Positions 1 to 64,000 of a DNA stretch of 64,000 nucleotides are shown here, one piece after another. Below the pieces are notes generated by a model that ran no database searches, was not told the origin of the DNA, and saw nothing but the letters and a program-made list of their open reading frames with translations. The translations under genes and the position numbers were made by a program. The number at the start of each line of letters is the position of its first letter. The stretch's first letter is position 1. Source of the stretch: a virus. Its lineage: Duplodnaviria > Caudoviricetes. The stretch is taken from positions 1 through 64,000 of the IMG/VR virus record IMGVR_UViG_3300046786_000888. The stretch is one strand, 5' to 3'.

Positions 1-1
1 T

Positions 2-481
2 GGAGGAGGCGAAGGTGCTACGTCAGCACAGACGACTGCCCCGGCGGCCGCGACTTCCCAGAGAGGAATGCAACCTGCTTGGGCAACCTCCACAAAACAA
101 CAACCGACAACGATTCAAAAAGCATCGGGAGGTTTTGTTGCGTCCACGGCGAATAAAGGAACCTATGTTGCGCCTTCGAGCACAGAAGCTCCTGCTGGCG
201 CTTTTGCAGCGTTTCAGCGAGTGGAGCAAAGGCAAGCTGCCCAGCCAGGAAGCACAGGTGTCTTAGCGGCAGCGAAAGGCGGCCAGACTGCTCAGGCGCA
301 ATCCACGCTGAGCCGCAACGAAGCGGCCGCATTGCTGTCAGCTCCTGGTAATAACGTCAAAGCTGCGGAATCTGCTTTAAAAGCCGCAGACAAAGGTCGG
401 GTTGAACTTAGCAACCAAGCTCGTCAGGTATTAGAACAGGCCGCTAATAAAAATGATGGCGGTAAAGGCAAGAAAAAGTAA
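2..481 (+). CDS. Ala/Gln/Thr-rich protein, 5'-truncated by the window edge
   Basis: Frame is open from position 2 (GGGEGATSAQTT...) through the listed 68..481 ORF; low complexity; basic tail GGKGKKK. Confidence 0.6.
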   Translation, partial: GGGEGATSAQTTAPAAATSQRGMQPAWATSTKQQPTTIQKASGGFVASTANKGTYVAPSSTEAPAGAFAAFQRVEQRQAAQPGSTGVLAAAKGGQTAQAQSTLSRNEAAALLSAPGNNVKAAESALKAADKGRVELSNQARQVLEQAANKNDGGKGKKK

Positions 482-484
482 AAT

Positions 485-1045
485 TTGGAACATCACAGCA
501 TAGTATTTAATAGTCATAACAAATCCTTAGCCCTGCCTATCGTCGCGGCTGACACGGCACATGCCCAAGGTCAAGCCCTCGATATAAGCAGGGCTTTAGA
601 TTGCGACAAATATCAAATAACTTACCTGAAATCCAGACCGACCCCCGTCTCAAACTTATTTGAACGGTTGGCACTAAATGAGTTCAATCAAAGAGATTGT
701 GCTGTGTGGGAGGGATCTATAACTAATGGAAGCCCCTGTTTCTATGCGCTAAGTAAACGCTATTACGTCAGAACTACGATACTTAAATATCTAGATATCC
801 CGAGGGACGGTGCCGTGCCCAAGCCACGGTGCGACAACCCTCTCTGTATAAACCCGTATCATTTTGAGTATCACAGTGAGAAAAATGCGAAACTAACCAG
901 CGGCGACATTCAAATGCTGCTAGCCTTCCATGGCCAAGGCGCTTCTGCTCGTCAGATCGCCAAGGCACTTAACGTAAACCGCTCAACGATCTACAGGAAG
1001 CTCAAGGATGAACGTATTCATTCTGGGATTGCGCGTCACCTCTGA
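485..1045 (+). CDS. His-Me-finger (Zn-loop)-like domain plus C-terminal helix-turn-helix; putative regulator
   Basis: RCDNPLCINPYHF Zn-loop; GASARQIAKALNVNRSTIYRKLK resolvase-type HTH; TTG start. Confidence 0.6.
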   Translation: MEHHSIVFNSHNKSLALPIVAADTAHAQGQALDISRALDCDKYQITYLKSRPTPVSNLFERLALNEFNQRDCAVWEGSITNGSPCFYALSKRYYVRTTILKYLDIPRDGAVPKPRCDNPLCINPYHFEYHSEKNAKLTSGDIQMLLAFHGQGASARQIAKALNVNRSTIYRKLKDERIHSGIARHL

Positions 1046-1652
1046 GGCGCAGATCGACGAAGAAACCCTCAACGTCTTGGCTGAGGCGCTGCCGTCAAAC
1101 GACAAGCGCATCGCAACCAAAGTCCAACTACTCCAAAAAAAAGACCACTACGTTGGCAAACTACTGGCTGGGCTCAAGAAAGACCAGACCGTTCTCGCTC
1201 TGGGTCCAACCCGAGCAACGGTCGACGGCGTGCTGCAAATGCAACCTATGCTGGTCGTCACTCAAGAAAACTTCGACGATCTGCTTGCCATGAATCTGTT
1301 CGTTGCTACGGGTGGCCTCGGCCCCAAGAGTGACGAAGCAGAAGTAGGAGACTCGACGGTGACAAACCGTTCGCTTGCATGGCAGTCTGAAGACAACGAG
1401 ACACAGTGGTTTAAAATAACGGCGTGGAATGAGCTCAGTAAGCAGCTTGCGGAGCTTGCGCCAGGTACACCCACTATCGCTGTGGGACGTGTCTCCACCT
1501 CCGAGAAAGACGACAAGAGCTATCTGAACTACAACCTTGACAAAGTTCTCTACCTTCCTAAATCCACTCGCAAAGCTCCGACTAAAGCCGCCGATCCCGA
1601 AAAAGGAAAAGTAGCTGCCGCTGCCCTTGGATCTATTGATTTCTCGCTCTGA
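1008..1652 (+). CDS. ssb: Single-stranded DNA-binding protein with two OB folds
   Basis: TQWFKITAWNELSKQLAELAPGTPTIAVGRV is the SSB signature; the N-terminal half repeats an MNxFIxG...LKKDQTVLALG pattern; C-terminal IDFSL tail. Confidence 0.7.
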   Translation: MNVFILGLRVTSEAQIDEETLNVLAEALPSNDKRIATKVQLLQKKDHYVGKLLAGLKKDQTVLALGPTRATVDGVLQMQPMLVVTQENFDDLLAMNLFVATGGLGPKSDEAEVGDSTVTNRSLAWQSEDNETQWFKITAWNELSKQLAELAPGTPTIAVGRVSTSEKDDKSYLNYNLDKVLYLPKSTRKAPTKAADPEKGKVAAAALGSIDFSL

Positions 1653-1672
1653 TCTCCTCCGCTAACTAACTG

Positions 1673-2458
1673 ATGTACATCGCTGGCGAATTTTCCGAAT
1701 CGGAAATCCTGTGCAACGTTCCTCCGCACACATTACGGATTGATCTCCAAGCTCGCCGTTGGAAATCCGACGTCGATCCTGACTCCGCCATCGTCGACCG
1801 AAACGACAACGGAATTCCCATTGAATTCATTTTGCTTGGGTTTAGTCCGTTCTATGGCAACCTTGGGATGCGCCAAGGCGAAGAGTTCCTTCGCATTGCC
1901 TACATCGGCGTGTCTCCCAAACATCGCCTGTTGCCTCCACGCTGCGTAACAACCAGCATCATCAGCGGCAAGTCTTCCCAGAAGAACTTCATCTCTTACT
2001 TCCAGAACCTGTACAACAACAGGATCAACGTAGGCACCGTGGTTACGACTACGAAATTCGAGACTCGCTCCTTCAACGAGCGCGATCCCATGACCGGTGC
2101 CGACGGTGCCAAGATCAACTACAACGCACTTTCGTTTGCCGATCGGCCGCCCCAAAACGAAGAGGAGGAGCAGCTGATCAAGGACATCGCCGACTGGCTC
2201 AAGAACGGCGGCGCCGAGTCTGCTAGCAACGTGCTGAAGTCTGTGATCCCTGGTGGTGATCTGGTGGAGCTGCCCCTCGGCGGAGACCACGCGGCAATCA
2301 AAGCTGCGTTTCAAGCTGCGCGTAGTCATCCGACTACCGAACAGCTTGCTTCCGCCGGTGATCCCAAAGCTCTGGCTGCGGCCGCCGAACCCCCCTCGGC
2401 AAAAAAGAAACTTGAGCTTACGGAAGAACAAGCCAAGAAGCTCGGTTTAGATTTCTGA
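1673..2458 (+). CDS. Hypothetical replication-module protein (possible ssDNA-binding/annealing)
   Basis: Directly after ssb; flexible C-terminus ending LDF; followed by a terminator. Confidence 0.4.
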   Translation: MYIAGEFSESEILCNVPPHTLRIDLQARRWKSDVDPDSAIVDRNDNGIPIEFILLGFSPFYGNLGMRQGEEFLRIAYIGVSPKHRLLPPRCVTTSIISGKSSQKNFISYFQNLYNNRINVGTVVTTTKFETRSFNERDPMTGADGAKINYNALSFADRPPQNEEEEQLIKDIADWLKNGGAESASNVLKSVIPGGDLVELPLGGDHAAIKAAFQAARSHPTTEQLASAGDPKALAAAAEPPSAKKKLELTEEQAKKLGLDF

Positions 2459-2485
2459 TCTAAACTGATCCAGAGCCAAGGTCTG

Positions 2486-2512
2486 AGCCTCCTACGCGGG
2501 GGCTTTTTTTTT
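2486..2512 (+). terminator. Rho-independent terminator
   Basis: AGCCTCC-TACGC-GGGGGCT stem followed by a T run. Confidence 0.8.
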
Positions 2513-2514
2513 AC

Positions 2515-2874
2515 ATGCTTTCTGACTACCGCTACAGAATTAAATACAAGAACCTGTGGATCGCAATCGTTATTCAAGATTATGGGTTTGCAGGTAATGT
2601 GGCTCTTAGCATCTGCAAAAGCAAGCGAGCCCAGAACGATTGGTTCTGCAACAGAAAGAACAAGAGGGCACGCAGAGCAGCTCGCATTCAGAACGTGAGC
2701 GACCTGAAATGCTGGGCAGCCTGCGCCCGTCTCATGCGTCTCGTTTTAGACTACACTTCACACCCTCTGTTTATCTACCCCGAAGACAGCACCCGTGACG
2801 TGCTGATGCGCTACGCAGAACGCTGGGGTTTTGAGAGGGGGTCAGACAACGTCTGGGTCCGCGTCTGCATCTAA
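2515..2874 (+). CDS. Hypothetical protein (weakly GNAT-like C-terminus)
   Basis: 119-aa ORF ending LMRYAERWGF; fold call is tentative. Confidence 0.45.
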   Translation: MLSDYRYRIKYKNLWIAIVIQDYGFAGNVALSICKSKRAQNDWFCNRKNKRARRAARIQNVSDLKCWAACARLMRLVLDYTSHPLFIYPEDSTRDVLMRYAERWGFERGSDNVWVRVCI

Positions 2875-3096
2875 AAGAGGCGACTCTCCGCCATACAGTT
2901 CGGTTAACGGCGGAAGTTCCACGCCGGTCCGAGCGCACCAGTTGACGAGCCTCGTAAACAACCCGCCCTTGATCAGGTATAGCCGATGTATATCCCCGAG
3001 GATCTTCACAAGCTCCTCTTTGGTTAGCTTGTCTGCGTCCCTGATGACCCGCTGGTGAAGGAAACTTTGTTCAGCAGTGAGCTCGAAGAGACGCAT
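2842..3096 (-). CDS. nblA: NblA-like phycobilisome degradation protein (copy 1)
   Basis: ELTAEQSFLHQRVIRDADKLTKEELVKILGDIHRLYLIKGGLFTRLV fits the NblA pattern LS/TxEQxF...xS/TxEQ/E; ATG at 3096 preferred. Confidence 0.65.
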   Translation of the reverse strand: MRLFELTAEQSFLHQRVIRDADKLTKEELVKILGDIHRLYLIKGGLFTRLVNWCARTGVELPPLTELYGGESPLLDADADPDVV

Positions 3097-3183
3097 GAGA
3101 CTCGGTGACCCTGCGTTAAGCCTAGGATCAAGGCACTGCAAACAGGATTAGAATTCATCTTTTCCTAACGTAATCAAATCACC

Positions 3184-3729
3184 ATGAGCACCAACTTCTA
3201 TCAAATCCCTCAAGGCATTGTTCATCAACTATCATCACGTCTCTCTTTGACTGGCAGGCTGTTGTTGCCCTGCGATCTAGAAGGACAACTGGCGGCTCAG
3301 TTCAACCAACAACAGTTGGACTGCGACAGCTACGAAAAAGGAGTCCATATCTTCGATCCACTTTGGTGGACCGCAAAACAAGGTGTATACGATTGGGTAA
3401 TCGCAAACACAACAGGATTAAAAGAAGAGACACACTACGTTCTAGACTACGGCATAAAAATAGCAAACGAAGGTGTGATTGTATTAGACCGCTTAAGCTT
3501 TCTAGAGCCCGTAGCTAAACGGCGCAAGTTGTTCCAAAACAGTAAGTTGTCTGACTTGATGATCTTCTCGCCACGGCCGCAGTTCAGCACTGTCAGCAAG
3601 TCGCGTGATTCTGTAACGTCCGCATGGTTTGTCTTCAGGCAACCGTGGAACTGGATGGATGGCACGAACATCGAGTTTCTTGTAGATTGGCAGTCAGTTC
3701 CGCCCCTCCCCTTAAATCAAAGTGCATAA
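3184..3729 (+). CDS. DNA adenine methyltransferase-like protein with degenerate catalytic motif
   Basis: LDRLSFLEPVAKRRKLF, IFSPRPQF and SAWFVF match a small phage MTase family; motif IV reads IANTTG instead of NPPY. Confidence 0.55.
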   Translation: MSTNFYQIPQGIVHQLSSRLSLTGRLLLPCDLEGQLAAQFNQQQLDCDSYEKGVHIFDPLWWTAKQGVYDWVIANTTGLKEETHYVLDYGIKIANEGVIVLDRLSFLEPVAKRRKLFQNSKLSDLMIFSPRPQFSTVSKSRDSVTSAWFVFRQPWNWMDGTNIEFLVDWQSVPPLPLNQSA

Positions 3730-4048
3730 AATCGAAAAACTTCACCGGGAACTGCTTGAAAAACTGACGGAGACAAACCGTGGTCTTGATCGGATCGCAT
3801 CATTACTCGTTTCAACCCAGCTACTCCAGGAATGCATTTCCCATGATGGCGAAGCAAGAGATGCAGAGACGTGCGCAGAAATTGTTACTGAGTCTTTTAA
3901 CGCAGGCCAATGCCTCCACGAGCAAATGATTGATGCTCAACGGGACTTCAAGTATCAAGTAGATGAGTTCTATATCGGTGGGGACGACAGTGACGAGGAA
4001 GACGAAGATGACGACGGACCCTCCCCGCAAATAGCTTTAAGGTTTTAA
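3722..4048 (+). CDS. Hypothetical protein with acidic C-terminus
   Basis: GTG start overlapping the upstream stop; DDSDEEDEDDD tail. Confidence 0.6.
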   Translation: MHKIEKLHRELLEKLTETNRGLDRIASLLVSTQLLQECISHDGEARDAETCAEIVTESFNAGQCLHEQMIDAQRDFKYQVDEFYIGGDDSDEEDEDDDGPSPQIALRF

Positions 4049-4110
4049 TTCAGCATCAACAGGTATAGAATACTCAAAGATTTAAGACGGAAATTCCCGT
4101 CTTCCTTAAC

Positions 4111-4896
4111 GTGTCTAATAGTACCAGACTCACGGTCAACGGTTTACGTCACTACCGTTGCGAAGGTGTAGATGTGCCTTTGCCTTCGGTGACATCTGTT
4201 TTATCCGCCACGCAGAGCGCCGAAACACAGCGTAAGCTAGCGCATTGGAATGCGTTAAATCCAGGGGTTGCTGACGCTGCAGCAGCTCGTGGGAGCTGGA
4301 TCCACGAGGCGGTAGAGAACCACATCAGGGGGATTACAGTAAACCCCAGAGAAGATCTTAAGCCTTATTGGAAGGACGTTCCAGAGAAAGTTGACGAATT
4401 GATTGGCAGCGGACGCGTCCTATGGAGTGAAAAACCCTACAACCAACCCGGTTGGTCCCGTTACGTCGGGGATGATGGAGTCGGACGCATACACTACTAC
4501 GACGCTCCAACAGGTCACGGCTGGGCGGGCTGCTGCGACATCATTTATAAAGACAGCAACGGCGAAATCATCCTGGGCGACTTCAAAACGTCCGTAGGGC
4601 CATACAGCGCGAAGTTCCCCTCAAGCAAAGCTGATATCCCAGAGAACTTAAAGAAAGCCCTAATCAGTGGAGTCTTTAAATTCAAGAAAACGAAACTCCA
4701 GCTTGCTGCCTATACAATCGCAGCCGAAAAATGCTTGGGTATTAAAATATCGAAAACCCAGATAATTGTATCTACTCCTATACCTGAATATAGCGTTCAG
4801 GTATTTAGTTTCGGAGAAAAAGATATAGAAAAAGACAAAGAAAACTGGTGGCAAATAGTGCGAAAATACTACGACACTCACGACGTAACAGGGTGA
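4111..4896 (+). CDS. PD-(D/E)XK exonuclease (Cas4/MGME1-like phage type)
   Basis: LPSVTSVLS, RGSWIHEAVE, AGCCDII, GDFKTS and QLAAY motifs. Confidence 0.85.
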   Translation: MSNSTRLTVNGLRHYRCEGVDVPLPSVTSVLSATQSAETQRKLAHWNALNPGVADAAAARGSWIHEAVENHIRGITVNPREDLKPYWKDVPEKVDELIGSGRVLWSEKPYNQPGWSRYVGDDGVGRIHYYDAPTGHGWAGCCDIIYKDSNGEIILGDFKTSVGPYSAKFPSSKADIPENLKKALISGVFKFKKTKLQLAAYTIAAEKCLGIKISKTQIIVSTPIPEYSVQVFSFGEKDIEKDKENWWQIVRKYYDTHDVTG

Positions 4897-4999
4897 GTCT
4901 CATCTAAGATGATCGAATCTAGAGAGATTCGGTTGTTACAGAGCAAACCATGCGTGTTGCGCTTTTCTGTGCCAGAATGTCCGGGCCACAAGGGGTCTC

Positions 5000-7765
5000 A
5001 TGGAATTTAGTTATTCGATCAACGACGAAGTTCGCGAATATCTAAATCCGAAGACCGGAAAGATAGCATCGGGCGGTAACTTTGCTGCCTTTAACGAAAA
5101 CTGGAAAGCATCCAGCAACTCGACGGAAGTCATCGCGAATCGAATTGCGGCAGGTGCCGGTCTGTGTGCAGCACAGCTGATTGAAGGCAGACGCAAAAGC
5201 GGAGACACCGGATTCATAAAAGCCGGTTTGGTTATCATCGATATCGATAATCAGGCAGACGGTAAAGACGAGAACGGAGAAAAGATAAAGGACATTCAGT
5301 TAACAGTTGAACAAGCACTTGAATTAGATATATGTAAGAAGTACCTATCGTTTGCGTATTATTCCCCGAGCAACACACCCGATTGGCCCAGGTTCCGTCT
5401 CGTTTTTGGACTCGAACGAGACATCGTACAACCGGATTTCTACCAGTGGTTTGTACGGCAAATCGCCGTACAGATTCCCGGCTCAGATAAGCGTGCGACA
5501 CAGACCGTCAACCTGTTCTACGGCGGTCGTGGCCCGCAGGATCTGATCTGTACAACGGACAAATTTATCCCTACCTGGCAGATCGATGAAGGAGCCCGAG
5601 TATTTTCCACGCTGCCGCAAGACGCTTCGCTTAAGCATGACGCTCACGAAGCACTGGATTGCCCCCTAGAGGCGGACGGATGCCAGCTTGATCTGTTGCT
5701 TAGCAAATCCGTCCAGAACATGCTGCACGGCGAGGCGGTCGAAGACCGGAGCCTAGCCATGGCAATCGGTCTCAAGGAAATCATCGGCTGGGCTAACTGG
5801 TGCAATGGCCATAACGTCACCCTGACGGAGGCCCCCCTTGACGTTGCGCACCGTCTGTTCTACTCTATCTACGAGTACGCCCCAGAGCTAGACGGCAAGT
5901 TCAACCGCATCCTGAACTCGATCGCAGACGCGACGAGCCTCCGACCAGCAGCGGCCATCGTGGCAGAAGATGCCGAAGTGGCGTGCTGGAAAAAAGTTAA
6001 ATACGCAAACCGTTCCGTATTCGCAGAGCAGTGTCCCGACTCCGTCAAGGATCGGATCAAAGCAAAAAAAGCACAACCAAAAAACTCTGTGCTTTCAATC
6101 GACGACTTCGATCTGACTAGCGAGCCGTCGCCCAAAACAACATCAACATCCACAAAAACACCCGACGAAGAGCCCATGGTCGCCACGCCGCAGACTCCTG
6201 CACAACTGATCAACCTGCAAAACAACGACCGTGCGTTCAGCGAGAACGACATTGCCGAAGTTATCTCCAGCAACTACGGCGATCAGTTCCTATATGACTC
6301 CTCCCTCGACGAATTCTTTAGCTACGACGATGAGGAAGGGATCTGGTTCTTGAGCGACGAACAGCATATCAAACGTCGTATTCTGAAAGCATTAGATACG
6401 TTTGTGCAGACCGGCATTCTGCAGCGCTACAACAGCGGAACCGTCAACAGCATTTTCCTGTTGCTGAAAGCCCGTCTGCTTCGCTCCATCAAGGGCGGAC
6501 GTAAGTCCATCTGGACTTCCAACCGAGGCAAGGTGGCATTCCGAAATGGCGTTCTGGACGTGGAGACCCTGGATTTTGCCGACGGTTTCCAGCGCGATCT
6601 GTACTTCCGCAGCCGCCTCGGTTTTGACTTCAGCGAAGACACCAACTGCCCGAAGTTCCTGAGCTGGCTGAGTTGGGCAGTAGGAAAAGATAACGTCGTC
6701 ATTATCCAGGCATTCTGTCGGGCTGTCCTTGTCGGTTACGCAACGGGCGAGCGCTTCCTCCACCTGATCGGTGCCGGTGGCTCCGGTAAATCCACGCTGC
6801 AACAGGTTTTGATTGCGCTGGCGGGCTACACGGGCACGCATACGTCCGACCTGGAGACGATCGAAACCAACCGATTCGAAGGGCACAGCTTGATCGGAAA
6901 GCGGCTCTTGCTACTGACCGACGAAGCTTCGTTTAGCCGCCGTCTGGACACTCTTAAAAAGCTGACGTCCGCCAGCGACACTCTGCGGGCCGAACGGAAG
7001 TACGGCAAGGAGGTGATCAACTTCAAGCCTGAGCTCCTCGTTTCAATCGCGTCGAACGAGCACATCAGCAGCTCGGACATCAGCAGCGGTTTGGAGCGGC
7101 GGCGCCTCACGATCGTGATGAACAACGTCATCAACCCCTCGAAGCGCAAGAACCTGATCAGCGTGTACCCGGATCATATCGAGGGTGAGTTCGCTCCCGA
7201 ACTGCCGAACATCGCCGCCTGGGCGCTAAGCATGGGACATGATCAGATGCGTGAAGTGCTGGCCAACCCGACCAAGTTCGCTCCCACGCTGAACACGACA
7301 AACATCGAAGCTTTGATCTTCAACAATCCGATCGTGGCTTGGCTGGCGGAGTGCACGATGTACGCACCAAACTCCTATACCGTTCTTGGTGCCGGTGCCC
7401 TTAAACCGAACATCGACGAGCAGGAGAAGGGTCTGTACGTTAAAAACGCATTCACAGAAGTTTATGCGAGCTACTGTAACTTCGCCAAGTGCAACGGTTT
7501 CAGGACGATTGCCAAGCCCCGCTTCGTGGACCGTCTGCGCGAGACAACAAACAACGTGTTGAAAGTACCCGGCGTGCAGTCTAAATTCATAAATGGCAAA
7601 GCTGTCATTCAAGGACTCGTAATCAAGCCCTATGATCCGACCACGGATCCGCGTAACCGGGGTGATAATCGACTGCCGTCACCGGTAGACTTTGCTGCAA
7701 ACCCCAACGTCTGGGACAAGGCGTTCACGGAACACGACCCAAAACCATCAAATGCCGATCAATAA
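5000..7765 (+). CDS. Primase-helicase (N-terminal prim-pol-like domain, D5-like domain, SF3 helicase)
   Basis: IIDIDN and YYSPS...PRFRLVF; VAFRNGVLDV; Walker A GAGGSGKST; Walker B LLLTDE; IASNE; ERRRL. Confidence 0.9.
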   Translation: MEFSYSINDEVREYLNPKTGKIASGGNFAAFNENWKASSNSTEVIANRIAAGAGLCAAQLIEGRRKSGDTGFIKAGLVIIDIDNQADGKDENGEKIKDIQLTVEQALELDICKKYLSFAYYSPSNTPDWPRFRLVFGLERDIVQPDFYQWFVRQIAVQIPGSDKRATQTVNLFYGGRGPQDLICTTDKFIPTWQIDEGARVFSTLPQDASLKHDAHEALDCPLEADGCQLDLLLSKSVQNMLHGEAVEDRSLAMAIGLKEIIGWANWCNGHNVTLTEAPLDVAHRLFYSIYEYAPELDGKFNRILNSIADATSLRPAAAIVAEDAEVACWKKVKYANRSVFAEQCPDSVKDRIKAKKAQPKNSVLSIDDFDLTSEPSPKTTSTSTKTPDEEPMVATPQTPAQLINLQNNDRAFSENDIAEVISSNYGDQFLYDSSLDEFFSYDDEEGIWFLSDEQHIKRRILKALDTFVQTGILQRYNSGTVNSIFLLLKARLLRSIKGGRKSIWTSNRGKVAFRNGVLDVETLDFADGFQRDLYFRSRLGFDFSEDTNCPKFLSWLSWAVGKDNVVIIQAFCRAVLVGYATGERFLHLIGAGGSGKSTLQQVLIALAGYTGTHTSDLETIETNRFEGHSLIGKRLLLLTDEASFSRRLDTLKKLTSASDTLRAERKYGKEVINFKPELLVSIASNEHISSSDISSGLERRRLTIVMNNVINPSKRKNLISVYPDHIEGEFAPELPNIAAWALSMGHDQMREVLANPTKFAPTLNTTNIEALIFNNPIVAWLAECTMYAPNSYTVLGAGALKPNIDEQEKGLYVKNAFTEVYASYCNFAKCNGFRTIAKPRFVDRLRETTNNVLKVPGVQSKFINGKAVIQGLVIKPYDPTTDPRNRGDNRLPSPVDFAANPNVWDKAFTEHDPKPSNADQ

Positions 7766-8369
7766 AACTCTGATTGCTACGTGCGCCGGCTTCGGTCTAG
7801 CAATCGGTTCAATCGCCATGCAGCCCGGAACGTTTCCTGTGTTCGGGGCTGCTGCCGGAGGCTCACTCGTCACCGCCAGTCTGATCAGCAGTAAAAAGGA
7901 TAAGGAAAAGGAAGAGACCGAACGAGCAACCAAAGTTTCAAAGGCACTGAGCTACTGCTACGAAAATTTCAAAGGGCTTGTATCTCCGCAGCAGCTGGCT
8001 TTCCATGCTGAGCTCGAATTTCCTCAGGCTGAAAAACTGCTGGAGAGTCTGGTAACGACTCAAAACGGAGGCCAGCGTGTGGACACTCCGATGGGTGTTA
8101 TCTATTCGTTCGATCATCCCGAGCAGATTTTGACCCAATTAACGCTGAACGCGAAGGCGTGGGCGGACAATCAAGCAGACGAAGTCATCAGGGAAAACGC
8201 AATCCTGAAACAGCAGATCCAAATGATGAGCGGCCAGATACAGACGCTTACTGCCGCCACGCAAGCGCGTAATTTTGTGCCGCGAGCGACGGAAGTAGCT
8301 AGGGAGCTATTTCAAAAAAACAACCAGTCGCCTCAAAATGTAGACGATCCTTGGAAAAACATGCTATAG
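7752..8369 (+). CDS. Membrane-anchored hypothetical protein with coiled coil
   Basis: Hydrophobic N-terminal hairpin from ATG 7752; coiled-coil C-terminus. Confidence 0.6.
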   Translation: MPINKTLIATCAGFGLAIGSIAMQPGTFPVFGAAAGGSLVTASLISSKKDKEKEETERATKVSKALSYCYENFKGLVSPQQLAFHAELEFPQAEKLLESLVTTQNGGQRVDTPMGVIYSFDHPEQILTQLTLNAKAWADNQADEVIRENAILKQQIQMMSGQIQTLTAATQARNFVPRATEVARELFQKNNQSPQNVDDPWKNML

Positions 8370-8384
8370 TTAAGAAACGCGCGA

Positions 8385-8427
8385 AGAAAGCCCCGGTCGT
8401 CCCCGTGAAGGATTACTGGGGCTTTCT
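8385..8427. terminator. Likely bidirectional terminator between convergent blocks
   Basis: AGAAAGCCCC ... GGGGCTTTCT inverted repeat at the plus/minus convergence point. Confidence 0.6.
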
Positions 8428-8435
8428 AATGGCTA

Positions 8436-8452
8436 GTAGTTGATCGGACTAA
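8436..8452 (-). repeat. Junction site S1 (gene orientation TTAGT-CCGATCA-ACTAC)
   Basis: 5-bp arms with 7-bp spacer; contains the TAG stop of 8449..9183. Confidence 0.6.
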
Positions 8453-9183
8453 TAGGGCAGTGGCAGGGCACGGACAGATAGCCAGTGTGTTGGCTGCTCA
8501 TTTAGAGCGCGTTCTGGTACAGCGTCATCTTCATGCGCCCAGTAGCCATAGGTGTCGCTAGGTACTTCTGGATACCACCACCAACACTTGCCTTCTATAT
8601 CGCAATCCCCCGGCCCCGGCAGGCGCTCGCTCACCGGCACCGGCTGCGGTGGGCTCAGGCGTTCCAGTAAGTCGGCGGCGCGAAGGCGCTCATCGGAAGT
8701 CAGGTGCCCACCTGCGCGCAATTCACTGACTTCTTCACGCAGCAATCGCGTAAGCTCCGCCACCTCGCCAGCGGCAGGGGAACGTGTAAGCCCGGCTTTC
8801 AAGTTGCCCGAACTATCTGGAGATCCCGGATGGTTGCCCCAGCGTGCGAGAACGGCGCGGGCGTACTCGGCAGCATCTCCGACTGACGTCATCCCCATAT
8901 CATCAGCCAACATAATGAGCTGTCGACTGGTTGGTTCCTTCGGCTCGGGCTCGGTTACCCATAACTCGCCACAGTCGCAGTGTTCAGGACCTTGCTGACA
9001 TGGGCCACCGCATTCTGCTATTTGCGACGGGCTGTAGATGCAGCGGTGTGGGGGCTCGGGCTCGGCCAGGGCGGCGCGGGCGCGGTCGATGTCAGCGCGG
9101 ATTGTCTCCTTTAGTTTGAAGGGCCAGTCGCACAACTCAAGGTCATCAACCAGCTCAGCGCACAGTTGTTTGTAGTCAGTCAT
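8449..9183 (-). CDS. Modular accessory phage protein
   Basis: Modules TDYKQLCAEL, RARAALAEPEP, LARWGNHPGSPDSS and PVPVSERLPGPGDCDIEGKCWW (DUF551-like end). Confidence 0.7.
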   Translation of the reverse strand: MTDYKQLCAELVDDLELCDWPFKLKETIRADIDRARAALAEPEPPHRCIYSPSQIAECGGPCQQGPEHCDCGELWVTEPEPKEPTSRQLIMLADDMGMTSVGDAAEYARAVLARWGNHPGSPDSSGNLKAGLTRSPAAGEVAELTRLLREEVSELRAGGHLTSDERLRAADLLERLSPPQPVPVSERLPGPGDCDIEGKCWWWYPEVPSDTYGYWAHEDDAVPERALNEQPTHWLSVRALPLPY

Positions 9184-9188
9184 GGTGG

Positions 9189-9205
9189 TTAGTGAGGTGG
9201 ACTAA
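9189..9205 (-). repeat. Junction site S2 (TTAGT-CCACCTC-ACTAA, perfect inverted arms)
   Basis: Contains the TAG stop of 9202..9546; next ATG 5 nt downstream. Confidence 0.75.
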
Positions 9206-9546
9206 GAGGTTGCGTAAGCAAACAAGTTGTTTACAACATCTTCAGATGTGTGGCCATTCCACTCCAGTGCTTTTTCTGCTACCTGCATTCCGGTTTTTGC
9301 AGCAGTGTCCCACAGGCTTGCGGGGAGGTGGTAACTGATTTGGCCTCCCGTCGGAAGTTCCCCGATAACGATAAACCATTCGTAGCTACCAAAACACAAT
9401 TTGCCGTCAGAATGGCATCGGCTCATCACGAAGCATTCAGGCATGGTGCTTACGAAAGCAAGAAACAGTGCGTGGCGGTGTTCGTACAGTTCAGCAAAGG
9501 TGTGGTAGCCGTCGCTGATTTGTGATCTGTCTTCCATTGGGGTCAT
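9202..9546 (-). CDS. Conserved phage protein (SDGYHTF...WxGH motif family)
   Basis: QISDGYHTFAELYEHRHALF, QISYHLP and WNGHT motifs. Confidence 0.7.
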   Translation of the reverse strand: MTPMEDRSQISDGYHTFAELYEHRHALFLAFVSTMPECFVMSRCHSDGKLCFGSYEWFIVIGELPTGGQISYHLPASLWDTAAKTGMQVAEKALEWNGHTSEDVVNNLFAYATS

Positions 9547-9562
9547 TAGTGATGTTGCCTAA
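9546..9562 (-). repeat. Junction site S3 (TTAGG-CAACATC-ACTAA)
   Basis: Contains the TAG stop of 9559..9906 and overlaps the ATG at 9546. Confidence 0.7.
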
Positions 9563-9906
9563 GAGGGCAGGGATTCAATAGCTCGACGAAGATCCGCGAT
9601 GATCTCAGGTAGGTAATGGCCATCGCGCTCCATGACCTCCAAGTGCTTCAGGTTCAGCTCCTTCAAGCTCGGCGGCTTGGGGCGGCGGGCGGCGCGAAGT
9701 TTGGTGCCATGCCCCCAGCCAGTACCAAGTTCACAATTCAGCCACTCACAGCACGCCTCCAGCTCCTGGTCAGCACCCCAATGGGCGGCTTGCATACATA
9801 GATGCTGCTCACGGTTCATGTGTTTTACTTTTGCTTTGTACCATTCATCCGACCATTGCAGAACAAGGCCTTCAGAAGGCGGAGTAATTGGGTGTTCTTG
9901 GGTCAT
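9559..9906 (-). CDS. HPITPP-family accessory protein (paralog 1)
   Basis: MTQEHPITPP...WGADQELEACCEWL...RAARRPKPPSLKE, shared with 60602..60946 and 61145..61537. Confidence 0.75.
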   Translation of the reverse strand: MTQEHPITPPSEGLVLQWSDEWYKAKVKHMNREQHLCMQAAHWGADQELEACCEWLNCELGTGWGHGTKLRAARRPKPPSLKELNLKHLEVMERDGHYLPEIIADLRRAIESLPS

Positions 9907-9955
9907 TGTTGAAACTTGTGATGTGTGTGTATCTAATGTAATAAAGCTATGTAAT

Positions 9956-10663
9956 TCAGAGGATTTCTAAGTTCTCAATGACCCGCCAACCTTCAACAGC
10001 AGGATTGTCAGACGCAAGCACAGCTTTCACTGTAGTAGGCACGTAAGCGGACAAAATACGTCCAATATCGTGCGCAATATACTTGTGCTCCTTTTGGGTA
10101 CCATTAGCGCCGCGCAGACCAACGTAAAAAATCCAATCCCTTAAAGTGCCCTGCATGTGTAACCGCGTAGGTGTACACATCGGAAGAATATTTCGAGCGC
10201 ACTCGCGAGCCACGCCGGACTCTAACAACGTATGGTACAGATCTTCAATCTCAAGAAAGACTTCTTTAACACGCTTTTTTAAAACTTCTTTAACAGTCTC
10301 GTCGGCAAACTCAAGACTATTTTGCCGATCTTTGAAATCCTGAGCCCGAAGTTCAAAGTCCCAACAGCCGTCCCAGGCGTCATCAAGAATTTTATCAGGA
10401 TTGCAGTAACGTTGCGACAATTCTTGATAATGAAAAGCTCTATGACGAATAATTTGCGCCGAAATAGCGCGACTTGTTATAATCTCAAACGAAGCACAAA
10501 CCTGTTCGAAGATACTCCAATGCCCCTGATTAATACAAAAAGTCAGGAGCTTCTGGAACTCCGCTTTATCAGGATTTTTGGTGCTGGCTCGGGCGTGTCG
10601 GGCGACAACCTTCTCAGGGCTGTCGGTAATCCAATCGAGCTTAGCGTTGTGCAAACGATTCAC
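9956..10663 (-). CDS. thyX: Flavin-dependent thymidylate synthase
   Basis: HWSIFEQ; QIIRHRAFHYQELSQRY; ARNILP; RGANGTQKEH. Confidence 0.9.
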   Translation of the reverse strand: MNRLHNAKLDWITDSPEKVVARHARASTKNPDKAEFQKLLTFCINQGHWSIFEQVCASFEIITSRAISAQIIRHRAFHYQELSQRYCNPDKILDDAWDGCWDFELRAQDFKDRQNSLEFADETVKEVLKKRVKEVFLEIEDLYHTLLESGVARECARNILPMCTPTRLHMQGTLRDWIFYVGLRGANGTQKEHKYIAHDIGRILSAYVPTTVKAVLASDNPAVEGWRVIENLEIL

Positions 10664-10816
10664 CGGCAGGCTGCTGGGTCGTAGGTACTATACCGATTGC
10701 GGACGCCACGCGCTCCACAATGCCTGGATTTTCCTTGATGACTTGACCCGCCCAACGATCCCCGTACTGAGGGATCGCCGAAGGATTAATGTTGATCAGA
10801 GAACCTGCGAAGCGAT

Positions 10817-10948
10817 TCATGTCCTAGGGAACGTTTGTTGATACCGGAGACGTGCGGTAACGTCGGAAGGGGTTAAGCCGGCCAGTCGAGGGGCATCCAA
10901 GCCTAAACGCTGGCCTGCCATCCGAAGGGGAAAGTTGGTGTCCCTCAT
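10817..10948 (-). CDS. Small hypothetical protein (43 aa)
   Basis: ATGA-coupled to the upstream gene at 10945-10948; reads MRDTNFPLRMAGQRLGL. Confidence 0.45.
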   Translation of the reverse strand: MRDTNFPLRMAGQRLGLDAPRLAGLTPSDVTARLRYQQTFPRT

Positions 10949-11436
10949 TTCCGCGAATCCTTTTTGAGCTTAGCTAATGCGAGCAGGTTGTTCATGGTGT
11001 TGCTGCTCTGATAAGGATATTCGTCGGAAAACGACGGCGTATTTAGCATCGTTTGCTTAGGTACAGAAATAAGTTGCTGCATGACCATGCGATTCTTAGG
11101 ATTATTTTCGCTCAACGACAACATGTATTCTGCCTGACTCATATCGTCAGGAGAGTCAGGAATAGGAATATTGCGCTGGTTATATCCTGCAGGTCCTGTG
11201 AGCGCAGTAGACTTCTTGATATTTCCTTCGCCATATTCGACAGGTCCTACAGGAGGACGACTGTAAATCCCGCGATCATGTGCGAACTGGGACGACACGC
11301 GATTCATGTCGTCGAGCTGAGCCACGCGGCGAACGCCTGGCATTGGGGGCTGGTTCAACATGCCGAAAGTCGGCATCGCTAACCGAGGAGCGGCCTCAGG
11401 GGCCTTACCCGTGTCGGAGCCAGGAACGATCGGCAT
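10945..11436 (-). CDS. Pro-rich hypothetical (possibly virion) protein
   Basis: 163-aa ORF coupled with its neighbours in the late block. Confidence 0.6.
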   Translation of the reverse strand: MPIVPGSDTGKAPEAAPRLAMPTFGMLNQPPMPGVRRVAQLDDMNRVSSQFAHDRGIYSRPPVGPVEYGEGNIKKSTALTGPAGYNQRNIPIPDSPDDMSQAEYMLSLSENNPKNRMVMQQLISVPKQTMLNTPSFSDEYPYQSSNTMNNLLALAKLKKDSRK

Positions 11437-11669
11437 TACTCTTTATCCCCTCGGTTGGCACTTCTAGATCGTACTCTTATGTTAGCGGAGGAATTGTTGT
11501 GAGGGTTTCCATCTTTATGATCGACGTCCTTATTATCTCCTTTATGGACCCGACCTTGCCGTTCAAGGTGACGTCGGGCCTTATTTCGCGCCGCTCGCCG
11601 CTTCTTTTGTTCCTCAGTGCCATGATATTCGCGATACTCTTTATCGTAATCTCGGCTCATGGGGCGCAC
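11436..11669 (-). CDS. Small basic HNH-motif protein
   Basis: RDYDKEY...DVDHKDGNPHNNSSANIRVRSRSANR. Confidence 0.75.
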   Translation of the reverse strand: MRPMSRDYDKEYREYHGTEEQKKRRAARNKARRHLERQGRVHKGDNKDVDHKDGNPHNNSSANIRVRSRSANRGDKE

Positions 11670-11673
11670 TAAG

Positions 11674-11916
11674 CTAAGACCATTTTAACCTATCTTTTAA
11701 AACTTCAAACATGTGCGGATAGTTGTTGTACAAATCGTGCAACAACCCATTAGCTAAATCGTCGATAAACCGCTGGTACAGCCCGGTGTACAAACCATCT
11801 GTGCACTTATAGAACTCATAAAGCCACTCAAGAAAGTCGGCTCGATCCTGTTCAGCGTTCGCGTCCCAGTTGGCGAGGAGATCTTCGTACTTATCGGACT
11901 TGGCCACGCGGGTCAA
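11674..11916 (-). CDS. Hypothetical protein
   Basis: 80-aa ORF in the operon. Confidence 0.55.
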   Translation of the reverse strand: MTRVAKSDKYEDLLANWDANAEQDRADFLEWLYEFYKCTDGLYTGLYQRFIDDLANGLLHDLYNNYPHMFEVLKDRLKWS

Positions 11917-11932
11917 AACTCGGTCTTTCAGT

Positions 11933-12205
11933 TTACGCGGTCAGCAGGCGCACTTCAATGCCTGTAACGGTCTGTGATTCGGGATCGTCCAACAACTCTT
12001 TCTTATCGAAAACTCGGGCAAGCTCCATGGTTACTTCCATGTACGCCCCGGTTAACAGACTCTCGCGATATGCCTGTAACTTAGCCATCTCGCGGGTTTC
12101 TAAGTCCCCCAGAATGTTGTTCTCTTCGTGGTCAAAACAGAATGTCTTCGCCATGACGCGTTCGTTTGCGCATCGAGCGATGTTGTTCCAGTCTTCGGAG
12201 TTCAT
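11933..12205 (-). CDS. Hypothetical protein
   Basis: 90-aa ORF in the operon. Confidence 0.55.
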   Translation of the reverse strand: MNSEDWNNIARCANERVMAKTFCFDHEENNILGDLETREMAKLQAYRESLLTGAYMEVTMELARVFDKKELLDDPESQTVTGIEVRLLTA

Positions 12206-12237
12206 ATCTAAAAAGCTTTGGTGTTACGCTAGCTGAG

Positions 12238-12299
12238 TTAAAAGCCCCGGCGGAGCTACCGACTCCCCGAGGCGCGATCAACCTGTATGGAGCAGGCCG
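12238..12299 (+). promoter_or_regulatory. Two-hairpin leader of HNH-AP2 gene (copy 1)
   Basis: GCCCCGG-C-GGAG-loop-CTCC-CCGAGGC then CCTG-loop-CAGG just before the ATG; homologous to 22014..22073. Confidence 0.55.
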
Positions 12300-12920
12300 A
12301 TGCCTAAGTATAGACCTATGCCGCCGCTTGAGCGGTTGAATGAGCTGTTTGAGGTTGTTGAGATTCCAGAGGATAAATTTGGCAAGTGGTCTGGGTTGGT
12401 TTGGAAAGTGAGGCGAGGGGGTAAAGCGAACGCCGGGAGTGTGGCCGGGACGCCGAGCCCCCACTCAGGCGACCAAGATCGGGTTGATTGGAGGGTGAAG
12501 GTTGACGGTGCCGACTACCTTGCATCAAGAGTAATTTATTACATGGCTTATAGAGAAGATCCTGGTGATGTTACGGTTGATCATGAGGATCAAAATTGGT
12601 TGAATAACAACGCAGGGAATCTGAGGTTAGATGTTGATGGTGATATTCAAGATGTCAATAAACCGATGTACCGCAACAACACCAGCGGCGTGGTGGGGGT
12701 GTATTGGAACAAAGCAACGGGGAAGTGGCACGCGCAGGTGCGGTTTAAGGGTAAAGATATTTACCTCGGCCTTTATGCCTGCAAAATCGAAGCTGCCTGC
12801 GTGGTAAACGAGAAATGGATCAAACTCGGCTGGGATAAGCTAGGCCGCAAGCTTAACGACCTTAATCAGATCCGCTGCGACTGTGGCAAATGCTCAGCTA
12901 GCGATGATGGCCCAACCTGA
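12300..12920 (+). CDS. HNH homing endonuclease with AP2-like domain (antisense insertion)
   Basis: VTVDHEDQNWLNNNAGNLRL; NNTSGVVGVYWNKATGKWHAQV...YLG. Confidence 0.85.
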   Translation: MPKYRPMPPLERLNELFEVVEIPEDKFGKWSGLVWKVRRGGKANAGSVAGTPSPHSGDQDRVDWRVKVDGADYLASRVIYYMAYREDPGDVTVDHEDQNWLNNNAGNLRLDVDGDIQDVNKPMYRNNTSGVVGVYWNKATGKWHAQVRFKGKDIYLGLYACKIEAACVVNEKWIKLGWDKLGRKLNDLNQIRCDCGKCSASDDGPT

Positions 12921-14126
12921 AATCGGGCCTTCCACAAGCCACCGGGGGCCTAGGTTTTTTTTCGAGTATAATTTGTACCTACCGTCTGTGTTTATATAAC
13001 TACCCGATAGTAAATCTAAATTTCCATAAGGGTCGTGCACCCATAACTTACTTTTGTCAGCTGTAATCCCTACGCAGCACACCCAATGTCCGCCGCCGCT
13101 AGGATTCGACACAGGCCCCTTGTGCAAGATCCCCATAGGCACAGGGATGCCTTTCTTCAGCTGCGATTCCACTGTTTCCCAGTCAGCATTCTGCACGAAT
13201 TTGGCCTCTACACCAAAATGCCGAAGCGTCTGAATTTGTGCTGAAGCTTCTGTTGTATCACCGTATTTATAAACCTCTCCGATGTATTCGTCATCCCCCT
13301 CAATCGCATCAGGATCAAGGGTTGCTAAGAGCATCGCACAGCTCGATGAGAAACACGTGCGCAGCGGGTCCTTGGCGTTATCCCGCTGAGAGAAATACGG
13401 CACAACCAGTTTGACTTCACCGTCTAACTTCGGCGGTGTCTCCTGCGTCTCTGCGTCATTGATGATCTTGAAGTGCTCTGGCCAGAACCACCATTCAGCA
13501 TCCGGTCGAGCCTGGAGCACAACACGCTGATGGCGCTCGCCGGGATACTGACAGATCTCAGTCCACTCCCACGCGCTGCCCTTCGGTACGTAAAGCTTCT
13601 CCTCAGCCGCCAGCTCCGAACTTTGAACCGGACGCCGCTTCAGCCAGGTGTCCTGCTTGGCGTAGATCGATGCGGCCAACTGAGGGTGTTTAGGCTTCAG
13701 CAAGAATAAAGCCTGTTCAGCTTTCCGGCGCCTTGTTAACCCTTCGACAACTTGAGTGCCGACTTTGTTCCAACGAAGAAACTCAGATGCGACAACTGCA
13801 CGATCTGCATTGGCGTTCAACAGCCGAAGCAGCGTGCTTGTTTGGAGGGCGTTTAGACCAACGTTGTAGCTAAACGAAACCAGAGCGTCAAACTCGTTCT
13901 GGTTAATCGCAACCTTGACTAAGTTTGAGACGCCACGTTCGAACGCTGCCACGTCGGCACGCAGGAGATCCTCAGCTTCAGCCTTGGTGACCTCCATGCC
14001 GAGCTTGATATCTGGTCCGGTCGTGCCGTACCCGATCGTGGGCACGCCGCCAATGTCGGAATACGCCTTAAGGCGCAGACCCTCGAACTCCTTGATCAGG
14101 TCGAGACCTGTTTGAGATAGTCTCAC
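12894..14126 (-). CDS. Endolysin: GH24 lysozyme plus C39-like peptidase domain
   Basis: IKEFEGLRLKAYSDIGGVPTIGYG; GLTRRRKAEQALF; VPYFSQRDN...CFSSSCAM; GGHW; HDPYG. Confidence 0.85.
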   Translation of the reverse strand: MRLSQTGLDLIKEFEGLRLKAYSDIGGVPTIGYGTTGPDIKLGMEVTKAEAEDLLRADVAAFERGVSNLVKVAINQNEFDALVSFSYNVGLNALQTSTLLRLLNANADRAVVASEFLRWNKVGTQVVEGLTRRRKAEQALFLLKPKHPQLAASIYAKQDTWLKRRPVQSSELAAEEKLYVPKGSAWEWTEICQYPGERHQRVVLQARPDAEWWFWPEHFKIINDAETQETPPKLDGEVKLVVPYFSQRDNAKDPLRTCFSSSCAMLLATLDPDAIEGDDEYIGEVYKYGDTTEASAQIQTLRHFGVEAKFVQNADWETVESQLKKGIPVPMGILHKGPVSNPSGGGHWVCCVGITADKSKLWVHDPYGNLDLLSGSYINTDGRYKLYSKKNLGPRWLVEGPISGWAIIAS

Positions 14127-14563
14127 TGGTCAAGGATGTCGACGTCGATTCGATACTCAGCAGAGTTACGGCCTCCGGTTTGAATGTACATGTAGTACGT
14201 ACCGGACGTTCCAATTCGCTGGGTCGTTACCGAATTATTGCGACGGCTGAGCTTCGAAGGCTCGGCGGTCATAACTTCGCTACCTGCCGCGTCAAGTACG
14301 ATGACGCTACGCAGACTGTTTTGATCGCGGATATTAACTTGCATCACACCAGTTGCCGTGGCTTGGAACTGGTAATAGTCGCTAATTCCGTACTTGCCGT
14401 CAGCAGTATCGTACTTGGCGCTAGCGGTGTTAATCACCACGCCGCTAGCATTGACTGTCCGGCGCTGCTGGAAGTTAGTTGACTCGCTGCGCTGCTGGCC
14501 GGGGAACGCCACGCCCGAGGCCAGAACGGCGTTGAGTTCGAGGTCGCGGGTGAGTTCGGACAT
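14123..14563 (-). CDS. Beta-sandwich (PPC-like) protein, probably structural
   Basis: DYYQFQATATG...SGTYYMYI...YRIDV. Confidence 0.5.
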   Translation of the reverse strand: MSELTRDLELNAVLASGVAFPGQQRSESTNFQQRRTVNASGVVINTASAKYDTADGKYGISDYYQFQATATGVMQVNIRDQNSLRSVIVLDAAGSEVMTAEPSKLSRRNNSVTTQRIGTSGTYYMYIQTGGRNSAEYRIDVDILDQ

Positions 14564-14751
14564 GTATAAGTACCGGCAGTAATTAAATTATAGATCGAAG
14601 ATAAGCAGACGCGGTTTAAATATTAGCTCCCGTCAGCTCATCGGTCGCGGCAGGAGGCAAGAAAGCAATTAGCTCGAAAATTTTAACCGCGAATACCAAC
14701 AGTACCTCTTTAGTGAAATTGCGAAATATCAAGTACACCTAGATGAGGTAG

Positions 14752-16344
14752 TTATGTAATCAATCCATAGTTCTTCCATGTCCCAGGGGTGCCTGCAGCA
14801 ACACATACTGATCCGTAATACCCGGCAGAAGCCGGTACAGGATTCAATGTGAAAGAGCCTTGCGCCCAATTACCGGTGGTAGGAAATCCGCCACTGGTAA
14901 ACGTAACGTTTTTACACACAAGATTTCCAGTAACGGAAACAAATTCCCACAGGGTTGCTTCTGTAGTAGCAGTGTGGTCGGGTGAGTCGAGTACTACATC
15001 AGAATTTACACCTTCAAACGAATAATGACTTGTCACTATAGTACGAGTTACGTTGTTGATAAGTCGCGCCGTAACAATATCAAACAGTTTAATTGCACGA
15101 CTAGAGCCAACCGAACCGTCGCCAATTATAGTGTTTCCAGAAACAATCAAGTTATTTAACGATGCAAATATCAAACCATACGCCCGAATCTCCCTAATTG
15201 TGTTGTTTCTAACGGATACACTATTGCCACGGGGGGTGCTATCGAAACCTTGCACTTCAATGCCGTACAGAACCGTAGAAATCTGATTGCTCTCAATTTG
15301 CACATCTCTCATTGGAGTGTCAATGTCAGCGCGCACTCGGATTCCATACGCAGATTGAGTGGCTCCATAAGGGTCGTTGTAGCGGCTAATTCTATTGTTG
15401 GAGATAATGAGCCTGTTAATTTGCTGACCACTAGTGTTTGTAGTCACCCCAATGCCAACTCCATTAGGAGAGTCACTCATGGTATAGCACTGGTTTGCAT
15501 CAATAACTATGTCATCGAAACCGTTTTCTACAACGATCGCATCGCGTCCGTATGAAATGTTGTTAGCAATAGTAACTGTACTACCGGTGACAGCAGCACC
15601 GCCGCCGACATCTATTGCCGGTGTGCCAGGCAAAAAGAGAGAGTTATTAGTTATCAAAACATTCCTGCTTTGAGGGAACGTAACTTCGCTTCCCAGGTAA
15701 GCATTATTTTGGCTGAACTCTAGATAGTTGCAAAGGATTCCGGTAAAGGATACGAAGTTTCGGTTAAATCTACATCCATTAATTCTAGACGGTTTGTCGG
15801 CATCAAACGAAATGGTGCCAGCGATGTACAAAGCATCACCAAGGTTATTAAAGTTACAATTAAGAACTGTGCTGCCATGAATCAAACTAAGCCCACCATT
15901 AAAAGCTCTGTAGTTGTAGGAGATTGTTCCTCCATGCCAACTTTCGGTTTGAGTTGCATCAGTATTTATGCCTTGAAATACAATGCCTTCAATGGATACA
16001 GGTATTGAGTTTGTCGCAAAATCAAAAGCGTACTTTAAGGTTCCTGTTGTAATGTCAACGTTAATAGTCACTCCTTCGCCAGCGACCCTTTTCAAGCTTG
16101 CCGACGTGACGACACAGCTAGATCGAACTAAGTAAGTACCTGCAGGGAAAAATACATATCCAGCCCCACTATTAAACGCCGTTTGTATAGCACTAGAGCT
16201 ATCAACTACCCCGGTAGAATCCGCACCAAAATCCTTAACACTTACAACATCCCTTAACTTATCATCAACAGTCCGCTCAACCGCACCAGCACCCGAAGCA
16301 TTAAAAGCTTCACCGGGAACCGTAATAAAATTGCGGGCGACCAT
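14752..16344 (-). CDS. Tailspike with pectate-lyase-like beta-helix (putative depolymerase)
   Basis: ERTVDDKLRDVVSVKDFGADSTGVVDSSSAIQTAF head; many IxNN/IxGN beta-helix turns. Confidence 0.85.
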   Translation of the reverse strand: MVARNFITVPGEAFNASGAGAVERTVDDKLRDVVSVKDFGADSTGVVDSSSAIQTAFNSGAGYVFFPAGTYLVRSSCVVTSASLKRVAGEGVTINVDITTGTLKYAFDFATNSIPVSIEGIVFQGINTDATQTESWHGGTISYNYRAFNGGLSLIHGSTVLNCNFNNLGDALYIAGTISFDADKPSRINGCRFNRNFVSFTGILCNYLEFSQNNAYLGSEVTFPQSRNVLITNNSLFLPGTPAIDVGGGAAVTGSTVTIANNISYGRDAIVVENGFDDIVIDANQCYTMSDSPNGVGIGVTTNTSGQQINRLIISNNRISRYNDPYGATQSAYGIRVRADIDTPMRDVQIESNQISTVLYGIEVQGFDSTPRGNSVSVRNNTIREIRAYGLIFASLNNLIVSGNTIIGDGSVGSSRAIKLFDIVTARLINNVTRTIVTSHYSFEGVNSDVVLDSPDHTATTEATLWEFVSVTGNLVCKNVTFTSGGFPTTGNWAQGSFTLNPVPASAGYYGSVCVAAGTPGTWKNYGLIT

Positions 16345-16424
16345 GACTAACTACCGTCGTACCTAAATTATACCCGACCAAAAAACCAGTCGCCGTAGAC
16401 TAGAGCAAACCACGGCGCATCAAA

Positions 16425-16733
16425 ATGAACCAGTACAGCATATTGAACGCAGTAATATACGAGTTGCTGATTGGCCTAATAGAAATCTGGCCGAAGCTAA
16501 AGCTAAACCCGTGGGTTCGTGCGGCACTAAATTGGTGCCGGCATGACTGGGTCAAGTGGCGTACAGAACAGACCCTGAAGGATGTGGACAGGCAGGCCCA
16601 GGAAATTGTAAAAGAGTGGGAGGCGCAGAAAAAACCCAAGTACGAAATAATCGAACACAAACCCGATGGGTCGAGAGCTCAGGACTTGTTGGGCGGCGCC
16701 ATGGAAATCAAATCGACCTGGCGTAGGGACTGA
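16425..16733 (+). CDS. Hypothetical protein
   Basis: 102-aa ORF with hydrophobic N-terminus. Confidence 0.55.
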   Translation: MNQYSILNAVIYELLIGLIEIWPKLKLNPWVRAALNWCRHDWVKWRTEQTLKDVDRQAQEIVKEWEAQKKPKYEIIEHKPDGSRAQDLLGGAMEIKSTWRRD

Positions 16734-16860
16734 TCCAAACCCCTATCCTCGCCCCTGCAAGGCTGCGGTGCGCCAAAACACATAACTTCCCTACCGCACC
16801 CCGCGCACACCTAAATGTAAGCTTCCAGTCCTAAACTATAAATAACCCGCCCAGATTCTT

Positions 16861-17049
16861 ATGTCTGCCGCAATCGCCTTTTTAGCTGCCCACTGGGTCG
16901 ACATCGTCGCTATTGGCGCCGCACTTCATGCTTTAGCACTCGTTATCGTCAACACCACTCCTACCCCTAAAGATAACGAACTGTACGGCAAGTTCTACAA
17001 AGTCATCGAAGTGATTGCCGGTATCGTAACCAAAATCGCTAAGAAGTGA
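16861..17049 (+). CDS. Holin-like small membrane protein
   Basis: Hydrophobic segments around TPTPKDN; basic C-terminus. Confidence 0.55.
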   Translation: MSAAIAFLAAHWVDIVAIGAALHALALVIVNTTPTPKDNELYGKFYKVIEVIAGIVTKIAKK

Positions 17050-17051
17050 TT

Positions 17052-17339
17052 TCAGAAAGGTCGGTTAGATTCCTCTATCTCACTGACCTTCTGTACAAAT
17101 CCCTCCCTTAAAGTACGCAACTCGGACATCACGAGTGCGTCTAACTTATTTTCAAATCTGCACAGCGCCTTGTCGACCTTGTCGAACGCTGTGTTCATAT
17201 CATTTTTTGTTGCAAACTCTTCCGCCAATCGAATTTCGATGCGATCCACGCGGTCGTTAACGTCTGAAAATCTCTTCCAAGTTAAACCCGCGCCACTAAG
17301 CAACGTAGAGACGAGTAACGTCAATAGCCATTCGGGCAT
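17052..17339 (-). CDS. TM plus coiled-coil protein (holin/XhlA-like)
   Basis: N-terminal TM segment, then RIEIRLAEEFATKND...RFENKLDAL. Confidence 0.5.
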   Translation of the reverse strand: MPEWLLTLLVSTLLSGAGLTWKRFSDVNDRVDRIEIRLAEEFATKNDMNTAFDKVDKALCRFENKLDALVMSELRTLREGFVQKVSEIEESNRPF

Positions 17340-17375
17340 TGTTCATTAGAGCCTCCGATTCTATTTTATAAGTTT

Positions 17376-17771
17376 TTAGGCAGCTTCGTTTTCCTCGTGT
17401 GGCGGCAATAGCGGCACGGAACACAATTCTTCGTAGTGCTTAGCCGAGTCAGACTCATTGTGATCCCGATTAACCCACTCTAAAATCTTTAATTCACGTT
17501 CATGCCTCCAAAATAACTGTGTCCTATACCATTCACACCATTCAATATTAGACTTTTTCAGATTACAGCAACCACATGACGGTATAAGATTTGCCCTAGT
17601 CGTTGTTCCTCCTTTCGATTTAGGCACAACGTGATCTAATGTTTGGGGGTCTTTTCGTCCGCAATATGCGCACTCGTGTTTCCACGCGGCGAAAATGTCT
17701 TTTCTGAATCTCTTACGTGCTGTAGATCTTGTTAAGCACTGTAGCTCAAAAAGCAAATCATATTCCGTCAC
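17376..17771 (-). CDS. HNH endonuclease (McrA-like Zn type)
   Basis: CAYCG...TLDHVVPKSKGG...NLIPSCGCCNLKKS. Confidence 0.85.
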   Translation of the reverse strand: MTEYDLLFELQCLTRSTARKRFRKDIFAAWKHECAYCGRKDPQTLDHVVPKSKGGTTTRANLIPSCGCCNLKKSNIEWCEWYRTQLFWRHERELKILEWVNRDHNESDSAKHYEELCSVPLLPPHEENEAA

Positions 17772-17840
17772 ACTGCAGGTGCGGACTAGCTACATTCTAG
17801 TGAATCAACACACAGCCTGTGTTAACCGATGCTAAAGAAC

Positions 17841-18353
17841 TCAGCTAACTAAGGGAATCGGGGGCTGAATCTCAATTTCGAGCTCAGACGTACTAATAGC
17901 GCGGCCGACACGAACCGACGCACCATACTGATTTAGGCCCGAAGCACTGATGATGCCGGACCCGGTCGAATACGGTGTGATCTGTCCCTTGTACTTGGAA
18001 AGAAAGTAGTCGGTGCCGGGTACCAGCTGTGTGCCGCCGGTGATGTTGGCGCCGGTCACAACCACAACGCCGTCCAGATTGACTTCGACCTGCGAACCCG
18101 CCGTGACGGTCTGAGCTGCTGCGCCGATGGGGTAATAGAACGCAGTTGCCACGCCGCTCAGCGCGGTAGCTTTGACCGCCAGGCTGTTACCGCTGGTGTA
18201 AACGATGTCGCCTTGGGTTAAGTTTTCGCCGGCAAATAGGACGTAAGGCGACGTATAACTCGAAGTCGTGCCGCCGCCGTTGACGAGCCAAACCTGGCTA
18301 CCGTTTGAGGTGTAGCTAGTGTAGCTGCGGTTAAAAATATTGCGGGACGTCAC
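17841..18353 (-). CDS. Virion structural protein (beta-clip/decoration-like)
   Basis: AGENLTQGDIVY...GAAAQTVTAGSQVEVNLDG...LVPGTDYFLS; related to 19119..19595. Confidence 0.55.
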   Translation of the reverse strand: MTSRNIFNRSYTSYTSNGSQVWLVNGGGTTSSYTSPYVLFAGENLTQGDIVYTSGNSLAVKATALSGVATAFYYPIGAAAQTVTAGSQVEVNLDGVVVVTGANITGGTQLVPGTDYFLSKYKGQITPYSTGSGIISASGLNQYGASVRVGRAISTSELEIEIQPPIPLVS

Positions 18354-18417
18354 GGCACTAGGTGTTTCTTAAATTATAGACTCAGACAAAACGAGAAGAG
18401 CAAACAAGATCGCTAAG

Positions 18418-18639
18418 TTACAAAAACAACCCGTACCAAAGTGCTAAACAAACAGCACCTAGAATCGTGGTCACAAAATCCATAAATTCAGGCGTACCGC
18501 GCCCCGATAAATCCCAGAACTCTTTAAATGCCGCAACTAAAACAACGACCAAAAAAGCAATAGGATGCCCTAGCGGATAAAACATAGCGAAAACGCTGAG
18601 TCCTGCCGCGAAATGGTAAACTTTGTCCTTAGCAATCAC
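18418..18639 (-). CDS. Small VanZ-like membrane protein
   Basis: DKVYHFAAG...KEFWD...DFVTTILG; hydrophobic. Confidence 0.6.
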   Translation of the reverse strand: MIAKDKVYHFAAGLSVFAMFYPLGHPIAFLVVVLVAAFKEFWDLSGRGTPEFMDFVTTILGAVCLALWYGLFL

Positions 18640-19115
18640 GCGGGTGTATCGCCGTACCGAATAATCGTATAGCGAGTTGATGCTGCTGTGTTTGAGAAAG
18701 TCTGAAGAACGCCGCTGTTATTGGCAAAAGTGCCGCTGTAGGTGCACAAAATACCACTTGTATAAAGAACAGCGTACTCTGTAATAACAGTGGTAGAGCC
18801 GTTCTGTACTAAATGAACCTCACTGGTTTGAACCTCGCGTCCACGCTTGGCTTTGATATGGTACCGAGCGGAATCAAGAAGACCGCTGGCAAAAACATCA
18901 AGCGTCGTCCCTGCCGTTGTCGTTGTCGTGACGGGAGTTAGACAATTTGTTTGAAAGTAAGGATAACCCGCGTAACGAGCATCCAAACCACTGACTGTAA
19001 CTAGCTTGTTTTTATCCGAATCCGCCGCTTCGTAGCGATCAACGACAGGCAGCTGGATGTAACCGCTGGGAGAAGGACCAATGTCCGAAAAAGCCGAGAT
19101 TTTACGGTTGGTCAC
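18636..19115 (-). CDS. Fibre-associated structural protein
   Basis: Contains one copy of the domain repeated three times in 19744..21369 (EVQTSEVHLVQNG...EYAVLYTSG). Confidence 0.6.
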   Translation of the reverse strand: MTNRKISAFSDIGPSPSGYIQLPVVDRYEAADSDKNKLVTVSGLDARYAGYPYFQTNCLTPVTTTTTAGTTLDVFASGLLDSARYHIKAKRGREVQTSEVHLVQNGSTTVITEYAVLYTSGILCTYSGTFANNSGVLQTFSNTAASTRYTIIRYGDTPA

Positions 19116-19118
19116 AAC

Positions 19119-19595
19119 TTAAGCGTCTTCTAAAAGTATTTTAGAGCCGTCTTCGGCTACTAAGTATTCTATCAGAGGTGATTGATCTTCCGTAAGTAAA
19201 GCTGTATTTGTGCTGCTTGTTAAAATACCGTCCTCAATCTCAATTTTGATCGTTCCTGCACCTAACGCAACACCAACTTGAGTTACATAAAACGGATCAA
19301 AAAACTCTATATAACCAGATGCAACATTATTAAAATCGGTCGTAAGAATACCTGACCCGTGAATCGATAAATATGCTGGTTTGCCCAGAGTCAGTCCCGC
19401 CGTACTAACAGCGGCGTAATCCGTCAGAACAATTCGGACGCGCGACCCAGCTTCAGTCACGCCGTCCGAAATGCCGACCACGCGGGACCGATCGGCCGAA
19501 AAAGGATCAGCAGGAATAGCGTAGCCGCTGCTGTTAATTGCAACAGCTACGCCATTACCGATGTATTCGCCAGCAGTAACAACACTAAAAGCCAT
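19119..19595 (-). CDS. Virion structural protein (beta-clip-like)
   Basis: AGEYIGNGVAV...VVGISDG...GLTLGKPAYLS; ends LVAEDGSKILLE. Confidence 0.55.
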   Translation of the reverse strand: MAFSVVTAGEYIGNGVAVAINSSGYAIPADPFSADRSRVVGISDGVTEAGSRVRIVLTDYAAVSTAGLTLGKPAYLSIHGSGILTTDFNNVASGYIEFFDPFYVTQVGVALGAGTIKIEIEDGILTSSTNTALLTEDQSPLIEYLVAEDGSKILLEDA

Positions 19596-19621
19596 ACTGC
19601 GGCAAGAGAACTAACTTAATT

Positions 19622-19744
19622 CTAACCTTTTCCCTGTCCGCGACTTTTTTTGCGGCCATGAGAGGGCTTACTGTGCAATCCGTCTCCCTGTCGGGTCTTT
19701 TTGGGCTTCGACTCGATGAGTTGGGTGTTCTTAGGCTTGGCCAT
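19622..19744 (-). CDS. 40-aa basic protein of a common cyanophage type
   Basis: MAKPKNTQLIESKPKKTRQGDGLHSKPSHGRKKSRGQGKG; TAATG coupling to the upstream gene. Confidence 0.6.
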   Translation of the reverse strand: MAKPKNTQLIESKPKKTRQGDGLHSKPSHGRKKSRGQGKG

Positions 19745-21369
19745 TAGGGTGTGACGCGAACGGGACGGAACACGGTCGGCGCAGCGGTGTTGCTGTAGGC
19801 AACGATCTCGACGAAATCGCCGACAACGGAACCGCTGAACGTCGCTAGCGTACCCGAACTGAACACAACCGAGTGTTGCGATAGATACGCATCAGACGGT
19901 GTGTGTACAACAGTGAGATCAGAGCTCTGGACTTCGCCGCCACGGTCGACATTAACCGTAATGGTCTTGGTACCAGATGCCTGGACCGGATAGCGGTCGA
20001 TCAGCGTGCCGACAGTCGACGCGGTCGTGATCGGCAGACCCTCAGTGTCGCCCCAAATAACTGGCCTATAGGTCGTATAAGCAGTAGAGGTTGGATAAGC
20101 AACAATTTGAACGTTACCGCCAGCAACCTGACCGCTAAATGTCGCAAGTGCCCCACTCGAATAGACAACCGAGTGCTCTGAACTAAAGCCACTGACCGCT
20201 GTGTGGATAACGGTAACATCGGAGTTCTGGACATCGCCGCCACGCGCAACGTTAACGGAGTAAGTCTTAGTGCCCGAGAAGCTGACCGGGTAAGAATCGA
20301 GGACCTTACCGGTAAATGCTGTCGAGTAAGACGAACTTACAGTAGTGCCGTTCCAAACAATCGGCCTGAATACCGTGCGGTCGATCGAATTGCTATATCC
20401 GACCAGCTCAACGAAACCGTCAACAAGCTGCCCGCTGAACGCAGCCAGAATGCCGCTGCTAAACACGACAGAATGCTGCGAAACGTACGCATCACTCGCA
20501 TCATGAATGAGCGTGATGTCGGAGTTTTGTACCTCATTGCCCCGCTGGACGGCAATCGAATAGGTCTTGGGACCGACGTAAGACGTCGAGTAGCTGTCCA
20601 AGACAACCAAATCGGTCGTTCGGGTCGTTTTAGTTGGAGTCGGAGGATCAAGCAGCGAAGTCCAGTTGCTACCGTCCCAGATTTTGATGACGCTGGTTGT
20701 CTGGTCGTACCAAACCTCGCCTTCAACCACAGCAGTCGGGGGCGTCTCGCGGTACGCCACACTGCGGCGGGCGTCAGGTTCATACCAAGAATCCGAAACA
20801 GCGTCGTAAATAAGGAGATTGCCCAGATCTCGGTTGAACCAAAGCAGCCCGTCGCGAGGCGGAGCGTTATTACCGACGCCAGACGGTGGTGTTTCGGACG
20901 TGTACGCGAGGGCTTCGGCGTTAAGCTGATACCAGCCCGGATTTGCGGCTCCGGAAACGTAGACGAACGTACGGCCTTCGTTCTCGTCGAACCAAATAGT
21001 CCCTTCGTAGGCACCGGAGGGAGCTACACCGCTTACGATCGCGCCAGGAATACGCTGTGCGTCAGCGTTAATAGTTGTATAAGTACCACTAGGTGCGAAG
21101 TAAATGCCGGATCCAGGAGCGAGGCCGGAAGCGCCCACGCCGCCGCCAGTTACTCCGCTTAGAGTAGTATTTAAATCTTCTAAAGCGCGTACAACACCCT
21201 CAAAGTTCCAAGGGTATCCTGCAGAGCACCTTGAGTAAGAAGTGGTTCCCATGCCGCTCGCAGTCGCAATCAGTAAATCAATAACCTCGACGATACCCTG
21301 AAAATTATGCTCATGCAGAGCACGGGGCTCTAGTCCGTGCGTAAGGCAAGGAGGATTATTCTGTAACAT
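19744..21369 (-). CDS. Tail fibre-like protein with repeated domains
   Basis: Three GxxWF/YD repeats, then three tandem ~88-aa beta domains. Confidence 0.75.
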   Translation of the reverse strand: MLQNNPPCLTHGLEPRALHEHNFQGIVEVIDLLIATASGMGTTSYSRCSAGYPWNFEGVVRALEDLNTTLSGVTGGGVGASGLAPGSGIYFAPSGTYTTINADAQRIPGAIVSGVAPSGAYEGTIWFDENEGRTFVYVSGAANPGWYQLNAEALAYTSETPPSGVGNNAPPRDGLLWFNRDLGNLLIYDAVSDSWYEPDARRSVAYRETPPTAVVEGEVWYDQTTSVIKIWDGSNWTSLLDPPTPTKTTRTTDLVVLDSYSTSYVGPKTYSIAVQRGNEVQNSDITLIHDASDAYVSQHSVVFSSGILAAFSGQLVDGFVELVGYSNSIDRTVFRPIVWNGTTVSSSYSTAFTGKVLDSYPVSFSGTKTYSVNVARGGDVQNSDVTVIHTAVSGFSSEHSVVYSSGALATFSGQVAGGNVQIVAYPTSTAYTTYRPVIWGDTEGLPITTASTVGTLIDRYPVQASGTKTITVNVDRGGEVQSSDLTVVHTPSDAYLSQHSVVFSSGTLATFSGSVVGDFVEIVAYSNTAAPTVFRPVRVTP

Positions 21370-21398
21370 TCAAATACGGACACCTCCTCACTTCGATT

Positions 21399-22013
21399 CT
21401 ACCGCAGATTACGCGTCGCACAGCGGTCGCAATTACAGCTAACGCTTTCTAGGTTGGGAAAATCTCGACCTTTTTCGCCAAGATTATGCTTTGTATAAGA
21501 ATTATAAACAACGCGAGCTGCTTCAGCCTTACAAACAAAGGTACCTAAATGAGTTCGTTGACCCATGACGCACAAATAAGCCTGCCATTTCTTCAAACGT
21601 TTATGCCAACTAACATTGGGTACTCCACTGGTATTGCTACGTCTAGTGGATTGATTTGCAATCTGAATGTCTCCATTTATATCTAACCTAAGATTATAAA
21701 CGTTGTTATTGTAAGGATTTCTATCTATGTGGTCTATTTGAATGTCTTTAGGATCTTCATTATGCACCATGTAGTAAACAACACGTGCAACATAATAGCT
21801 TTTACCTTCAATCGTTATCTCCCAGTAAAATTTGTCTCTACGGCTGTGATGAACTTTTAAATTTCCCGCCACTTTTCCCGCTTTTGCGGTTCGACTGCGG
21901 TTAACCTTCCAAACCAACCCCGACCACTCTCCGTACTTATCCGGCGAAATCTCAACAATCTCCAGCAGTTCATTCAACCGCTCAAGCGGCGGCATGGGTT
22001 TATACTTAGGCAT
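21399..22013 (-). CDS. HNH homing endonuclease with AP2-like domain (paralog of 12300..12920)
   Basis: MPKYKPMPPLERLNEL; IDHIDRNPYNNNVYNLRL; NTSGVPNVSWHKRLKKWQA. Confidence 0.85.
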   Translation of the reverse strand: MPKYKPMPPLERLNELLEIVEISPDKYGEWSGLVWKVNRSRTAKAGKVAGNLKVHHSRRDKFYWEITIEGKSYYVARVVYYMVHNEDPKDIQIDHIDRNPYNNNVYNLRLDINGDIQIANQSTRRSNTSGVPNVSWHKRLKKWQAYLCVMGQRTHLGTFVCKAEAARVVYNSYTKHNLGEKGRDFPNLESVSCNCDRCATRNLR

Positions 22014-22073
22014 CGGCCTGGTCAGCACAGGTTGATCGCGCCCTGGGGAGTTGACAGCTCCGCCAGGGCTTTA
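22014..22073 (-). promoter_or_regulatory. Two-hairpin leader of HNH-AP2 gene (copy 2)
   Basis: GCCCTGG-C-GGAG-loop-CTCC-CCAGGGC and CCTG-loop-CAGG. Confidence 0.55.
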
Positions 22074-22075
22074 AA

Positions 22076-22453
22076 CTATAACACTTTTTTTTGCTTATTC
22101 AACCGAGCGCTAACACGTTTAACGACGTTAACTGAGATACCCAGTAGAGCCGCGACTTTCGAGCAACTTAGTCCTTGCTCCAGTTGATACTCTATTTCTT
22201 TTGTACGCCAGGTGTTTCTTTCCAACATGTCAGCTCTTTTTTTAACGGCCAGTAGCTCAGGCTCTTTTGACTCCTTTAAAAGAATCTGATGTACGCGCTG
22301 TTTCGAGATTCCGAACTGATCCGCAATCTGCTGGAGCGAAAACCCTTCCTGTATATACAGAGTGTAGATCCGCTCAAAACGCTCTTTGCGAGCTTCCTTG
22401 CTGGCGTATTGACCCCAATAGGTCTGGACGTCTTCTTTGGATTTGATTTGCAT
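22076..22453 (-). CDS. Double-HTH (sigma-70 region 4-like) regulator
   Basis: FSLQQIADQFGISKQRVHQIL and LSCSKVAALLGISVNVVKR. Confidence 0.75.
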   Translation of the reverse strand: MQIKSKEDVQTYWGQYASKEARKERFERIYTLYIQEGFSLQQIADQFGISKQRVHQILLKESKEPELLAVKKRADMLERNTWRTKEIEYQLEQGLSCSKVAALLGISVNVVKRVSARLNKQKKVL

Positions 22454-22474
22454 GAGGGATTAAAAGCCCGCTAC

Positions 22475-22510
22475 AGACTAGGCCCCCTTAGAGCAAACTG
22501 TCAACCCTTA
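22475..22510 (-). promoter_or_regulatory. Sigma-70-like promoter for the double-HTH gene
   Basis: TTGACA-N18-TAGTCT preceded by TAAGGG. Confidence 0.4.
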
Positions 22511-22681
22511 GAGCTGCCCAGAGCAAGCCTTCCGTAACGTCCGCTGCTCATGGCGAAAACCCTCTTCAGCTAGCATCCAGGCAGGCACCCCGATCTCAGA
22601 GCTCTTTTGCCGACACAGTTGCCAAAAAGCGGTATCAGGTGATTCCAGGATCTTATTCCGGGCAGAAAGCGTAGAATCCAT
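22508..22681 (-). CDS. Small hypothetical protein (57 aa)
   Basis: MDSTLSARNKILESPDTAFWQLC..., lying between two TTGACA boxes. Confidence 0.4.
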   Translation of the reverse strand: MDSTLSARNKILESPDTAFWQLCRQKSSEIGVPAWMLAEEGFRHEQRTLRKACSGQL

Positions 22682-23179
22682 GATCGGAATTAAGTTGCAC
22701 CAAGTATAGGACCCTTCAAACAGCGATTGTCAACCCCTTAAACTCCGGTATTACCACAGCGCTTCTCCAAAAACAACGTCTGAAAAAAGTGTTCGGAGCT
22801 CTGTCCGCTTAACGTGAATTGCACTCATACTGGGTTAGTTATGTATTTAAATAAGTAAGTGGTACTTTATAACAATTAGGGCACCCCTTAAAGTGCGTTT
22901 TAATGCGTGCCTTTAAATGCACACCTCAAATACGCTTAGCTAAAGGCGTCAGCACCTAGCAAAACCCGTTAAGTTGGTCTTTAATAGAAAATCCTTTTTA
23001 AAGAGCCCTTTGAACAGACCCACTAAACCAGAGCACTCTGTGCGCTTAAACCCTTGCTAAGCGACTGTCTCATCTGTCTTAACTGAGATTACAGTCAATC
23101 CCGATCGGGAAGAAAATCTGCTGCAAACAGACCCATACGTGCTGTGCGCTACACTGAGCATGTTGAGGCACCATGATTC

Positions 23180-23863
23180 ATGTGTAACTCGGTACTACTA
23201 CTTATGTTCGGCCTGCTGGACGCCGAACCCCTACCGCTGCCTGAAGATCCGCCTGAGCACACCGAACAGCTCGACTACCTCCGCATAGACCGCCACGGCT
23301 CCTGTGTCGTCGCGACCTGCCAATGCCGCCGGACGCCTCCGGTAGCCCTCTTAGCCAAGGATTTCGAGCGCCGTTGCCGACTGGCCAGCTCGTTTGCCTG
23401 CCCGATTTGCACAGCCGAGCTCAAGGGCGCCGCAACAAGCTCAGCGTCCGATCGGTTCCAAGCCTGGATGCTTCAACATAAATACGTCATAGACCCAGCA
23501 GAACACCTGTACGCGTCTGTACTGCCGAAACGCCTCGTCGATTCGACTGACGGCACCTTGATGCGTCCACGCCGCTTTATCTGCGCCAGATTTTTCGGTG
23601 TCGACCTTGAAACCAAGGACAAAGTCCTTATGAAATGTGGCGATGCGAACTGTTTGAACCCTCACCACATGCATCTTGCGGCTAGTCCTGCTAAAAAGGT
23701 AAGCTCCGACATGCACCTAGACGTTCTGCGATGGGCCAAGCGCAAAATGACGAACAGAGCAATCCAGGAGCTTATCGAGATGACTCACGGCCAAAATATT
23801 TCGGTGAGGACTATCTCCGCGCTAAGAAACAAACCTCTGCAATCCGAGTGCATCGCGATCTAA
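23180..23863 (+). CDS. Zn-finger plus His-Me-finger-like plus HTH protein
   Basis: CQC...CPIC; MKCGDANCLNPHHM; C-terminal ISVRTISALR HTH; same architecture as 485..1045. Confidence 0.55.
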   Translation: MCNSVLLLMFGLLDAEPLPLPEDPPEHTEQLDYLRIDRHGSCVVATCQCRRTPPVALLAKDFERRCRLASSFACPICTAELKGAATSSASDRFQAWMLQHKYVIDPAEHLYASVLPKRLVDSTDGTLMRPRRFICARFFGVDLETKDKVLMKCGDANCLNPHHMHLAASPAKKVSSDMHLDVLRWAKRKMTNRAIQELIEMTHGQNISVRTISALRNKPLQSECIAI

Positions 23864-24063
23864 TTGAGGTGTTAAAATCCGATCAGCCGTTATCTGCTAC
23901 AGAAATAGCCGAAGCTTTAGGGATGTCCAAAGTGGCAGCTCTTAGCCAGCTCAAGCGACTGATTAATTTGAAATTAGTTTGTCAAATCAAGTTTGAGCAT
24001 CACGTTTATTACTGTACAAACGGCATTTTTACTGATCTCATAGATACCTCACTCTTAGAATGA
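23848..24063 (+). CDS. Winged-helix HTH protein
   Basis: LIEVLKSDQPLSATEIAEALGMSKVAALSQLKRLINLKLV; GTG at 23848 preferred. Confidence 0.7.
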   Translation: MHRDLIEVLKSDQPLSATEIAEALGMSKVAALSQLKRLINLKLVCQIKFEHHVYYCTNGIFTDLIDTSLLE

Positions 24064-24476
24064 GTTTTTCTGAAACCCCGCAAAAGCCTTTTCTCTGGCG
24101 CTCGGAATATATCGTCGAGAATCTGCCTAGTTGGATCTACACGGACAACGAAGAGCCTCGGACCGAGCCAGAATGCAAGGCCAAAATCAGCTCTTTAGAG
24201 TACACAATTAAGGATATCGAGCTTCAAATCGAGATTCGAGAGCTTGAACTCAAGACGGGTAGCTCCCGCCACGGCAGCGCTTTCGATCACGACAAATGGA
24301 AAACCCAGGCGTTGCGGGCGAAACAGACACACATGTATCTGTTAAACGCATACACATATTGGTTGTTAATTAATAAGCGTCAAGAAACTCTAAATATGTC
24401 GAAACTTGATGCAGTTATCAAACTCTTAATCGAAGAGCCTAAAGACTTTATAGCTCAATTAGAAAAGCTTCTGTAA
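24060..24476 (+). CDS. Hypothetical coiled-coil protein
   Basis: ATGA-coupled 138-aa ORF. Confidence 0.6.
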   Translation: MSFSETPQKPFLWRSEYIVENLPSWIYTDNEEPRTEPECKAKISSLEYTIKDIELQIEIRELELKTGSSRHGSAFDHDKWKTQALRAKQTHMYLLNAYTYWLLINKRQETLNMSKLDAVIKLLIEEPKDFIAQLEKLL

Positions 24477-24486
24477 AATAAAACCA

Positions 24487-24612
24487 GCAGTAACGACAAG
24501 AAGGGTTCGTTTCTGCTACCGTCGGGGGTAGCGCTCGTTTTCACCCTTTCCGAGCGCTGGAAAGTGAAGGTCTTTGCCGGGCGCCCGGTGAAGACCCAGC
24601 CCCCTTCTACCT
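24487..24612 (+). ncRNA. Candidate structured RNA leader
   Basis: Five overlapping or alternative hairpins in a GC-rich intergenic stretch. Confidence 0.35.
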
Positions 24613-24945
24613 ATGTCACAAAATCAAATCGTCATCTCAGATCTCAACAAAATCCTACGCAGCATCGACACTTCCCTTCAAGTAATTGCAAACTCTAAAT
24701 CTGGGTCATTAACCACGGCGTTTATTAACAAGCGTGCTCTTGCTGAACGTCTTGGTGTGCCGTCGGTAAAAATCGACAAATTGATTTACCAAGGAATTAT
24801 CTCTGGTGGGAAATCCGGACTGGTCGAAGGAAGACATTTCTGTAAGCTAGATCCGGAAGAAAATAACACAAGCAACTATCTTTACGATAGCGCTAGAGTG
24901 CTAGCGGATGCTTGGAACAATTTCACGGGGTATACCGATGCCTGA
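24613..24945 (+). CDS. Excisionase/MerR-like winged-helix protein
   Basis: FINKRALAERLGVPSVKIDKLI...LVEGRHF...YLYDSARV. Confidence 0.55.
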   Translation: MSQNQIVISDLNKILRSIDTSLQVIANSKSGSLTTAFINKRALAERLGVPSVKIDKLIYQGIISGGKSGLVEGRHFCKLDPEENNTSNYLYDSARVLADAWNNFTGYTDA

Positions 24946-25348
24946 CCTCAGTCAAGTCGCACAGCGTCTCAAGTTCAACCTGTTTTCAGGCTCGGAGACC
25001 AAAAAACGTATGGCGGCTAACGTCGCCCGCATGATCATCGGAGATATCATCACCCTCCACGACGAATTCAAAACTTATAAGGGGGAGGGTGCTTTATTTT
25101 TCAATACCAGCAACGCTGAAGCATCTCAGTTTTTGACGGTCAAGGACATCCAAACCGACATGGCTCTGGCCGAGGAGATGATGAACAAAGACCTAGCAAC
25201 ATTCTTTAAAAAACTGATTAAAGTTATCGAAAAAGAAAAGGACGATCCTATCGTCGTGATGCTCGACATAAACGGCATGAGTATCCATGTACTGGATAAA
25301 AATAAAATCGATGAAGTACTTGAAGAGCAAGTAGCCAGTGCCGATTAA
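24938..25348 (+). CDS. Hypothetical protein
   Basis: ATG at 24938 overlapping the upstream gene. Confidence 0.55.
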   Translation: MPDLSQVAQRLKFNLFSGSETKKRMAANVARMIIGDIITLHDEFKTYKGEGALFFNTSNAEASQFLTVKDIQTDMALAEEMMNKDLATFFKKLIKVIEKEKDDPIVVMLDINGMSIHVLDKNKIDEVLEEQVASAD

Positions 25349-25916
25349 TGCCGTAGATTTTGTCTCGCCGGTAGACGTAGTAGCCGCTGCAACTGCTTTT
25401 TTTGACGGAGAGATAGATTTAGACCCTGCCAGTAGTCATAACGCGAATACGCTTATACGAGCTAATAGATACTTTTGTCCTGAGGACCAAGGGCTTAGGC
25501 AGATTTGGAGAGCTAAATCTGTATATCTGTATCCGCCACGGGATCTTTTGACTGGGTCGGAACAACCGCCGGATAGAAGCCTGTGGACAAAGAAAAAAAG
25601 ATTCGTTAAGTCTGCGCAGAGAGTCTGGATGGAGGAAATGCTGCGCAAATATACGCTAGGTGAGTTCGAAGAAGGTCTCCTATTTTTAACTTCAACGGAC
25701 GTCGCGTTGATAGCCGCTCAGAAAATAGGGCTAGATTTGCCTATCTGCATACTAAAAGAACATCCAAAACTTAGAAACGACGACAAAGAATTTAGTAAAG
25801 TCAATACAAACAAGATATACGGATTTATTTATTACTTTCCGTCTCCTTATAAAGCAGATAGAAAGATTCTTGAATTCAGTGCGTTGTTTAGTACTCTCGG
25901 GCGTGTGTATATTTAA
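25338..25916 (+). CDS. Phage Dam-family N6-adenine methyltransferase-like protein with variant motif
   Basis: IDLDPASS, QGLRQIW, then VYLYPPRD where NPPY is usual. Confidence 0.6.
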   Translation: MPINAVDFVSPVDVVAAATAFFDGEIDLDPASSHNANTLIRANRYFCPEDQGLRQIWRAKSVYLYPPRDLLTGSEQPPDRSLWTKKKRFVKSAQRVWMEEMLRKYTLGEFEEGLLFLTSTDVALIAAQKIGLDLPICILKEHPKLRNDDKEFSKVNTNKIYGFIYYFPSPYKADRKILEFSALFSTLGRVYI

Positions 25917-26181
25917 TCGGTTGACGAGTGTCGTAAGAGTTATCTGGGCCAAACTTATCGTTTTCGCCAAAACCTAAACCAACAGGAACACCGCGCATTT
26001 TTTTACGCAGATATTCCCTCGATATCCGTTGTCCCCTCTCTTGCGGACTTTCGCTCCACACAGTTCCGGCCATGCGAATATCAGCACGCTGTCGGTACCG
26101 GTAGTCGTGCTTAGCGAAAGGAGCCTCCGCGTGGAAAGCTACCTTTCGCTCATGTTTTCCTATTGGAATTTGATCAGACAT
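25888..26181 (-). CDS. Hypothetical protein
   Basis: 97-aa ORF ending the late block; convergent overlap. Confidence 0.45.
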   Translation of the reverse strand: MSDQIPIGKHERKVAFHAEAPFAKHDYRYRQRADIRMAGTVWSESPQERGQRISREYLRKKMRGVPVGLGFGENDKFGPDNSYDTRQPIKYTHAREY

Positions 26182-26671
26182 TCCAAGTCGTTAAACGCTT
26201 AACTTGATCTTCATTGATGTTGCCTTGGGCAAGCCCCATAGCCCGAGGATCATACTGAAGATTAAATGCGGGGTCTTTGGCGATAGCAGCAAAACGAGGT
26301 TGAATCTCGTCTAGCCCACGTTTCACGTATTGGTCATATAAGTTAGCGCTCTTGACTAACGTGTCCTCAAAACGTTGATGAGCAGAGCTACCTAAAACAG
26401 GGTAGTCGCCTTGATTTAATTGAGTTTGGAACCGTTCTTGTTCGCCGGTCATAAAGGGACCGAATTGTTCTTGAATACGACCATAGTAATCAGCAGGCTC
26501 GTTTCCTTCTCCTAAAAATCCGAGCATCTTACCTTGAGTCGCGCCTGCCATGCTCCTATATTTCCCGCCGCGCTGTTGAAGATCTTTAGCTAATTGCTTA
26601 CCTTCTTTAACAGCCTGCTCGACCGAAGACTGAGCTGCTTCTAAAGCTTGTTGTTGCGGATTAGCGCCCAT
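26174..26671 (-). CDS. Hypothetical (possibly internal virion) protein
   Basis: Gln/Ala-rich 165-aa ORF. Confidence 0.55.
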   Translation of the reverse strand: MGANPQQQALEAAQSSVEQAVKEGKQLAKDLQQRGGKYRSMAGATQGKMLGFLGEGNEPADYYGRIQEQFGPFMTGEQERFQTQLNQGDYPVLGSSAHQRFEDTLVKSANLYDQYVKRGLDEIQPRFAAIAKDPAFNLQYDPRAMGLAQGNINEDQVKRLTTWNV

Positions 26672-26731
26672 AGTCTTAAAAACCCTTACTCAAGTATACC
26701 GAATCCACTAGCGACAATCAGCACGTATCTG

Positions 26732-28045
26732 TTATCGTCCTGCTCCGCCCTGAAAAGTAGACACGATATGCCGACGTAATTGATCAAAATTACTGTATGG
26801 CGTCATATATCGGCTGCCTGCGCCTCGTGGAGCGAGAAAATCAATACTGGCAATCGTACCGTCGGCTGAACGAACGTTTCCTGTTCCTCCTTGTTGGCCG
26901 ATAATCTGACCCGACGCGATCTGTTGACCCGGTCGGACTAAGATGCTCTTATCGGCCAAGTGCCCGTAAAGAACATCGACCTTCTTATTAGTTAGCGGAT
27001 CAAGTGACTCGACAACAACGTAGTTGCCGTAACCGCCTTCTCGACTGACATCTTTAACCACGCCGCCTAAGACTGCAGGGAAACGTTTACTAGGGAAATA
27101 CAGATCAACTCCAGGCTGTCCGCTGGATTGTTCGTACACGACAGAGGCGGGTTTCTCGAAGGAGGATGGAGTTGACGCAGGAGCTCCAGAGGAAGATAAC
27201 TGCGAGTTTATTAACGCTTCTTGACTAGCTTGACTGCTATCGTATGCTTTTTGCGTCATCTTAGCTCCCAGAATATCCATAACTAATTTTGAAGGGTCGT
27301 TTCCTCCTGGAGAGCCTCCCAAGAACAGTGCTTCATTCGCTTTGTATTTGTATTGCTCCGCAAGTGCTAAACCTTCCTCTCCATATTTTTCGGGGTCTGC
27401 TTTTATTGCTTCGGCGGCTTGTAAATAAACTTGTGCTTTCTGCGTGTCGCCGGCCACAGGCTGGGCAGCTTCAGATAGAGCGTACTGAGTGACGATATTC
27501 TTTAACGCGCCTTGAAAATCGTATCTAGGCAGACTGATCGGGGTAACACCAGCGGCCTGGCTGTCTTGTTGAACTTGATAAGGTACGCCGCCACTGGGTT
27601 TCTGAAGGAAACCTTGGAGTTCGCTCAGGGATTTAACAGGTTGACCGTAGTAGCTGCGCCCTTGCAGCGTGGGAAGACTCGCCCATTCTGGAGCGAGTTT
27701 TGCAATAGTCTGCGGCGTAATCGGATCTTTGGTGGGGTCGACCCCACGCCGCTTCATTAAATAAATTGCGGCGAGGTCCTGTTCTCTCGGACCGAACCCC
27801 TGAAGACCTAAAGCTTTCTGTGCCTCGGCATAAGTGCCAGGCATAAATTGATAACGTCCAGCAGCAGCGCTTCCTTCGGGAAAACCCTTAGTTCTTACAA
27901 CTACATCCGGATGCTTAGAGAAATCTTGAAAACGACCGCCGCCAAACATGACGTCGTAACCGCCGCCTCGACGAGAACTATCGGTACCTTCGGCGTACGC
28001 GATCAGATCAAGCCACTGCCGTGTCAGCGGGTTATCTAACGCCAT
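26732..28045 (-). CDS. Virion-associated muramidase (lambda R/GH104-like) plus degenerate M23 domain
   Basis: LDLIAYAEGT...YDVMFGG...AAGRYQF; GGYGNYVVVE...YGHL...VRPGQQIASGQIIG. Confidence 0.8.
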   Translation of the reverse strand: MALDNPLTRQWLDLIAYAEGTDSSRRGGGYDVMFGGGRFQDFSKHPDVVVRTKGFPEGSAAAGRYQFMPGTYAEAQKALGLQGFGPREQDLAAIYLMKRRGVDPTKDPITPQTIAKLAPEWASLPTLQGRSYYGQPVKSLSELQGFLQKPSGGVPYQVQQDSQAAGVTPISLPRYDFQGALKNIVTQYALSEAAQPVAGDTQKAQVYLQAAEAIKADPEKYGEEGLALAEQYKYKANEALFLGGSPGGNDPSKLVMDILGAKMTQKAYDSSQASQEALINSQLSSSGAPASTPSSFEKPASVVYEQSSGQPGVDLYFPSKRFPAVLGGVVKDVSREGGYGNYVVVESLDPLTNKKVDVLYGHLADKSILVRPGQQIASGQIIGQQGGTGNVRSADGTIASIDFLAPRGAGSRYMTPYSNFDQLRRHIVSTFQGGAGR

Positions 28046-28063
28046 CTGTCTGCTATTTATTCA

Positions 28064-28294
28064 TCATTCTACCGAATCTTCTGAATCATCGAACATCTGC
28101 ACATTAGTTTCTACAGCGACCCCTATCTGCTGCATAACGGTTTTATACGCCCTCTCTTTACACATTAACTTTAAGATCATCACCCAGAAAAACTGGTCTC
28201 GGTCACTTCCATTATTTAAAGATTTAGCTTTAGCCCTGATGCGCGTTAGCACAAATTCGTCTTCGAGCGTCAGGCCGCAACGAAGATCTCGCAT
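28064..28294 (-). CDS. nblA: NblA-like phycobilisome degradation protein (copy 2)
   Basis: GLTLEDEFVLTRIRAKAKSL...RDQFFWVMILKLMCKERAYKTVM; acidic tail; ATG at 28294 preferred. Confidence 0.65.
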   Translation of the reverse strand: MRDLRCGLTLEDEFVLTRIRAKAKSLNNGSDRDQFFWVMILKLMCKERAYKTVMQQIGVAVETNVQMFDDSEDSVE

Positions 28295-28432
28295 TCCTCC
28301 GTCAGAACTTGCGGTTGCCACGGGCAGAACCCACTCTCTGATTATCCTACACCGAATCATTAACGTACGTCTCAGAAGACTAAGTGCTTTCTGTAAACAA
28401 TATAAAGTCCGGGCTAGGACCCACCTGAGACC

Positions 28433-28461
28433 TTTACAAGACCCATAAAGCTCGTTATCAT
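28433..28461 (+). promoter_or_regulatory. Sigma-70-like promoter
   Basis: TTTACA-N17-TATCAT, 28 nt before the ATG at 28490. Confidence 0.5.
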
Positions 28462-28489
28462 TACTGAGCCATCCTTATTCACACGGCAG

Positions 28490-28759
28490 ATGTTTGAAGG
28501 CAAGACCCTCCTGACGATCGCGGAGACCGCAGAATTTTTAAATTGCTCTAGCGGTTTCGTGCGCAAGCGCATCGCACTGACCGAATCAAATAACCCCGGC
28601 GGCTGGCCCAAAGACATCTATGTAAATCTGCAGCCTTCTGGAGCTAAGTCTCTGTATCGCATCAACAAAGATGCTCTGCAGAACTATCTGAACGGTGCGG
28701 ATTCGTCGGCTAAAGTAGAAGACGATGCAGCACAGACCGCAACGGCGGCGACTTTTTGA
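28490..28759 (+). CDS. Excisionase-like HTH protein
   Basis: LLTIAETAEFLNCSSGFVRKRI...YRINKDALQNYL. Confidence 0.75.
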   Translation: MFEGKTLLTIAETAEFLNCSSGFVRKRIALTESNNPGGWPKDIYVNLQPSGAKSLYRINKDALQNYLNGADSSAKVEDDAAQTATAATF

Positions 28760-29295
28760 ACATGACGTACACTGAGACCTTCGCTTCGACACCGGCATCG
28801 GCTTTGATGCCCACGCAGATTGAGGAGCGGATCATCTCGGTGGAACCAGAGCCCCAGCTTCAGGATCTTCTTCTGAATCTGGTGGCTCTGTCGTCATATG
28901 CGCATCAGCTTTACACTCAATCTCATCTTATTCACCTAAACGTAGAAGGGCCGCTGTTTCTCCCTATCCACGAGTTTTTAAAGGGTCAGTACGACCTTCA
29001 CATCGGACATTTTGACAAATTGGCTGAATTTGTCCGCACGATGGACACTCTTATGCCGATGTGTCAGAAAGGTTTATTAAACGCATATAAAGGATTTAAA
29101 CACTGTAAGTCTTATGACACTCGCGATATGCTAGTAACTTATTTAAAAAACCTCGAAGACTTCGGAATGCAAGCTAAAGATTTGGGAGAGCTAGCTCGCA
29201 CCGTAAAAGCTCCCGACGTAGAGAACTACGCAGCTCAGCTAGTCGACGATTCCTTCAAAGCCGCGTGGTTCCTGAAGAGCACACTTCGGGGTTAA
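28756..29295 (+). CDS. dps: Dps-family ferritin-like protein
   Basis: SHLIHLNVEGPLFLPIHEFLKGQY...FDKLAEFVR; AAWFLKS. Confidence 0.8.
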   Translation: MNMTYTETFASTPASALMPTQIEERIISVEPEPQLQDLLLNLVALSSYAHQLYTQSHLIHLNVEGPLFLPIHEFLKGQYDLHIGHFDKLAEFVRTMDTLMPMCQKGLLNAYKGFKHCKSYDTRDMLVTYLKNLEDFGMQAKDLGELARTVKAPDVENYAAQLVDDSFKAAWFLKSTLRG

Positions 29296-29933
29296 ATCTG
29301 AACCCATTGCCCGCCTACATAAATGTATAAACCCGAAGGCGCTGCTGCTTGATACATAACAGTGCCTTCAGGTGAACTTACAGGCAATCCTGTAGTTACA
29401 GGAACACCCGAAGCCTTAATACAACCAGAAGATAAAATAGCAGAATAAGAACCTGATGCTGCGGTAGCACCTGAAGCAATAACAGAATAATAAGAGCCAG
29501 AAGCAAAAATAGCGCCAGAAGCAATAACAGAATAATAAGAGCCAGAAGCAAGAATAGCGCCAGAAGCAATTACAGCCGAAGAGGCGGAAAGAGCTGAATT
29601 AGCCGAGTTAGCAGAAGTGGCAAAGGCAGATCCTATGGTTTGCCATGTAGAACCTGTCCATACTTTCATAAAGTATGTACTTGCGCTGCTGTCAACCCAC
29701 GTTTCGCCTACCGAATTTCCCGTTTGTCCTGCTGGAGTCGCGTTAGGCGCAGTTGTGCCGTAGTGACTTGATCCGATTTTTCTAATCGCGCCGCCTGTGT
29801 CTTCTAAGTAAACACCTGGTTCGTTGGCGCCGTAATTAACAGCAAGTTGCCCTAATTGCAGTGTTGCGGGCTTCGGACGATCGGAATTCAATCCCGAACG
29901 AAGACTAAGCAAGTTAACCGGTGTAGAAGTCAT
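29292..29933 (-). CDS. Short tail-fibre-type structural protein
   Basis: DRPKPATLQLGQLAVNY...YLEDTGGAIRKIG; GETWVDS; internal 15-aa repeats. Confidence 0.7.
   Translation of the reverse strand: MTSTPVNLLSLRSGLNSDRPKPATLQLGQLAVNYGANEPGVYLEDTGGAIRKIGSSHYGTTAPNATPAGQTGNSVGETWVDSSASTYFMKVWTGSTWQTIGSAFATSANSANSALSASSAVIASGAILASGSYYSVIASGAIFASGSYYSVIASGATAASGSYSAILSSGCIKASGVPVTTGLPVSSPEGTVMYQAAAPSGLYIYVGGQWVQI
29473..29576. repeat. 45-nt tandem repeat (2 full copies plus 1 partial)
   Basis: GAAGCAATAACAGAATAATAAGAGCCAGAAGCAA(A/G)AATAGCGCCA at 29473 and 29518. Confidence 0.85.
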
Positions 29934-31465
29934 TAAGAGTAAACTCCTCCGTTTATAGGGGTAGCAGGTATAGGAATTAAATCACCATTAGCATACGTTC
30001 CGCCATCTAAAAAATTTACCGGAGTAGTCACAGGATTACCATTTGCGTAAGTCCCCCCATCGTACGAATTCAAATTACTATAATCTATAGGGGCAAACGG
30101 ATCAAATTCATTGACAGTAAACATTTCAAAATTTTTAGCCTGAAGTGTTGCAAAACTGTTTAAGTCTCCGGCATTTAAAGTTTTTGACATCATATTGTAC
30201 ATATCTGGATACATCATGTGACTAGGCATATCATTTTGAGTTGGAGAGTATCTCTGCCACCAAACTAAATCTCGTTCTCTTTTAAAAAAAGAAAATTGTT
30301 TTTGTAAATCTTTATCGAACTTTTCTCGATACCATTCATTCAAAGGCTCGTCATTTGGTTGAGGCAACCACGGTGATACTGCGCTCTCTTGTTCGTATTT
30401 TTTTGACAAGTCCCACATAGCCGCGTATATGTGCTTACACCAGCGAGGTTGATAATAAAACAAATTAGGATCAGAATACACTCTCTGTGTGTACTCTGGT
30501 ATATTGTAAATTTCGTTTAAGTATATAAAACCAAAGTCTCTGGCGTAGCCAGGGTTATCGATACTGTTTGAGACGCGAGGTGTTTGGTCTGGTCCCGCGT
30601 CATATTGTCCGGGCGTCATATTGAAAACGCCCGTATATGGATATCTACGCTTTAGTGATTCCTTGTACAGATCAAAGCCTTCTCGCCCCAGAAAATCGGG
30701 GCACGTGCATTGAGTCCGCATTTCTGTACTTAAAAAATCTCCTACATTTGGGGGCCCTGTAGCGGGAACAGCCAAAGTATTTGCGTCCACGACGCTCCAA
30801 CTGTTCTCCTTTGTTCTAGAAAGAAAAAGCGTGTTAAAAATAGGCGCATAAGAAGGAGGCAAAGGAGTTCCATTGAAACCAACCGCCGTTACTGTGTAGT
30901 TGTTAAATCCATACTGTCTTTCGGCGCCAGAGGAATCAAATCTGTTAGAGACTACTTCACCTGTAAAAAACGAAATAGGAGCTCCAAATTTAGAACTTAA
31001 CCTAACTGCATAAGTGTTATCGTCATAATTACTTACGGACTGAACAGAGTACCCAAAATCTCTGAAGTTAAAAGAATCACGTGGACGAACTCCGACCATC
31101 CACATTTTCATATCCGACCTGGTTGTCGGATACATGAAGGCTACGCCAGGAAGGTATATTCCTAGGCCCGGAGCTCCCGAAACATAATATTTAAAGCTAT
31201 ACGAAAGACCGTCGTAAGCTTGTTGTGCATACATCGATAATTCGTATCCCCTTCTCCAGCGACTCCATAGAGAAGCGTAATTGTAATCACTTAGAACACT
31301 AAAATCCTTAGTATTTACGGCGGGTCGAAACCGTCGCTCGAACGGCAAAGGTCTGTTCAGTTCCGTCGGTTTATCCGATCCTGACACATGAGAAACAGGT
31401 CGTAAACTCGAATTAACACCAAAAGAACGAAATCCGAAGTTATCCGACCCCTTTCGACGTGACAT
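29933..31465 (-). CDS. Protein with split SWIM-type Zn finger in the tail cluster
   Basis: QCTCPDF ... WCKHIYA; C-terminal DGGTYANG twice. Confidence 0.55.
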   Translation of the reverse strand: MSRRKGSDNFGFRSFGVNSSLRPVSHVSGSDKPTELNRPLPFERRFRPAVNTKDFSVLSDYNYASLWSRWRRGYELSMYAQQAYDGLSYSFKYYVSGAPGLGIYLPGVAFMYPTTRSDMKMWMVGVRPRDSFNFRDFGYSVQSVSNYDDNTYAVRLSSKFGAPISFFTGEVVSNRFDSSGAERQYGFNNYTVTAVGFNGTPLPPSYAPIFNTLFLSRTKENSWSVVDANTLAVPATGPPNVGDFLSTEMRTQCTCPDFLGREGFDLYKESLKRRYPYTGVFNMTPGQYDAGPDQTPRVSNSIDNPGYARDFGFIYLNEIYNIPEYTQRVYSDPNLFYYQPRWCKHIYAAMWDLSKKYEQESAVSPWLPQPNDEPLNEWYREKFDKDLQKQFSFFKRERDLVWWQRYSPTQNDMPSHMMYPDMYNMMSKTLNAGDLNSFATLQAKNFEMFTVNEFDPFAPIDYSNLNSYDGGTYANGNPVTTPVNFLDGGTYANGDLIPIPATPINGGVYS

Positions 31466-31471
31466 AGCAGA

Positions 31472-32041
31472 TCAATAGAATCCGCCTTGTGCGAGGATAG
31501 TTAAACCGGAAGGACTCAAACCGCCCGATGCGCCAACACCGGAAGCGCCGGCAGGTCCCACGCCAATATAGCCAGCACAGAGAATATACCCTTTTTCGAG
31601 ATACAGACCTTCATTCTTACCGATCTGAATAGGGCCGATTAGGTTTGTATCGCCGGTACGAGGGACAGGAGCCATCACAGCAGGCAGCTGCACCCCTAAG
31701 GGATACCCGAAGGTAGATCCGCTTAGACCCACTTCAAAACGCCCGATCATCAGAGCAGACGATGTAGAGGGTGCCGCCTGATTGGGCATGTACACGTACA
31801 GACCGATGTCAGCTGTACGAATACCGCTGTTGTCTGGATAATCCTCGTTGCTGACAATCGTGATGTCCTCGACAAGAGCACCATCCTCGGACGGAAGATC
31901 CCCTACGCGAACAAGTTGAATAAGGGAACCCAGAGAAGGATTGATCGGATTACAAGTCGGGGTGGCGTTAGTAATCCGTGCGCCCCGTAAAAACGGACGA
32001 TCGATCAGGCATGGACTTTTGTTGGTCGATGTGCTCGCCAA
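31472..32041 (-). CDS. Probable virion structural protein
   Basis: Beta-rich; NKSPCLIDRPFL...GLYLEKG...AQGGFY; late-block position. Confidence 0.5.
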   Translation of the reverse strand: MASTSTNKSPCLIDRPFLRGARITNATPTCNPINPSLGSLIQLVRVGDLPSEDGALVEDITIVSNEDYPDNSGIRTADIGLYVYMPNQAAPSTSSALMIGRFEVGLSGSTFGYPLGVQLPAVMAPVPRTGDTNLIGPIQIGKNEGLYLEKGYILCAGYIGVGPAGASGVGASGGLSPSGLTILAQGGFY

Positions 32042-32101
32042 TTCCGACTATACCCCCTCTCTGTGTTAGAGTAAGGGGCCCTGAAACATACCGCAAGTCT
32101 A

Positions 32102-32815
32102 ATGCAGGTCAAGTTCGTTTGTAAAAACTGCGGATCAGAATTTTTCCGAAACGGAAACGCAGCCGCTGTCTGTAAGCTTACTTTCAGGCAAAAAGGTTTT
32201 GTTTACTGCTCAAAGGGTTGCGCTAGTTTCAAACATGGCGGCCACAAAAATAAGCTATCCGAATATAAATCATGGCTGGCTATGAGGAGCAGATGTGATA
32301 ATTCTAACCACGACGGCTACCATCGATATGGCGGTAGAGGAATAACCTACGACCCAGCGTGGAACGACTTCTCAGTTTTCCTAAAAGACATGGGAGAAAA
32401 ACCTACTCCCAAACATCAATTAGAGCGAGTAGATAACGATAAAAACTATAACAAAGAAAATTGTATCTGGGCTACAAGAAAGGAACAGACTCGAAACCGT
32501 GGAGGAGCCAGAGCGACAAGGCTCTACACCTATGATGGTAAGACTATGTGCGTAAAAGATTGGGCAGAATACGTAGGAATCAGCAATACCAGTATGCAGA
32601 AACGCCTTAATAACGGATGGCCATTAGAAAAAGCTTTTTCTAAAGAAAAGCACGATAAACCAGATTTGTATACCTTCAACGGAGAAACTATGAGTTTATT
32701 AGAATGGGCCAAAAAATTAGATATACCTAAACAAAGACTATGGACTAGGCTTAAGGCCGGATACCCTTTAGAAAAAGTATTTACGAACGAGAAATTTAAC
32801 CGATGGAATAAGTAG
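32102..32815 (+). CDS. HNH-type homing endonuclease with repeated C-terminal DNA-binding modules (antisense insertion)
   Basis: YKSWLAMRSRC...YGGRGI...LERVDNDKNYNKENCIWAT; two TY/FxGxTM...W repeats. Confidence 0.85.
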   Translation: MQVKFVCKNCGSEFFRNGNAAAVCKLTFRQKGFVYCSKGCASFKHGGHKNKLSEYKSWLAMRSRCDNSNHDGYHRYGGRGITYDPAWNDFSVFLKDMGEKPTPKHQLERVDNDKNYNKENCIWATRKEQTRNRGGARATRLYTYDGKTMCVKDWAEYVGISNTSMQKRLNNGWPLEKAFSKEKHDKPDLYTFNGETMSLLEWAKKLDIPKQRLWTRLKAGYPLEKVFTNEKFNRWNK

Positions 32816-32862
32816 ATCAAAATCCCTTTATGGGGCCTTTTTCTATGTGCAGGGCTAGTTTA

Positions 32863-33303
32863 TCAGCCTAAACCCCGTAAAGGGTTGTCGGTTTTAAGAG
32901 GTGCGGGCTTGGCTATAGCTGAACCCATAAGGGGAGAAGGTTCTCCCTTGAATCCGCCGAGACGTTCAAGAATTTTATTAAGACGCTCTTCGTCTCGTTG
33001 TTGGGCGATGTAATCAGAAATCATTCGAGTAGCCATGCCTTGCGGGGCTGGTTCCATGCCTCGAATGCCTCGGACTAAATTACCGATACCTTCGAGTAAC
33101 AGACTTCCTCCAACCCACGCATTGCTAAACGGGCTATCCGATAGACCCGGTTTGCTGGGACTAGGGCTGGTAGATGGAGCTAAACCTTCGGCCGCAGTTG
33201 AAAACGCATCCACGTTGTACTGCGGACTCTCAAATGCTTCGGGAATCGAAGTGCCGAAGTCGTACCCGCGAAGGGGTAAAGCGTTGGAAAAATAGTCCGC
33301 CAT
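32863..33303 (-). CDS. Hypothetical (possibly ejection) protein
   Basis: 146-aa ORF coupled to the large Ala/Pro-rich gene. Confidence 0.55.
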   Translation of the reverse strand: MADYFSNALPLRGYDFGTSIPEAFESPQYNVDAFSTAAEGLAPSTSPSPSKPGLSDSPFSNAWVGGSLLLEGIGNLVRGIRGMEPAPQGMATRMISDYIAQQRDEERLNKILERLGGFKGEPSPLMGSAIAKPAPLKTDNPLRGLG

Positions 33304-33313
33304 AGGTCAAGCC

Positions 33314-35059
33314 TCAGTACAGGGGCATTTTTTCGATGGTCTGGTACGCCTGCGGCGCAAGCGTAGCGTTAAGATCCGCTGCGCCTTGAGTACCGAAAGC
33401 GGCATTCATCGCGGCGGCTCTGGCCTGTCCTGCTGCATTATTAGGCGTATTTGTACCCATAGATGTTCCTAAAATAGCCCCTTGTGCATTAGGCATCTGC
33501 TGGCTAGGTCCACGGCGCTGCATCTGGAGTTGCAGTCGATAGGCCAGATCAGGGTTACGACGTGCCCAGGTCTCAAAGTTGGCTTCGGACTCAATACCTA
33601 CAGAGGCAGGGGCACCCGCACTCTTAAGAGCCCCGATAATTTGTTCCGCACGTCCCGGAGCGTTTGCGTAAGCCGACTGAACACGGTAAAGATCACCAAT
33701 GTTCTGGTACTGAGAAGCATCTTGCCGAAGACCTTGTGCTGCATTTTGAACAGCTTGACGATAATCGGAGTCGCGTGAATCCATGAGCTGGGGAACGGAA
33801 CCTGCACCCATAGAACTGCCGACGGGAGCTGCAGGAGCACGACCGCCGATCGGTGAAGGCATAGCAGGTGCGACAGGAGCGGCAGAAACGCCGACCGAGC
33901 TTGGATTGACAGTTCCGGGGATTGCGTTGGTACTGCCGGCGATTGGCTGGGGCGCGGTGGTTAAAGGAGCGCCAGTAACAGAGGGCGTGTTTGCGCCAGC
34001 CTCAGGTGTCGCGGTGGGAACACCTAACTGGGTCTCGCCCGGCATTGCGACTTGTTGGGGTTGTCCTTGACGACTGGACAAGTAAGCCGCGAGGCCCAGC
34101 CCGCCCAGCATTCCGCCGCCAACAAAAGGCGCGAGAGGAATACGCCGTGCGGCAGCGGTCCCACCGGTTGCGGCAGCTTCAGCAGCGGCAGTAGAAGAAA
34201 GAAGTTGCCCGAGATCGACAGTGTTAACTCCGCCCATTGCGTTCGCTCGGGCCGCAATAGGGGATCCTTCAGGTAACGCTACACCGCGCCCAATAATTTC
34301 GTAGACATTTACAGGCTGAATACCTGGTTCGACTGCAGAGCCCATCGTACGGGCAAGAGCTCCGCCTGGGCCTTCGGTGCTTAACCCTGCGCCGGTCGAA
34401 GGAGGAGCCATGCCCCCTCCGGCGGAACGGGTAAGACCGCCGCCAGTCGACATATATTGTTGAGGAGAAGTCTCTAGCTGCCGAATAAGCGGAGAGTCGA
34501 ATCCCTCCTTGCTTAACAAAGCTTCCATCACGTCATCAGCGTTGACACCACGCTCGGCGGCAGTAGTCTCGACGATGGAACGGATCCGGTTATATCCCTC
34601 AGGATCACGACGCATAAGCTCTTTACCGTACGCAAATGCGGGTTCGGGAGCCTGAGGGGAGCTAAGAATGGGGTAGGGGCGAACGGTAGTGCTAGCGGGA
34701 ATGTCCTGACCGACCGGCAAGGAACGCTGCCCAGGCGCAACACCAGGAGCACGAGCCGGAAGAGTCTCGCGAGGAACATCAACCTGAGGATATCCGGCAC
34801 GACGGGGAACTTGTTCGGCCGGAACTTCGCGAGGAACAGGCAGTTGTTTTTGAAAACGCCCGGTGGCCCGATCAGGAGGAACGTTTAAACGTGGCTGAAC
34901 CGCAGGGCCGGTCGGTCCAACGGGAACTGCAGGACGGCTAGGTTGGATGGTCTGCCGGATTTGCCGAGGAGTCGGAGGCTCCGGAATCATGTTATTGATC
35001 ATCCGAAGACCGCCTTCAACAAGCGCTCGGATGGCCTTTTCGTATGAGCTGTACGACAT
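33314..35059 (-). CDS. Large Pro/Ala/Gly-rich protein, putative internal virion/ejection protein
   Basis: Composition, central hydrophobic segment and position downstream of the capsid genes. Confidence 0.55.
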   Translation of the reverse strand: MSYSSYEKAIRALVEGGLRMINNMIPEPPTPRQIRQTIQPSRPAVPVGPTGPAVQPRLNVPPDRATGRFQKQLPVPREVPAEQVPRRAGYPQVDVPRETLPARAPGVAPGQRSLPVGQDIPASTTVRPYPILSSPQAPEPAFAYGKELMRRDPEGYNRIRSIVETTAAERGVNADDVMEALLSKEGFDSPLIRQLETSPQQYMSTGGGLTRSAGGGMAPPSTGAGLSTEGPGGALARTMGSAVEPGIQPVNVYEIIGRGVALPEGSPIAARANAMGGVNTVDLGQLLSSTAAAEAAATGGTAAARRIPLAPFVGGGMLGGLGLAAYLSSRQGQPQQVAMPGETQLGVPTATPEAGANTPSVTGAPLTTAPQPIAGSTNAIPGTVNPSSVGVSAAPVAPAMPSPIGGRAPAAPVGSSMGAGSVPQLMDSRDSDYRQAVQNAAQGLRQDASQYQNIGDLYRVQSAYANAPGRAEQIIGALKSAGAPASVGIESEANFETWARRNPDLAYRLQLQMQRRGPSQQMPNAQGAILGTSMGTNTPNNAAGQARAAAMNAAFGTQGAADLNATLAPQAYQTIEKMPLY

Positions 35060-35084
35060 CCTAAAGACCTAGCCTGAGTTTATA

Positions 35085-35705
35085 TTAGCGCCAATCTGCA
35101 AAGAAATACAGACGGTCAGCACGAGACACATCAGGTGGGCCAGGAATAGCTTGGATAAACTCTGCGCCACTACGTTCAAATCTGTACCTAGATGCCACGG
35201 GGTCTTTGTAGTTAGCGACGTAAAGCATTTCAGAAAGACGTCCTGTTTCATATAAGTAGTTTTGTCGCCAAACCTTGGCAACTTCTGTTTTATCTTGAAT
35301 ATTGATCGAACGGTTAACATCACCAAGGATCGTTTCTTGGCGGTTTGTCGCGCGTCCGGCGGCAAGTTCCGTCAGTCGCTCAGCTTCTTCGCAGCGTTCA
35401 ATTTGCTGCACAATCTTGTCGTAATAAAATTCGCTAGGAATGCTGTTACACGCTTCTAATAATCTTGCATAGTCTCCGGCGGGCACCGTAGCTATGTTGT
35501 AGCCAAGGTGGTAAGTTACACGACTAAAGTTAAAATCATCAAGTCTATAACCAAAAACCTGCGCAGGGTTACGCGTTAACTGATTAACAGCCGCGTAAAT
35601 TACTTCCCTTTTAGTGGCGTCGGTAGTATCAGGTTGAAAGACAACGCCTTGTTGAGCTAGATAACTTTGGAGTTGCTCTAGTTCTTGTTGTGTAAACTGA
35701 GCCAC
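35085..35705 (-). CDS. Hypothetical structural protein (possible head-tail adaptor)
   Basis: Helical 206-aa ORF near the capsid operon; function inferred from position. Confidence 0.45.
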   Translation of the reverse strand: MAQFTQQELEQLQSYLAQQGVVFQPDTTDATKREVIYAAVNQLTRNPAQVFGYRLDDFNFSRVTYHLGYNIATVPAGDYARLLEACNSIPSEFYYDKIVQQIERCEEAERLTELAAGRATNRQETILGDVNRSINIQDKTEVAKVWRQNYLYETGRLSEMLYVANYKDPVASRYRFERSGAEFIQAIPGPPDVSRADRLYFFADWR

Positions 35706-35760
35706 AACTACCGACGCCTACAGTACACCTATTGTACTCTTTATTTATCTATCCCAAGGA

Positions 35761-36201
35761 TCACTCAACGTAGATCGAATCACTGAGAATCTCGTCCCAA
35801 TTAATGTGTTTAATCTGACGAAGCTGTTCCAATTTCGTAAAACGTTCCCCTGGAAGGGACATACGAAGCTCAATAATTTCAGTTGCGGTTTTAAGTCCCA
35901 CGCCGGGGAGGATCTGGGTCAGCAGTTCCGGAGTAGCTGCGTTGAGGTTAAACCGGTTCGGTGCAGGCACTTGCGGTTTAACAATCTGCCGTCCCCGACG
36001 TGACTTAACGGGTTTTGCGTCGTTTTCTGTAGAGGTATCTCCTTCCTTCTGCTCGATCTGATTTTTATGGGCAAAAAAAACTTTACCTGTTGTTTTAGAC
36101 TTAACCATAAAGTACTCACCATCATCATGAGTGCTTAAAATATCGACTTTTACGCCGCTGGGTGTGTACGTGACGTCTTTAGAAACAGTGGCAGTCATCA
36201 T
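35761..36201 (-). CDS. ComEA-type helix-hairpin-helix DNA-binding protein
   Basis: FNLNAATPELLTQILPGVGLKTATEIIELR...FTKLEQLRQI. Confidence 0.8.
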   Translation of the reverse strand: MMTATVSKDVTYTPSGVKVDILSTHDDGEYFMVKSKTTGKVFFAHKNQIEQKEGDTSTENDAKPVKSRRGRQIVKPQVPAPNRFNLNAATPELLTQILPGVGLKTATEIIELRMSLPGERFTKLEQLRQIKHINWDEILSDSIYVE

Positions 36202-36260
36202 GGAGATACGACTTTCGCGCAGTATAGGACAAAGTTAGAATAGAAAAAAGTCAACGGACG

Positions 36261-36740
36261 ATGCCAAACCCCTTTAACTTACTTAGATTCGCAAATCAAG
36301 TGCCTGGCGTAGGTAAAGCTCTGAGAGCTATCTATGCCGTAGCTCCTGATGTAGGCATTGGACTGCCCGTGGAGCTCATGATGTCCGAGAAAAAGTCACC
36401 TAAAAAAGAAAGAACTGCAGGTCTGAACACAGCTGCAGAGGTTGCCACGTCGCTCGTTCTTGGTGGAGCTGAGACAATTCCTCAGCTGACGCAACTGGCT
36501 ACCGATCCTGCAATCCTTAGAGCTTTAGGACAGGAGGGGCTGAGTAAGAACGAAATAATTCGAAATTTAAACGCACGGGCACGCACGATTAACCCCAGTA
36601 TGTACACAGAACAGCTCGTGGAACAAATCGTCGAGGGGCGAGTTGATGCTGAAAAAGAACGATTAATGCAGGAAGCACGGAATCGCTTACGCGGGATCCA
36701 AGTGCCATTACCTACATCCGGACTGATGGGGCTGCGCTAA
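36261..36740 (+). CDS. Hypothetical protein
   Basis: 159-aa ORF on the strand opposite the late block. Confidence 0.55.
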   Translation: MPNPFNLLRFANQVPGVGKALRAIYAVAPDVGIGLPVELMMSEKKSPKKERTAGLNTAAEVATSLVLGGAETIPQLTQLATDPAILRALGQEGLSKNEIIRNLNARARTINPSMYTEQLVEQIVEGRVDAEKERLMQEARNRLRGIQVPLPTSGLMGLR

Positions 36741-36746
36741 GGCAAT

Positions 36747-36771
36747 AAAAAACCCCTCCCGAAGGAGGGGT
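36747..36771 (-). terminator. Rho-independent terminator of the capsid operon
   Basis: Minus strand CCCCTCC-TTCG-GGAGGGG then T6. Confidence 0.9.
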
Positions 36772-36793
36772 CCCCTTTGCCGACCTGAGTATA

Positions 36794-37672
36794 TCAGGTT
36801 GGAACGGTCGAGCTGTAGATGGTGGACTCCACCACGCCGCCGGGCTGAAGGGCCACATCGTCGCGCTTAGGAGCGACGTCAGGCACAATCCAGCACACTT
36901 CGCAAATAGCGAGTGCTTTGTTCTTACCGGCCAGTTTGCCGGCTTGAGCGCGCGGATCGAAGGTACCCGAGGCGAGAGTCAGACCAGAAGCCGCGACGCC
37001 GCCCAGGTTACGGGTGGCGAACAGTTTCCAGGTGGTCTCGGCGCTAAGGGCAGACAGCTTGCTGGAATCGATGATGTTCACCGAAGCATTGCTGCCGTTT
37101 TCGATTCGGCTGCTGGCGCCGGTCACGGACACGCCGAACTGACCAGACACCACGGTGCCGTCGCTGCGCAGACCTTGGTTCATTGCGGGAACCAGGCTGA
37201 GCTGAGGAGTGGCCGAACCACCGCCCACGCCGCTGCTGATGACGTCGCCGCCGTCAACACGCAGAGAGGCACGGTACACGTAGGCACCTGCAGGCACTTT
37301 GATACCGTCAGCGATATCGGCGCGAATATCCTTGTGGTAATCCGGCGAAGGAATGACCACATTGGCGCTGCTGAAAGCTTGGTTAGAGCCGTTCAGACCA
37401 GAACCGTAGGGCTGAGAATAGTACTCAAGCTGGTTAACGGAACCGTTGGCCTGATAAGACAGGTCAACATAACCGATTGCCTGCTGAGCAATCCAGCCGG
37501 GACGGAACACTACGCCGACGGGACCGCCAATAGGCTGAGCAGTCAGAGTTTCAGAGGTTCCGTTCTCGTTGTTAAAAACAACGGACTTTTCTTCGTGCCA
37601 GTAACGAAGAACGTTGGTGTAGTTACCAGGATAAATCTTGGCAACTTGTAACTGGTTAGGGTTGATCGCCAT
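36794..37672 (-). CDS. Abundant virion protein co-transcribed with the major capsid protein
   Basis: Directly after MCP behind an AGGAGG RBS; strong codon bias; before the terminator. Confidence 0.65.
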   Translation of the reverse strand: MAINPNQLQVAKIYPGNYTNVLRYWHEEKSVVFNNENGTSETLTAQPIGGPVGVVFRPGWIAQQAIGYVDLSYQANGSVNQLEYYSQPYGSGLNGSNQAFSSANVVIPSPDYHKDIRADIADGIKVPAGAYVYRASLRVDGGDVISSGVGGGSATPQLSLVPAMNQGLRSDGTVVSGQFGVSVTGASSRIENGSNASVNIIDSSKLSALSAETTWKLFATRNLGGVAASGLTLASGTFDPRAQAGKLAGKNKALAICEVCWIVPDVAPKRDDVALQPGGVVESTIYSSTVPT

Positions 37673-37687
37673 CGTTAGTACCTCCTA

Positions 37688-38696
37688 TCAAGCGTTAAAG
37701 GAGTAAGCGATGGTGGCGAAATCAGCATTCAGGAGTTCGAAACCTGCGTACAGGCTCCAAATCATCATGATAAAACGGCTGAAATCGTCGTTGTTATTCA
37801 GGAGCACCTGAGCGTTGTTGCCGCCGATACCGACGCCCACGCTTTGGGGACCGAAGAACATACCGATTGCGCTCTCATAGGATTTAGCCGTACCGCCGAT
37901 GGTAGCGGTCTGGCTTTGAGAGGGCATGTTGGTCGATTCGAAGAAGCGCACGCCTTCGAACACGAAACCGGTGGGCATGATCGGCTCGCCGGCCACGAAG
38001 CTGGCTTGACCGAAGCCCTGACCCATGTAGATAGCAGCGTTGGGCTGCATACCAGACATGAGGGGATTGATCTGACCGTTGCCAGGATAACGAGCCACTT
38101 CACGGAAGTCGCTGTTCTGACGCAGGTGCATCAGGAAGGTAGGATCGCACACACAGCGATAGAAACCGTCCTGATAGGTAGGAACGTTACGCTTACGCAG
38201 GCTCTTCACCACGCGCAGCAGGTCGTCCTTAACGTCGAACTTAGCTTGTTCGGCGTTGGTGTAGGTCAGCGAACCGACGGCGAGGTCGCCAGGGTAGTAA
38301 TAACCACCTTGGGTGTCGGAAGCTTGACCCTTAGAAACTGCTTTCAGGAGTTCGTTGATGAACACCCGGTCACGCCAACGACGATAGTCGTCGAGCAGAG
38401 TCAGCGAACCGATGGACTGGTGGAACGCGGTGAGGTTACCGGTATCCAGCAGCAGACGCTGAGCGGTGATCAGGGTCTCGCGAGCAATCTTAAAGGTGCT
38501 CGGCTGAGTAGGATCAGTCGGGTCGGCAGGGCCAGTGTACTCGCGGAGAGTCACGAGCACTTTGTCCTTAACGATATTCCGGCTGTTGGCAGTACCGATG
38601 GTCTGCTCAGCAGTGCGCTCCCGAGACTCCTTAGAGCCGGGGTTGCCCCAGAAACGATAACGGTCAAGCTGAACGGTTTGGCCGGGTTGTTTGCTA
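37688..38696 (-). CDS. Major capsid protein, exon 2 (N4-gp56-like)
   Basis: (T)-AGC AAA CAA CCC GGC reads SKQPGQTVQLDRYRFW and is in frame with the listed 37688..38560 ORF; PIMPTGFVFEGVRFFES; FG...VGVG. Confidence 0.8.
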
Positions 38697-39691
38697 CCTA
38701 AAATGCTTTAATAAGCACCGCAAGGCTCTTTATCCTTGCGTAACATCAACTTAAGGACGTTGATGAGCAGACTATATCATCACCCACAGCGGGTAAATCC
38801 CCTGTTTGGGTGCTCCGCGCTCGTGTCACCTTATCGGCTTCTACAACAAACTTGTTGCGGTCAGCCTCGCTCCACTTTGACTTACCTCGATTGGTTCGAG
38901 TGTCATAGCGAAGGTCAAATTTGTATTGCATAGCTTTACATCCGTAAGGTTTTAAAACCTCTACAAATTGCCTGGCTGATGTTCCGTTAGCTCGAAGATT
39001 CCACAGGTTGGGATTTTTCTTTGCCATCGGAACACGAGGAACTAAGGAAGCTCCTGTCAGGCTCTCTATCCAATCCGAAACAACCAAAGCTGTATCGTAA
39101 GGGATATATAAAGCTAGCTCAACAATGCGTTCCCGAATGTAGGGATCTCCCGTACGCGTGGACGTACCGCGCTTACGTAGGTGAAGGTTTCCGTCATCCA
39201 TGTAAAGGAGGGCTAAACCTTCTAACCCTATATCTCTAAGGAAAGAAGCTGTAAATTCTTTCTTCCCGCGAGGGTAGAGCTCTCTATAAATCGGTAATAG
39301 CAGCTCTTGCTGATTAGACCACCACTGACAAGCAGGAAAACTTCCCGTTTGGCAGTCGGCTTCTCTTTCCTTAATAGGCTGTTTTATGCCGAAAATACGA
39401 TTGAGTCTTCCAACTTTCCAGCGGAGAAACTCAAATTGTTTTTGAGCATGAGTGATGTGAAGGCTAGGGTAGGTCGTGACCTGCCTCAGACAACCATCGC
39501 CCAAACAGACCCCTTTAAGAAAGGAGCGGTCGCTTCGAGAGAGCATTTGAACAGTGTTAGTCGTTGAACCTTCCAGTCATTTCTGGCTGGCTTGGCTGCT
39601 GATTAGCCTCCCTTTCGGGTCCGGCTTTCCAGCAATTCACGGAGTTTAACCGATAGGCTTTCACCTAAAGGGACTCTAGACACATAGGTCC
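38697..39691 (-). ncRNA. Group I intron (995 nt) in the major capsid gene
   Basis: P AATTGCTGGAA (39627-37), Q AATCAGCAGCC (39594-604), R GGTTCAACGACTA (39558-70), S GATGATATAGTC (38770-81); IGS GAGTC pairs with exon GACTT including the U.G pair; terminal G. Confidence 0.9.
38746..39546 (-). CDS. Intron-encoded double-motif LAGLIDADG homing endonuclease
   Basis: LKGVCLGDGCL and LALLYMDDGNL motifs; lies between the R and S elements and runs through S. Confidence 0.85.
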   Translation of the reverse strand: MLSRSDRSFLKGVCLGDGCLRQVTTYPSLHITHAQKQFEFLRWKVGRLNRIFGIKQPIKEREADCQTGSFPACQWWSNQQELLLPIYRELYPRGKKEFTASFLRDIGLEGLALLYMDDGNLHLRKRGTSTRTGDPYIRERIVELALYIPYDTALVVSDWIESLTGASLVPRVPMAKKNPNLWNLRANGTSARQFVEVLKPYGCKAMQYKFDLRYDTRTNRGKSKWSEADRNKFVVEADKVTRARSTQTGDLPAVGDDIVCSSTSLS

Positions 39692-39798
39692 AAGTCGTGC
39701 ACAACCACAGGCTCTGCAGCCATCTCTACAACGTACGCAGGATGCGGACGATAGAGCTCTGCACCGAGCAGCTTCGGAAAATCATTGTCGACGAACAA
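39692..39798 (-). CDS. Major capsid protein, exon 1
   Basis: GGAGG RBS, TTG start, MFVDNDFPKLLGAELYRPHPAYVVEMAAEPVVVHD plus TT; 107+1009 nt gives 371 aa. Confidence 0.8.
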
Positions 39799-39878
39799 AG
39801 CGTCAACCTCCGAAGAACTACATACGTAGTTTAACTAGAAAAACCTCAGAGTAAAAAGCCTCTGTCTCGTTTTTAGCG

Positions 39879-40592
39879 TTAGCCTAACTTACGGCTGAGA
39901 TTACGTACGCTCTCTGGCAGTTGGTAATAAATAGAGCCGTAATTGGACACATGCTTGGCCGCACCGCCGCGATAAATAAATCTGAAGGGTACGGACATTA
40001 GTCCAGGTTCCTCCGTACGGATTGTTTGCGTATACGTTTTGCAGTACACCGGAGGGTTATAAACCCACTCAGAACGGTTAGCTGTCCCTTGAGGACCTAA
40101 TGAATTCGTAAGTATCCCACCTTCTACACGCCCGTGGGAAACACCACCGCCGGTGATACCTTGCTGTCCGGTATTACCTGTAGGAGTATTGTAAGGATCG
40201 TAAACCTGGGAATCGGGAGCCGACCCTCCGAAGTACGTATACTTCCCAGCATCACGCTCACCGTAATCCGGTCCGGTAAAAGTCTGAACTTTCCGTCCGG
40301 CAATCGTGTCGACAGTGACCGGACGATAACCTTGATAAGAACTTAAAACACCACTAGGCGCATAATCTACATTTTCGTAATTATTCCAATAGCCGGATAT
40401 CGCGGCAGGCACCTGGCGCCACGCGGTGGAATAAGTTCCGCTGTAGCTGGGGGAACCATCAACAATTACGCCTAAATCGGCTCCGGTATCTCGGATACCC
40501 GAATTTAAGACGATAAAACCTTCGTGCGAAGGCCCGCTCTGGACACGATGCGGCCCCGAATCGTATTTGTAATTTCTATAAGATATATACAT
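39879..40592 (-). CDS. Gly/Tyr-rich probable structural protein
   Basis: 237-aa ORF between scaffold and MCP. Confidence 0.55.
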   Translation of the reverse strand: MYISYRNYKYDSGPHRVQSGPSHEGFIVLNSGIRDTGADLGVIVDGSPSYSGTYSTAWRQVPAAISGYWNNYENVDYAPSGVLSSYQGYRPVTVDTIAGRKVQTFTGPDYGERDAGKYTYFGGSAPDSQVYDPYNTPTGNTGQQGITGGGVSHGRVEGGILTNSLGPQGTANRSEWVYNPPVYCKTYTQTIRTEEPGLMSVPFRFIYRGGAAKHVSNYGSIYYQLPESVRNLSRKLG

Positions 40593-40618
40593 TTAAAGCA
40601 GTCAGGGCTGCCTTAATT

Positions 40619-40801
40619 CTAAGCGGCGGGGGTATCCTCAGCCGGAGCTACAGGGGAAACCTGACTGGCGATTGCCCGAATATCCTCGCTGATCAGATTC
40701 ACATCCCGAGCGTAGTTTGCCTTGAGTTCTTCAAGCTCTTTTTTGAGCTGCTCGACTTCAGCATTTTCGCCGCCACGGCGACGACCGAGTGGGTTAGGCA
40801 C
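40619..40801 (-). CDS. Small coiled-coil protein
   Basis: EVEQLKKELEELKANY. Confidence 0.55.
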   Translation of the reverse strand: MPNPLGRRRGGENAEVEQLKKELEELKANYARDVNLISEDIRAIASQVSPVAPAEDTPAA

Positions 40802-40804
40802 GGA

Positions 40805-40987
40805 TTACTTACCTTTGCTCTTCTTGTATTTTACAGCCTTTTTCTTCGCCTCCTCGCGTTTTTTCGTCCGCTCAGGCAAATCACTTTTTGTCTCTTTCTC
40901 GTACTCAGCTACTTTAGCTTTAGAAATTTCACCTCGCTCCTGCATTGCGTAGAATTTACGCCTTTGTGCCTCAGATTTAAAAGGCAT
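40805..40987 (-). CDS. Small basic phage protein
   Basis: MPFKSEAQRRKFYAMQERGEIS. Confidence 0.65.
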   Translation of the reverse strand: MPFKSEAQRRKFYAMQERGEISKAKVAEYEKETKSDLPERTKKREEAKKKAVKYKKSKGK

Positions 40988-41038
40988 CTTAATAAACGCT
41001 TTTTAACAGTATACTCAATAAAAACACCGTATATCCAA

Positions 41039-41066
41039 TAAAAAACCCCCGTTGTCCAGACGGGGG
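41039..41066 (-). terminator. Rho-independent terminator after the scaffold gene
   Basis: Minus strand CCCCCGT-CTGGACA-ACGGGGG then a T run. Confidence 0.75.
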
Positions 41067-41123
41067 CAGAGTATGTTCGTCCACCATGCGAGCGGTGCTC
41101 CACACCGCTGAACTTATTTTAAC

Positions 41124-42077
41124 TCAGTTGCCATCAAGGAACAGCAGCTTGGCTCGCAAAGCCTCAGGGGACATGTTGTTCAGGTAACGCCAGGCTTGGT
41201 CAGGAGCCTGGTTCATAACCTGACCAAACTGTTCCCACTGCATGTTGGGATCTTGCTGAGGTTGACCGCCGGTAGCAGCAGCGGGCACGGCAGGAACTTG
41301 GTCATAGTTCAGCCGATAATTTTGCTGTTGAAGAGCGGCGCTAGCCTCGTCAGCAGCGATCTGCTCATCGGTGCGCAGGTCAGTGGGATACACCTCAGTG
41401 AAGAACCGGTTGGTGTAATCAGCAAGCTGATCGGGATCGGTCAGGATCTGCTCCATCGCCATGCCGCGGGTGGCAATTTGCTCAAGAGTCTGATGCTGTT
41501 GAATTAGGGCGTCCTCCAGAGTGGTGGAGTACTGATTCAGAATCGCCGGAGCTTCCAGACCGAAGTGGTTAACGACGGCGGCGCTTGCTTGGCTTAACTG
41601 CGGCTCCTGCGCCGTAGAAGTCGGCGAGGAAATTGGGGTCGTATAGACGTTGTTGGATAAGGTCGGCTGAGCCGTAGGGGGTTGGTAAGCCCAGGGCTGT
41701 TGGACCTGTGAAGCCAGATTGCTCTGTTGAATATCCTGCGCCGCCAGTTGGGGCTGCGCTAACGATGCTGTCTGGCTGGGGGACGGGGAGAGCCGGGAGA
41801 CGATCCGGTCCAGGCTGCCCAGCGCTGCTTCCCACGGGTTGCTCGGGGAGGAGGCTGACGGAAACTGGCTGGACTGGCTGCTGATAGAAGGGGCCGTAGC
41901 CAGTTGTGCCGGCGACGGCGCTTGGGCTGTAGTTGCCGAAGCTACCGCCGGGGTAGGGGTTTGCGCTACCCACTGAGGGTAAACGGTTGAGCCCATATCC
42001 GGGGAGAAGGCCGCCTGGGGCGCCGCTACTGCCGGGGAGACCGGGCTCGGGGTCGAAGCTGGGATCGCTTGGCTCAT
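41124..42077 (-). CDS. Putative scaffolding protein
   Basis: Disordered P/A/Q/S-rich N-half and helical C-half; between portal and MCP. Confidence 0.6.
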   Translation of the reverse strand: MSQAIPASTPSPVSPAVAAPQAAFSPDMGSTVYPQWVAQTPTPAVASATTAQAPSPAQLATAPSISSQSSQFPSASSPSNPWEAALGSLDRIVSRLSPSPSQTASLAQPQLAAQDIQQSNLASQVQQPWAYQPPTAQPTLSNNVYTTPISSPTSTAQEPQLSQASAAVVNHFGLEAPAILNQYSTTLEDALIQQHQTLEQIATRGMAMEQILTDPDQLADYTNRFFTEVYPTDLRTDEQIAADEASAALQQQNYRLNYDQVPAVPAAATGGQPQQDPNMQWEQFGQVMNQAPDQAWRYLNNMSPEALRAKLLFLDGN

Positions 42078-43809
42078 AGCTGCCCGAGTAAGTTAGTTCT
42101 TGCGCAAGGTGATCGAAGGTGCGGTAGAGAAGAGGCGTTATATTTAACCTCGGGTCTGCCGCTAAGGGCTGGGTCGGCGCAAGAGGGTGCGGCGACTGCA
42201 TCAGCTGATTTAATGTTAGCAGGAAATTTTGTAGCGCGGCTTGCGTTTGTTGAATCATTCTGAAGGGGAATCCCTTCAACATTTCAGATCGCTCTAGATC
42301 ACTCTTGTCTGGGAACAAGTAACGCAGAGCTTCCACGCTGTCAACACCGAGTTCTTGAAGATTTCGAACAACGATTGACTTTTGGTTGATGTCATACGCC
42401 GTGTCTTCGTATACATCGCCCTGGAAGCGATACGTGACTTCGCGGTCACCATCAGGCGGAAGACCAAAAACGCCGCTAGGAACTTTGTTTTCCGAAAGAG
42501 CTGTTTGGATAGCAATATCGACATCACGTTCGTACTTAGCCAAACGTTTCTGATATTTTTCCACAGCTTCCGGAGTTTCTTCTTTCGGTTCTTTAGGTGG
42601 GGCCAAACCCATAACCGAAATAAAGCTCTCTCGGAAAATCTGCTCTTGATGATAAATAATCATCTCCAGCAGACGGCAGAAGCCGTAACTTAAAAAACTC
42701 TTATTTTTACGAAGAGCAGTCGCCTGAGCACGACCCATAAGGCCCTTAATCTCAGTCGCAGTGGCACCGGCGCTAATTGATATTTCATCAACGCCGCCGA
42801 GTGCAGTTCGAATTTCCTCTCGTAATAAAAGGGCATAACGATTCATGTCCCCGTTAACGGGGTCAGGGGTCATATAACCGACTCGATCGGACGGCTCGAC
42901 GTTGGCAATGATCCGAGGAACTCGAAGACCCCCGATGCCAGATTGCGATCCGAAAGGATCCGAGACCCGTGTGGATGGAGAATCTAAACCGCCAAATCCA
43001 CTTTGACTGCTGATCGTCGGACGGAAGTTACGATCGGTATCACTTGCCTCCACCAGATCGCTACGTGGACGCGAGCTGATGAGAGTCGGGTTGCCAAAGA
43101 ACTCGATGTTCTTGGCGATATTCTGCATCATCTGATCATGCAGAACAATCTGCTGCATGAACGGTTCGAACTCCCCCTCACCTTCAGTACCGCTAGCGTT
43201 TGGTTTGTTCAGAACCTCCACGGCGGGGATAAACCCGAGCGTATTAGGACGGCTGTTTCGGGGAGTAATGACGGAGCCGGGCTCTAAGTCAAAGCTCAGT
43301 TCCGTATCGGCTTCATATTCCGCGATTGTCTCGGCCGTGATCGAAATACGGACGTACCTTTTGTTTTGTCCGTAAGTATTCGAAGGTAGTCCGAGATTAC
43401 CGTTCTTAACTTTGTAGGAGTACAGGATCACAACCTCTTCAATCTCTCCGTTGAGGTCGTGGTAAACCCGGTACTGATTTTTGTTGAAGAAGTAAATCTG
43501 GTACTTAAGTTTTGGATCAGGTCTGAAGTAAAAAAGACCCGAACCGTCGATCAAAAAATTCCGAACGATAGCCGGGAAGCGGATATCAAGTTTATTAAGT
43601 TTTATCAGATCATCCAGAAACTTACTACGAGCTTTATACGTATCCTGCTCACAATAGAAAAACAGACCCTTCTTAATCATAAGAAGGGTCATCTGCTGGA
43701 CATGGCTCAGCACCACCATGGTGGCGGATTGCTTAGAGCGATCCTGAGTTCGGGCTGCCTCCAGAATCTCACTGAATCGTCCTCGGACACTTAGAAGATC
43801 TGCAGGCAT
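41569..43809 (-). CDS. Portal protein with long disordered C-terminal extension
   Basis: Size and synteny (TerL...portal-scaffold-MCP); EIRTALGGVDEISISAGATATEIK helical region. Confidence 0.7.
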   Translation of the reverse strand: MPADLLSVRGRFSEILEAARTQDRSKQSATMVVLSHVQQMTLLMIKKGLFFYCEQDTYKARSKFLDDLIKLNKLDIRFPAIVRNFLIDGSGLFYFRPDPKLKYQIYFFNKNQYRVYHDLNGEIEEVVILYSYKVKNGNLGLPSNTYGQNKRYVRISITAETIAEYEADTELSFDLEPGSVITPRNSRPNTLGFIPAVEVLNKPNASGTEGEGEFEPFMQQIVLHDQMMQNIAKNIEFFGNPTLISSRPRSDLVEASDTDRNFRPTISSQSGFGGLDSPSTRVSDPFGSQSGIGGLRVPRIIANVEPSDRVGYMTPDPVNGDMNRYALLLREEIRTALGGVDEISISAGATATEIKGLMGRAQATALRKNKSFLSYGFCRLLEMIIYHQEQIFRESFISVMGLAPPKEPKEETPEAVEKYQKRLAKYERDVDIAIQTALSENKVPSGVFGLPPDGDREVTYRFQGDVYEDTAYDINQKSIVVRNLQELGVDSVEALRYLFPDKSDLERSEMLKGFPFRMIQQTQAALQNFLLTLNQLMQSPHPLAPTQPLAADPRLNITPLLYRTFDHLAQELTYSGSYEPSDPSFDPEPGLPGSSGAPGGLLPGYGLNRLPSVGSANPYPGGSFGNYSPSAVAGTTGYGPFYQQPVQPVSVSLLPEQPVGSSAGQPGPDRLPALPVPQPDSIVSAAPTGGAGYSTEQSGFTGPTALGLPTPYGSADLIQQRLYDPNFLADFYGAGAAVKPSKRRRR

Positions 43810-43827
43810 TTTACGAAAACGACGTTG

Positions 43828-44670
43828 TCAGGAGTCCGGAAGAAGGTACTCCTTCACTCGTTCTAGTTTAAACAATTCTGGCGGTAAAAGATCATGCGGG
43901 TACGGAGTCAGTACGTGATCTTTACGCCCAAGAGGATCTGTGCCTCCTGCTTCCGCTTTATACGCATCGAGGAAGTCAAGCATCTCTTGACTATACGCAG
44001 GAGCGTGTGCGTTAGGAATGTCGTCGTAGCAGTGAGAGAACGAAGTGAGCTTACGCTTAAGGCGCTCAGCTCCTCCCATCCAACTGAAGTGCCAGCCCGC
44101 GTCGCAATTACCAACAACAAGATCGTTGGGGTTCCGACGGATTTCGGAAAGCGTCTGACTGAGGTGCTCGTGCAAAACCACGGTGCCGCAGGTCCAGTTC
44201 GTTGGCGGTTTTGTTGCGTCGCCTTCAGGATCAACGACGCGAAGATCCGCACGGCCGTACATCATCGGCATCGACAAGCGCACACAACGCTTAGTGTCTT
44301 CTTTAGCTAGTTTTACAGCTTCTAAAAGCGCCGACGGCTTAGGAATCTCGTCAACATCCGAAAAAAAGAACGCAGAGTCGGGTGGAGTCATACGCATACC
44401 TACGGCAAGAGCGTCCCGCTGTGCGAATTCACGGATCCACGGGCTGGGAGCGATATCCGGAGGCGGAAGCTCGACGTGGAGAATTTGAATCTTTTCTTCG
44501 GGCAGCCCGAGCTTACGAATTGTCTCTAAACAAGTAAAAGGCTTTTCGTCGCCCTTAAAAGTACGGTTTGCGTCGGTGATTATAAACCCATCTACGACGT
44601 CTTTAAGCATTTCGACGCGCAGTGCAAGTAATTCGGCTTCGTTAAAGTAAAGAAAGCAATCAAATAACAT
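43828..44670 (-). CDS. Glycosyltransferase family 17-like
   Basis: FDCFLYFNEAELLALR; SDVDEIP; AGWHFSW. Confidence 0.85.
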   Translation of the reverse strand: MLFDCFLYFNEAELLALRVEMLKDVVDGFIITDANRTFKGDEKPFTCLETIRKLGLPEEKIQILHVELPPPDIAPSPWIREFAQRDALAVGMRMTPPDSAFFFSDVDEIPKPSALLEAVKLAKEDTKRCVRLSMPMMYGRADLRVVDPEGDATKPPTNWTCGTVVLHEHLSQTLSEIRRNPNDLVVGNCDAGWHFSWMGGAERLKRKLTSFSHCYDDIPNAHAPAYSQEMLDFLDAYKAEAGGTDPLGRKDHVLTPYPHDLLPPELFKLERVKEYLLPDS

Positions 44671-44760
44671 AAAAAGCTTTTGAAAGACAGAAAAAGCTTA
44701 GCATAACGCCTAAAAAACAGTGTCTTGTGTACATCTTTATAAGATTTTGTAATAACTACA

Positions 44761-45252
44761 TTACTTTAAATTTTTGTTCTTTTTCCAAACCCATTTTTCC
44801 CTGCCTCCCGGACGACAGTTTTCTCTATGAGTAACCCATCTACAATTCTCAGGAGTGTACCCAAGCTTATTTTTTTCTCTATCAAGCTCTAATTCTTTTC
44901 TTGCTCCGTTCGCAAGAGCCCAGGACTCAAAGGCTTCAAAGTTTTCCGCCCACTCAGAGCATACAGTTATGTTCTTACGTATATAACTTTCATGATTATT
45001 GCACCTACACTTCATGTCAACCCAGCGATCATACAGCCAAGAATCCCCTGATCTGCGATCTCGTCCTCTGGTAGCTTTGCCGTGCTTATAAACCGAATGA
45101 ACATAATCAGGTTGACTCATTCGATATTTCTGAGCGCAGGACCTACAGCGTTCAGGCTTTTTGTGCTGTTGAATTAGTCTTATCTTTCCGCAGTCAATAC
45201 AAGTGTGCTCAACGTATATATGATTTCCTTTCCTTACTGCCATGCTCGGCAA
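44761..45252 (-). CDS. HNH-type endonuclease (related to 32102..32815)
   Basis: LYDRWVDMKCRC...ITVCSEW...LDREKNKLGYTPENCRWVT. Confidence 0.75.
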   Translation of the reverse strand: MPSMAVRKGNHIYVEHTCIDCGKIRLIQQHKKPERCRSCAQKYRMSQPDYVHSVYKHGKATRGRDRRSGDSWLYDRWVDMKCRCNNHESYIRKNITVCSEWAENFEAFESWALANGARKELELDREKNKLGYTPENCRWVTHRENCRPGGREKWVWKKNKNLK

Positions 45253-45488
45253 CTCCAGTAGCGAGCCTTGAGTTTACTCCCAGGATTATCGCAGTTGTGT
45301 CGCGCCAGAAAGGCTTGCTTTCGATCAGGGTCATTTTTTTTAATAGTCATATTTGGATCACCAAACCGCACCAAGCGCACTTGACCGTTTTCACGTGCCG
45401 CAACAGCAGATTTCTTACCTCCGCCAGAATCACGACGAGGTTTGTTATACCCGTCAAACACTTCTCCGGCGATCCGAATCTTAGCCAT
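45234..45488 (-). CDS. Small basic conserved phage protein
   Basis: GYNKP...VRFGDPNM...FLARHNC...ARYWSC. Confidence 0.7.
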   Translation of the reverse strand: MAKIRIAGEVFDGYNKPRRDSGGGKKSAVAARENGQVRLVRFGDPNMTIKKNDPDRKQAFLARHNCDNPGSKLKARYWSCRAWQ

Positions 45489-45706
45489 CAGCCTTTATTC
45501 TTTCTCTTAATGTACTCAGAAGCTCGACGACGCGCTTCTTTAGCTTTTTCAGTATTGGGGACGTGCGTATTCACCGGTTTGTTGCCGGCGGTCGCCCGTT
45601 TTTTCTTTTCGTCGGTGGCGCGACGCTCATCCTCGCTCATGGAAGCCCACGCTGCTTTAGGCAGATAGCGTTCTGTGCGACCTTTTTCCCGCGCTAAATC
45701 AGCCAT
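45488..45706 (-). CDS. DUF5872-like C-terminal half
   Basis: KGRTERYLPKAAWASMSEDERRATDEKK...VPNT. Confidence 0.55.
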   Translation of the reverse strand: MADLAREKGRTERYLPKAAWASMSEDERRATDEKKKRATAGNKPVNTHVPNTEKAKEARRRASEYIKRKNKG

Positions 45707-45708
45707 AA

Positions 45709-45939
45709 CTAGGACTTTTTGCTTTTTTCGTATTCTTCGCGAGTTTGCCAATCCTCCTTGGACCAACGACTGAGCTTGTTCTCGCTAGATTTCTTACCTT
45801 CGTACCTTCCGCCCGCCTCTTTGTAGTATTTAACAGCAAGCTGCATTGCTCTGGCCGAATGACCACCTAAGCGCTTACGGGCTTTAGCTTTTGCCGCCGC
45901 CCATTTTTTCGGGTCTCTTTTTACAGCGGTTTCAGACAC
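45709..45939 (-). CDS. DUF5872-like N-terminal half
   Basis: HSARAMQLAVKYYKEAGGRY...LSRWSKEDWQT. Confidence 0.55.
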   Translation of the reverse strand: MSETAVKRDPKKWAAAKAKARKRLGGHSARAMQLAVKYYKEAGGRYEGKKSSENKLSRWSKEDWQTREEYEKSKKS

Positions 45940-46255
45940 TGGCTACAGGGGTTCCATTACCCGGCGAAACAGGAATACCGGTACGCGGCCCGCGCTTGGC
46001 GGCGGCCTTTCGAAGCATTTCCGCTTTTATTTCTTCCGTGGGATCTTGAAAAGGAGCAAACTCATCTTCGTAAGTACCGTAGGGACCGTACTGAGGAGGA
46101 ATAGGAGCGTTCGGAGCCTCCTCACTTACTTGATTTTCATAATCATCACTGCGCATGGCCGCACGTTGCGCCGTTCGCTGACGACGAGACGCTAACTCCT
46201 GGGCATTAAATGCCTTAGTAAAGAAGTCGCCGGCTTCGAGAAACGGGTCTGCCAT
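45932..46255 (-). CDS. Hypothetical protein
   Basis: Coupled 107-aa ORF. Confidence 0.55.
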   Translation of the reverse strand: MADPFLEAGDFFTKAFNAQELASRRQRTAQRAAMRSDDYENQVSEEAPNAPIPPQYGPYGTYEDEFAPFQDPTEEIKAEMLRKAAAKRGPRTGIPVSPGNGTPVASV

Positions 46256-46267
46256 TGTTATAGTCTA

Positions 46268-46465
46268 TTACATGCTGCCGATTTGTTGCGCTACGAGGGC
46301 TTTGGCTATTAAGTCCGATTTCAAAGCCGACATGAAATCGGAAGACGCCGCACCTCTTTTCTGAAGAGAGCTTAATATGTCGTCGGCGTCTAGACCAGCA
46401 CGCTGACGAAAACTAGAAGCGCCGCTTCCTAAATATTGCAGTAAAGCCGAGTAAGTATCGTCCAT
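46268..46465 (-). CDS. Hypothetical protein
   Basis: 65-aa ORF in the operon. Confidence 0.5.
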   Translation of the reverse strand: MDDTYSALLQYLGSGASSFRQRAGLDADDILSSLQKRGAASSDFMSALKSDLIAKALVAQQIGSM

Positions 46466-46467
46466 GC

Positions 46468-46755
46468 TTAATAGAGAATGAAGGCGTGCTCCACGGTGCT
46501 GATACCGCTTACATGTGTCACAGAAATAGGCAACAAAACGTCTGTTCTGATGTGATCAAAAGTTAAAGGAGTTCCTGGAGAGTCCGCCAAGATAACGCAA
46601 AGAGAGTGATCAACGCTTTTGTTCTTGGACTCTACAAAAACACCTCGACAAGCGGGAAAAGTGGTATCTGTACCAGAAGCGTTTACTCTAAAACCGCTTG
46701 CGTAAGGCAAAGAAGCCGATTGTCCGTAGACAGACCCAAAGGCGCGGACATCCAT
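46468..46755 (-). CDS. Small beta-rich, probably structural protein
   Basis: FPACRGVFV...LLPISVTHV. Confidence 0.5.
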   Translation of the reverse strand: MDVRAFGSVYGQSASLPYASGFRVNASGTDTTFPACRGVFVESKNKSVDHSLCVILADSPGTPLTFDHIRTDVLLPISVTHVSGISTVEHAFILY

Positions 46756-46758
46756 GCT

Positions 46759-46986
46759 TTAACTGTGATCTACATTCGATTCTAACTCACCAATCAAGCA
46801 CTGAAGGTACCAGGCCGCTTTTTTAAGGTCCTCCACGCCGTTTTTAAACTTGTATCGCCAAACATATTTAGCGATATTACCGTGACAGTAGTCCCGAAAC
46901 CCTTCGGGGCCTAGTTGAGCCTTCAAAGCGTCGATGCACTCGATAGTACCCGACGTATAGTGCGAAGGATGATTGACGTTGTCCAT
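46759..46986 (-). CDS. DUF3310 (SaV/gp1.7-like) protein
   Basis: VNHPSHYTSGTIECID...GNIAKYVWRY..KNGVEDLKKAAWYL. Confidence 0.9.
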   Translation of the reverse strand: MDNVNHPSHYTSGTIECIDALKAQLGPEGFRDYCHGNIAKYVWRYKFKNGVEDLKKAAWYLQCLIGELESNVDHS

Positions 46987-46992
46987 AAAAAT

Positions 46993-47874
46993 TCAGATCT
47001 GAAGCATTGTATCGCAAGTTATGAGCTCTGCCTGTTTCTGAGCAAGCTCTGTCGAGTATTTAGTGTCATCATGTGCCAATAAACAGCACGGATGAGGCTT
47101 ATAAACGCCATTTTCTTCAATAACCGGGATGCACCGCCGATGTTCGTGCCCAGCAGGGACGTTTTCGAACGCCAGACCCATAGAACTACGATCCGCTAAG
47201 GGCCAATTTCTAAAATCGACGATTTTTACGCTTTTTGCGGGATCCATACTGTCACTTTTAACGTATTTAACCGCATCCGTGTTATCCAGTATCATTGCGG
47301 CGTAATAGGGACTTGCTATCTGAGCAAAAAACTTGATTTCGTGATCAACCACGAGGGTTTTTTGTACATCAAAACCTCGATCAGACCAGACATTCGGTGT
47401 GCGTCTAGTTAAAAGGTACCGATAATGATTATCAAACGGTATCTTCTGCCCTTTAAAGGTTTCATAGCGAATAAAACCTGGCTCAAGCCCGTGCGCAGCC
47501 AATCTAGGCTTCCAACGCAACCAGTATTTAAAGTGATTCCAAGTTATAAGCATGTCATTTTCTTGATATATGTAATAATCGTACTTGTAGTTCATACAAG
47601 CGTGCACTAAATCGTGTTTATGCGCCCAGGTCAGTCCCCATCCGGCATATTCGGGGCCTGCGACAACTATGTTTAGCTCTAACAGACCATGAAAAGGTCG
47701 CAAAAGTTGCGCTAGTTTATCAACGTCACTCTGCGCCTCGTAATTTACATATATAAACACAGAAACTTTAAGCTCAAACTCTGTATAAAGCTTCAAAACT
47801 TTCAGCAACTTTTCAATCCGAGCCAAAGGATCGTAAGCCGCAATAGCAACCCACAGTGTTTTACCAAAAACCAT
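46993..47874 (-). CDS. Putative glycosyltransferase (GT-A-like)
   Basis: WAHK...YDYYIYQENDMLIT resembles a DxD-region strand; neighbours are glyco-genes. Confidence 0.4.
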   Translation of the reverse strand: MVFGKTLWVAIAAYDPLARIEKLLKVLKLYTEFELKVSVFIYVNYEAQSDVDKLAQLLRPFHGLLELNIVVAGPEYAGWGLTWAHKHDLVHACMNYKYDYYIYQENDMLITWNHFKYWLRWKPRLAAHGLEPGFIRYETFKGQKIPFDNHYRYLLTRRTPNVWSDRGFDVQKTLVVDHEIKFFAQIASPYYAAMILDNTDAVKYVKSDSMDPAKSVKIVDFRNWPLADRSSMGLAFENVPAGHEHRRCIPVIEENGVYKPHPCCLLAHDDTKYSTELAQKQAELITCDTMLQI

Positions 47875-47875
47875 G

Positions 47876-49399
47876 TCAATACTCGACAGAAAAACTACCT
47901 CTACGCTGAAGAAAAGTTATTAACCAAGTGTACGCATCTAGCAAGTCGTCATGAGCGGTAGCACCTACGTTAATCAGCTGGTCGAACAACGCATCGAACT
48001 TGCGATATTTGTTAAAAACTACTTTTTGATTTTCTAAAAGACCCAGCGTGCCTCGGAAACGAGCGATTTTGTCGCCCCTAAAGCCTTTGACCTCGTGGAT
48101 ATGTAGATTGCTTAGCCCTCTTTCGTTCAAAAGAACGCGCCGGAGGTCCGCAGCGAGGCTTGCTTGATACGCCACGGATTCAACAACGAGCGTCACCGTG
48201 GAATATGTCGGCTGATACTCCCCGTTGTACTTAGTTAAGATACCCCACTCAAGCAGCATGTCGCACAGCAGATCTATTTTTTCAAGATTTCCTATAGAAC
48301 GACACTGGTGTGCGTCTACGATGTAGTACTTATCCTTTAAGCGGCCTCCCAGGACAAACGCTGTGTAGTCAGACGTCTCGTTTTTACTGGCCGAAAGATC
48401 GATTCCGAGCGCCAAGCTGTCGAATTCGGTTGCCACGTCCCCCTTAATCAGCAGATCCGGGGAAACAACCAGATCACTTGTAGCTACGGGCTGTTGTTGA
48501 TACTGAAAACAAAACGCAACCGGGTCGAGTTCTTTCTGTTGTAACAGATAATCAACAGACCATTGAGTCTGCCAGTAACTCTTGGGTTGGCCTTTGTCGT
48601 CGTATGTCAGCGCTTCCTGCATAACCTGCTTCCACCCTTTTTCGGGCACAAACATCGTCTTGTGGATATCCAACGGATGGAATCGAGTGCCCAGACAAAT
48701 AGATCTACCGCCTTCGAACACAATGGGAGCGATAACGCTACTCCAGTTATTATTCATCTCCTCCCGAATCGTCGGGTTTTTAATGTCCGCCGAGCTTTTT
48801 ATAGGGTCATCGATCAGCACCAGATGAGCACGCTTAGACGTGATACTGCCTCGCAGACCCGCAGCCCTTAGCGTAAATTCTTCGTCACCTAACCGAGGGA
48901 TATTTGCGTAGTCGTAGTCAATAGACCAACCTATATCGGACTGCATCCCCGGTTTGAGCCGACAGGTGGGAAAGATCTTGCGGAACTCCGAGGAGTCGAC
49001 AATTTGCCGAATAATCCGGGACTTCGGAATAGCGGTAGCGATGTTGTAACTGACATAAATAATCTGTAGGGGTCTCCTGGCGGCTGTATGCCGACCGATG
49101 CACCACGCGGTAAACATGTTGAGCACCGTGGACTTCGCGGAACCTCGGGGCGCCAAGATGTCAAGATTAGGCCCAGCTATGTCCAGAAGATACTTATTAC
49201 TTTCGTTAGTTACTAAGTGCTCATGCCATTCGAGCATGTGCGGCGCAGGAGGTTTATCTAAGAGAGTACAGAAAGTATGAAAGTCGTTGGAGGCTTTAGT
49301 GTAGATAGTTTCTATTACATTGTTATCCCCGGCTTCGACTGCCTTTAAAGCCCGTAGTTGAGCTCCCCGGCGATACGCAAAAGTCTCTCTACTCGGCAT
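47876..49399 (-). CDS. terL: Terminase large subunit
   Basis: LAPRGSAKST; GSITSKRAHLVLIDDPIK; ICLGTRFHPLD; GIDLS...DYTA; HDDLLDA. Confidence 0.92.
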   Translation of the reverse strand: MPSRETFAYRRGAQLRALKAVEAGDNNVIETIYTKASNDFHTFCTLLDKPPAPHMLEWHEHLVTNESNKYLLDIAGPNLDILAPRGSAKSTVLNMFTAWCIGRHTAARRPLQIIYVSYNIATAIPKSRIIRQIVDSSEFRKIFPTCRLKPGMQSDIGWSIDYDYANIPRLGDEEFTLRAAGLRGSITSKRAHLVLIDDPIKSSADIKNPTIREEMNNNWSSVIAPIVFEGGRSICLGTRFHPLDIHKTMFVPEKGWKQVMQEALTYDDKGQPKSYWQTQWSVDYLLQQKELDPVAFCFQYQQQPVATSDLVVSPDLLIKGDVATEFDSLALGIDLSASKNETSDYTAFVLGGRLKDKYYIVDAHQCRSIGNLEKIDLLCDMLLEWGILTKYNGEYQPTYSTVTLVVESVAYQASLAADLRRVLLNERGLSNLHIHEVKGFRGDKIARFRGTLGLLENQKVVFNKYRKFDALFDQLINVGATAHDDLLDAYTWLITFLQRRGSFSVEY

Positions 49400-49453
49400 G
49401 TTGATAAACTGACAGCGCTGTTATAGTGATTGTACTCGATTCGCCGCGTTTGC

Positions 49454-50626
49454 ATGTCGAAAATCCTTTGGTATGGTGATGCCTGTAGTAACACAGGCTT
49501 TGCGAGAGTAACACACAGCGTATTAGACGTTCTTAAAAACGAACACGAAGTCGTGGTGATGGGAATCAACCACACGGGTGATCCTCACGATAAACCGTAT
49601 AAGGTATATCCGGCTTGTCCTGGGGGCTCAGGCGATCGATTCGGTATCGGCAGGATTCCAGAGATCATCGAAAAGGAAAAGCCGGACGTCGTGATCTGTC
49701 TTAACGACATTTGGGTCGTGAACCAATTCTGGGAGCGCTGTCAGTTCCTAAAAAATCAGATTGGTTTTAAGTTTATTGCTTACTTCCCGGTAGACAGCGA
49801 AAGCTATTTCCCGGACATGCTGCGGCACATAAAACACTGGGATCTAGCAGTAACTTTTACCGTACCGTCTGCTGAGCGCGTCATGAAGTATGGGGCCGAT
49901 GCGCCTCGACTTGCTGTGCTTCCCCACGGTGTCGATACAGGCCGCTTCTATCCGATCGACAAAGCTGAGGCCCGAAAACGAATCGGAATCCCCGAAGATA
50001 AATTCGTGGTGCTCAATGCAAACAGAAACCAACCTCGTAAGCGCATCGATTTAACGATCAAGACCTTTGCCGAGTTTGCAGTGAACAAACCCGACACCAT
50101 GCTGTACCTACACATGGGTACCAAAGACATGGGTTGGGACATCCTGCCGCTCTTTAAACACGAGATGCAGCGCCGTGGCCTAGACGACGCCAATCGCCTG
50201 ATTCTGACTTCGGCGAATATCAACTACCTGAGCGCACCTCCGGACGAACTGCTAAATACGATTTATAACGCCTGTGATGTTGGCATCAATACATCCGACG
50301 GGGAAGGCTGGGGTCTCGTCAGCTTCGAACACGCAAGCTGCCAAAAACCTCAGGTGGTCCCCAAACACACCGCGTGTCAGGATATCTGGGAAGGTGCGGC
50401 CGAACTTATCCCCATTTCCACATGGGTTGTGGATAAAGACTTAGGAGTTGAGCGAGGTCTCATCGACATAACGCAAGCTGCTCGCATTTTGGACGATTTA
50501 TATTTTGCTGCGGATGTCTACAACGAAGTTGCCGAAGCGTGTTACGCCGTTACACAAAAGCCCGAATATCGCTGGGAATCGATAGCCGCAGGCTTTAGCG
50601 CAGCCATTAAAGATCTGGGAGTTTGA
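49454..50626 (+). CDS. Glycosyltransferase family 4-like (GT-B)
   Basis: TGFARV; PHGVD; NANRNQPRKRID; NTSDGEGWGLVSFEHASC. Confidence 0.88.
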   Translation: MSKILWYGDACSNTGFARVTHSVLDVLKNEHEVVVMGINHTGDPHDKPYKVYPACPGGSGDRFGIGRIPEIIEKEKPDVVICLNDIWVVNQFWERCQFLKNQIGFKFIAYFPVDSESYFPDMLRHIKHWDLAVTFTVPSAERVMKYGADAPRLAVLPHGVDTGRFYPIDKAEARKRIGIPEDKFVVLNANRNQPRKRIDLTIKTFAEFAVNKPDTMLYLHMGTKDMGWDILPLFKHEMQRRGLDDANRLILTSANINYLSAPPDELLNTIYNACDVGINTSDGEGWGLVSFEHASCQKPQVVPKHTACQDIWEGAAELIPISTWVVDKDLGVERGLIDITQAARILDDLYFAADVYNEVAEACYAVTQKPEYRWESIAAGFSAAIKDLGV

Positions 50627-50628
50627 TC

Positions 50629-51711
50629 ATGCAATCACAAACTCGTTATTATCACCTCTACAGTGACGTAATTCATCCGACAAAATCAACGGATGACGGA
50701 GTTCCGACTGTTTACGAACAAGCTGAAAACCTAGGAGGTAAATTTACCAGGATCGTAAAAGGGCTTCCAAAAGACCACGTCGCTAACTTCAGCCCCTCGA
50801 TCGTCCGCTTCAACGGATCGCTTTACATCGCGTGGCGATCTCAGCCTGAGGCATTCGGCTTCCGATATGACAACAAGTACTTCTATCTGAACGGGCAACC
50901 TAATGAAATTTACTTTGGGATGCTCGGGTCAGATGATGCCTCGGTCATAGGTACTAAGAAACTTCGTCCCAAAAAACATCGTCTTAGTTACGAGGACCCG
51001 CGTCTTTTTATCGGACCTGACGACAATCTGTATGTACAGTTCGTAGCTTCGACTTACGCCAGTAAGTTCGATTCGAACCCAAATAAGTTGTTCTCGCAGC
51101 CTAAAGTCATCGTCTGCTGGATCAATGACAAATTCGACGCAGTCAGTGCAGCCATCCCTCCGATTGGAAAAAATCGAGTCGTGGGCGCACCTGAAAAAAA
51201 CTGGGCGTTCTTTAGTGCGAACAACGAACTGAATTGCCTCTACTCAACACGACCTCTAGTTGTCGAGCGAGAATCGGGCACACCCATCGAACTCGACACA
51301 AAGGCTTTAGATAAAGCGGCACAAGGTTGCCCAACTTTTAATTCCACGGCGCCTATCGACCTCGGCTATTGCTACTTAGTGTTTTATCACTGGAAGCACA
51401 TGACGTGCACTCCAGACGGTAAGCCCTATCTGATTTACCACGTCGGGGCTTATCTAGTAAACAAAGACTTCACTCAGCTGACCTACATGACCGAGGAGCC
51501 CTTGTTTACGGGTTCCTTGAACGACAGAGTCATCGAGTGGACAGACACTTTCGGCAATCCGGTGTCTAACCAGCCGGCGGTGATCTTGCCGTTCGGAGCC
51601 TTTATGGAAGGCGACGAGCTTGTAATGTCTCTGGGAGTCAACGACGCCTTTATGGGAATCTTTAGGACCAAGTTAGAAAATATTATGCGCCGAATGAAGA
51701 AGGTCGATTAA
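50629..51711 (+). CDS. GH130-like five-bladed beta-propeller glycosidase/phosphorylase
   Basis: NFSPSIV; YEDPRLF; EKNWAFF; VILPFG...SLGVND. Confidence 0.65.
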   Translation: MQSQTRYYHLYSDVIHPTKSTDDGVPTVYEQAENLGGKFTRIVKGLPKDHVANFSPSIVRFNGSLYIAWRSQPEAFGFRYDNKYFYLNGQPNEIYFGMLGSDDASVIGTKKLRPKKHRLSYEDPRLFIGPDDNLYVQFVASTYASKFDSNPNKLFSQPKVIVCWINDKFDAVSAAIPPIGKNRVVGAPEKNWAFFSANNELNCLYSTRPLVVERESGTPIELDTKALDKAAQGCPTFNSTAPIDLGYCYLVFYHWKHMTCTPDGKPYLIYHVGAYLVNKDFTQLTYMTEEPLFTGSLNDRVIEWTDTFGNPVSNQPAVILPFGAFMEGDELVMSLGVNDAFMGIFRTKLENIMRRMKKVD

Positions 51712-52238
51712 GCTCGTTCTTCGTTTTCAATCGTAGTCCAAACTAAGACGGCAGCCTCATCAACTAATTGTTGAAGACCAGGCTGCCCGTCGAGGGTGTT
51801 GATCAACTCACGAATTGTGCGATCGGCGCCGGCGAGGATAAGACCACGGCGATCTAAACCATCTGAAATAGCTCGTACAGCTTGAATATGGCTACGCAAT
51901 TCTTTTTGAATAGCTGAGATCTTCGTCGCAGCGGATGCGGGGTCGAGCATTTGGTTGCTGACCATGTCCCGTACATTTCGGATGTCAATTTGTAAGTCAT
52001 CAATTTCACGAAGTAATACTTTGCGAAGATCTTCTTTCGGAAACTTCTCCTGAATCCAAGCGGTTAAATCAGCGATGCTGCCTGTATAGCCAGGACGTAA
52101 GAACCTGGCATACAGATACGCCTCAATGTCGCTGGTGGTGTTCTTGGCGTAGTGGATAAATGCGCCTTTGTTTGATGCGTCAAGCGAAGCTAACCACGCG
52201 GCAACCGTGGTCGAATCACCTATTGCGGATTTGATCAT
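51708..52238 (-). CDS. Helical hypothetical protein (possible terminase small subunit)
   Basis: Helical and near terL; no diagnostic motif. Confidence 0.35.
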   Translation of the reverse strand: MIKSAIGDSTTVAAWLASLDASNKGAFIHYAKNTTSDIEAYLYARFLRPGYTGSIADLTAWIQEKFPKEDLRKVLLREIDDLQIDIRNVRDMVSNQMLDPASAATKISAIQKELRSHIQAVRAISDGLDRRGLILAGADRTIRELINTLDGQPGLQQLVDEAAVLVWTTIENEERA

Positions 52239-52927
52239 GCGAAACCGCCGGCACCGAGAGCAGCACCGCGAGCTTCGCGACGCAATGCCAGCTCTTTTTC
52301 ACCTTGGCCTTTGAGCAGTGCCAGGTTCTTACCAATATCTAGGTTGGCTTGTGTCTGAGCGAGAACCTGCGCGTTCCGAGTATTCGCAGCGTTGGTACCT
52401 ACGTCAGTGATACCTTTAGCTAGGTTGGTGTACTGAAGACCTAGGACGTCAGCGCCTTTTTTGGCCAGATCAGCCTGAGTCTCACCGCCCAAAAGTTCCA
52501 TAGCAGTGCGACCCTTAGCCGCCATTTCCTGCTGCCCGATTGCTGCCCCCGCTAACTGAGAAGCAATACCGGTCTGAAGCCCCGCCATCTGAGACTCTTT
52601 AGAACGAGCCCCAGTAAACATGTCGTAAACAGACTGACCGATGAGATTAGTCTGTGCAGCTTCGGCTCCTAAATAAGGAGCCATGTTTGCCATAAGTTCT
52701 TGACCGGCATAGGTCAATCGAGTATTGATCGGAGCTAACTGGGCGTACAGGGCGCTGTAATCGGCAGGTTGAGAAGAGCCGCCACCGCCAAAAATACTGC
52801 CAAATGCGGAACCAAGACCGCCGGCCAGCATTCCAATGCCGCCGAGAGTAGAACCTAAACCGCCAGCTGCGGCTCCGGTTCCAGCAGCTGCGTTGATTGC
52901 CCCGAGGGCCAAAGGTGCCATTGCCAT
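52235..52927 (-). CDS. Ala/Gly/Gln-rich ejection/pilot-like protein
   Basis: Gly-rich hydrophobic N-terminus followed by Q/A helices. Confidence 0.55.
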   Translation of the reverse strand: MAMAPLALGAINAAAGTGAAAGGLGSTLGGIGMLAGGLGSAFGSIFGGGGSSQPADYSALYAQLAPINTRLTYAGQELMANMAPYLGAEAAQTNLIGQSVYDMFTGARSKESQMAGLQTGIASQLAGAAIGQQEMAAKGRTAMELLGGETQADLAKKGADVLGLQYTNLAKGITDVGTNAANTRNAQVLAQTQANLDIGKNLALLKGQGEKELALRREARGAALGAGGFA

Positions 52928-52931
52928 TGGA

Positions 52932-53717
52932 TTAGCCCTTCCTTACACCGATGTTACTGAAAGGCTGCATAGCAGCCGAAAGCGTGGAACTTAACGCAGA
53001 AGCATTAGGCGGTGCGAACGCTGCAACAGTAGCTGCACCGAGACCGGCGGCCATAGCAGCATTGGCGTTATACATCGCAATCTGCCGCTCTTTCCACGCG
53101 TCGATGTTGGCCTTTTCGATGTCGCGTGCATACCGAGCCCGCTCACCTTGGCGAGTCAGCTCGGAAGTCAAAAGTTGAGACTTCAGAAGATTCTGAAGCC
53201 GCATCTCTTCAACTTGACGAAGTCGCTCGGGATCACCAAGCTCCTTCAAATAAGTAACAAGATCTTCGACAGTTTTATCTTGCTGTTGAGGAATCGTAGT
53301 TCCTGAATACGGAGCCGTGGTAGGAGGCAACGTAGTAGAAGGAGGAGGCGGAAGAGTAGGTGCCGGAGGTGCAGTTCCGGGAGTTACAGTTCCAGCATCC
53401 GCCGCGGCTGTTTCAAAAGGGCGCTGTTTAGGAGGCTTAGCCGCAGGGCGTCCTTTATCAGGATCAAAGCCCTCCATGTAGGAAGCTTTGGCGTAGATAT
53501 CTGCCGGTGTCTGTGAGCCGGTCATCCGCTCAAAAGCCTGCGGATCCTGAACCATACGACCAAAACTTTCGGGGCTCTGCCAACCCATCGCAGGGCCAGC
53601 CCAAAGAACGGGCCTGCCGTCAAGAATTGCTAGTTCGCCGCCGCCGCGCATCCAACCTGCGGGATCGAGCAGAGCTGCAGCGTATTCAAAAGGGCCGCGA
53701 GCGTTGATGTTTGTCAT
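52932..53717 (-). CDS. Pro/Ala-rich ejection-like protein
   Basis: ATG at 53717; PPAPTLPPPPS linker; hydrophobic C-terminus. Confidence 0.5.
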   Translation of the reverse strand: MTNINARGPFEYAAALLDPAGWMRGGGELAILDGRPVLWAGPAMGWQSPESFGRMVQDPQAFERMTGSQTPADIYAKASYMEGFDPDKGRPAAKPPKQRPFETAAADAGTVTPGTAPPAPTLPPPPSTTLPPTTAPYSGTTIPQQQDKTVEDLVTYLKELGDPERLRQVEEMRLQNLLKSQLLTSELTRQGERARYARDIEKANIDAWKERQIAMYNANAAMAAGLGAATVAAFAPPNASALSSTLSAAMQPFSNIGVRKG

Positions 53718-53718
53718 G

Positions 53719-54420
53719 TCAGGGCACCTGGGTGGCGAGTTGCTGCAGCACAGAACTCTGAGCAAGGTTCTGCGGAGCAGTCAGATTTTGAATAGCTGTA
53801 TTTAGAAGCCCTTGCGCTGTCGAATAGCCGGACTGAACTCGTTGCCGCTGGATATCACCAAGCGTAGAAAGTTCTTGTCGCTTAATGCCGCCACCGACTT
53901 CTAACTCAGCCCGCTTCAGGTCGGCGCCCAGTTCCATCTGCCGGATAGCAGCGCTGATCTGCCCCTCCAGAGCTTTTAAAGCACGTTCACGAGCACCGAG
54001 CTCCTCAAGTTCAGCGCTGCGTCCGGCCCGAATTTGACCGTAAACATCCTCGGCCGACGGACCAGCGTCAAGGCCAAAGAACCGACCAAAACGTTGACGG
54101 GCTCGTTCCTGTTCGATCAGCCGAGGAATCAGGTCCTCGCTAAGAATGGCCTTAGAGCCGGGGGCGTCAGAAGTCTCAGGAAGCTTGCCGCGAAACGCAG
54201 CAACGAGATCCGGAAGTGACGCACCTACCGCCGAACTTAACAAAGGTGCGATGATATTCTGCCGGTTAAATCCAGGAGGAGTAGCACTAGCAGATAAGTC
54301 TGGTCCTGCAGTTTGAGATTGTAAAACACTCTGAATAACAGCAGGAGCCACGCCGGCAGCGGTCAGCTGCGTGACTAACTGAACTAACCCACCTGCGGCG
54401 GGTGCGGCTGCAGCGACCAT
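53719..54420 (-). CDS. Ala/Gln-rich ejection-like protein
   Basis: Composition and operon context. Confidence 0.5.
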   Translation of the reverse strand: MVAAAAPAAGGLVQLVTQLTAAGVAPAVIQSVLQSQTAGPDLSASATPPGFNRQNIIAPLLSSAVGASLPDLVAAFRGKLPETSDAPGSKAILSEDLIPRLIEQERARQRFGRFFGLDAGPSAEDVYGQIRAGRSAELEELGARERALKALEGQISAAIRQMELGADLKRAELEVGGGIKRQELSTLGDIQRQRVQSGYSTAQGLLNTAIQNLTAPQNLAQSSVLQQLATQVP

Positions 54421-54423
54421 TAG

Positions 54424-54660
54424 TTACTGACCTCCCGGATTGTCATATTGAGTGCCCGAAAGAGCCATTTTCTTATTTGATTTTACTTGATCTTCTGGGT
54501 TATTAGTAGCAACCAAATTCTGCTTTTGTTCCGGCGAAGGTAGCGCAGCTGTTTGGGGGAATGTAGAAGCCATATACATTTTTAAAAACGCACCGGGATC
54601 TAATGCCGGTGCGTCGCGGCGAACATCCCGTTCCCTAAGTTGTTGTTCGCGTAAGTTCAT
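54424..54660 (-). CDS. Hypothetical protein
   Basis: Coupled 78-aa ORF. Confidence 0.5.
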   Translation of the reverse strand: MNLREQQLRERDVRRDAPALDPGAFLKMYMASTFPQTAALPSPEQKQNLVATNNPEDQVKSNKKMALSGTQYDNPGGQ

Positions 54661-55163
54661 CAGCCGAGGTTCTGGAATGCCACGCTGGGCGGAATATTGT
54701 TCGAAGCAGGTGCGTTCAGCATCGAATACTGCCCGCCGTAATTAGGCAGATCAAATTCGGCAGGACGCTGACGACTTAGATACTCGGCACCCTCGTCGCC
54801 CTGTTGGGTCAGATTTTGGATGTACGAGAGGAACACGTCGATCAACGACGGATCTTGCAGAATCGCCGAAACGAGTTCCTCGATTTCTTCTGCGGCGGCT
54901 TCATCGTTGACGCCAGCCTGGAGACGTCGCTCCAGTTGCACTTTCATCTCAGGCTGAGACGTGTCTGGATACGCATTCAGCGACCGAGTCGGCTGCGTCA
55001 TCATGCCGTTGCCTTCCATGCCGGGCATCGGAGGCGCAGCACGGTAGTAGTTCTTGAGCACCGTAGCGACCATAGGAGTCGCAGCAGCACGTTCAGCCGG
55101 GGTCCGAGGGACAGGTAAACCCAGGACGCGAGCCGCTAATTCGTAATCGGAGTCAGAGAACAT
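54660..55163 (-). CDS. Hypothetical protein
   Basis: 167-aa ORF, TAATG-coupled to the next gene. Confidence 0.55.
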   Translation of the reverse strand: MFSDSDYELAARVLGLPVPRTPAERAAATPMVATVLKNYYRAAPPMPGMEGNGMMTQPTRSLNAYPDTSQPEMKVQLERRLQAGVNDEAAAEEIEELVSAILQDPSLIDVFLSYIQNLTQQGDEGAEYLSRQRPAEFDLPNYGGQYSMLNAPASNNIPPSVAFQNLG

Positions 55164-55426
55164 GAACTAACGGCTACGTCTTCTAGTTCCATTTTAGTAC
55201 GAAGCTTCAAGATTTCGCCGGGTTGCACCTCCAGTACGATGCAGATTTTCTCCAGCACTTCTGGACTCGGAATGTAAAACTCGTCCGAACAGATGTTGCG
55301 CGTCGTTGTCGGCGATAGGTCAGCTAACTTGCTGAGCCGGAAAGACGAAATCCCACGCTCAATCAGGATTTCGTCTAATCGGTTAATTAAGCGTCGTTCT
55401 GACGGACGAGAACTGTAGAAGGGCAC
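55136..55426 (-). CDS. XRE/Cro-C1-type HTH regulator
   Basis: LDEILIERGISSFRLSKLADLSPTT...LEKICIVLEVQPGEIL. Confidence 0.85.
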   Translation of the reverse strand: MPFYSSRPSERRLINRLDEILIERGISSFRLSKLADLSPTTTRNICSDEFYIPSPEVLEKICIVLEVQPGEILKLRTKMELEDVAVSSCSLTPITN

Positions 55427-55461
55427 AGCCGTTATTTAATTAATAGCTGTATCCTATCAAG

Positions 55462-56250
55462 CTAGAAACCTAAATTTTTAGCTCGCACGAATTCCAGGTT
55501 GTACGTGGTTAGACAGGGCGGGAACGCCGGGTTGTTAAACGGGTTTTTATAAGGTTTGCCTTCAACGTGCCCTTGCCACGCCTCAGACCATTTGGCGTGC
55601 ATGTACGTCTTATTGAGCTCGTGCGCCATGTGGATCTTGTTGGCTAGCTCAGGTTCGGAGCGCCAGGTTTGGGACCCGTCGGCGTAAGACCCAGTCAATT
55701 CCCCGTGGTAATACGGTACGCCGACCGACATCACACGTTTAAAGTCTTCGTCGTGTTGAAACCGCATACCCCAATCAAGGTCTTCGCAGTAAGCGGGGTA
55801 GAGATTTTCATCAAACAACCCATAGCGCTGCACCGCCCAATCTTTTAAAAGAAACACATCCCAGGCCCCGTTGTCCCCGTGCACCACGCCGATCTCTGGA
55901 TCCTGAGCTTTCTCATACATTGCTTTTAAAAAGCCTGGCGTAAACATAACGTCATGATTTACAATAAGCCAATACGGTGCGTTCATAAAACATTTAATCG
56001 TCATATTCCAATACCCAGAACAACCTATATTTGCAGGTAAATGACAGACCTTTACTTTGTGCACATACTTATGAGGAATTGTCTTCAACGCATCTAGCTC
56101 CTCAGTTATTTCGTCTCTACCGTTGTTATTAAAGACGACAAAAGTATCAACAGGAAAATCAATGCTGTAAAAAAGCCTGTAAACCCAGTGGGGTGCGTTA
56201 ACGACTCCAGTGCTCACTACAGGAATCATGTGACTTTTGTAAATAATCAA
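55462..56250 (-). CDS. Glycosyltransferase family 2-like
   Basis: WLIVNHDVMF; GLFDENLYPAYCEDLDW. Confidence 0.8.
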   Translation of the reverse strand: MIIYKSHMIPVVSTGVVNAPHWVYRLFYSIDFPVDTFVVFNNNGRDEITEELDALKTIPHKYVHKVKVCHLPANIGCSGYWNMTIKCFMNAPYWLIVNHDVMFTPGFLKAMYEKAQDPEIGVVHGDNGAWDVFLLKDWAVQRYGLFDENLYPAYCEDLDWGMRFQHDEDFKRVMSVGVPYYHGELTGSYADGSQTWRSEPELANKIHMAHELNKTYMHAKWSEAWQGHVEGKPYKNPFNNPAFPPCLTTYNLEFVRAKNLGF

Positions 56251-56297
56251 TATACTAACTCAAAATCTGCTATCTTACTGGCACCTAATAAAATGAA

Positions 56298-57014
56298 ATG
56301 ACCAAATATCTCTGGAGTCCGGAACAGAAAGCCATTATTCCTGTGACACAGCCTGCGTTCCTGATGAACGAGGATGATTCTGGGCTGTGCCAGATGTTCC
56401 GCGTGGGGATCCCGGAACGTGAGCTCATCGAATTCTGCAAGCAGTTCGCGGACCCTGCCAAACGTTTTATCGACGGAGGTGCGCACATGGGAGCTTATAG
56501 CATATTGCTGTCCGACCTATTCAAAAACGTCGATTCATTCGAAGCGCAACGCCGTACTTATTTCCAGCTCTGCGGCAACATTTATATCAATGAAAAAACC
56601 AACATCATTCCGCACAACTTTGCCCTGACCAACCACTCAAACACATACGGTCAGACAACACTGTACGTAGTCAGCGACGACGGCGGCGGATCTTCGGTCA
56701 TCAAACCTGATGAAGCTCAGATTAAATCCAAAGAAAGCGTCGAAACCCTTCATATCGACAACTTTGAGTGGTCCGACGTTGGTCTGATCAAATTGGACGT
56801 TGAAGGGGCTGAACTCGAAGCGATTCAAGGTGCAAGCGAAACTTTGAAACGCTGTAAATTCCCGCCAATCTTATTTGAGTCCAACGGACCCGGCGCCCAC
56901 AACCAAAAACGCTTTGAGCTTTTTAAATATCTAATGAACGAACTTCCTTACCAAGTCGGACACATTAAAGGTTTCGACAACATGTTTATTGCTCTTCGAC
57001 AAGAATCTGCATAA
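56298..57014 (+). CDS. FkbM-family methyltransferase
   Basis: FIDGGAHMGAYS; SFEAQ; IKLDVEGAELEAIQGA. Confidence 0.88.
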   Translation: MTKYLWSPEQKAIIPVTQPAFLMNEDDSGLCQMFRVGIPERELIEFCKQFADPAKRFIDGGAHMGAYSILLSDLFKNVDSFEAQRRTYFQLCGNIYINEKTNIIPHNFALTNHSNTYGQTTLYVVSDDGGGSSVIKPDEAQIKSKESVETLHIDNFEWSDVGLIKLDVEGAELEAIQGASETLKRCKFPPILFESNGPGAHNQKRFELFKYLMNELPYQVGHIKGFDNMFIALRQESA

Positions 57015-57435
57015 GATCCACACCAGATTCGCGCAGCATGTCGACCGACAGATTGAAGTTGGCTTGCCAACGGTCGGGGATAGGCAATTCAGGCACAACG
57101 ATCCGGCGAACACCAGCCTGAATCATCAGTGTCGTGCAGTTACAGCACGGCAGAAACGGCCAAACATAGACTGTCGACCCGGACATATCGATACCAAACC
57201 GAGCAGCCTGCGCAACAATATTCGCTTCGGCGTGCACTGTGCGCAGGTATTTCTCGTCTCGGTTATTGAGCCGCCCAGGCAAATCGGCAATACCCCGAGG
57301 CAGTCCGTTGTACCCTGTCGCTAAAACACGCCGGTCTTTAACCGCGACTGCGCCAACCTTCGTAGAGGGATCGAGGCTCCAATCACTGATGTGTTTTGCC
57401 AGGTCAAGGAACCTGCGATTCCACTTTTCCGTCAT
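56986..57435 (-). CDS. dCMP deaminase
   Basis: STKVGAV; TGYNG; HAEAN; PCCNC. Confidence 0.9.
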   Translation of the reverse strand: MTEKWNRRFLDLAKHISDWSLDPSTKVGAVAVKDRRVLATGYNGLPRGIADLPGRLNNRDEKYLRTVHAEANIVAQAARFGIDMSGSTVYVWPFLPCCNCTTLMIQAGVRRIVVPELPIPDRWQANFNLSVDMLRESGVDLMQILVEEQ

Positions 57436-57818
57436 GTAAAAGCAACACGATCTGCTTTAGGGTCCTCACAGGAGTAGACCATTCCTGGGACCCACTCTTC
57501 CATTTTACCATTATCCAGTTTGACGACGTAACGCCATTGGGGTTTTCCGTCCCTTCTTAACGTCTTCTTATACCCCACGACTTCGCCTTTCTTGTTTGGC
57601 AGAGACATCCCAGCCGAACAAGTACGTTTAGCGATCCGATCTCCCACGGCGAACCTCATGTTCGGCTGTTCAGTTGCAGTCATACAGACTCCGTTATCTC
57701 TCAACATGTTTAACACGGCCGCCATGCGAGCGGGAGAATCCAAAATTTCATCTTTAAAATCTTCATGCCAAAAAGCATAAAGTCCGAGCTCAAGCAGATT
57801 TGGATTGTGCTCGGGCAT
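57432..57818 (-). CDS. Hypothetical protein with SH3/KOW-like C-terminus
   Basis: FAVGDRI...KKGEVVG...YVVKLDNG. Confidence 0.55.
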   Translation of the reverse strand: MPEHNPNLLELGLYAFWHEDFKDEILDSPARMAAVLNMLRDNGVCMTATEQPNMRFAVGDRIAKRTCSAGMSLPNKKGEVVGYKKTLRRDGKPQWRYVVKLDNGKMEEWVPGMVYSCEDPKADRVAFT

Positions 57819-58041
57819 TGCGCTCCAGACGAGCCTTGTGGATCCGAAGCTTACACAAGCCCCGGTAGAAAAAACCAAAATGTTCAGCGCTCGTCACTCT
57901 TGTGCGCTTTCCGCAGAGCGGGCACTCGGCAACAAAAAACTGCGGGTTACGGGCCGAGTAGTCCCCATGGCGCTTACCGCAGTCCAGACATGCCTGCTTG
58001 GCCGTCTTGAGTTTATCCAGCTGTTCCTGGATAGCTTCCAT
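57790..58041 (-). CDS. Zn-ribbon protein (paralog of 60094..60321)
   Basis: CLDCG...CPLCG..VT. Confidence 0.6.
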   Translation of the reverse strand: MEAIQEQLDKLKTAKQACLDCGKRHGDYSARNPQFFVAECPLCGKRTRVTSAEHFGFFYRGLCKLRIHKARLERNARAQSKSA

Positions 58042-58246
58042 CGAGGATGCCGCGCAAGTAATGAGCGGTAATATAGCAGTCTTCACTCAGCGCATCGGCT
58101 TGCGCGTCGCGATACAGCGCCTCAATCCACTCGGCTGTAGCCTCCATCACCACGCGGGCTTCCGACAAATATGCGTACCAATCATGCGACTCATGAGACT
58201 CAGCCAGTTGCATGGCCACGTATTTAAGCAAAGGATGCGTTTCCAT
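58013..58246 (-). CDS. Hypothetical protein
   Basis: 77-aa ORF downstream of the tRNA. Confidence 0.5.
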   Translation of the reverse strand: METHPLLKYVAMQLAESHESHDWYAYLSEARVVMEATAEWIEALYRDAQADALSEDCYITAHYLRGILDGSYPGTAG

Positions 58247-58264
58247 GTGATTTAGTTAATTAAA

Positions 58265-58346
58265 TACCCAGGACGAGACTCGAACTCGTACGGCATAACG
58301 CCTCAGCATTTTAAGTGCTGTGTGTCTACCATTCCACCACCTGGGC
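58265..58346 (-). tRNA. trnL: tRNA-Leu (anticodon UAA), CCA not encoded
   Basis: GCCCAGG/CCTGGGT acceptor stem; GGAATGGTAGAC D-arm; CAGCA-CTTAAAA-TGCTG anticodon arm; long variable arm; GTTCGAG T-loop. Confidence 0.93.
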
Positions 58347-58396
58347 GCTTTGCCAGATTAGCCCGAAATTTTCGGCCCGCAACAAACTTGTAACAA

Positions 58397-58612
58397 TCAA
58401 CCGACTGTCAGTTTCCCTTCCCTAATCGCCTTCTTTACAAAATACAACTCTTTCTCCCGCACCAAATGCCAAGAACTTACATAGCATTTGTCGCCCCACA
58501 CCGACTCGATTACGACTGAGTCTCCGTCGTTGTGTGGACTAGAACGTACGTTCTCCGCTATTGCCACGTCAAAATCAAATTCACAGTTGTCTGCGTTTGT
58601 TTGTTCTGTCAT
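58397..58612 (-). CDS. Hypothetical protein
   Basis: 71-aa ORF from ATG 58612. Confidence 0.5.
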   Translation of the reverse strand: MTEQTNADNCEFDFDVAIAENVRSSPHNDGDSVVIESVWGDKCYVSSWHLVREKELYFVKKAIREGKLTVG

Positions 58613-58638
58613 ACTGCTACTACCCAAGTTCTACCCCC

Positions 58639-59256
58639 GTGCCGCACAGTCTAGACCCAAAGTACAACATTCACAATGACTGGGTGCGCAATCTGGTCTC
58701 CGCGTGGGAACTCGCTAGCTCGGAGCCTAAAGCACCAGAACTTCACTTTAATCCACTCGACCAACGAATTATCGTCGAAATTGGAATTTATGAGGGAGCC
58801 TCAACAGTTTGGTTCTCCGACAACCTGCTTGAGCACCCCGACAGCAGACTGATCAGTATCGACCCGTTCACCGGCTCTGAGGAGATGATCCGGGATCCCC
58901 AGCAGCATCCCACGCTGTCCCAGATCGAATTCACAGCCCGATCCAACGTCGCCAAGTCCAAGCACCCCGGCAAGGTCCGCATTGAAAAGGGCTGCTCGTG
59001 GGACCTCTACCCGAACCTCAAGGCCGAGTTCACACAAGGCATCGACATCCTGTACATCGACGGTGCGCACGATAGCACCTCCGTCATGCGCGACATCGCC
59101 CTGTATGCGCCCCATGTCAAATCAGGCGGTGCCATCCTATTCGACGACTACGGCGCTGAGTCTGTGCGCGTTTCCGTAGATGCCGCCGTCAACTCCTTCC
59201 TCTCCCTTGAAAAGGGTGTACTGTGTCCGTGGCAGCTCTGGACCGTCAAAAAGTGA
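58639..59256 (+). CDS. Class I SAM-dependent methyltransferase (Methyltransf_24-like)
   Basis: VEIGIYEGAS; SIDPF; ILYIDGAH; VKSGGAILFDDY; GTG at 58639 preferred. Confidence 0.85.
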   Translation: MPHSLDPKYNIHNDWVRNLVSAWELASSEPKAPELHFNPLDQRIIVEIGIYEGASTVWFSDNLLEHPDSRLISIDPFTGSEEMIRDPQQHPTLSQIEFTARSNVAKSKHPGKVRIEKGCSWDLYPNLKAEFTQGIDILYIDGAHDSTSVMRDIALYAPHVKSGGAILFDDYGAESVRVSVDAAVNSFLSLEKGVLCPWQLWTVKK

Positions 59257-59295
59257 CCGCCCAGACACTGCTTATCACATTCGCCATCTACACCC

Positions 59296-59559
59296 TTGCA
59301 GTCGTCCTATTCTTCTGGATTGCCTCAAGAATCGTACCCTGATCAACCCAACGTGCTTAAATTCGACACCAATTCTTACCTAGAAAAACGCGAAAACCGC
59401 CTACATGACATCATGAACGAATACCTAGACGACGAGGAGTTTGAAGCGCTCGCAGTCGCAATCCTCAGCCATCTCCAAGACGAATACAGACATCACTCCG
59501 AAAGATGCGGCAAACTCAAGCGCGTCTTTGAACTTCTTCAAACCGGAAACATCCAATGA
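59296..59559 (+). CDS. Hypothetical protein
   Basis: 87-aa ORF coupled to the next gene. Confidence 0.5.
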   Translation: MQSSYSSGLPQESYPDQPNVLKFDTNSYLEKRENRLHDIMNEYLDDEEFEALAVAILSHLQDEYRHHSERCGKLKRVFELLQTGNIQ

Positions 59560-60116
59560 CCACGCCAACCACAGCGGTTGAAATCAAGATCAACTACAGC
59601 GGCAGCGGTCGGTACGACGGACTCCCTGAGCACACATTCACCATGCTCATGGAAGACGCTACGGAGATCTCATCTGACTCGTGGTTTCTCCTGTTCGAGC
59701 GTGTTTTAGGTGCCCTGGGTTATTGCGAAACCGCCATCATGTCGGGCGCCTGCAGTCTCGCCTTCAACGACCTGCGGGACCCTGAGGAAATGAAAAAGGT
59801 CGCCACCGAACACGACCTACGACTCGTCGAAGACCCGGACCCAACCCCAAACATCAAACTCGAACCGACCAAAAACCCAGAGAAAAAACCCCTGTACGAA
59901 ATCGTTAGGGATGATTCAGATCTTTACGGATCTGTATGGACTCAAAAGCTAGCTAAGATGTTTAGGGTCATCGCCGACCAGATCCAAATTAGCGGTGAGG
60001 ACCAGTTCGGCGTTTACCAAACCACGGGGGAAGACATCCGCGAATGGTTGTACTGCGAAGCTCAAAAAGCAGAAAACTTCTGGGGCTCCGACCATGAATC
60101 CGAACATCAACCATAG
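59556..60116 (+). CDS. Hypothetical two-module accessory protein
   Basis: C-terminal FRVIADQI...IREWLYCEA module resembles 62970..63155. Confidence 0.6.
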   Translation: MTTPTTAVEIKINYSGSGRYDGLPEHTFTMLMEDATEISSDSWFLLFERVLGALGYCETAIMSGACSLAFNDLRDPEEMKKVATEHDLRLVEDPDPTPNIKLEPTKNPEKKPLYEIVRDDSDLYGSVWTQKLAKMFRVIADQIQISGEDQFGVYQTTGEDIREWLYCEAQKAENFWGSDHESEHQP

Positions 60117-60321
60117 AGCGTTTATCAAAAAGCTCGAACAAGCGTATCAATGCTGCCATTTCTGCGGCACGCTATACGGCAAACCTCGCGAAGGAGCTAG
60201 TACGATGTGGCATGGGACGTGTGATGTGTGCGGTGAATCCGCCACGGTCACCGAAACCCGCGACTACGGATACTTAGATAAAGGTATTCAAAGTATTAAA
60301 ACCAAACACAAACTCAAATGA
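60094..60321 (+). CDS. Zn-ribbon protein
   Basis: CHFCG...CDVCG..VTETRDYG. Confidence 0.65.
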   Translation: MNPNINHRAFIKKLEQAYQCCHFCGTLYGKPREGASTMWHGTCDVCGESATVTETRDYGYLDKGIQSIKTKHKLK

Positions 60322-60572
60322 CAGTCTGGAACTCAGTTGTTCCTTCGTTACGAACAAACCAGCGAAACATTCTGCGTTTAGTTGCACAGCACGAACAACG
60401 CAACCCTCACGAACCCTGTTACCTAGGAAAAGTTACAGCTTCCCGCAGAAACGTTTTCCTAAAAGCTGTTGCTTCTTTAGAAGATAAACAACTGATCGAT
60501 ATAGAGCGAACAGGTTCAAACTTTCAAGCGTGGAAAGTCAAATTGCTTATACCCATAGATACAGTTATTTAA
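60318..60572 (+). CDS. Winged-helix-like hypothetical protein
   Basis: LRTNQRNILR...KAVASLEDKQLIDIER. Confidence 0.5.
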   Translation: MTVWNSVVPSLRTNQRNILRLVAQHEQRNPHEPCYLGKVTASRRNVFLKAVASLEDKQLIDIERTGSNFQAWKVKLLIPIDTVI

Positions 60573-60578
60573 ACGTCA

Positions 60579-60595
60579 GTAGTCATTACCACTAA
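60579..60595 (+). repeat. Junction site S4 (GTAGT-CATTACC-ACTAA)
   Basis: Intergenic, 6 nt before the ATG at 60602. Confidence 0.7.
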
Positions 60596-60601
60596 TCACC
60601 C

Positions 60602-60946
60602 ATGACACAACAACATCCCATCACCCCACCACCTGAGCTATTTGCCGAGTGGTGGGAACAGGCAGACCAGTATCAAGACGATCCAAAGACATACTTCGAC
60701 TACGTTGCCACCGAAGCCGCCCAATGGGGTGCTGATCGGGAGTTGGAGGCGTGCTGTGAGTGGCTGCACTGGCAAAATCTAGCGACACACCCGGAGCTAA
60801 TCCCATCACTCCGCGCCGCTCGCCGCCCCAAGCCGCCGAGCTTGAAGGAGCAGGCGCTAGAACTGCTGGACAAAGCAGAAGACCCTAGATGGGATATCAA
60901 TGATTTCACTGTTGTCCGCCGCGCACTGGAGCAACTTGATGACTGA
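60602..60946 (+). CDS. HPITPP-family accessory protein (paralog 2)
   Basis: MTQQHPITPP...WGADRELEACCEWL...RAARRPKPPSLKEQAL. Confidence 0.75.
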   Translation: MTQQHPITPPPELFAEWWEQADQYQDDPKTYFDYVATEAAQWGADRELEACCEWLHWQNLATHPELIPSLRAARRPKPPSLKEQALELLDKAEDPRWDINDFTVVRRALEQLDD

Positions 60947-61148
60947 AAATCAAATCCATTTCATACGTGGTTGCTGTACAACAATCCTTATGTTTGCAGG
61001 GATTGGTTTATTGGCTGCAATCTTTTTGTCACCTGATGAACCTGTAGACAAATCAAAGTTTGAAGTCCTTGATCAGTACGAAGGTTGTTCAGTAATCCGT
61101 TACACTGATTCCACATCTCGCTGGCATTACTTCCTTAAGTGCTCATGA
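60939..61148 (+). CDS. Small membrane-anchored protein
   Basis: TM segment, then KFEVLDQYEGCSVIRYT...YFLKC. Confidence 0.6.
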   Translation: MTENQIHFIRGCCTTILMFAGIGLLAAIFLSPDEPVDKSKFEVLDQYEGCSVIRYTDSTSRWHYFLKCS

Positions 61149-61537
61149 CACAAGAACACCCCGTCACACCACCACCGGAGCTGGTAAAGCAATGGCGAGA
61201 AGCGCCCGAGTTTTCTGCGCTGTCTCCGTGTGTGATGGTGACAGTTACCACCACTAAGCTGCAAGACATCGCTACTCAAGCCGCCCGATGGGGCGCAGAC
61301 GCTGAGCTGGATGCGTGCTGTGAGTGGATCCCCAAGTGGACACCTTGGGACGCTGATCAACTCCGCGCCGACCGCCGCCCCAAGCCGCCGAGCTTGAAGG
61401 AGCAAGCGCTTGAGCAGTTGGATGGAATTGCAGCCGTATTCCAAATGTCTCACGGCGGCAACCTTGTATGTGACACCATCCGCCGCGCACTGGAGGCACT
61501 GCCCGACAGCATTGTCGTATTTCCTTCTCAGTGTTAA
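61145..61537 (+). CDS. HPITPP-family accessory protein (paralog 3)
   Basis: MTQEHPVTPP...WGADAELDACCEW...RADRRPKPPSLKEQAL. Confidence 0.75.
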   Translation: MTQEHPVTPPPELVKQWREAPEFSALSPCVMVTVTTTKLQDIATQAARWGADAELDACCEWIPKWTPWDADQLRADRRPKPPSLKEQALEQLDGIAAVFQMSHGGNLVCDTIRRALEALPDSIVVFPSQC

Positions 61538-61714
61538 AAGCATTAAAAAGCGGCAGGATGTCACCCCCACCGCTCTTGCAACTGGATCTCACTCCAGTCG
61601 CTTTGCTGCTTTCTGATCAGCCCCAGCACTGTAGCACACGGCAGGTATCAGCATGTATTACCTGAAAACAGGAATCAGCTAATACTTGCCCGCTTACGAC
61701 CCGTCTCAATTTCC

Positions 61715-61903
61715 ATGTCTGAACTTTCCTCCGCCGCGCAGGCGGTGATTACTGCCAGCAACTGTGCTGGGTCTCGAATCGTGCAGTTGCACATTGCCGC
61801 CGCCCTGCGAGCCGCTGCGGATGAGGTATGCCTCCGTTGGGCTGAGCTGAAACATCCTGCAGATGTTTTGAACACCATCGCTGACGAGCTTGAAGCCTCG
61901 TAG
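61715..61903 (+). CDS. Small accessory phage protein
   Basis: LSSAAQAV...IAAALRAAADEV...IADELE; its stop lies in site S5. Confidence 0.65.
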   Translation: MSELSSAAQAVITASNCAGSRIVQLHIAAALRAAADEVCLRWAELKHPADVLNTIADELEAS

Positions 61904-61916
61904 TCACCTTCACTCG
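61900..61916 (+). repeat. Junction site S5 (GTAGT-CACCTTC-ACTCG)
   Basis: Contains the TAG stop at 61901; next ATG at 61918. Confidence 0.6.
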
Positions 61917-61917
61917 T

Positions 61918-62058
61918 ATGCTTGACGACATAACTCCTGAGGAAAACGAGCGACGCTTTAGAGAGTGTATGGAACGGATCCACAACTTAACCCGCGAAGA
62001 ACTGGTAGAGGTGATGGGCGAAGAATGGCTTGAAGACTATCGCCGCAAGTTCTCTTAG
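61918..62058 (+). CDS. 46-aa mini-gene between S5 and S6
   Basis: MLDDITPEENERRFRECMERIHNLTREELVEVMGEEWLEDYRRKFS. Confidence 0.6.
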   Translation: MLDDITPEENERRFRECMERIHNLTREELVEVMGEEWLEDYRRKFS

Positions 62059-62071
62059 TCAAACTCACTAA
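62055..62071 (+). repeat. Junction site S6 (TTAGT-CAAACTC-ACTAA, perfect inverted arms)
   Basis: Contains the TAG stop at 62056; next ATG at 62077. Confidence 0.75.
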
Positions 62072-62076
62072 ACACT

Positions 62077-62232
62077 ATGACTGACGAACAAATCGACACA
62101 CTCCGAACACTCATTCAAGGCGAAATCGAAGCCGCTCTTCAAAATGAAAACGGCTACCGATTTGCATTCGAACAAGAGCAGACAAACGATCAAGGTTGGG
62201 AAACCTTCAAGAAGTTATTTAAGTCCCACTAA
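62077..62232 (+). CDS. 51-aa mini-gene between S6 and S7
   Basis: MTDEQIDTLRTLIQGEIEAALQNENG...WETFKKLFKSH. Confidence 0.6.
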   Translation: MTDEQIDTLRTLIQGEIEAALQNENGYRFAFEQEQTNDQGWETFKKLFKSH

Positions 62233-62245
62233 CCGCACTCACTAA
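62229..62245 (+). repeat. Junction site S7 (CTAAC-CGCACTC-ACTAA)
   Basis: Contains the TAA stop at 62230 and overlaps the ATG at 62245; same stop-to-ATG spacing as S3. Confidence 0.6.
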
Positions 62246-62472
62246 TGAAACTCCTCAGCGAAAATCTGGATTTTAATAGCTACCCAGATGCTCTCTGGGA
62301 ATTAGGATCACAGTTCATCATCTCCCGTGGCTACGAACAAGAAATAGACGTCGACTCCCTGATGGTACTTCTGTGGAAAATGCAGCAACGCATCGAAAAG
62401 CTGGAATCCCTGACCACGCCTGGATTCTGCGGCGAAACTTGCGACAAAACCTCTACACTCACAAACGAATGA
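62245..62472 (+). CDS. Hypothetical protein
   Basis: 75-aa ORF starting in S7. Confidence 0.55.
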   Translation: MKLLSENLDFNSYPDALWELGSQFIISRGYEQEIDVDSLMVLLWKMQQRIEKLESLTTPGFCGETCDKTSTLTNE

Positions 62473-62479
62473 GGTTGTT

Positions 62480-62734
62480 ATGACCGACCTTGAACTGATC
62501 GAAGCTGCAAACAGAGCCGGTCTGTGCGTGGCACAGTGCTGGGACTTAGACGAACTCTATAATCTCGATGCAGTAGAAAACACAGAGGACTGGATTCGCG
62601 ATTCGCAAACAGCGGACGAACGCGACGAAAAGGAACGCGTGGCAAACCACATCCGCCTACGCGCTCAAGAGAAAATGAACAATCTGCGTGAGTTTGCCGA
62701 ACTGATCCTGGCTGCGGAGCGAATTCGAAAATGA
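62480..62734 (+). CDS. Hypothetical protein
   Basis: GAGG RBS, 84 aa. Confidence 0.55.
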   Translation: MTDLELIEAANRAGLCVAQCWDLDELYNLDAVENTEDWIRDSQTADERDEKERVANHIRLRAQEKMNNLREFAELILAAERIRK

Positions 62735-62973
62735 CCACGCTGCGCCAACTACTGCAAGAACTCGTGGAGGAGATTGATAAAACGCCCCCTCCTTTAGCTC
62801 TCGGGTGTTTAGCCGATCGTTGCCGCGATTACCTGGACGATCACCCAGAACGTCAACCAACAGTAGAAGAACTGCACGCCCTGTGGGACGAAATATGGTC
62901 CGACCCAAACAGGATGCGTTACATGCACATAATATACGCTCAACAAATTTTAGAAAAATGGGGTAATAGATGA
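62731..62973 (+). CDS. Small modular accessory protein
   Basis: LRQLLQELVEE...PTVEEL...YAQQILEKWG echoes modules in 8449..9183. Confidence 0.6.
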   Translation: MTTLRQLLQELVEEIDKTPPPLALGCLADRCRDYLDDHPERQPTVEELHALWDEIWSDPNRMRYMHIIYAQQILEKWGNR

Positions 62974-63155
62974 GCCTAATACACAAATTACAAATTAATC
63001 CTGAACTGTATCCTTTATGTCTTACAAACGCCCAACTAAAGACTATCTTGGAGTTAATTGCCAACGAAGTCGAAGAACGTGGCGATAAACACCTAGACCT
63101 AGATCCAGGTGAAACATCAGATTGGTTACGCCAAGAAGCCGCATCTATCGACTAG
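62970..63155 (+). CDS. Small accessory protein
   Basis: ILELIANEVEERG...TSDWLRQEA. Confidence 0.55.
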   Translation: MSLIHKLQINPELYPLCLTNAQLKTILELIANEVEERGDKHLDLDPGETSDWLRQEAASID

Positions 63156-63188
63156 CGCAATCCAACAGCGTTTTTCTGAGGTGCCGTC

Positions 63189-63344
63189 ATCGACGACCAA
63201 ACTCGCCAGAACTGGCTCAAAGTAAAAACGGCTCTAGAAGCCGCCGGTAAAACTGAGTCACACTTTTACAAACGTGCAGTTGCTGTCTCAAAAGGACAAG
63301 AAGACCCTGGTTTTGAAAAATACACTGCTCAATTGTTCCAATGA
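63189..63344 (+). CDS. Cyanophage-type small protein with apparent ATC start
   Basis: (I)DDQTRQNWLKVKTALEAAGKTESHFYKRAVAV; GAGG 7 nt upstream; in-frame TGA at 63177. Confidence 0.5.
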   Translation: MDDQTRQNWLKVKTALEAAGKTESHFYKRAVAVSKGQEDPGFEKYTAQLFQ

Positions 63345-63517
63345 CGTACTACACCGGCGCAAATAAATAGATTTGTCAGAAAGTAACTCAAAAAAATGCC
63401 CGTGCGAACCCACGCAACGGCATCGGATTCTTTATCGCACTCCGAAGCCCTCTCCCCAAGGGCTTTAAACCACAAACGCCTCCAGCGAGGACGAGTTTTA
63501 GTCCGCATTTGCCGCAT
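63329..63517 (-). CDS. Cyanophage-type small membrane protein
   Basis: WRRLWFKALGERA...AWVRT...TNLFICAGVVRHWN. Confidence 0.7.
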   Translation of the reverse strand: MRQMRTKTRPRWRRLWFKALGERASECDKESDAVAWVRTGIFLSYFLTNLFICAGVVRHWNN

Positions 63518-63645
63518 CAGAAGCCCATTTTTTCTTGCAAAACTCTGAAAAGAGCGTTTTGCACTCTTCGTTAGTCACTCCGAGATAAACGGCAGCCTTC
63601 GGCACGTTCCATTTAGCGGTATAAAGCCGCTCAAACGGATCGATT

Positions 63646-63849
63646 TCATTTGATTTGGAGTTCTCCATTGGAATCCCAGCTCATATAAACAGTCATACGC
63701 TGTCGATCCGCATCAGAACGGAACTTTTCCACGGTGGTGGGACTGCCCTTACCGCTCAGCTTGATCAGCTTAGCGAGCTCATCCACGATGGGCACGCCGC
63801 TGAGAACGTCGAGTTCAGTAGGCACAGTCGGGGCTCCCAGCTGCCCCAA
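63646..63849 (-). CDS. Hypothetical protein
   Basis: 67-aa ORF. Confidence 0.45.
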   Translation of the reverse strand: MGQLGAPTVPTELDVLSGVPIVDELAKLIKLSGKGSPTTVEKFRSDADRQRMTVYMSWDSNGELQIK

Positions 63850-64000
63850 TTTAAATCTTTAATCGCAAAAAAATATGCGATCCCAAATAATTTAAGAAGA
63901 GCTTAGGCTCCTCGCAGCAGATAATTTAAGAGAGGATTATCGTAGGGAGACTGAGGAGCACCCAGCGCAGGGCGTTGCATCTTCTCTCGCATCAACTGTT

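Follow-up and report, generated by a model that had tools for sequence, protein, structure and literature searches.

Seven copies of a short sequence lie at gene junctions in two accessory arrays of small genes within the window (the whole stretch of 64,000 nucleotides that was analysed), and all seven were re-found in place, with the coordinates and letters of the four right-array sites as given in the preliminary description. The right array is read from the plus strand. Its first site, S4 (60579–60595; GTAGT-CATTACC-ACTAA, core variant TAGTC-ATTAC-CACTAA), is located 6 nt ahead of the ATG of a gene of the phrog_32006 family (cluster 0; 60602–60946), the product of which is predicted to be all-helical; the TAG of S4 is not the stop codon of the upstream gene, which ends 7 nt earlier than the site. 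A phrog_32006 paralogue (61145–61537) is followed by a 62-aa gene (61715–61903) belonging to a second expanded, virus-only family (cluster 1), the conserved tail of which extends into the core. The stop codon of this gene is the TAG of S5 (61900–61916; GTAGT-CACCTTC-ACTCG, core variant TAGTC-ACCTT-CACTCG), and a single nucleotide separates the site from the next ATG. Between S5 and S6 lies a 46-aa ORF (61918–62058) that is kept in the syntenic relative G003 and that ends on the TAG of S6 (62055–62071; TTAGT-CAAACTC-ACTAA, core variant TAGTC-AAACT-CACTAA), from which the next ATG is 5 nt distant. A 51-aa ORF (62077–62232), in which nine of the 13 differences from G003 fall at third codon positions, ends on the TAA of S7 (62229–62245; CTAAC-CGCACTC-ACTAA, degenerate core TAACC-GCACT-CACTAA), and a 75-aa ORF (62245–62472) lies 3' of S7, with its ATG overlapping the right arm of the site.

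The left array is encoded on the minus strand. A further phrog_32006 paralogue (9559–9906) is separated by S3 (9546–9562; core TAGGC-AACAT-CACTAA, the right arm overlapped by an ATG) from a WDGH-domain gene (9202–9546; PF25311, E = 1.7e-27), which is separated in turn by S2 (9189–9205; core TAGTC-CACCT-CACTAA) from a 244-aa gene (8449–9183). S1 (8436–8452; core TAGTC-CGATC-AACTAC) lies behind the latter at the end of the array, followed by a terminator-like hairpin and no gene.

The stop codon that had been described inside the left arm of S5–S7 is indeed there, as TAG in S5 and S6 and as TAA in S7, and TAG is likewise present in S1, S2 and S3. Because the stops fall in the left arms and the ATGs at or near the right arms, the 46-aa and 51-aa ORFs sit exactly between two sites, as had been noted. 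The proposal of a polar motif shared by all seven sites stands in the form TAG-TC-N5-(C/A)ACT(A/T), placed at stop codons, with S5 and S7 as weak members: the right arm of S5 deviates (ACTCG), and S7 matches eight of 11 core positions and has a left arm that does not resemble TTAGT.

Structure models of the phrog_32006 and cluster-1 families are confident and helical (pLDDT of 86 and 82, respectively); they gave no match in the PDB, and the corresponding Atlas clusters are virus-only and labelled 'hypothetical'. Family and structure searches with the array-neighbour proteins revealed no DNA- or RNA-binding fold or family. Among public phage records, the phrog_32006 block gave weak matches only, to the Synechococcus phages S-CBS2, S-H1 and S-RIP1, and no close relative of this virus was found; a search of 185,579 cellular species genomes did not recover the core together with the phrog_32006 leader. 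RNA runs hold small shares of the stretch, as contigs.

Enrichment, spacing and symmetry of the core

A polar family of sites at stop–start junctions is confirmed and recurs in related phages. The plain palindrome TTAGT-N7-ACTAA, in which terms the sites had originally been described, is not enriched (33 occurrences with up to two mismatches versus 24 expected). The polar form TAGTC-N5-CACT occurs four times in the window versus an expectation of 0.41, a count reached in none of 100 shuffles. The expected enrichment at stop–start junctions was borne out against shuffled sequence: a relaxed core directly follows the stop codon at six of 55 early-array gene ends, whereas counts obtained by shuffling each junction with its own bases averaged 0.14 and never exceeded three in 20,000 trials. 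TAG accounts for 16% of the stop codons of the genome, yet of the six sites with a stop codon in the left arm, five use TAG. Relatives selected independently of the motif (662 kb in total) contain 25 matches with a spacer of five nucleotides and 0–2 each with spacers of three, four, six or seven; 21 of the 25 end an ORF of at least 40 codons. The core is co-oriented with the genes, its orientation being fixed relative to transcription, and consists of two conserved boxes with centres 10 bp apart, strictly spaced around a looser spacer. Across 58 orthologous junction pairs, mismatches occur at rates of 0–0.12 in the arms and 0.09–0.21 in the spacer, and the arms are also better conserved than the adjoining third codon positions. 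Roughly one core in four lacks a start codon shortly downstream, so a role purely in restarting translation does not fit them all.

The symmetry of the sites proved too limited for the tyrosine-recombinase geometry that had been suggested, since it comprises (T)AGT/ACT(A) only, or 3–4 bases, and the TAA and TAGC variants are never compensated. At 144 of 163 junctions both inner arm positions are occupied by C, and no association was seen within the flanking pair. The single-strand hairpin mechanism fares no better: DNA and RNA folds of the sites yield 0 to −0.8 kcal/mol, typically about −0.5 kcal/mol, and are mostly no better than shuffles. The observation that the window contains no recombinase can be extended to the 97%-complete 78-kb genome, in which PF00589, PF00239 and PF01797 are without a match; for PF00589 this holds at E ≤ 1, with control genomes giving matches. 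No promoter-like site was detected in the right array (58500–63600) or at the left-array sites, and no terminator-like hairpin at any site.

Several other readings of the core were considered and set aside. CTCACTAA resembles the T3 promoter core, but a T7/T3-like promoter was rejected because an RNA polymerase was not found (no match to PF00940 for the single-subunit type, in a search run without a positive control) and because of its layout: the bases at −12 to −8 of such a promoter, its specificity region, would be the variable spacer, and the CACT, 1–13 nt from the ATG, is too near it. Readthrough or fusion across the stop is not indicated, as the frames of 127 junctions (31/44/52) show no bias; in this genome an ATG in frame with the stop is found at S2, S3, S6 and S7. 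No suppressor tRNA is encoded, the tRNAs present being tRNA-Leu(TAA) and tRNA-Met only. Stop-hopping on UCU-UAG-UCA was discarded, that context being confined to this genome while relatives have CAG or GAG before the TAG. By inspection, neither Shine–Dalgarno or other rRNA pairing nor an NtcA, LexA or IHF box fits. Pairing of the left arm with the ATGACTGA start region gives −4.6 kcal/mol for S6, no better than shuffles, and an Rfam search returned tRNA only.

Recurrence with changing partner genes

Scans of IMG/VR identified more than 200 further stretches with the core. Because one flank and both arms were specified when these sets were retrieved, only the free side and the spacer are unbiased. 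With the downstream leader fixed (87 stretches), 46 different 12-mers precede the ATTAC core; with the upstream tail fixed (at least 120 stretches), 35 different sequences follow the ACCTT core, diverging right after the ACT. The 270 distinct junctions represent 79 upstream classes, 114 downstream classes and 177 combinations, with about eight spacer variants accounting for 82% of them and about ten recurrent variants overall. Neither flank is alike in 1248 of 3566 pairs of junctions that share a core, and sequence similarity often stops at the edge of the core. The 22-nt leader of S4, with its ATTAC core, precedes members of the phrog_32006 family at 60 junctions with 28 upstream classes, and the ACCTT variant of S5 connects nine upstream with 30 downstream classes.

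The commonest variants are each tied to one family, ATTAC to the phrog_32006 leader and ACCTT, AGACC and CGATC to the cluster-1 tail. Junctions between a cluster-1 and a phrog_32006 gene bear the usual spacer of either partner, which indicates that the joint may be located on one or the other side of the spacer. With regard to the identical overlap shared by partner sites of core-type recombinases, the spacers do form about ten recurrent classes, but joints also combine the spacer of one partner with the flank of the other. The core also joins pairs that include neither family, as at S6, S7 and in L016. The S6 variant, AAACT, recurs in L165 behind a different gene, as does that of S1 in L016; the S2 variant is found in other contexts in L104 and L233, and the S3 spacer AACAT in G005, L039 and L041. 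The S7 variant was not found elsewhere. The core is present in phages that otherwise share little DNA (the present genome, G000, with G003; G002; and G001 with G005), at 1–7 sites per genome, confined to accessory arrays.

Comparison with relatives supports in part the expectation that gene content changes at the sites: breaks coincide with S5 and lie near S1 in G003, and coincide with S4 and S5 in metagenome contigs, but most breakpoints are elsewhere. A block 92% identical between the genome and G003 begins at the left arm of S5 (61896), and the left array is wholly absent from G003, homology resuming 8 nt beyond S1. Metagenome contigs diverge exactly at 60579 (S4, run X7) and at 61915 (S5, run X4). 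Two of about 40 block ends between the genome and G003 are at sites, which does not exceed the null for gene junctions. Most breakpoints with respect to G003 and in the contigs lie away from the sites, above all at conserved blocks inside the phrog_32006 genes, so that exchange must also take place outside the sites. Within a block of about 95% identity, the S6 junction carries AAACT here and the widespread AGACC in G003; at S7, six of nine spacer bases differ between the two. At a point where the present genome has one core, G003 carries two, with an additional 74-aa gene between them. A strict search for filled and empty cassettes with near-identical flanks gave a single clean case, L203 versus L199, which differ by one tandem paralogue through a crossover in the conserved tail and core (unequal exchange). 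No excision joints at S5–S7 were seen in assembled contigs, which drop rare forms.

Functional interpretation

The core can be defined as a widespread boundary element of 14–17 nt, (A/T)(G/T)-TAG-TC-N5-(C/A)ACT(A/T), of freshwater cyanophage-type viruses, which starts with the upstream stop codon and ends 1–13 nt before the next start. We propose, with moderate confidence, that it is a conserved sequence at gene boundaries, where small early genes are exchanged through short-homology recombination, and the core is probably a substrate as well as a marker of this shuffling. During co-infection, short-homology or microhomology recombination between cores would swap, insert or delete single small early genes, and the conserved tails of cluster-1 genes and leaders of phrog_32006 genes would act likewise as exchange points. 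Phage annealing and exonuclease functions would probably assist. An exonuclease gene (phrog_298) is present at 4111–4896, and RecT-like and YqaJ-like genes, as read from the sequences rather than from a family scan, adjoin the arrays in relatives; no single-strand annealing protein was identified in the present genome. Selection would then retain those joints that have an intact stop codon and a G-poor, unstructured leader for restart, and a dedicated recombinase would not be required. Several observations sit uneasily with exchange by short homology. The identity available, 14–17 nt or 5–8 nt in one arm, is below that for efficient RecT- or Red-type annealing, which makes targeted breaks or a dedicated enzyme possible; the filled/empty evidence amounts to one clean pair; and the share of block ends at sites is that expected if breaks favour gene junctions. 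The conservation of the arms also calls for a function: the conserved TAGTC and CACT may reflect the context of termination and restart, or else expression, a bound factor or an enzyme.

A bound factor is the starting point of an alternative that we consider possible but rather unlikely, in which the core is the candidate binding site of a trans-acting factor controlling the small-gene arrays and the mosaic boundaries are a by-product of its position at gene ends. Such a site might act in DNA, as an operator or roadblock like the stoperators of cluster A mycobacteriophages, or in RNA, as an operator for translation or as an intercistronic site cut by an endoribonuclease. The paired boxes with their rigid spacing and loose spacer would suit a binding site, as would the fixed orientation (21 of 25 matches ending an ORF), and the placement after stops and before starts in a promoter-free 5-kb array matches the stoperator layout; the cores are, moreover, tightly linked to two expanded helical families, either of which could be the factor. 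Searches with the neighbouring proteins nevertheless yielded no fold or family that binds DNA or RNA, folding of the sites revealed no RNA structure, and the sites are few (1–7 per genome) and restricted to accessory arrays instead of being spread over the genome. The same 5-nt spacers turn up in unrelated surroundings at a frequency far above that possible for an unconstrained spacer, and S6 and S7, with their non-family flanks, drift or are swapped between close relatives. Descent without any role, the core being the old spacer of an ancestral cluster-1/phrog_32006 pair that moves with its genes, would explain why each of the commonest variants is linked to one family and why the sites with non-family flanks in this genome are the most degenerate. 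We regard it as very unlikely: in 28 upstream classes the gene terminates exactly at the TAG of the ATTAC core, which calls for precise joints rather than random breaks, cores join gene pairs from neither family (S6, S7, L016), the spacing is strict, and the arms have outlasted both the spacer and nearby third codon positions.

It is also distinctly improbable, in our estimation, that a dedicated site-specific system or an exchange-stimulating nuclease, unrecognised or host-encoded, is at work, with a gene and its core as the cassette and the spacers as compatibility classes. The joints are sharp at both core edges and involve hundreds of partner combinations, the identity at many of them is shorter than is usual for homologous recombination, the division of the spacers into discrete classes would be in keeping with partner sites having to share an identical overlap, and the additional gene of G003 is bracketed by cores. 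On the other hand, neither a tyrosine or serine recombinase nor a Y1 transposase was detected in the 97%-complete genome, the arms measure only 4–5 bp and show no covariation, whereas known core-type sites have arms of 9–13 bp, the hairpins lack stability, exchange also takes place at conserved blocks inside genes that have no core, and contigs, which cannot show rare forms, contain no excision joints. Were a dedicated system to exist, single small early genes, possibly for host takeover or anti-defence, would move by it between unrelated backbones; a factor or an enzyme that reads the core would in either case constitute a new regulatory or recombination system. Under the preferred reading of short-homology exchange, the core marks the exchange points of small early genes and so assists in delimiting cassettes in phage genomes from metagenomes.

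Comparison with known systems

An integron-like recombinase system is not supported for these sites, although the arrays resemble integrons in several respects. Promoterless, small, co-oriented genes are each followed by a site in which the stop codon may be embedded, one class of site is combined with many genes and forms the cassette boundary, and the gene content between sites differs between relatives at the sites. The attC sites of integrons measure 57–141 nt and form a stable, imperfect single-strand hairpin with R''-L''/L'-R' boxes, and lox, FRT, dif and att core sites have inverted arms of about 9–13 bp around a 6–8 bp overlap. In contrast, the present site spans 14–17 nt, has no stably folded bottom strand with extrahelical bases, is unrelated to GTTRRRY and is found in a lytic-type phage genome that has no IntI.

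Stoperators reportedly sit in short intergenic spaces, as Brown and colleagues are said to have described in 1997. Like the core, they are short asymmetric sites, in one orientation, at gene ends inside operons. The core differs from them in being present as 1–7 sites, in accessory arrays only, that coincide with reassortment. In the cluster A mycobacteriophages, stoperators are mostly in one orientation relative to transcription (PMC6550527), with about 20–30 sites over a whole temperate-phage genome and a known repressor (PMC6550527, PMC9283540).

The promoter-early stem-loop (PeSL) cassettes of T4-type phages (Arbiol et al., 2010, PMC2839356; Comeau et al., 2014, PMC4122927) offer a further parallel, in that short repeats lie between small non-essential ORFs in hyperplastic regions, and the shuffling of modules is attributed to recombination from one element to another. 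Where close relatives differ by an insertion, deletion or replacement, the elements form its limits, as the sites do here at S5 and S1 with respect to G003, at S4 and S5 in contigs and in the L203/L199 pair. A PeSL combines a strong sigma-70-like promoter with a stem-loop terminator, whereas the core has neither, is only 14–17 nt long, starts at a stop codon and is embedded in a polycistronic array. Mini-circles have been demonstrated for PeSL, whereas the material here consists of assembled contigs, in which no site-to-site joints were seen.

The linker sequences of lambdoid phages, which reportedly belong with Botstein's modular theory and with the 2001 study of HK620 by Clark and colleagues, are similar in concept, being short conserved boundary sequences proposed to allow homologous exchange between unlike neighbours. 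Examples are few, and their interpretation is contested, since they may have arisen by random illegitimate recombination followed by selection. Here, by contrast, one defined core with fixed spacing is found at 270 distinct junctions in several backbones. The core is compact, with hundreds of joints and recurrent 'alleles' that can be tracked in uncultured freshwater phages, and thereby provides a defined test case for mosaicism at specific linkers versus random illegitimate joins followed by selection.

Genome and small-gene arrays

The IMG/VR virus record, of which the window forms the first 64 kb, is linear (78,105 bp, estimated 97% complete), with a G+C content of 49.7% and ∼136 ORFs. A Kyanoviridae Gp96 domain, ThyX and matches to Synechococcus phages suggest a freshwater cyanophage; the stretch turned up in runs of freshwater and lake metagenomes. 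The late genes, among them those for terminase, portal, lysozyme-peptidase and beta-helix fibre, lie mainly on the minus strand (12.9–58 kb). Many have a TAGAAT, TATAAT, TATACT or TAGACT box ∼25–35 nt upstream (e.g. upstream of 14563, 16344, 19595, 21369, 28045 and 40592) that looks like a −10 element, and TAGAAT occurs seven times in upstream regions (0.6 expected).

Early small-gene arrays with C/A-rich, G-poor leaders occupy 8.4–12.2 kb (minus strand), 58.6–63.2 kb (plus) and 69–78 kb (plus). Their main components are two expanded, virus-only, helical families: phrog_32006 (cluster 0), with three copies in this genome, and a family of 60–100 aa (cluster 1), represented here by 61715–61903. 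Junctions within runs of these genes are ATGA-type overlaps.

Among the genes are an HNH-AP2 endonuclease in two copies, a single small HNH gene and an exonuclease. Two paralogous ORFs of ∼205 aa in the late region, 12300–12920 (plus) and 21399–22013 (minus), with near-identical upstream sequences, are probably free-standing homing endonucleases; the former shows weak HNH_3 and AP2 matches, both under the Pfam cut-off. Phage-encoded tRNAs are tRNA-Leu(TAA) at 58265–58346 (minus) and tRNA-Met(CAT) at 13818–13891 (plus) of L046, a locus that extends past the window. An 850-aa, partly low-complexity ORF (L046 4468–7020, genome 64468–67020, minus) has no Pfam or PHROG match and is only partially conserved in G003, the genome of a syntenic relative. 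The 342 nt at 63156–63497, with a hairpin around 63397–63425, hold no credible gene and are nearly invariant relative to G003 (two differences). Small perfect palindromes of TAGACT/AGTCTA (CTAGACT-T-AGTCTAG, TAGTCT-ACC-AGACTA) lie at L046 4440–4470 and 8905–8930 (genome ∼64445 and ∼68911), intergenic and adjoining divergent gene starts.

A polar core at early gene ends

The seven sites of the preliminary description, S1–S3 in the left array and S4–S7 in the right, were all confirmed in position, and their alignment in gene orientation yields cCTcTTAGTCannnTCACTAA. There is no excess of the simple palindrome TTAGT-N7-ACTAA, but there is one of the polar core TAGTC-N5-CACT (four matches, 0.41 expected). 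A relaxed core stands directly 3′ of the stop at 6 of 55 early gene ends, compared with a mean of 0.14 and a maximum of 3 when each junction's own bases were shuffled (20,000 trials). Stop codons and C/A-rich leaders do not account for this excess, so that the refuting condition named in the preliminary description, a junction frequency no higher than such bias would give, does not hold. The left-arm TAG is the upstream gene's stop in S1, S2, S3, S5 and S6, in a genome where only 16% of stops are TAG; the stop at S7 is TAA, and at S4 it falls 7 nt before the site. CACT is 1–13 nt away from the next ATG, and roughly one core in four has no start close behind it; the anchor of the core is the upstream stop, not the next start.

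Seeding a protein search with the phrog_32006 gene that follows S4 gave 45 IMG/VR loci, and four whole related genomes were fetched. The 662-kb relatives set, picked without reference to the motif, contains TAGTC-N5-CACT 25 times, 21 of them ending an ORF of at least 40 codons; the same arms occur once each at N3 and N4, twice at N6 and never at N7. Cores follow the last cluster-1 gene, precede phrog_32006 genes and separate unrelated small genes. The core observation is thus confirmed and extends far past this genome.

Of the interpretation in the preliminary description, the cassette-like boundaries are supported; its mechanisms, a tyrosine recombinase or a single-strand hairpin, are not. 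Only (T)AGT/ACT(A) is symmetric, the inner bases being C and C; ten TAA and nine TAGC variants show no compensating changes and the flanking pair no association, ruling out a strong inverted repeat. RNA and DNA folds of 0 to −0.8 kcal/mol, mostly no better than shuffles, rule out a hairpin, and searches of the 97%-complete 78,105-bp genome gave no Pfam match to an integrase, a resolvase or a Y1 transposase. Neither promoter nor terminator was found at S1–S7. A T7-type promoter, prompted by CTCACTAA, was rejected: its would-be specificity region is the variable spacer, the ATG is too close and a polymerase search gave no match. On the bottom strand, S6 with its upstream flank (62040–62075) forms a fair sigma-70-like pattern, TTGACT-N17-TAGTCT, antisense into the 46-aa gene; since the other sites lack it, this is probably chance.

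Exchange at and beyond the core

G003 is syntenic with the present genome at 80–94% identity. A block of 92% identity (61896–64458) begins at the left arm of S5, upstream of which the contents differ (2.7 and 3.8 kb in the two genomes). G003 has an extra Cys-rich gene of 74 aa with one core on each side, and wholly lacks the left array at 8429–9961, likeness restarting 8 nt past S1. The two densest difference clusters in the conserved block are S6 and S7; at S6, AAACT corresponds in G003 to the widespread variant AGACC, which looks like a swap for another core, not a point mutation. Contigs from other samples' metagenomes part from this genome at 60579 (S4) and 61915 (S5). Far more of them do so inside phrog_32006 genes, at blocks of conserved nucleotide sequence (e.g. 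60858 in all four runs), the commonest point being a block of ∼50 nt, and only 2 of ∼40 block ends between this genome and G003 fall at sites. Exchange is thus not limited to cores. The ∼50-nt block (60808–60858; 61359–61410) encodes RRPKPPSLKEQ and is 92–98% identical among otherwise diverged phrog_32006 genes in many contigs. One clean indel sets the IMG/VR loci L203 and L199 apart: tandem cluster-1 paralogues recombined unequally there, crossing over within the conserved tail and core.

An IMG/VR scan that fixed the downstream side, using the core and the phrog_32006 leader, gave 87 stretches; of their 67 distinct contexts 54 have the spacer ATTAC, and 46 different 12-mers precede that core. 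With the upstream side fixed (cluster-1 tail and core; at least 120 stretches), the contexts include 36 with the spacer ACCTT, 14 with AGACC and 11 with CGATC, and downstream sequences part immediately 3′ of ACT. The 270 distinct pooled junctions comprise 79 upstream and 114 downstream classes in 177 combinations. Eight spacer variants cover 82% of instances, both flanks are unlike in 1248 of 3566 identical-core pairs, and every spacer variant of this genome except that of S7 recurs elsewhere in a different gene context. Cluster-1/phrog_32006 junctions carry the usual spacer of either partner, which places joints on both sides of the spacer, inside the arms. In relatives (e.g. L007, L012, L041 and many loci of the cluster-1-tail scan) a GC mini-hairpin such as GGCGGG-CAA-CCCGCC often lies directly 3′ of the core at array ends.

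Interpretation of the core

Orthologous junction pairs mismatch by 0–0.12 in the arms and 0.09–0.21 in the spacer; judged by this better conservation, TAGTC and CACT are under selection of some kind. We think it quite improbable that the core is just an old intergenic spacer, passively inherited. It is conceivable, if rather doubtful, that a factor binds the core, either as DNA, in the manner of a stoperator (PMC6550527), or as RNA. The very short identity shared at many joints would suit the target of a dedicated recombination or nuclease system with an unrecognized enzyme; however, genome searches found no enzyme, the symmetry is weak and exchange also occurs at non-core blocks, so that this stays an unlikely, minority view.

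The reading to which we give about an even chance takes the core to be a conserved sequence marking gene boundaries, where recombination through short homology between co-infecting phages would swap small early genes, selection then keeping those joints with an intact stop-and-restart junction. A boundary of this kind would resemble T4-type PeSLs in its working (PMC2839356), but a PeSL has a promoter and a terminator and the core, having neither, is not one. It would likewise resemble, in its working, the lambdoid linker idea.

Follow-up and report, generated by a model that had tools for sequence, protein, structure and literature searches.

HsdS of type I restriction-modification systems carries variable recognition domains between conserved regions, and recombination in these regions gives new specificities; its variable parts are large, namely two target-recognition domains of ~150 aa each. 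A finer arrangement is found in the T2/T6-type gp38 adhesins. In these, hypervariable segments HVS1-4 are placed between glycine-rich motifs GRM1-5, and exchanges in or near the conserved motifs are described to yield chimeras, with a large segment library being shared (PMC3157838, citing Tetart et al. 1996, 1998). In Neisseria pilE/pilS variation, mini-cassettes lie between the conserved elements cys1 and cys2 and are moved as short tracts with flanking microhomology; one expressed gene is accompanied by silent, promoterless partial copies, and the process is programmed, involving a G4 structure, RecA and CCGG cleavage (PMC13321361). In T4-type phages, PeSLs are intergenic cassettes of a promoter and a stem-loop, short repeats in hyperplastic regions at which homologous exchange reshuffles small uncharacterised genes, so that whole genes are moved (PMC2839356, PMC4122927).

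Here we describe a family of small phage proteins that is encoded three times in one 64,000-nt stretch of viral DNA, hereafter the window. Its design resembles that of the gp38 adhesins and, more loosely, pilin mini-cassettes, PeSL shuffling and HsdS, and it belongs to none of them. As in gp38, short hypervariable segments alternate with conserved motifs and exchange takes place in the motifs, which is a resemblance of working and not of membership. Unlike gp38, the family shows no sequence or fold relation to adhesins (no adhesin match in Pfam, PHROG or PDB), its conserved blocks are helical and without Gly runs, and its products are small acidic proteins encoded in several copies per genome among replication and early genes, not virion adhesins. 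It also differs from gp38 in spanning podo- and sipho-type cyanophages and in having cassettes close to linkage equilibrium.

The family is like pilin variation in that its cassettes are bounded by conserved elements, recombination tracts are short with microhomology on their flanks, and multiple copies provide a sequence reservoir, but nearly all of its copies are complete ORFs and exchange is seen at the population level only. A pilin-type system of one expressed gene with silent donors was rejected, because the three window copies are complete and 199 of 236 family hits across loci are full-length, internal partial copies being few. PeSL shuffling likewise uses short conserved sequences as sites of homologous exchange, whereas the blocks described here are coding and lie inside the gene, and the units moved are 3-31 codons. 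Variable segments between conserved regions, with recombination in the latter, are also the plan of HsdS, from which the family differs in sequence (no Pfam match at E <= 1), in having three segments of 3-31 aa, and in biological role; membership of HsdS was rejected, no Methylase_S domain being found with Pfam at E <= 1. What sets it apart is the family itself, its non-structural early/replication setting, its several intact copies, the small size of its units and the near-complete linkage equilibrium in a very large population. Literature searches by motif and topic found no paper on this family (phrog_32006).

Results

Family copies in the window

The window covers the first 64 kb of an IMG/VR virus record of 78,105 bp, whose completeness is rated at 97%. 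Runs containing the stretch are mostly freshwater and lake metagenomes, and the closest cultured relatives of its family genes are in the Synechococcus phages S-CBS2, S-H1 and S-RIP1. The gene plan consists of the constant blocks A (codons 1-17), B (36-55), C (70-86) and D (~103-114), with the cassettes V1, V2 and V3 between them; the boundaries were taken from the family HMM alignment. Blocks measure 45-60 nt and cassettes 3-31 codons, with medians of 12-20. The family features of this genome are as follows.

9559..9906, minus strand: family gene copy 1, 115-aa ORF, phrog_32006 at E 1.8e-25; 51 kb from the other two copies and inverted
Segments of copy 1, minus strand: A 9853-9906, V1 9799-9852, B 9739-9798, V2 9700-9738, C 9649-9699, V3 9592-9648, D with stop 9559-9591
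60602..60946, plus strand: family gene copy 2, 114-aa ORF, phrog_32006 at E 5.5e-31
Segments of copy 2, plus strand: A 60602-60652, V1 60653-60706, B 60707-60766, V2 60767-60808, C 60809-60859, V3 60860-60913, D with stop 60914-60946
61145..61537, plus strand: family gene copy 3, 130-aa ORF, phrog_32006 at E 1.9e-31
Segments of copy 3, plus strand: A 61145-61195, V1 61196-61270, B 61271-61330, V2 61331-61360, C 61361-61411, V3 61412-61477, D with tail and stop 61478-61537
77840-78105 of the record, beyond the window: fourth copy, truncated by the record end 25 nt past block C
60821-60851 (plus), 61373-61403 (plus) and 9657-9687 (minus): 31-mer, the core of block C, exact in all three
60745-60766 (plus) and 9739-9760 (minus): 22-mer, the second half of block B, exact; 61309-61330, the same with 3 mismatches

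A first-pass annotation of this DNA had reported three paralogs built of constant and variable parts. All of its positions were confirmed and all three copies are present in the window, while the total for the genome rises to four with the copy outside it, which has 2 mismatches to the 31-mer. Pairwise protein identity among the three window copies is 45-51% and falls mostly within the four blocks; between the blocks the ORFs are unalignable, in agreement with the earlier description of these segments as unrelated. The 31-nt block said to be identical in all three copies is indeed exact, with 0 chance matches in 100 shuffles, and so is the 22-nt block said to be identical in two. The blocks were also correctly described as GC-richer: measured against the cassettes of the same copies, GC is 0.63-0.75 in blocks B and C and 0.41-0.57 in the cassettes.

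The 31-mer is the most conserved nucleotide stretch of the family, and its exact form is the family-wide consensus, carried by 25 of 98 unique family genes and occurring in at least 119 IMG/VR stretches. That three copies agree in it is therefore, on its own, no evidence of exchange among them, and its exact occurrence in three copies of one genome is only mildly unusual.

Size and spread of the family

All window copies match phrog_32006, which PHROGs annotates as of unknown function, over profile positions 2-115 of 116. At least 7,998 proteins (90%-identity clusters) match the family at E <= 0.001 in a word-indexed search (7,998 of 8,000 scored candidates), and an exhaustive profile search gave 2,548 clusters (50% identity), of which 1,702 reach E <= 1e-10. 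Genes of the family are present in the cultured phages S-H1, S-CBS2 and S-RIP1 and occur across podo- and sipho-type cyanophages, and the family is among the commoner small proteins of freshwater cyanophages. Within the genome collection it was found on 7 MAG contigs only, with scattered taxonomic labels, and in no isolate genome. These 7 contigs are probably mis-binned phage DNA, and given so few and so scattered occurrences we read the family as phage-restricted. Family proteins had no match in Pfam at E <= 1; a search of the family protein against NCBIfam gave no match either, and the PADLOC defence profiles returned 0 families at E <= 1.

Multiple copies are frequent. Two or more lie within ~6 kb at 33 of 81 loci, up to 7 family hits were counted at one locus, and neighbouring copies share their strand in 86 of 87 pairs.

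Cassette mosaic across the family

Cassettes are discrete types, conserved internally, and their combinations differ from gene to gene. Among 210 proteins, V1 is at least 75% identical in 1,712 pairs; in these pairs V2 is at most 35% identical in 1,481 and at least 75% identical in only 146. The remaining cassette pairings behave in the same way. To count types we used 171 unique genes from loci picked via block peptides or the block 31-mer, so that the choice of cassettes is unbiased. They contain 104 types of V1, 105 of V2 and 84 of V3, in 167 distinct triples, and pairs with two cassettes in common numbered 2, 7 and 5, against 1.35, 1.77 and 1.67 expected if the cassettes were independent. 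Chao1 lower bounds were 235, 285 and 127 types for V1, V2 and V3, respectively, with rarefaction far from saturated. Each cassette position has at least about 100 discrete sequence types, and the types combine almost at random, near linkage equilibrium. A single tree for all segments is ruled out, since types co-occur almost independently and single cassettes are common to different genes at 94-100% nt identity.

The same picture was obtained from 119 independent library representatives, in which 43 pairs had one cassette in common (>=75%) and none had two, and the mosaic was kept among proteins found on at least 3 contigs or in at least 2 samples. Cultured phages and metagenome genes also have single cassettes in common, at 72-90% protein identity; examples are V3 of S-RIP1, V3 of S-H1 and V2 of S-CBS2, the last of which also matches V2 of the window copy at 61145..61537.

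Inside cassette types, pN/pS is ~0.2, which argues that the cassettes are maintained and not decaying. In most same-type cassette pairs nt identity is under 90%, which makes the typical exchange old; some tracts, at 97-100% identity, mark recent events.

Breakpoints and shared tracts

We defined shared tracts as stretches of at least 93% nt identity in gene pairs whose overall identity is no more than 85%. Their ends cluster at codons 17-18, 35-40, 51-55, 69-71 and 84-87 and almost never fall within cassettes, which places at the block edges the recombination breakpoints that had been expected in the blocks. Sixty-one tracts cover one cassette (21 V1, 15 V2 and 25 V3), and only 2 cover two. 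Single cassettes recur at 94-100% nt identity in genes whose other cassettes are unrelated.

Two window copies provide examples. In the copy at 9559..9906, V2 is 99% identical over 118 nt to a gene of contig L008, otherwise a different phage, and V3 is 99% identical over 135 nt to a gene of contig L010, the rest of the genes being different. The second copy contains the following tract.

60717..60832, plus strand: 116-nt tract, 100% identical to the third family gene of contig L074; positions good to a few bases

It takes in block B from its start, V2, and block C up to its middle. V1 on its left and V3 on its right are unrelated, and it thus exemplifies a short recombination patch that begins and ends within blocks. 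Contig L074 (71 kb) is a close relative, its flanks being 90% and 96% identical. Compared with window positions 58137-63419, the 2.7-kb family array is replaced there by a 3.8-kb array with three different family genes, which makes the region a hypervariable island.

Within single contigs, by comparison, the family genes show no sign of converging. Blocks of same-contig family pairs are no more alike than those of different-contig pairs, and same-contig paralogs have a cassette in common in 1 of 37 pairs, so no special intragenomic conversion is seen. Intragenomic concerted evolution was thus rejected, and with same-contig block similarity no higher than between contigs, the earlier idea of gene conversion gains no support for the three copies of this genome.

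Synonymous sites of the blocks

We applied a codon fixation test to 93 genes whose proteins have less than 85% identity to one another. In the block cores, codon choice is set site by site, beyond general codon bias. Two neighbouring Cys codons are TGC in 81% and then TGT in 88%; two Ala sites use GCC (90-92%) and another uses GCG (85%); at Leu81 the codon is TTG in 79%, and Ser80 is AGC in 85%, with an expected homozygosity of 0.21. At the equally conserved Ala44, Leu86, Leu89, Ala108 and Glu110 outside the cores, codon homozygosity is as expected. Pairs without a common cassette use the same codon for the same residue at frequencies of 0.59, 0.65, 0.73 and 0.61 in blocks A-D, against a saturated baseline of 0.38-0.40 and 0.68-0.71 inside one cassette type. 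The site-specific codons and the values of 0.59-0.73 against 0.38-0.40 uphold the proposal that codon bias alone does not explain how conserved the synonymous block sites are. Family-wide, GC3 is 0.65-0.84 in the blocks vs 0.50-0.55 in the cassettes.

Pairs with a common V1 or V3 are more similar in the adjoining terminal block, A or D, respectively. Blocks B and C, which lie inside the gene, show essentially no coupling to the segments beside them, as exchange within B and C predicts. Since the synonymous similarity of the blocks equals that inside one cassette type, no extra nucleotide constraint is needed, and block conservation at this single-type level may be a by-product of exchange. The blocks thus behave like one freely recombining type.

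Predicted structure of the protein

Family proteins are ~115 aa long and acidic, with a median pI of 4.8, a net charge of -7 and one basic patch in block C. The AF2 model of copy 2 (pLDDT 85) has five helices, and copy 3 shows the same helix order; the two models reach pLDDT 85 and 77 and pTM 0.58 and 0.46, respectively. In these models the blocks would form the helix cores and a Pro-Lys-Pro-Pro linker of a fixed scaffold, and each cassette would comprise a helix end, a loop and the start of the next helix, predicted as exposed hairpin tips. The question had been raised whether the variable segments are surface elements. Their location at helix ends and loops in both models would agree with this, but with pTM of only 0.46-0.58 the tertiary arrangement is uncertain, including a clustering of the cassettes on one face. 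Foldseek against PDB and a PDB sequence search gave no match informative on function; the best hits of a wide VIA-align search were generic helical hairpins (Z 5.8), and ESM Atlas returned nothing but uncharacterised viral clusters or family members.

Gene neighbourhood and related modules

Family genes sit among replication and early genes, in ThyX, primase and ssb neighbourhoods. In the window, a ThyX gene (PF02511, E 1.5e-38; 9956-10663, minus strand) adjoins the copy at 9559..9906, and in S-H1 three small ORFs separate thyX from the family gene, which is located ~630 bp downstream of it. Directly downstream of the same window copy is a gene for a WDGH-domain protein (PF25311, E 1.7e-27; 9202-9546, minus strand). 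The database protein P0151 (422 aa) has a WDGH domain and the family unit in one frame, which may reflect a functional link or mere shared neighbourhood. At 8449-9183 (minus strand) lies a 244-aa ORF of another small-protein family, whose relatives on contigs L147 and L102 have block C, a V3 cassette and block D as their C-terminal part; from these fusions, modules seem to cross family borders.

The family unit is also found fused in tandem or placed after other modules (pentapeptide repeats, YD-like repeats and a WDGH domain), and halves of it are fused to unrelated halves in other small phage proteins. The blocks seem to link a wider module network. On contigs L033, L038, L057, L058 and L140, proteins of 64-69 aa consist of block A, V1, the first half of block B and an unrelated conserved tail, and the junction falls at codons 44-45, halfway through block B, where synonymous conservation dips. 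Contig L010 has a 56-aa ORF (4054-4228) made of block C, V3 and block D alone, L027 and L112 carry 45-aa N-terminal stubs ending in block B, and L170 has a copy frameshifted in block C. Such partial or damaged copies could be by-products of exchange or possible donors.

Around the tandem copies of the window, three further observations were made. An 82-aa ORF with one strongly hydrophobic stretch (60900-61148, plus strand) lies between them and overlaps the end of the first, and look-alikes of it follow family genes on L009 and L049; a constant membrane-protein partner was nevertheless rejected, because only 13 of 163 family genes are followed by a small TM-like ORF. A tRNA-Leu gene (anticodon UAA; 58265-58346, minus strand) is located 2.3 kb upstream, and the most conserved Leu codon of block C, TTG, is readable by it, in which coincidence is quite possible. 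Finally, an inverted repeat of the TAGT-N7-ACTA type at 60579-60601 stands just upstream of the start at 60602 and is also found at other gene junctions.

Discussion

Cassette shuffling by short-patch homologous recombination in the blocks of a fixed scaffold protein is the best explanation of these patterns, and we consider it quite probably correct. That homologous exchange inside the blocks is the mechanism is well supported, and we infer it from population sequence patterns, mostly of metagenome assemblies. Single cassettes would be moved by gene conversion or double crossover over a short patch, and the partners would be family members, either paralogs of one genome or homologs in co-infecting phages. 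Exchange would begin and be resolved within the 45-60-nt blocks, and these would be kept alike at synonymous sites by the exchange itself, by protein constraint and probably by GC-biased repair. Because exchange keeps the blocks alike, they would work as recombination handles with or without selection for this role. The first-pass annotation had cast the conserved anchors as recombination handles for segment swapping that builds a protein repertoire. The swapping in the blocks is supported at the population level, both by the tract ends and by the random combination of types, while selection of the blocks as handles goes further than these data reach.

Such selection is the core of a second reading, which we regard as rather unlikely: the blocks would be selected handles of an immune-like, population-level cyanophage repertoire that keeps up with variable host defences or rival phages, nucleases cutting the GC-rich blocks might be one means of actively promoting exchange, and the handles would link other small-protein families as well. 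If this were true, cyanophages would carry several scaffold copies bearing three surface cassettes drawn from a shared pool of hundreds of alleles.

The synonymous conservation, being real and site-specific, could alternatively mean that the blocks themselves carry a signal at the nucleic-acid level (RNA structure, nuclease or regulatory site, or overlapping gene) for which they are conserved, and that recombination is incidental. Between marine podoviruses and freshwater siphovirus-like phages only 2-3 of the 31 nt of block C differ, a point against the shuffling account in that it requires either gene flow between very different phages or some direct nucleotide constraint. The three cultured phages have it with 2-3 mismatches, and it is nearly identical in unrelated cultured marine and estuarine phages. 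In addition, a GAGCT(G/T)G core recurs in similar form in three blocks, and in block A there is a CCGG, the site at which a cut starts pilin variation in Neisseria (PMC13321361). We nevertheless judge the idea improbable. No alternative frame is open across any block family-wide, by which an overlapping gene is rejected; Rfam has no match for the blocks, its sole match in the window being a tRNA elsewhere; and block folding and block-block pairing do not exceed those of shuffles (z -1.6 to +1.9). Moreover, the exact 31-mer lies in frame within family ORFs in 80 of 80 IMG/VR copies examined and in none outside them, the four blocks differ from one another in sequence, and their synonymous conservation is not above that of a single cassette type.

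Exchange might also be programmed and frequent within infections, with nuclease breaks in the blocks being repaired from other copies as in pilE/pilS. The genes of the window that bear on such machinery are these.

485-1045: HNH-like/HTH protein; HTH_7 domain only, without a recombinase catalytic domain
1008-1652: weak SSB-like protein, below the Pfam cut-off
1673-2458: ORF adjoining the SSB-like gene; no match
4111-4896: exonuclease, phrog_298

The HNH-like/HTH protein and the exonuclease fit a programmed diversity generator, as do the multi-copy tandem arrays with their common strand (86 of 87 adjacent pairs), the partial copies that could act as donors (the 56-aa C-V3-D ORF and the N-terminal stubs) and the recent tracts of 97-100% identity. 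Most copies are, however, intact full-length ORFs with their own starts and do not form a set of one expressed gene and silent copies; same-contig paralogs almost never have cassettes in common and are not homogenised; and the low identity of most same-type cassette pairs (<90% nt) makes the typical exchange old. Neither a reverse transcriptase nor inverted repeats or recombinase sites flanking the cassettes were found, and on balance we judge this account improbable. Two specific generators were rejected outright: a diversity-generating retroelement, because a search of the 78-kb record for RVT_1 (reverse transcriptase) gave no match and the cassettes vary in length and are unalignable, and a shufflon or invertase, because the blocks differ in sequence, adjacent copies share their strand and the protein at 485-1045 has no recombinase catalytic domain. 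The SSB and exonuclease genes had been put forward as suppliers of recombination functions; they are at most candidates for such a role, the SSB-like match being weak, and searches of the 78-kb record for RecT, Erf and AAA_24 (Sak4-type) gave no match, that is, no annealing recombinase was recognised.

Assembly chimeras, produced by metagenome assemblers jumping between paralogs at shared k-mers, are unlikely, indeed hardly credible as the source of the mosaic: although many contigs, including the 78,105-bp record, end in or next to family genes, and Logan k=31 contigs break exactly at the blocks, whose k-mers reach 25-1000x the flank depth, ten full genes (clusters) recur in 2-3 independent samples with the mosaic kept, identical proteins occur on up to 21 contigs, individually sequenced cultured phages carry the blocks and have single cassettes in common with metagenome genes, the blocks (45-60 nt) are shorter than reads, and assemblers mostly break at such repeats instead of joining them, as the contig ends show. 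The largest k of JGI assembly workflows exceeds 45-60 nt. When Logan k=31 contigs are aligned to the stretch, block k-mers join many different sequences and the contigs stop at the blocks, so that they are uninformative for linkage. As the record and many related contigs end at family genes, the shared blocks evidently break assemblies. In practical terms, common blocks will interrupt metagenome assemblies of such phages, as happened at the end of this record.

Phage mosaicism is usually described for genes or domains. Under short-patch exchange in the blocks, the units here measure 3-31 codons within a tiny protein that is not structural, and the cassette combinations present across the phage population make up a huge repertoire of it. 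The family is a natural test of the shortest homology that sustains phage recombination and of how GC-biased repair shapes such tracts. Cassettes near linkage equilibrium over thousands of variants point to strong, long-lasting diversifying selection. We speculate that the protein is a specificity-determining early or middle product, for instance one that binds or inhibits a variable target in hosts or rival phages, and that its many alleles might be held by frequency-dependent selection in an arms race. If the cassettes do set binding specificity, the family could mark an unrecognised line of conflict of picocyanobacterial phages with their hosts or with one another.
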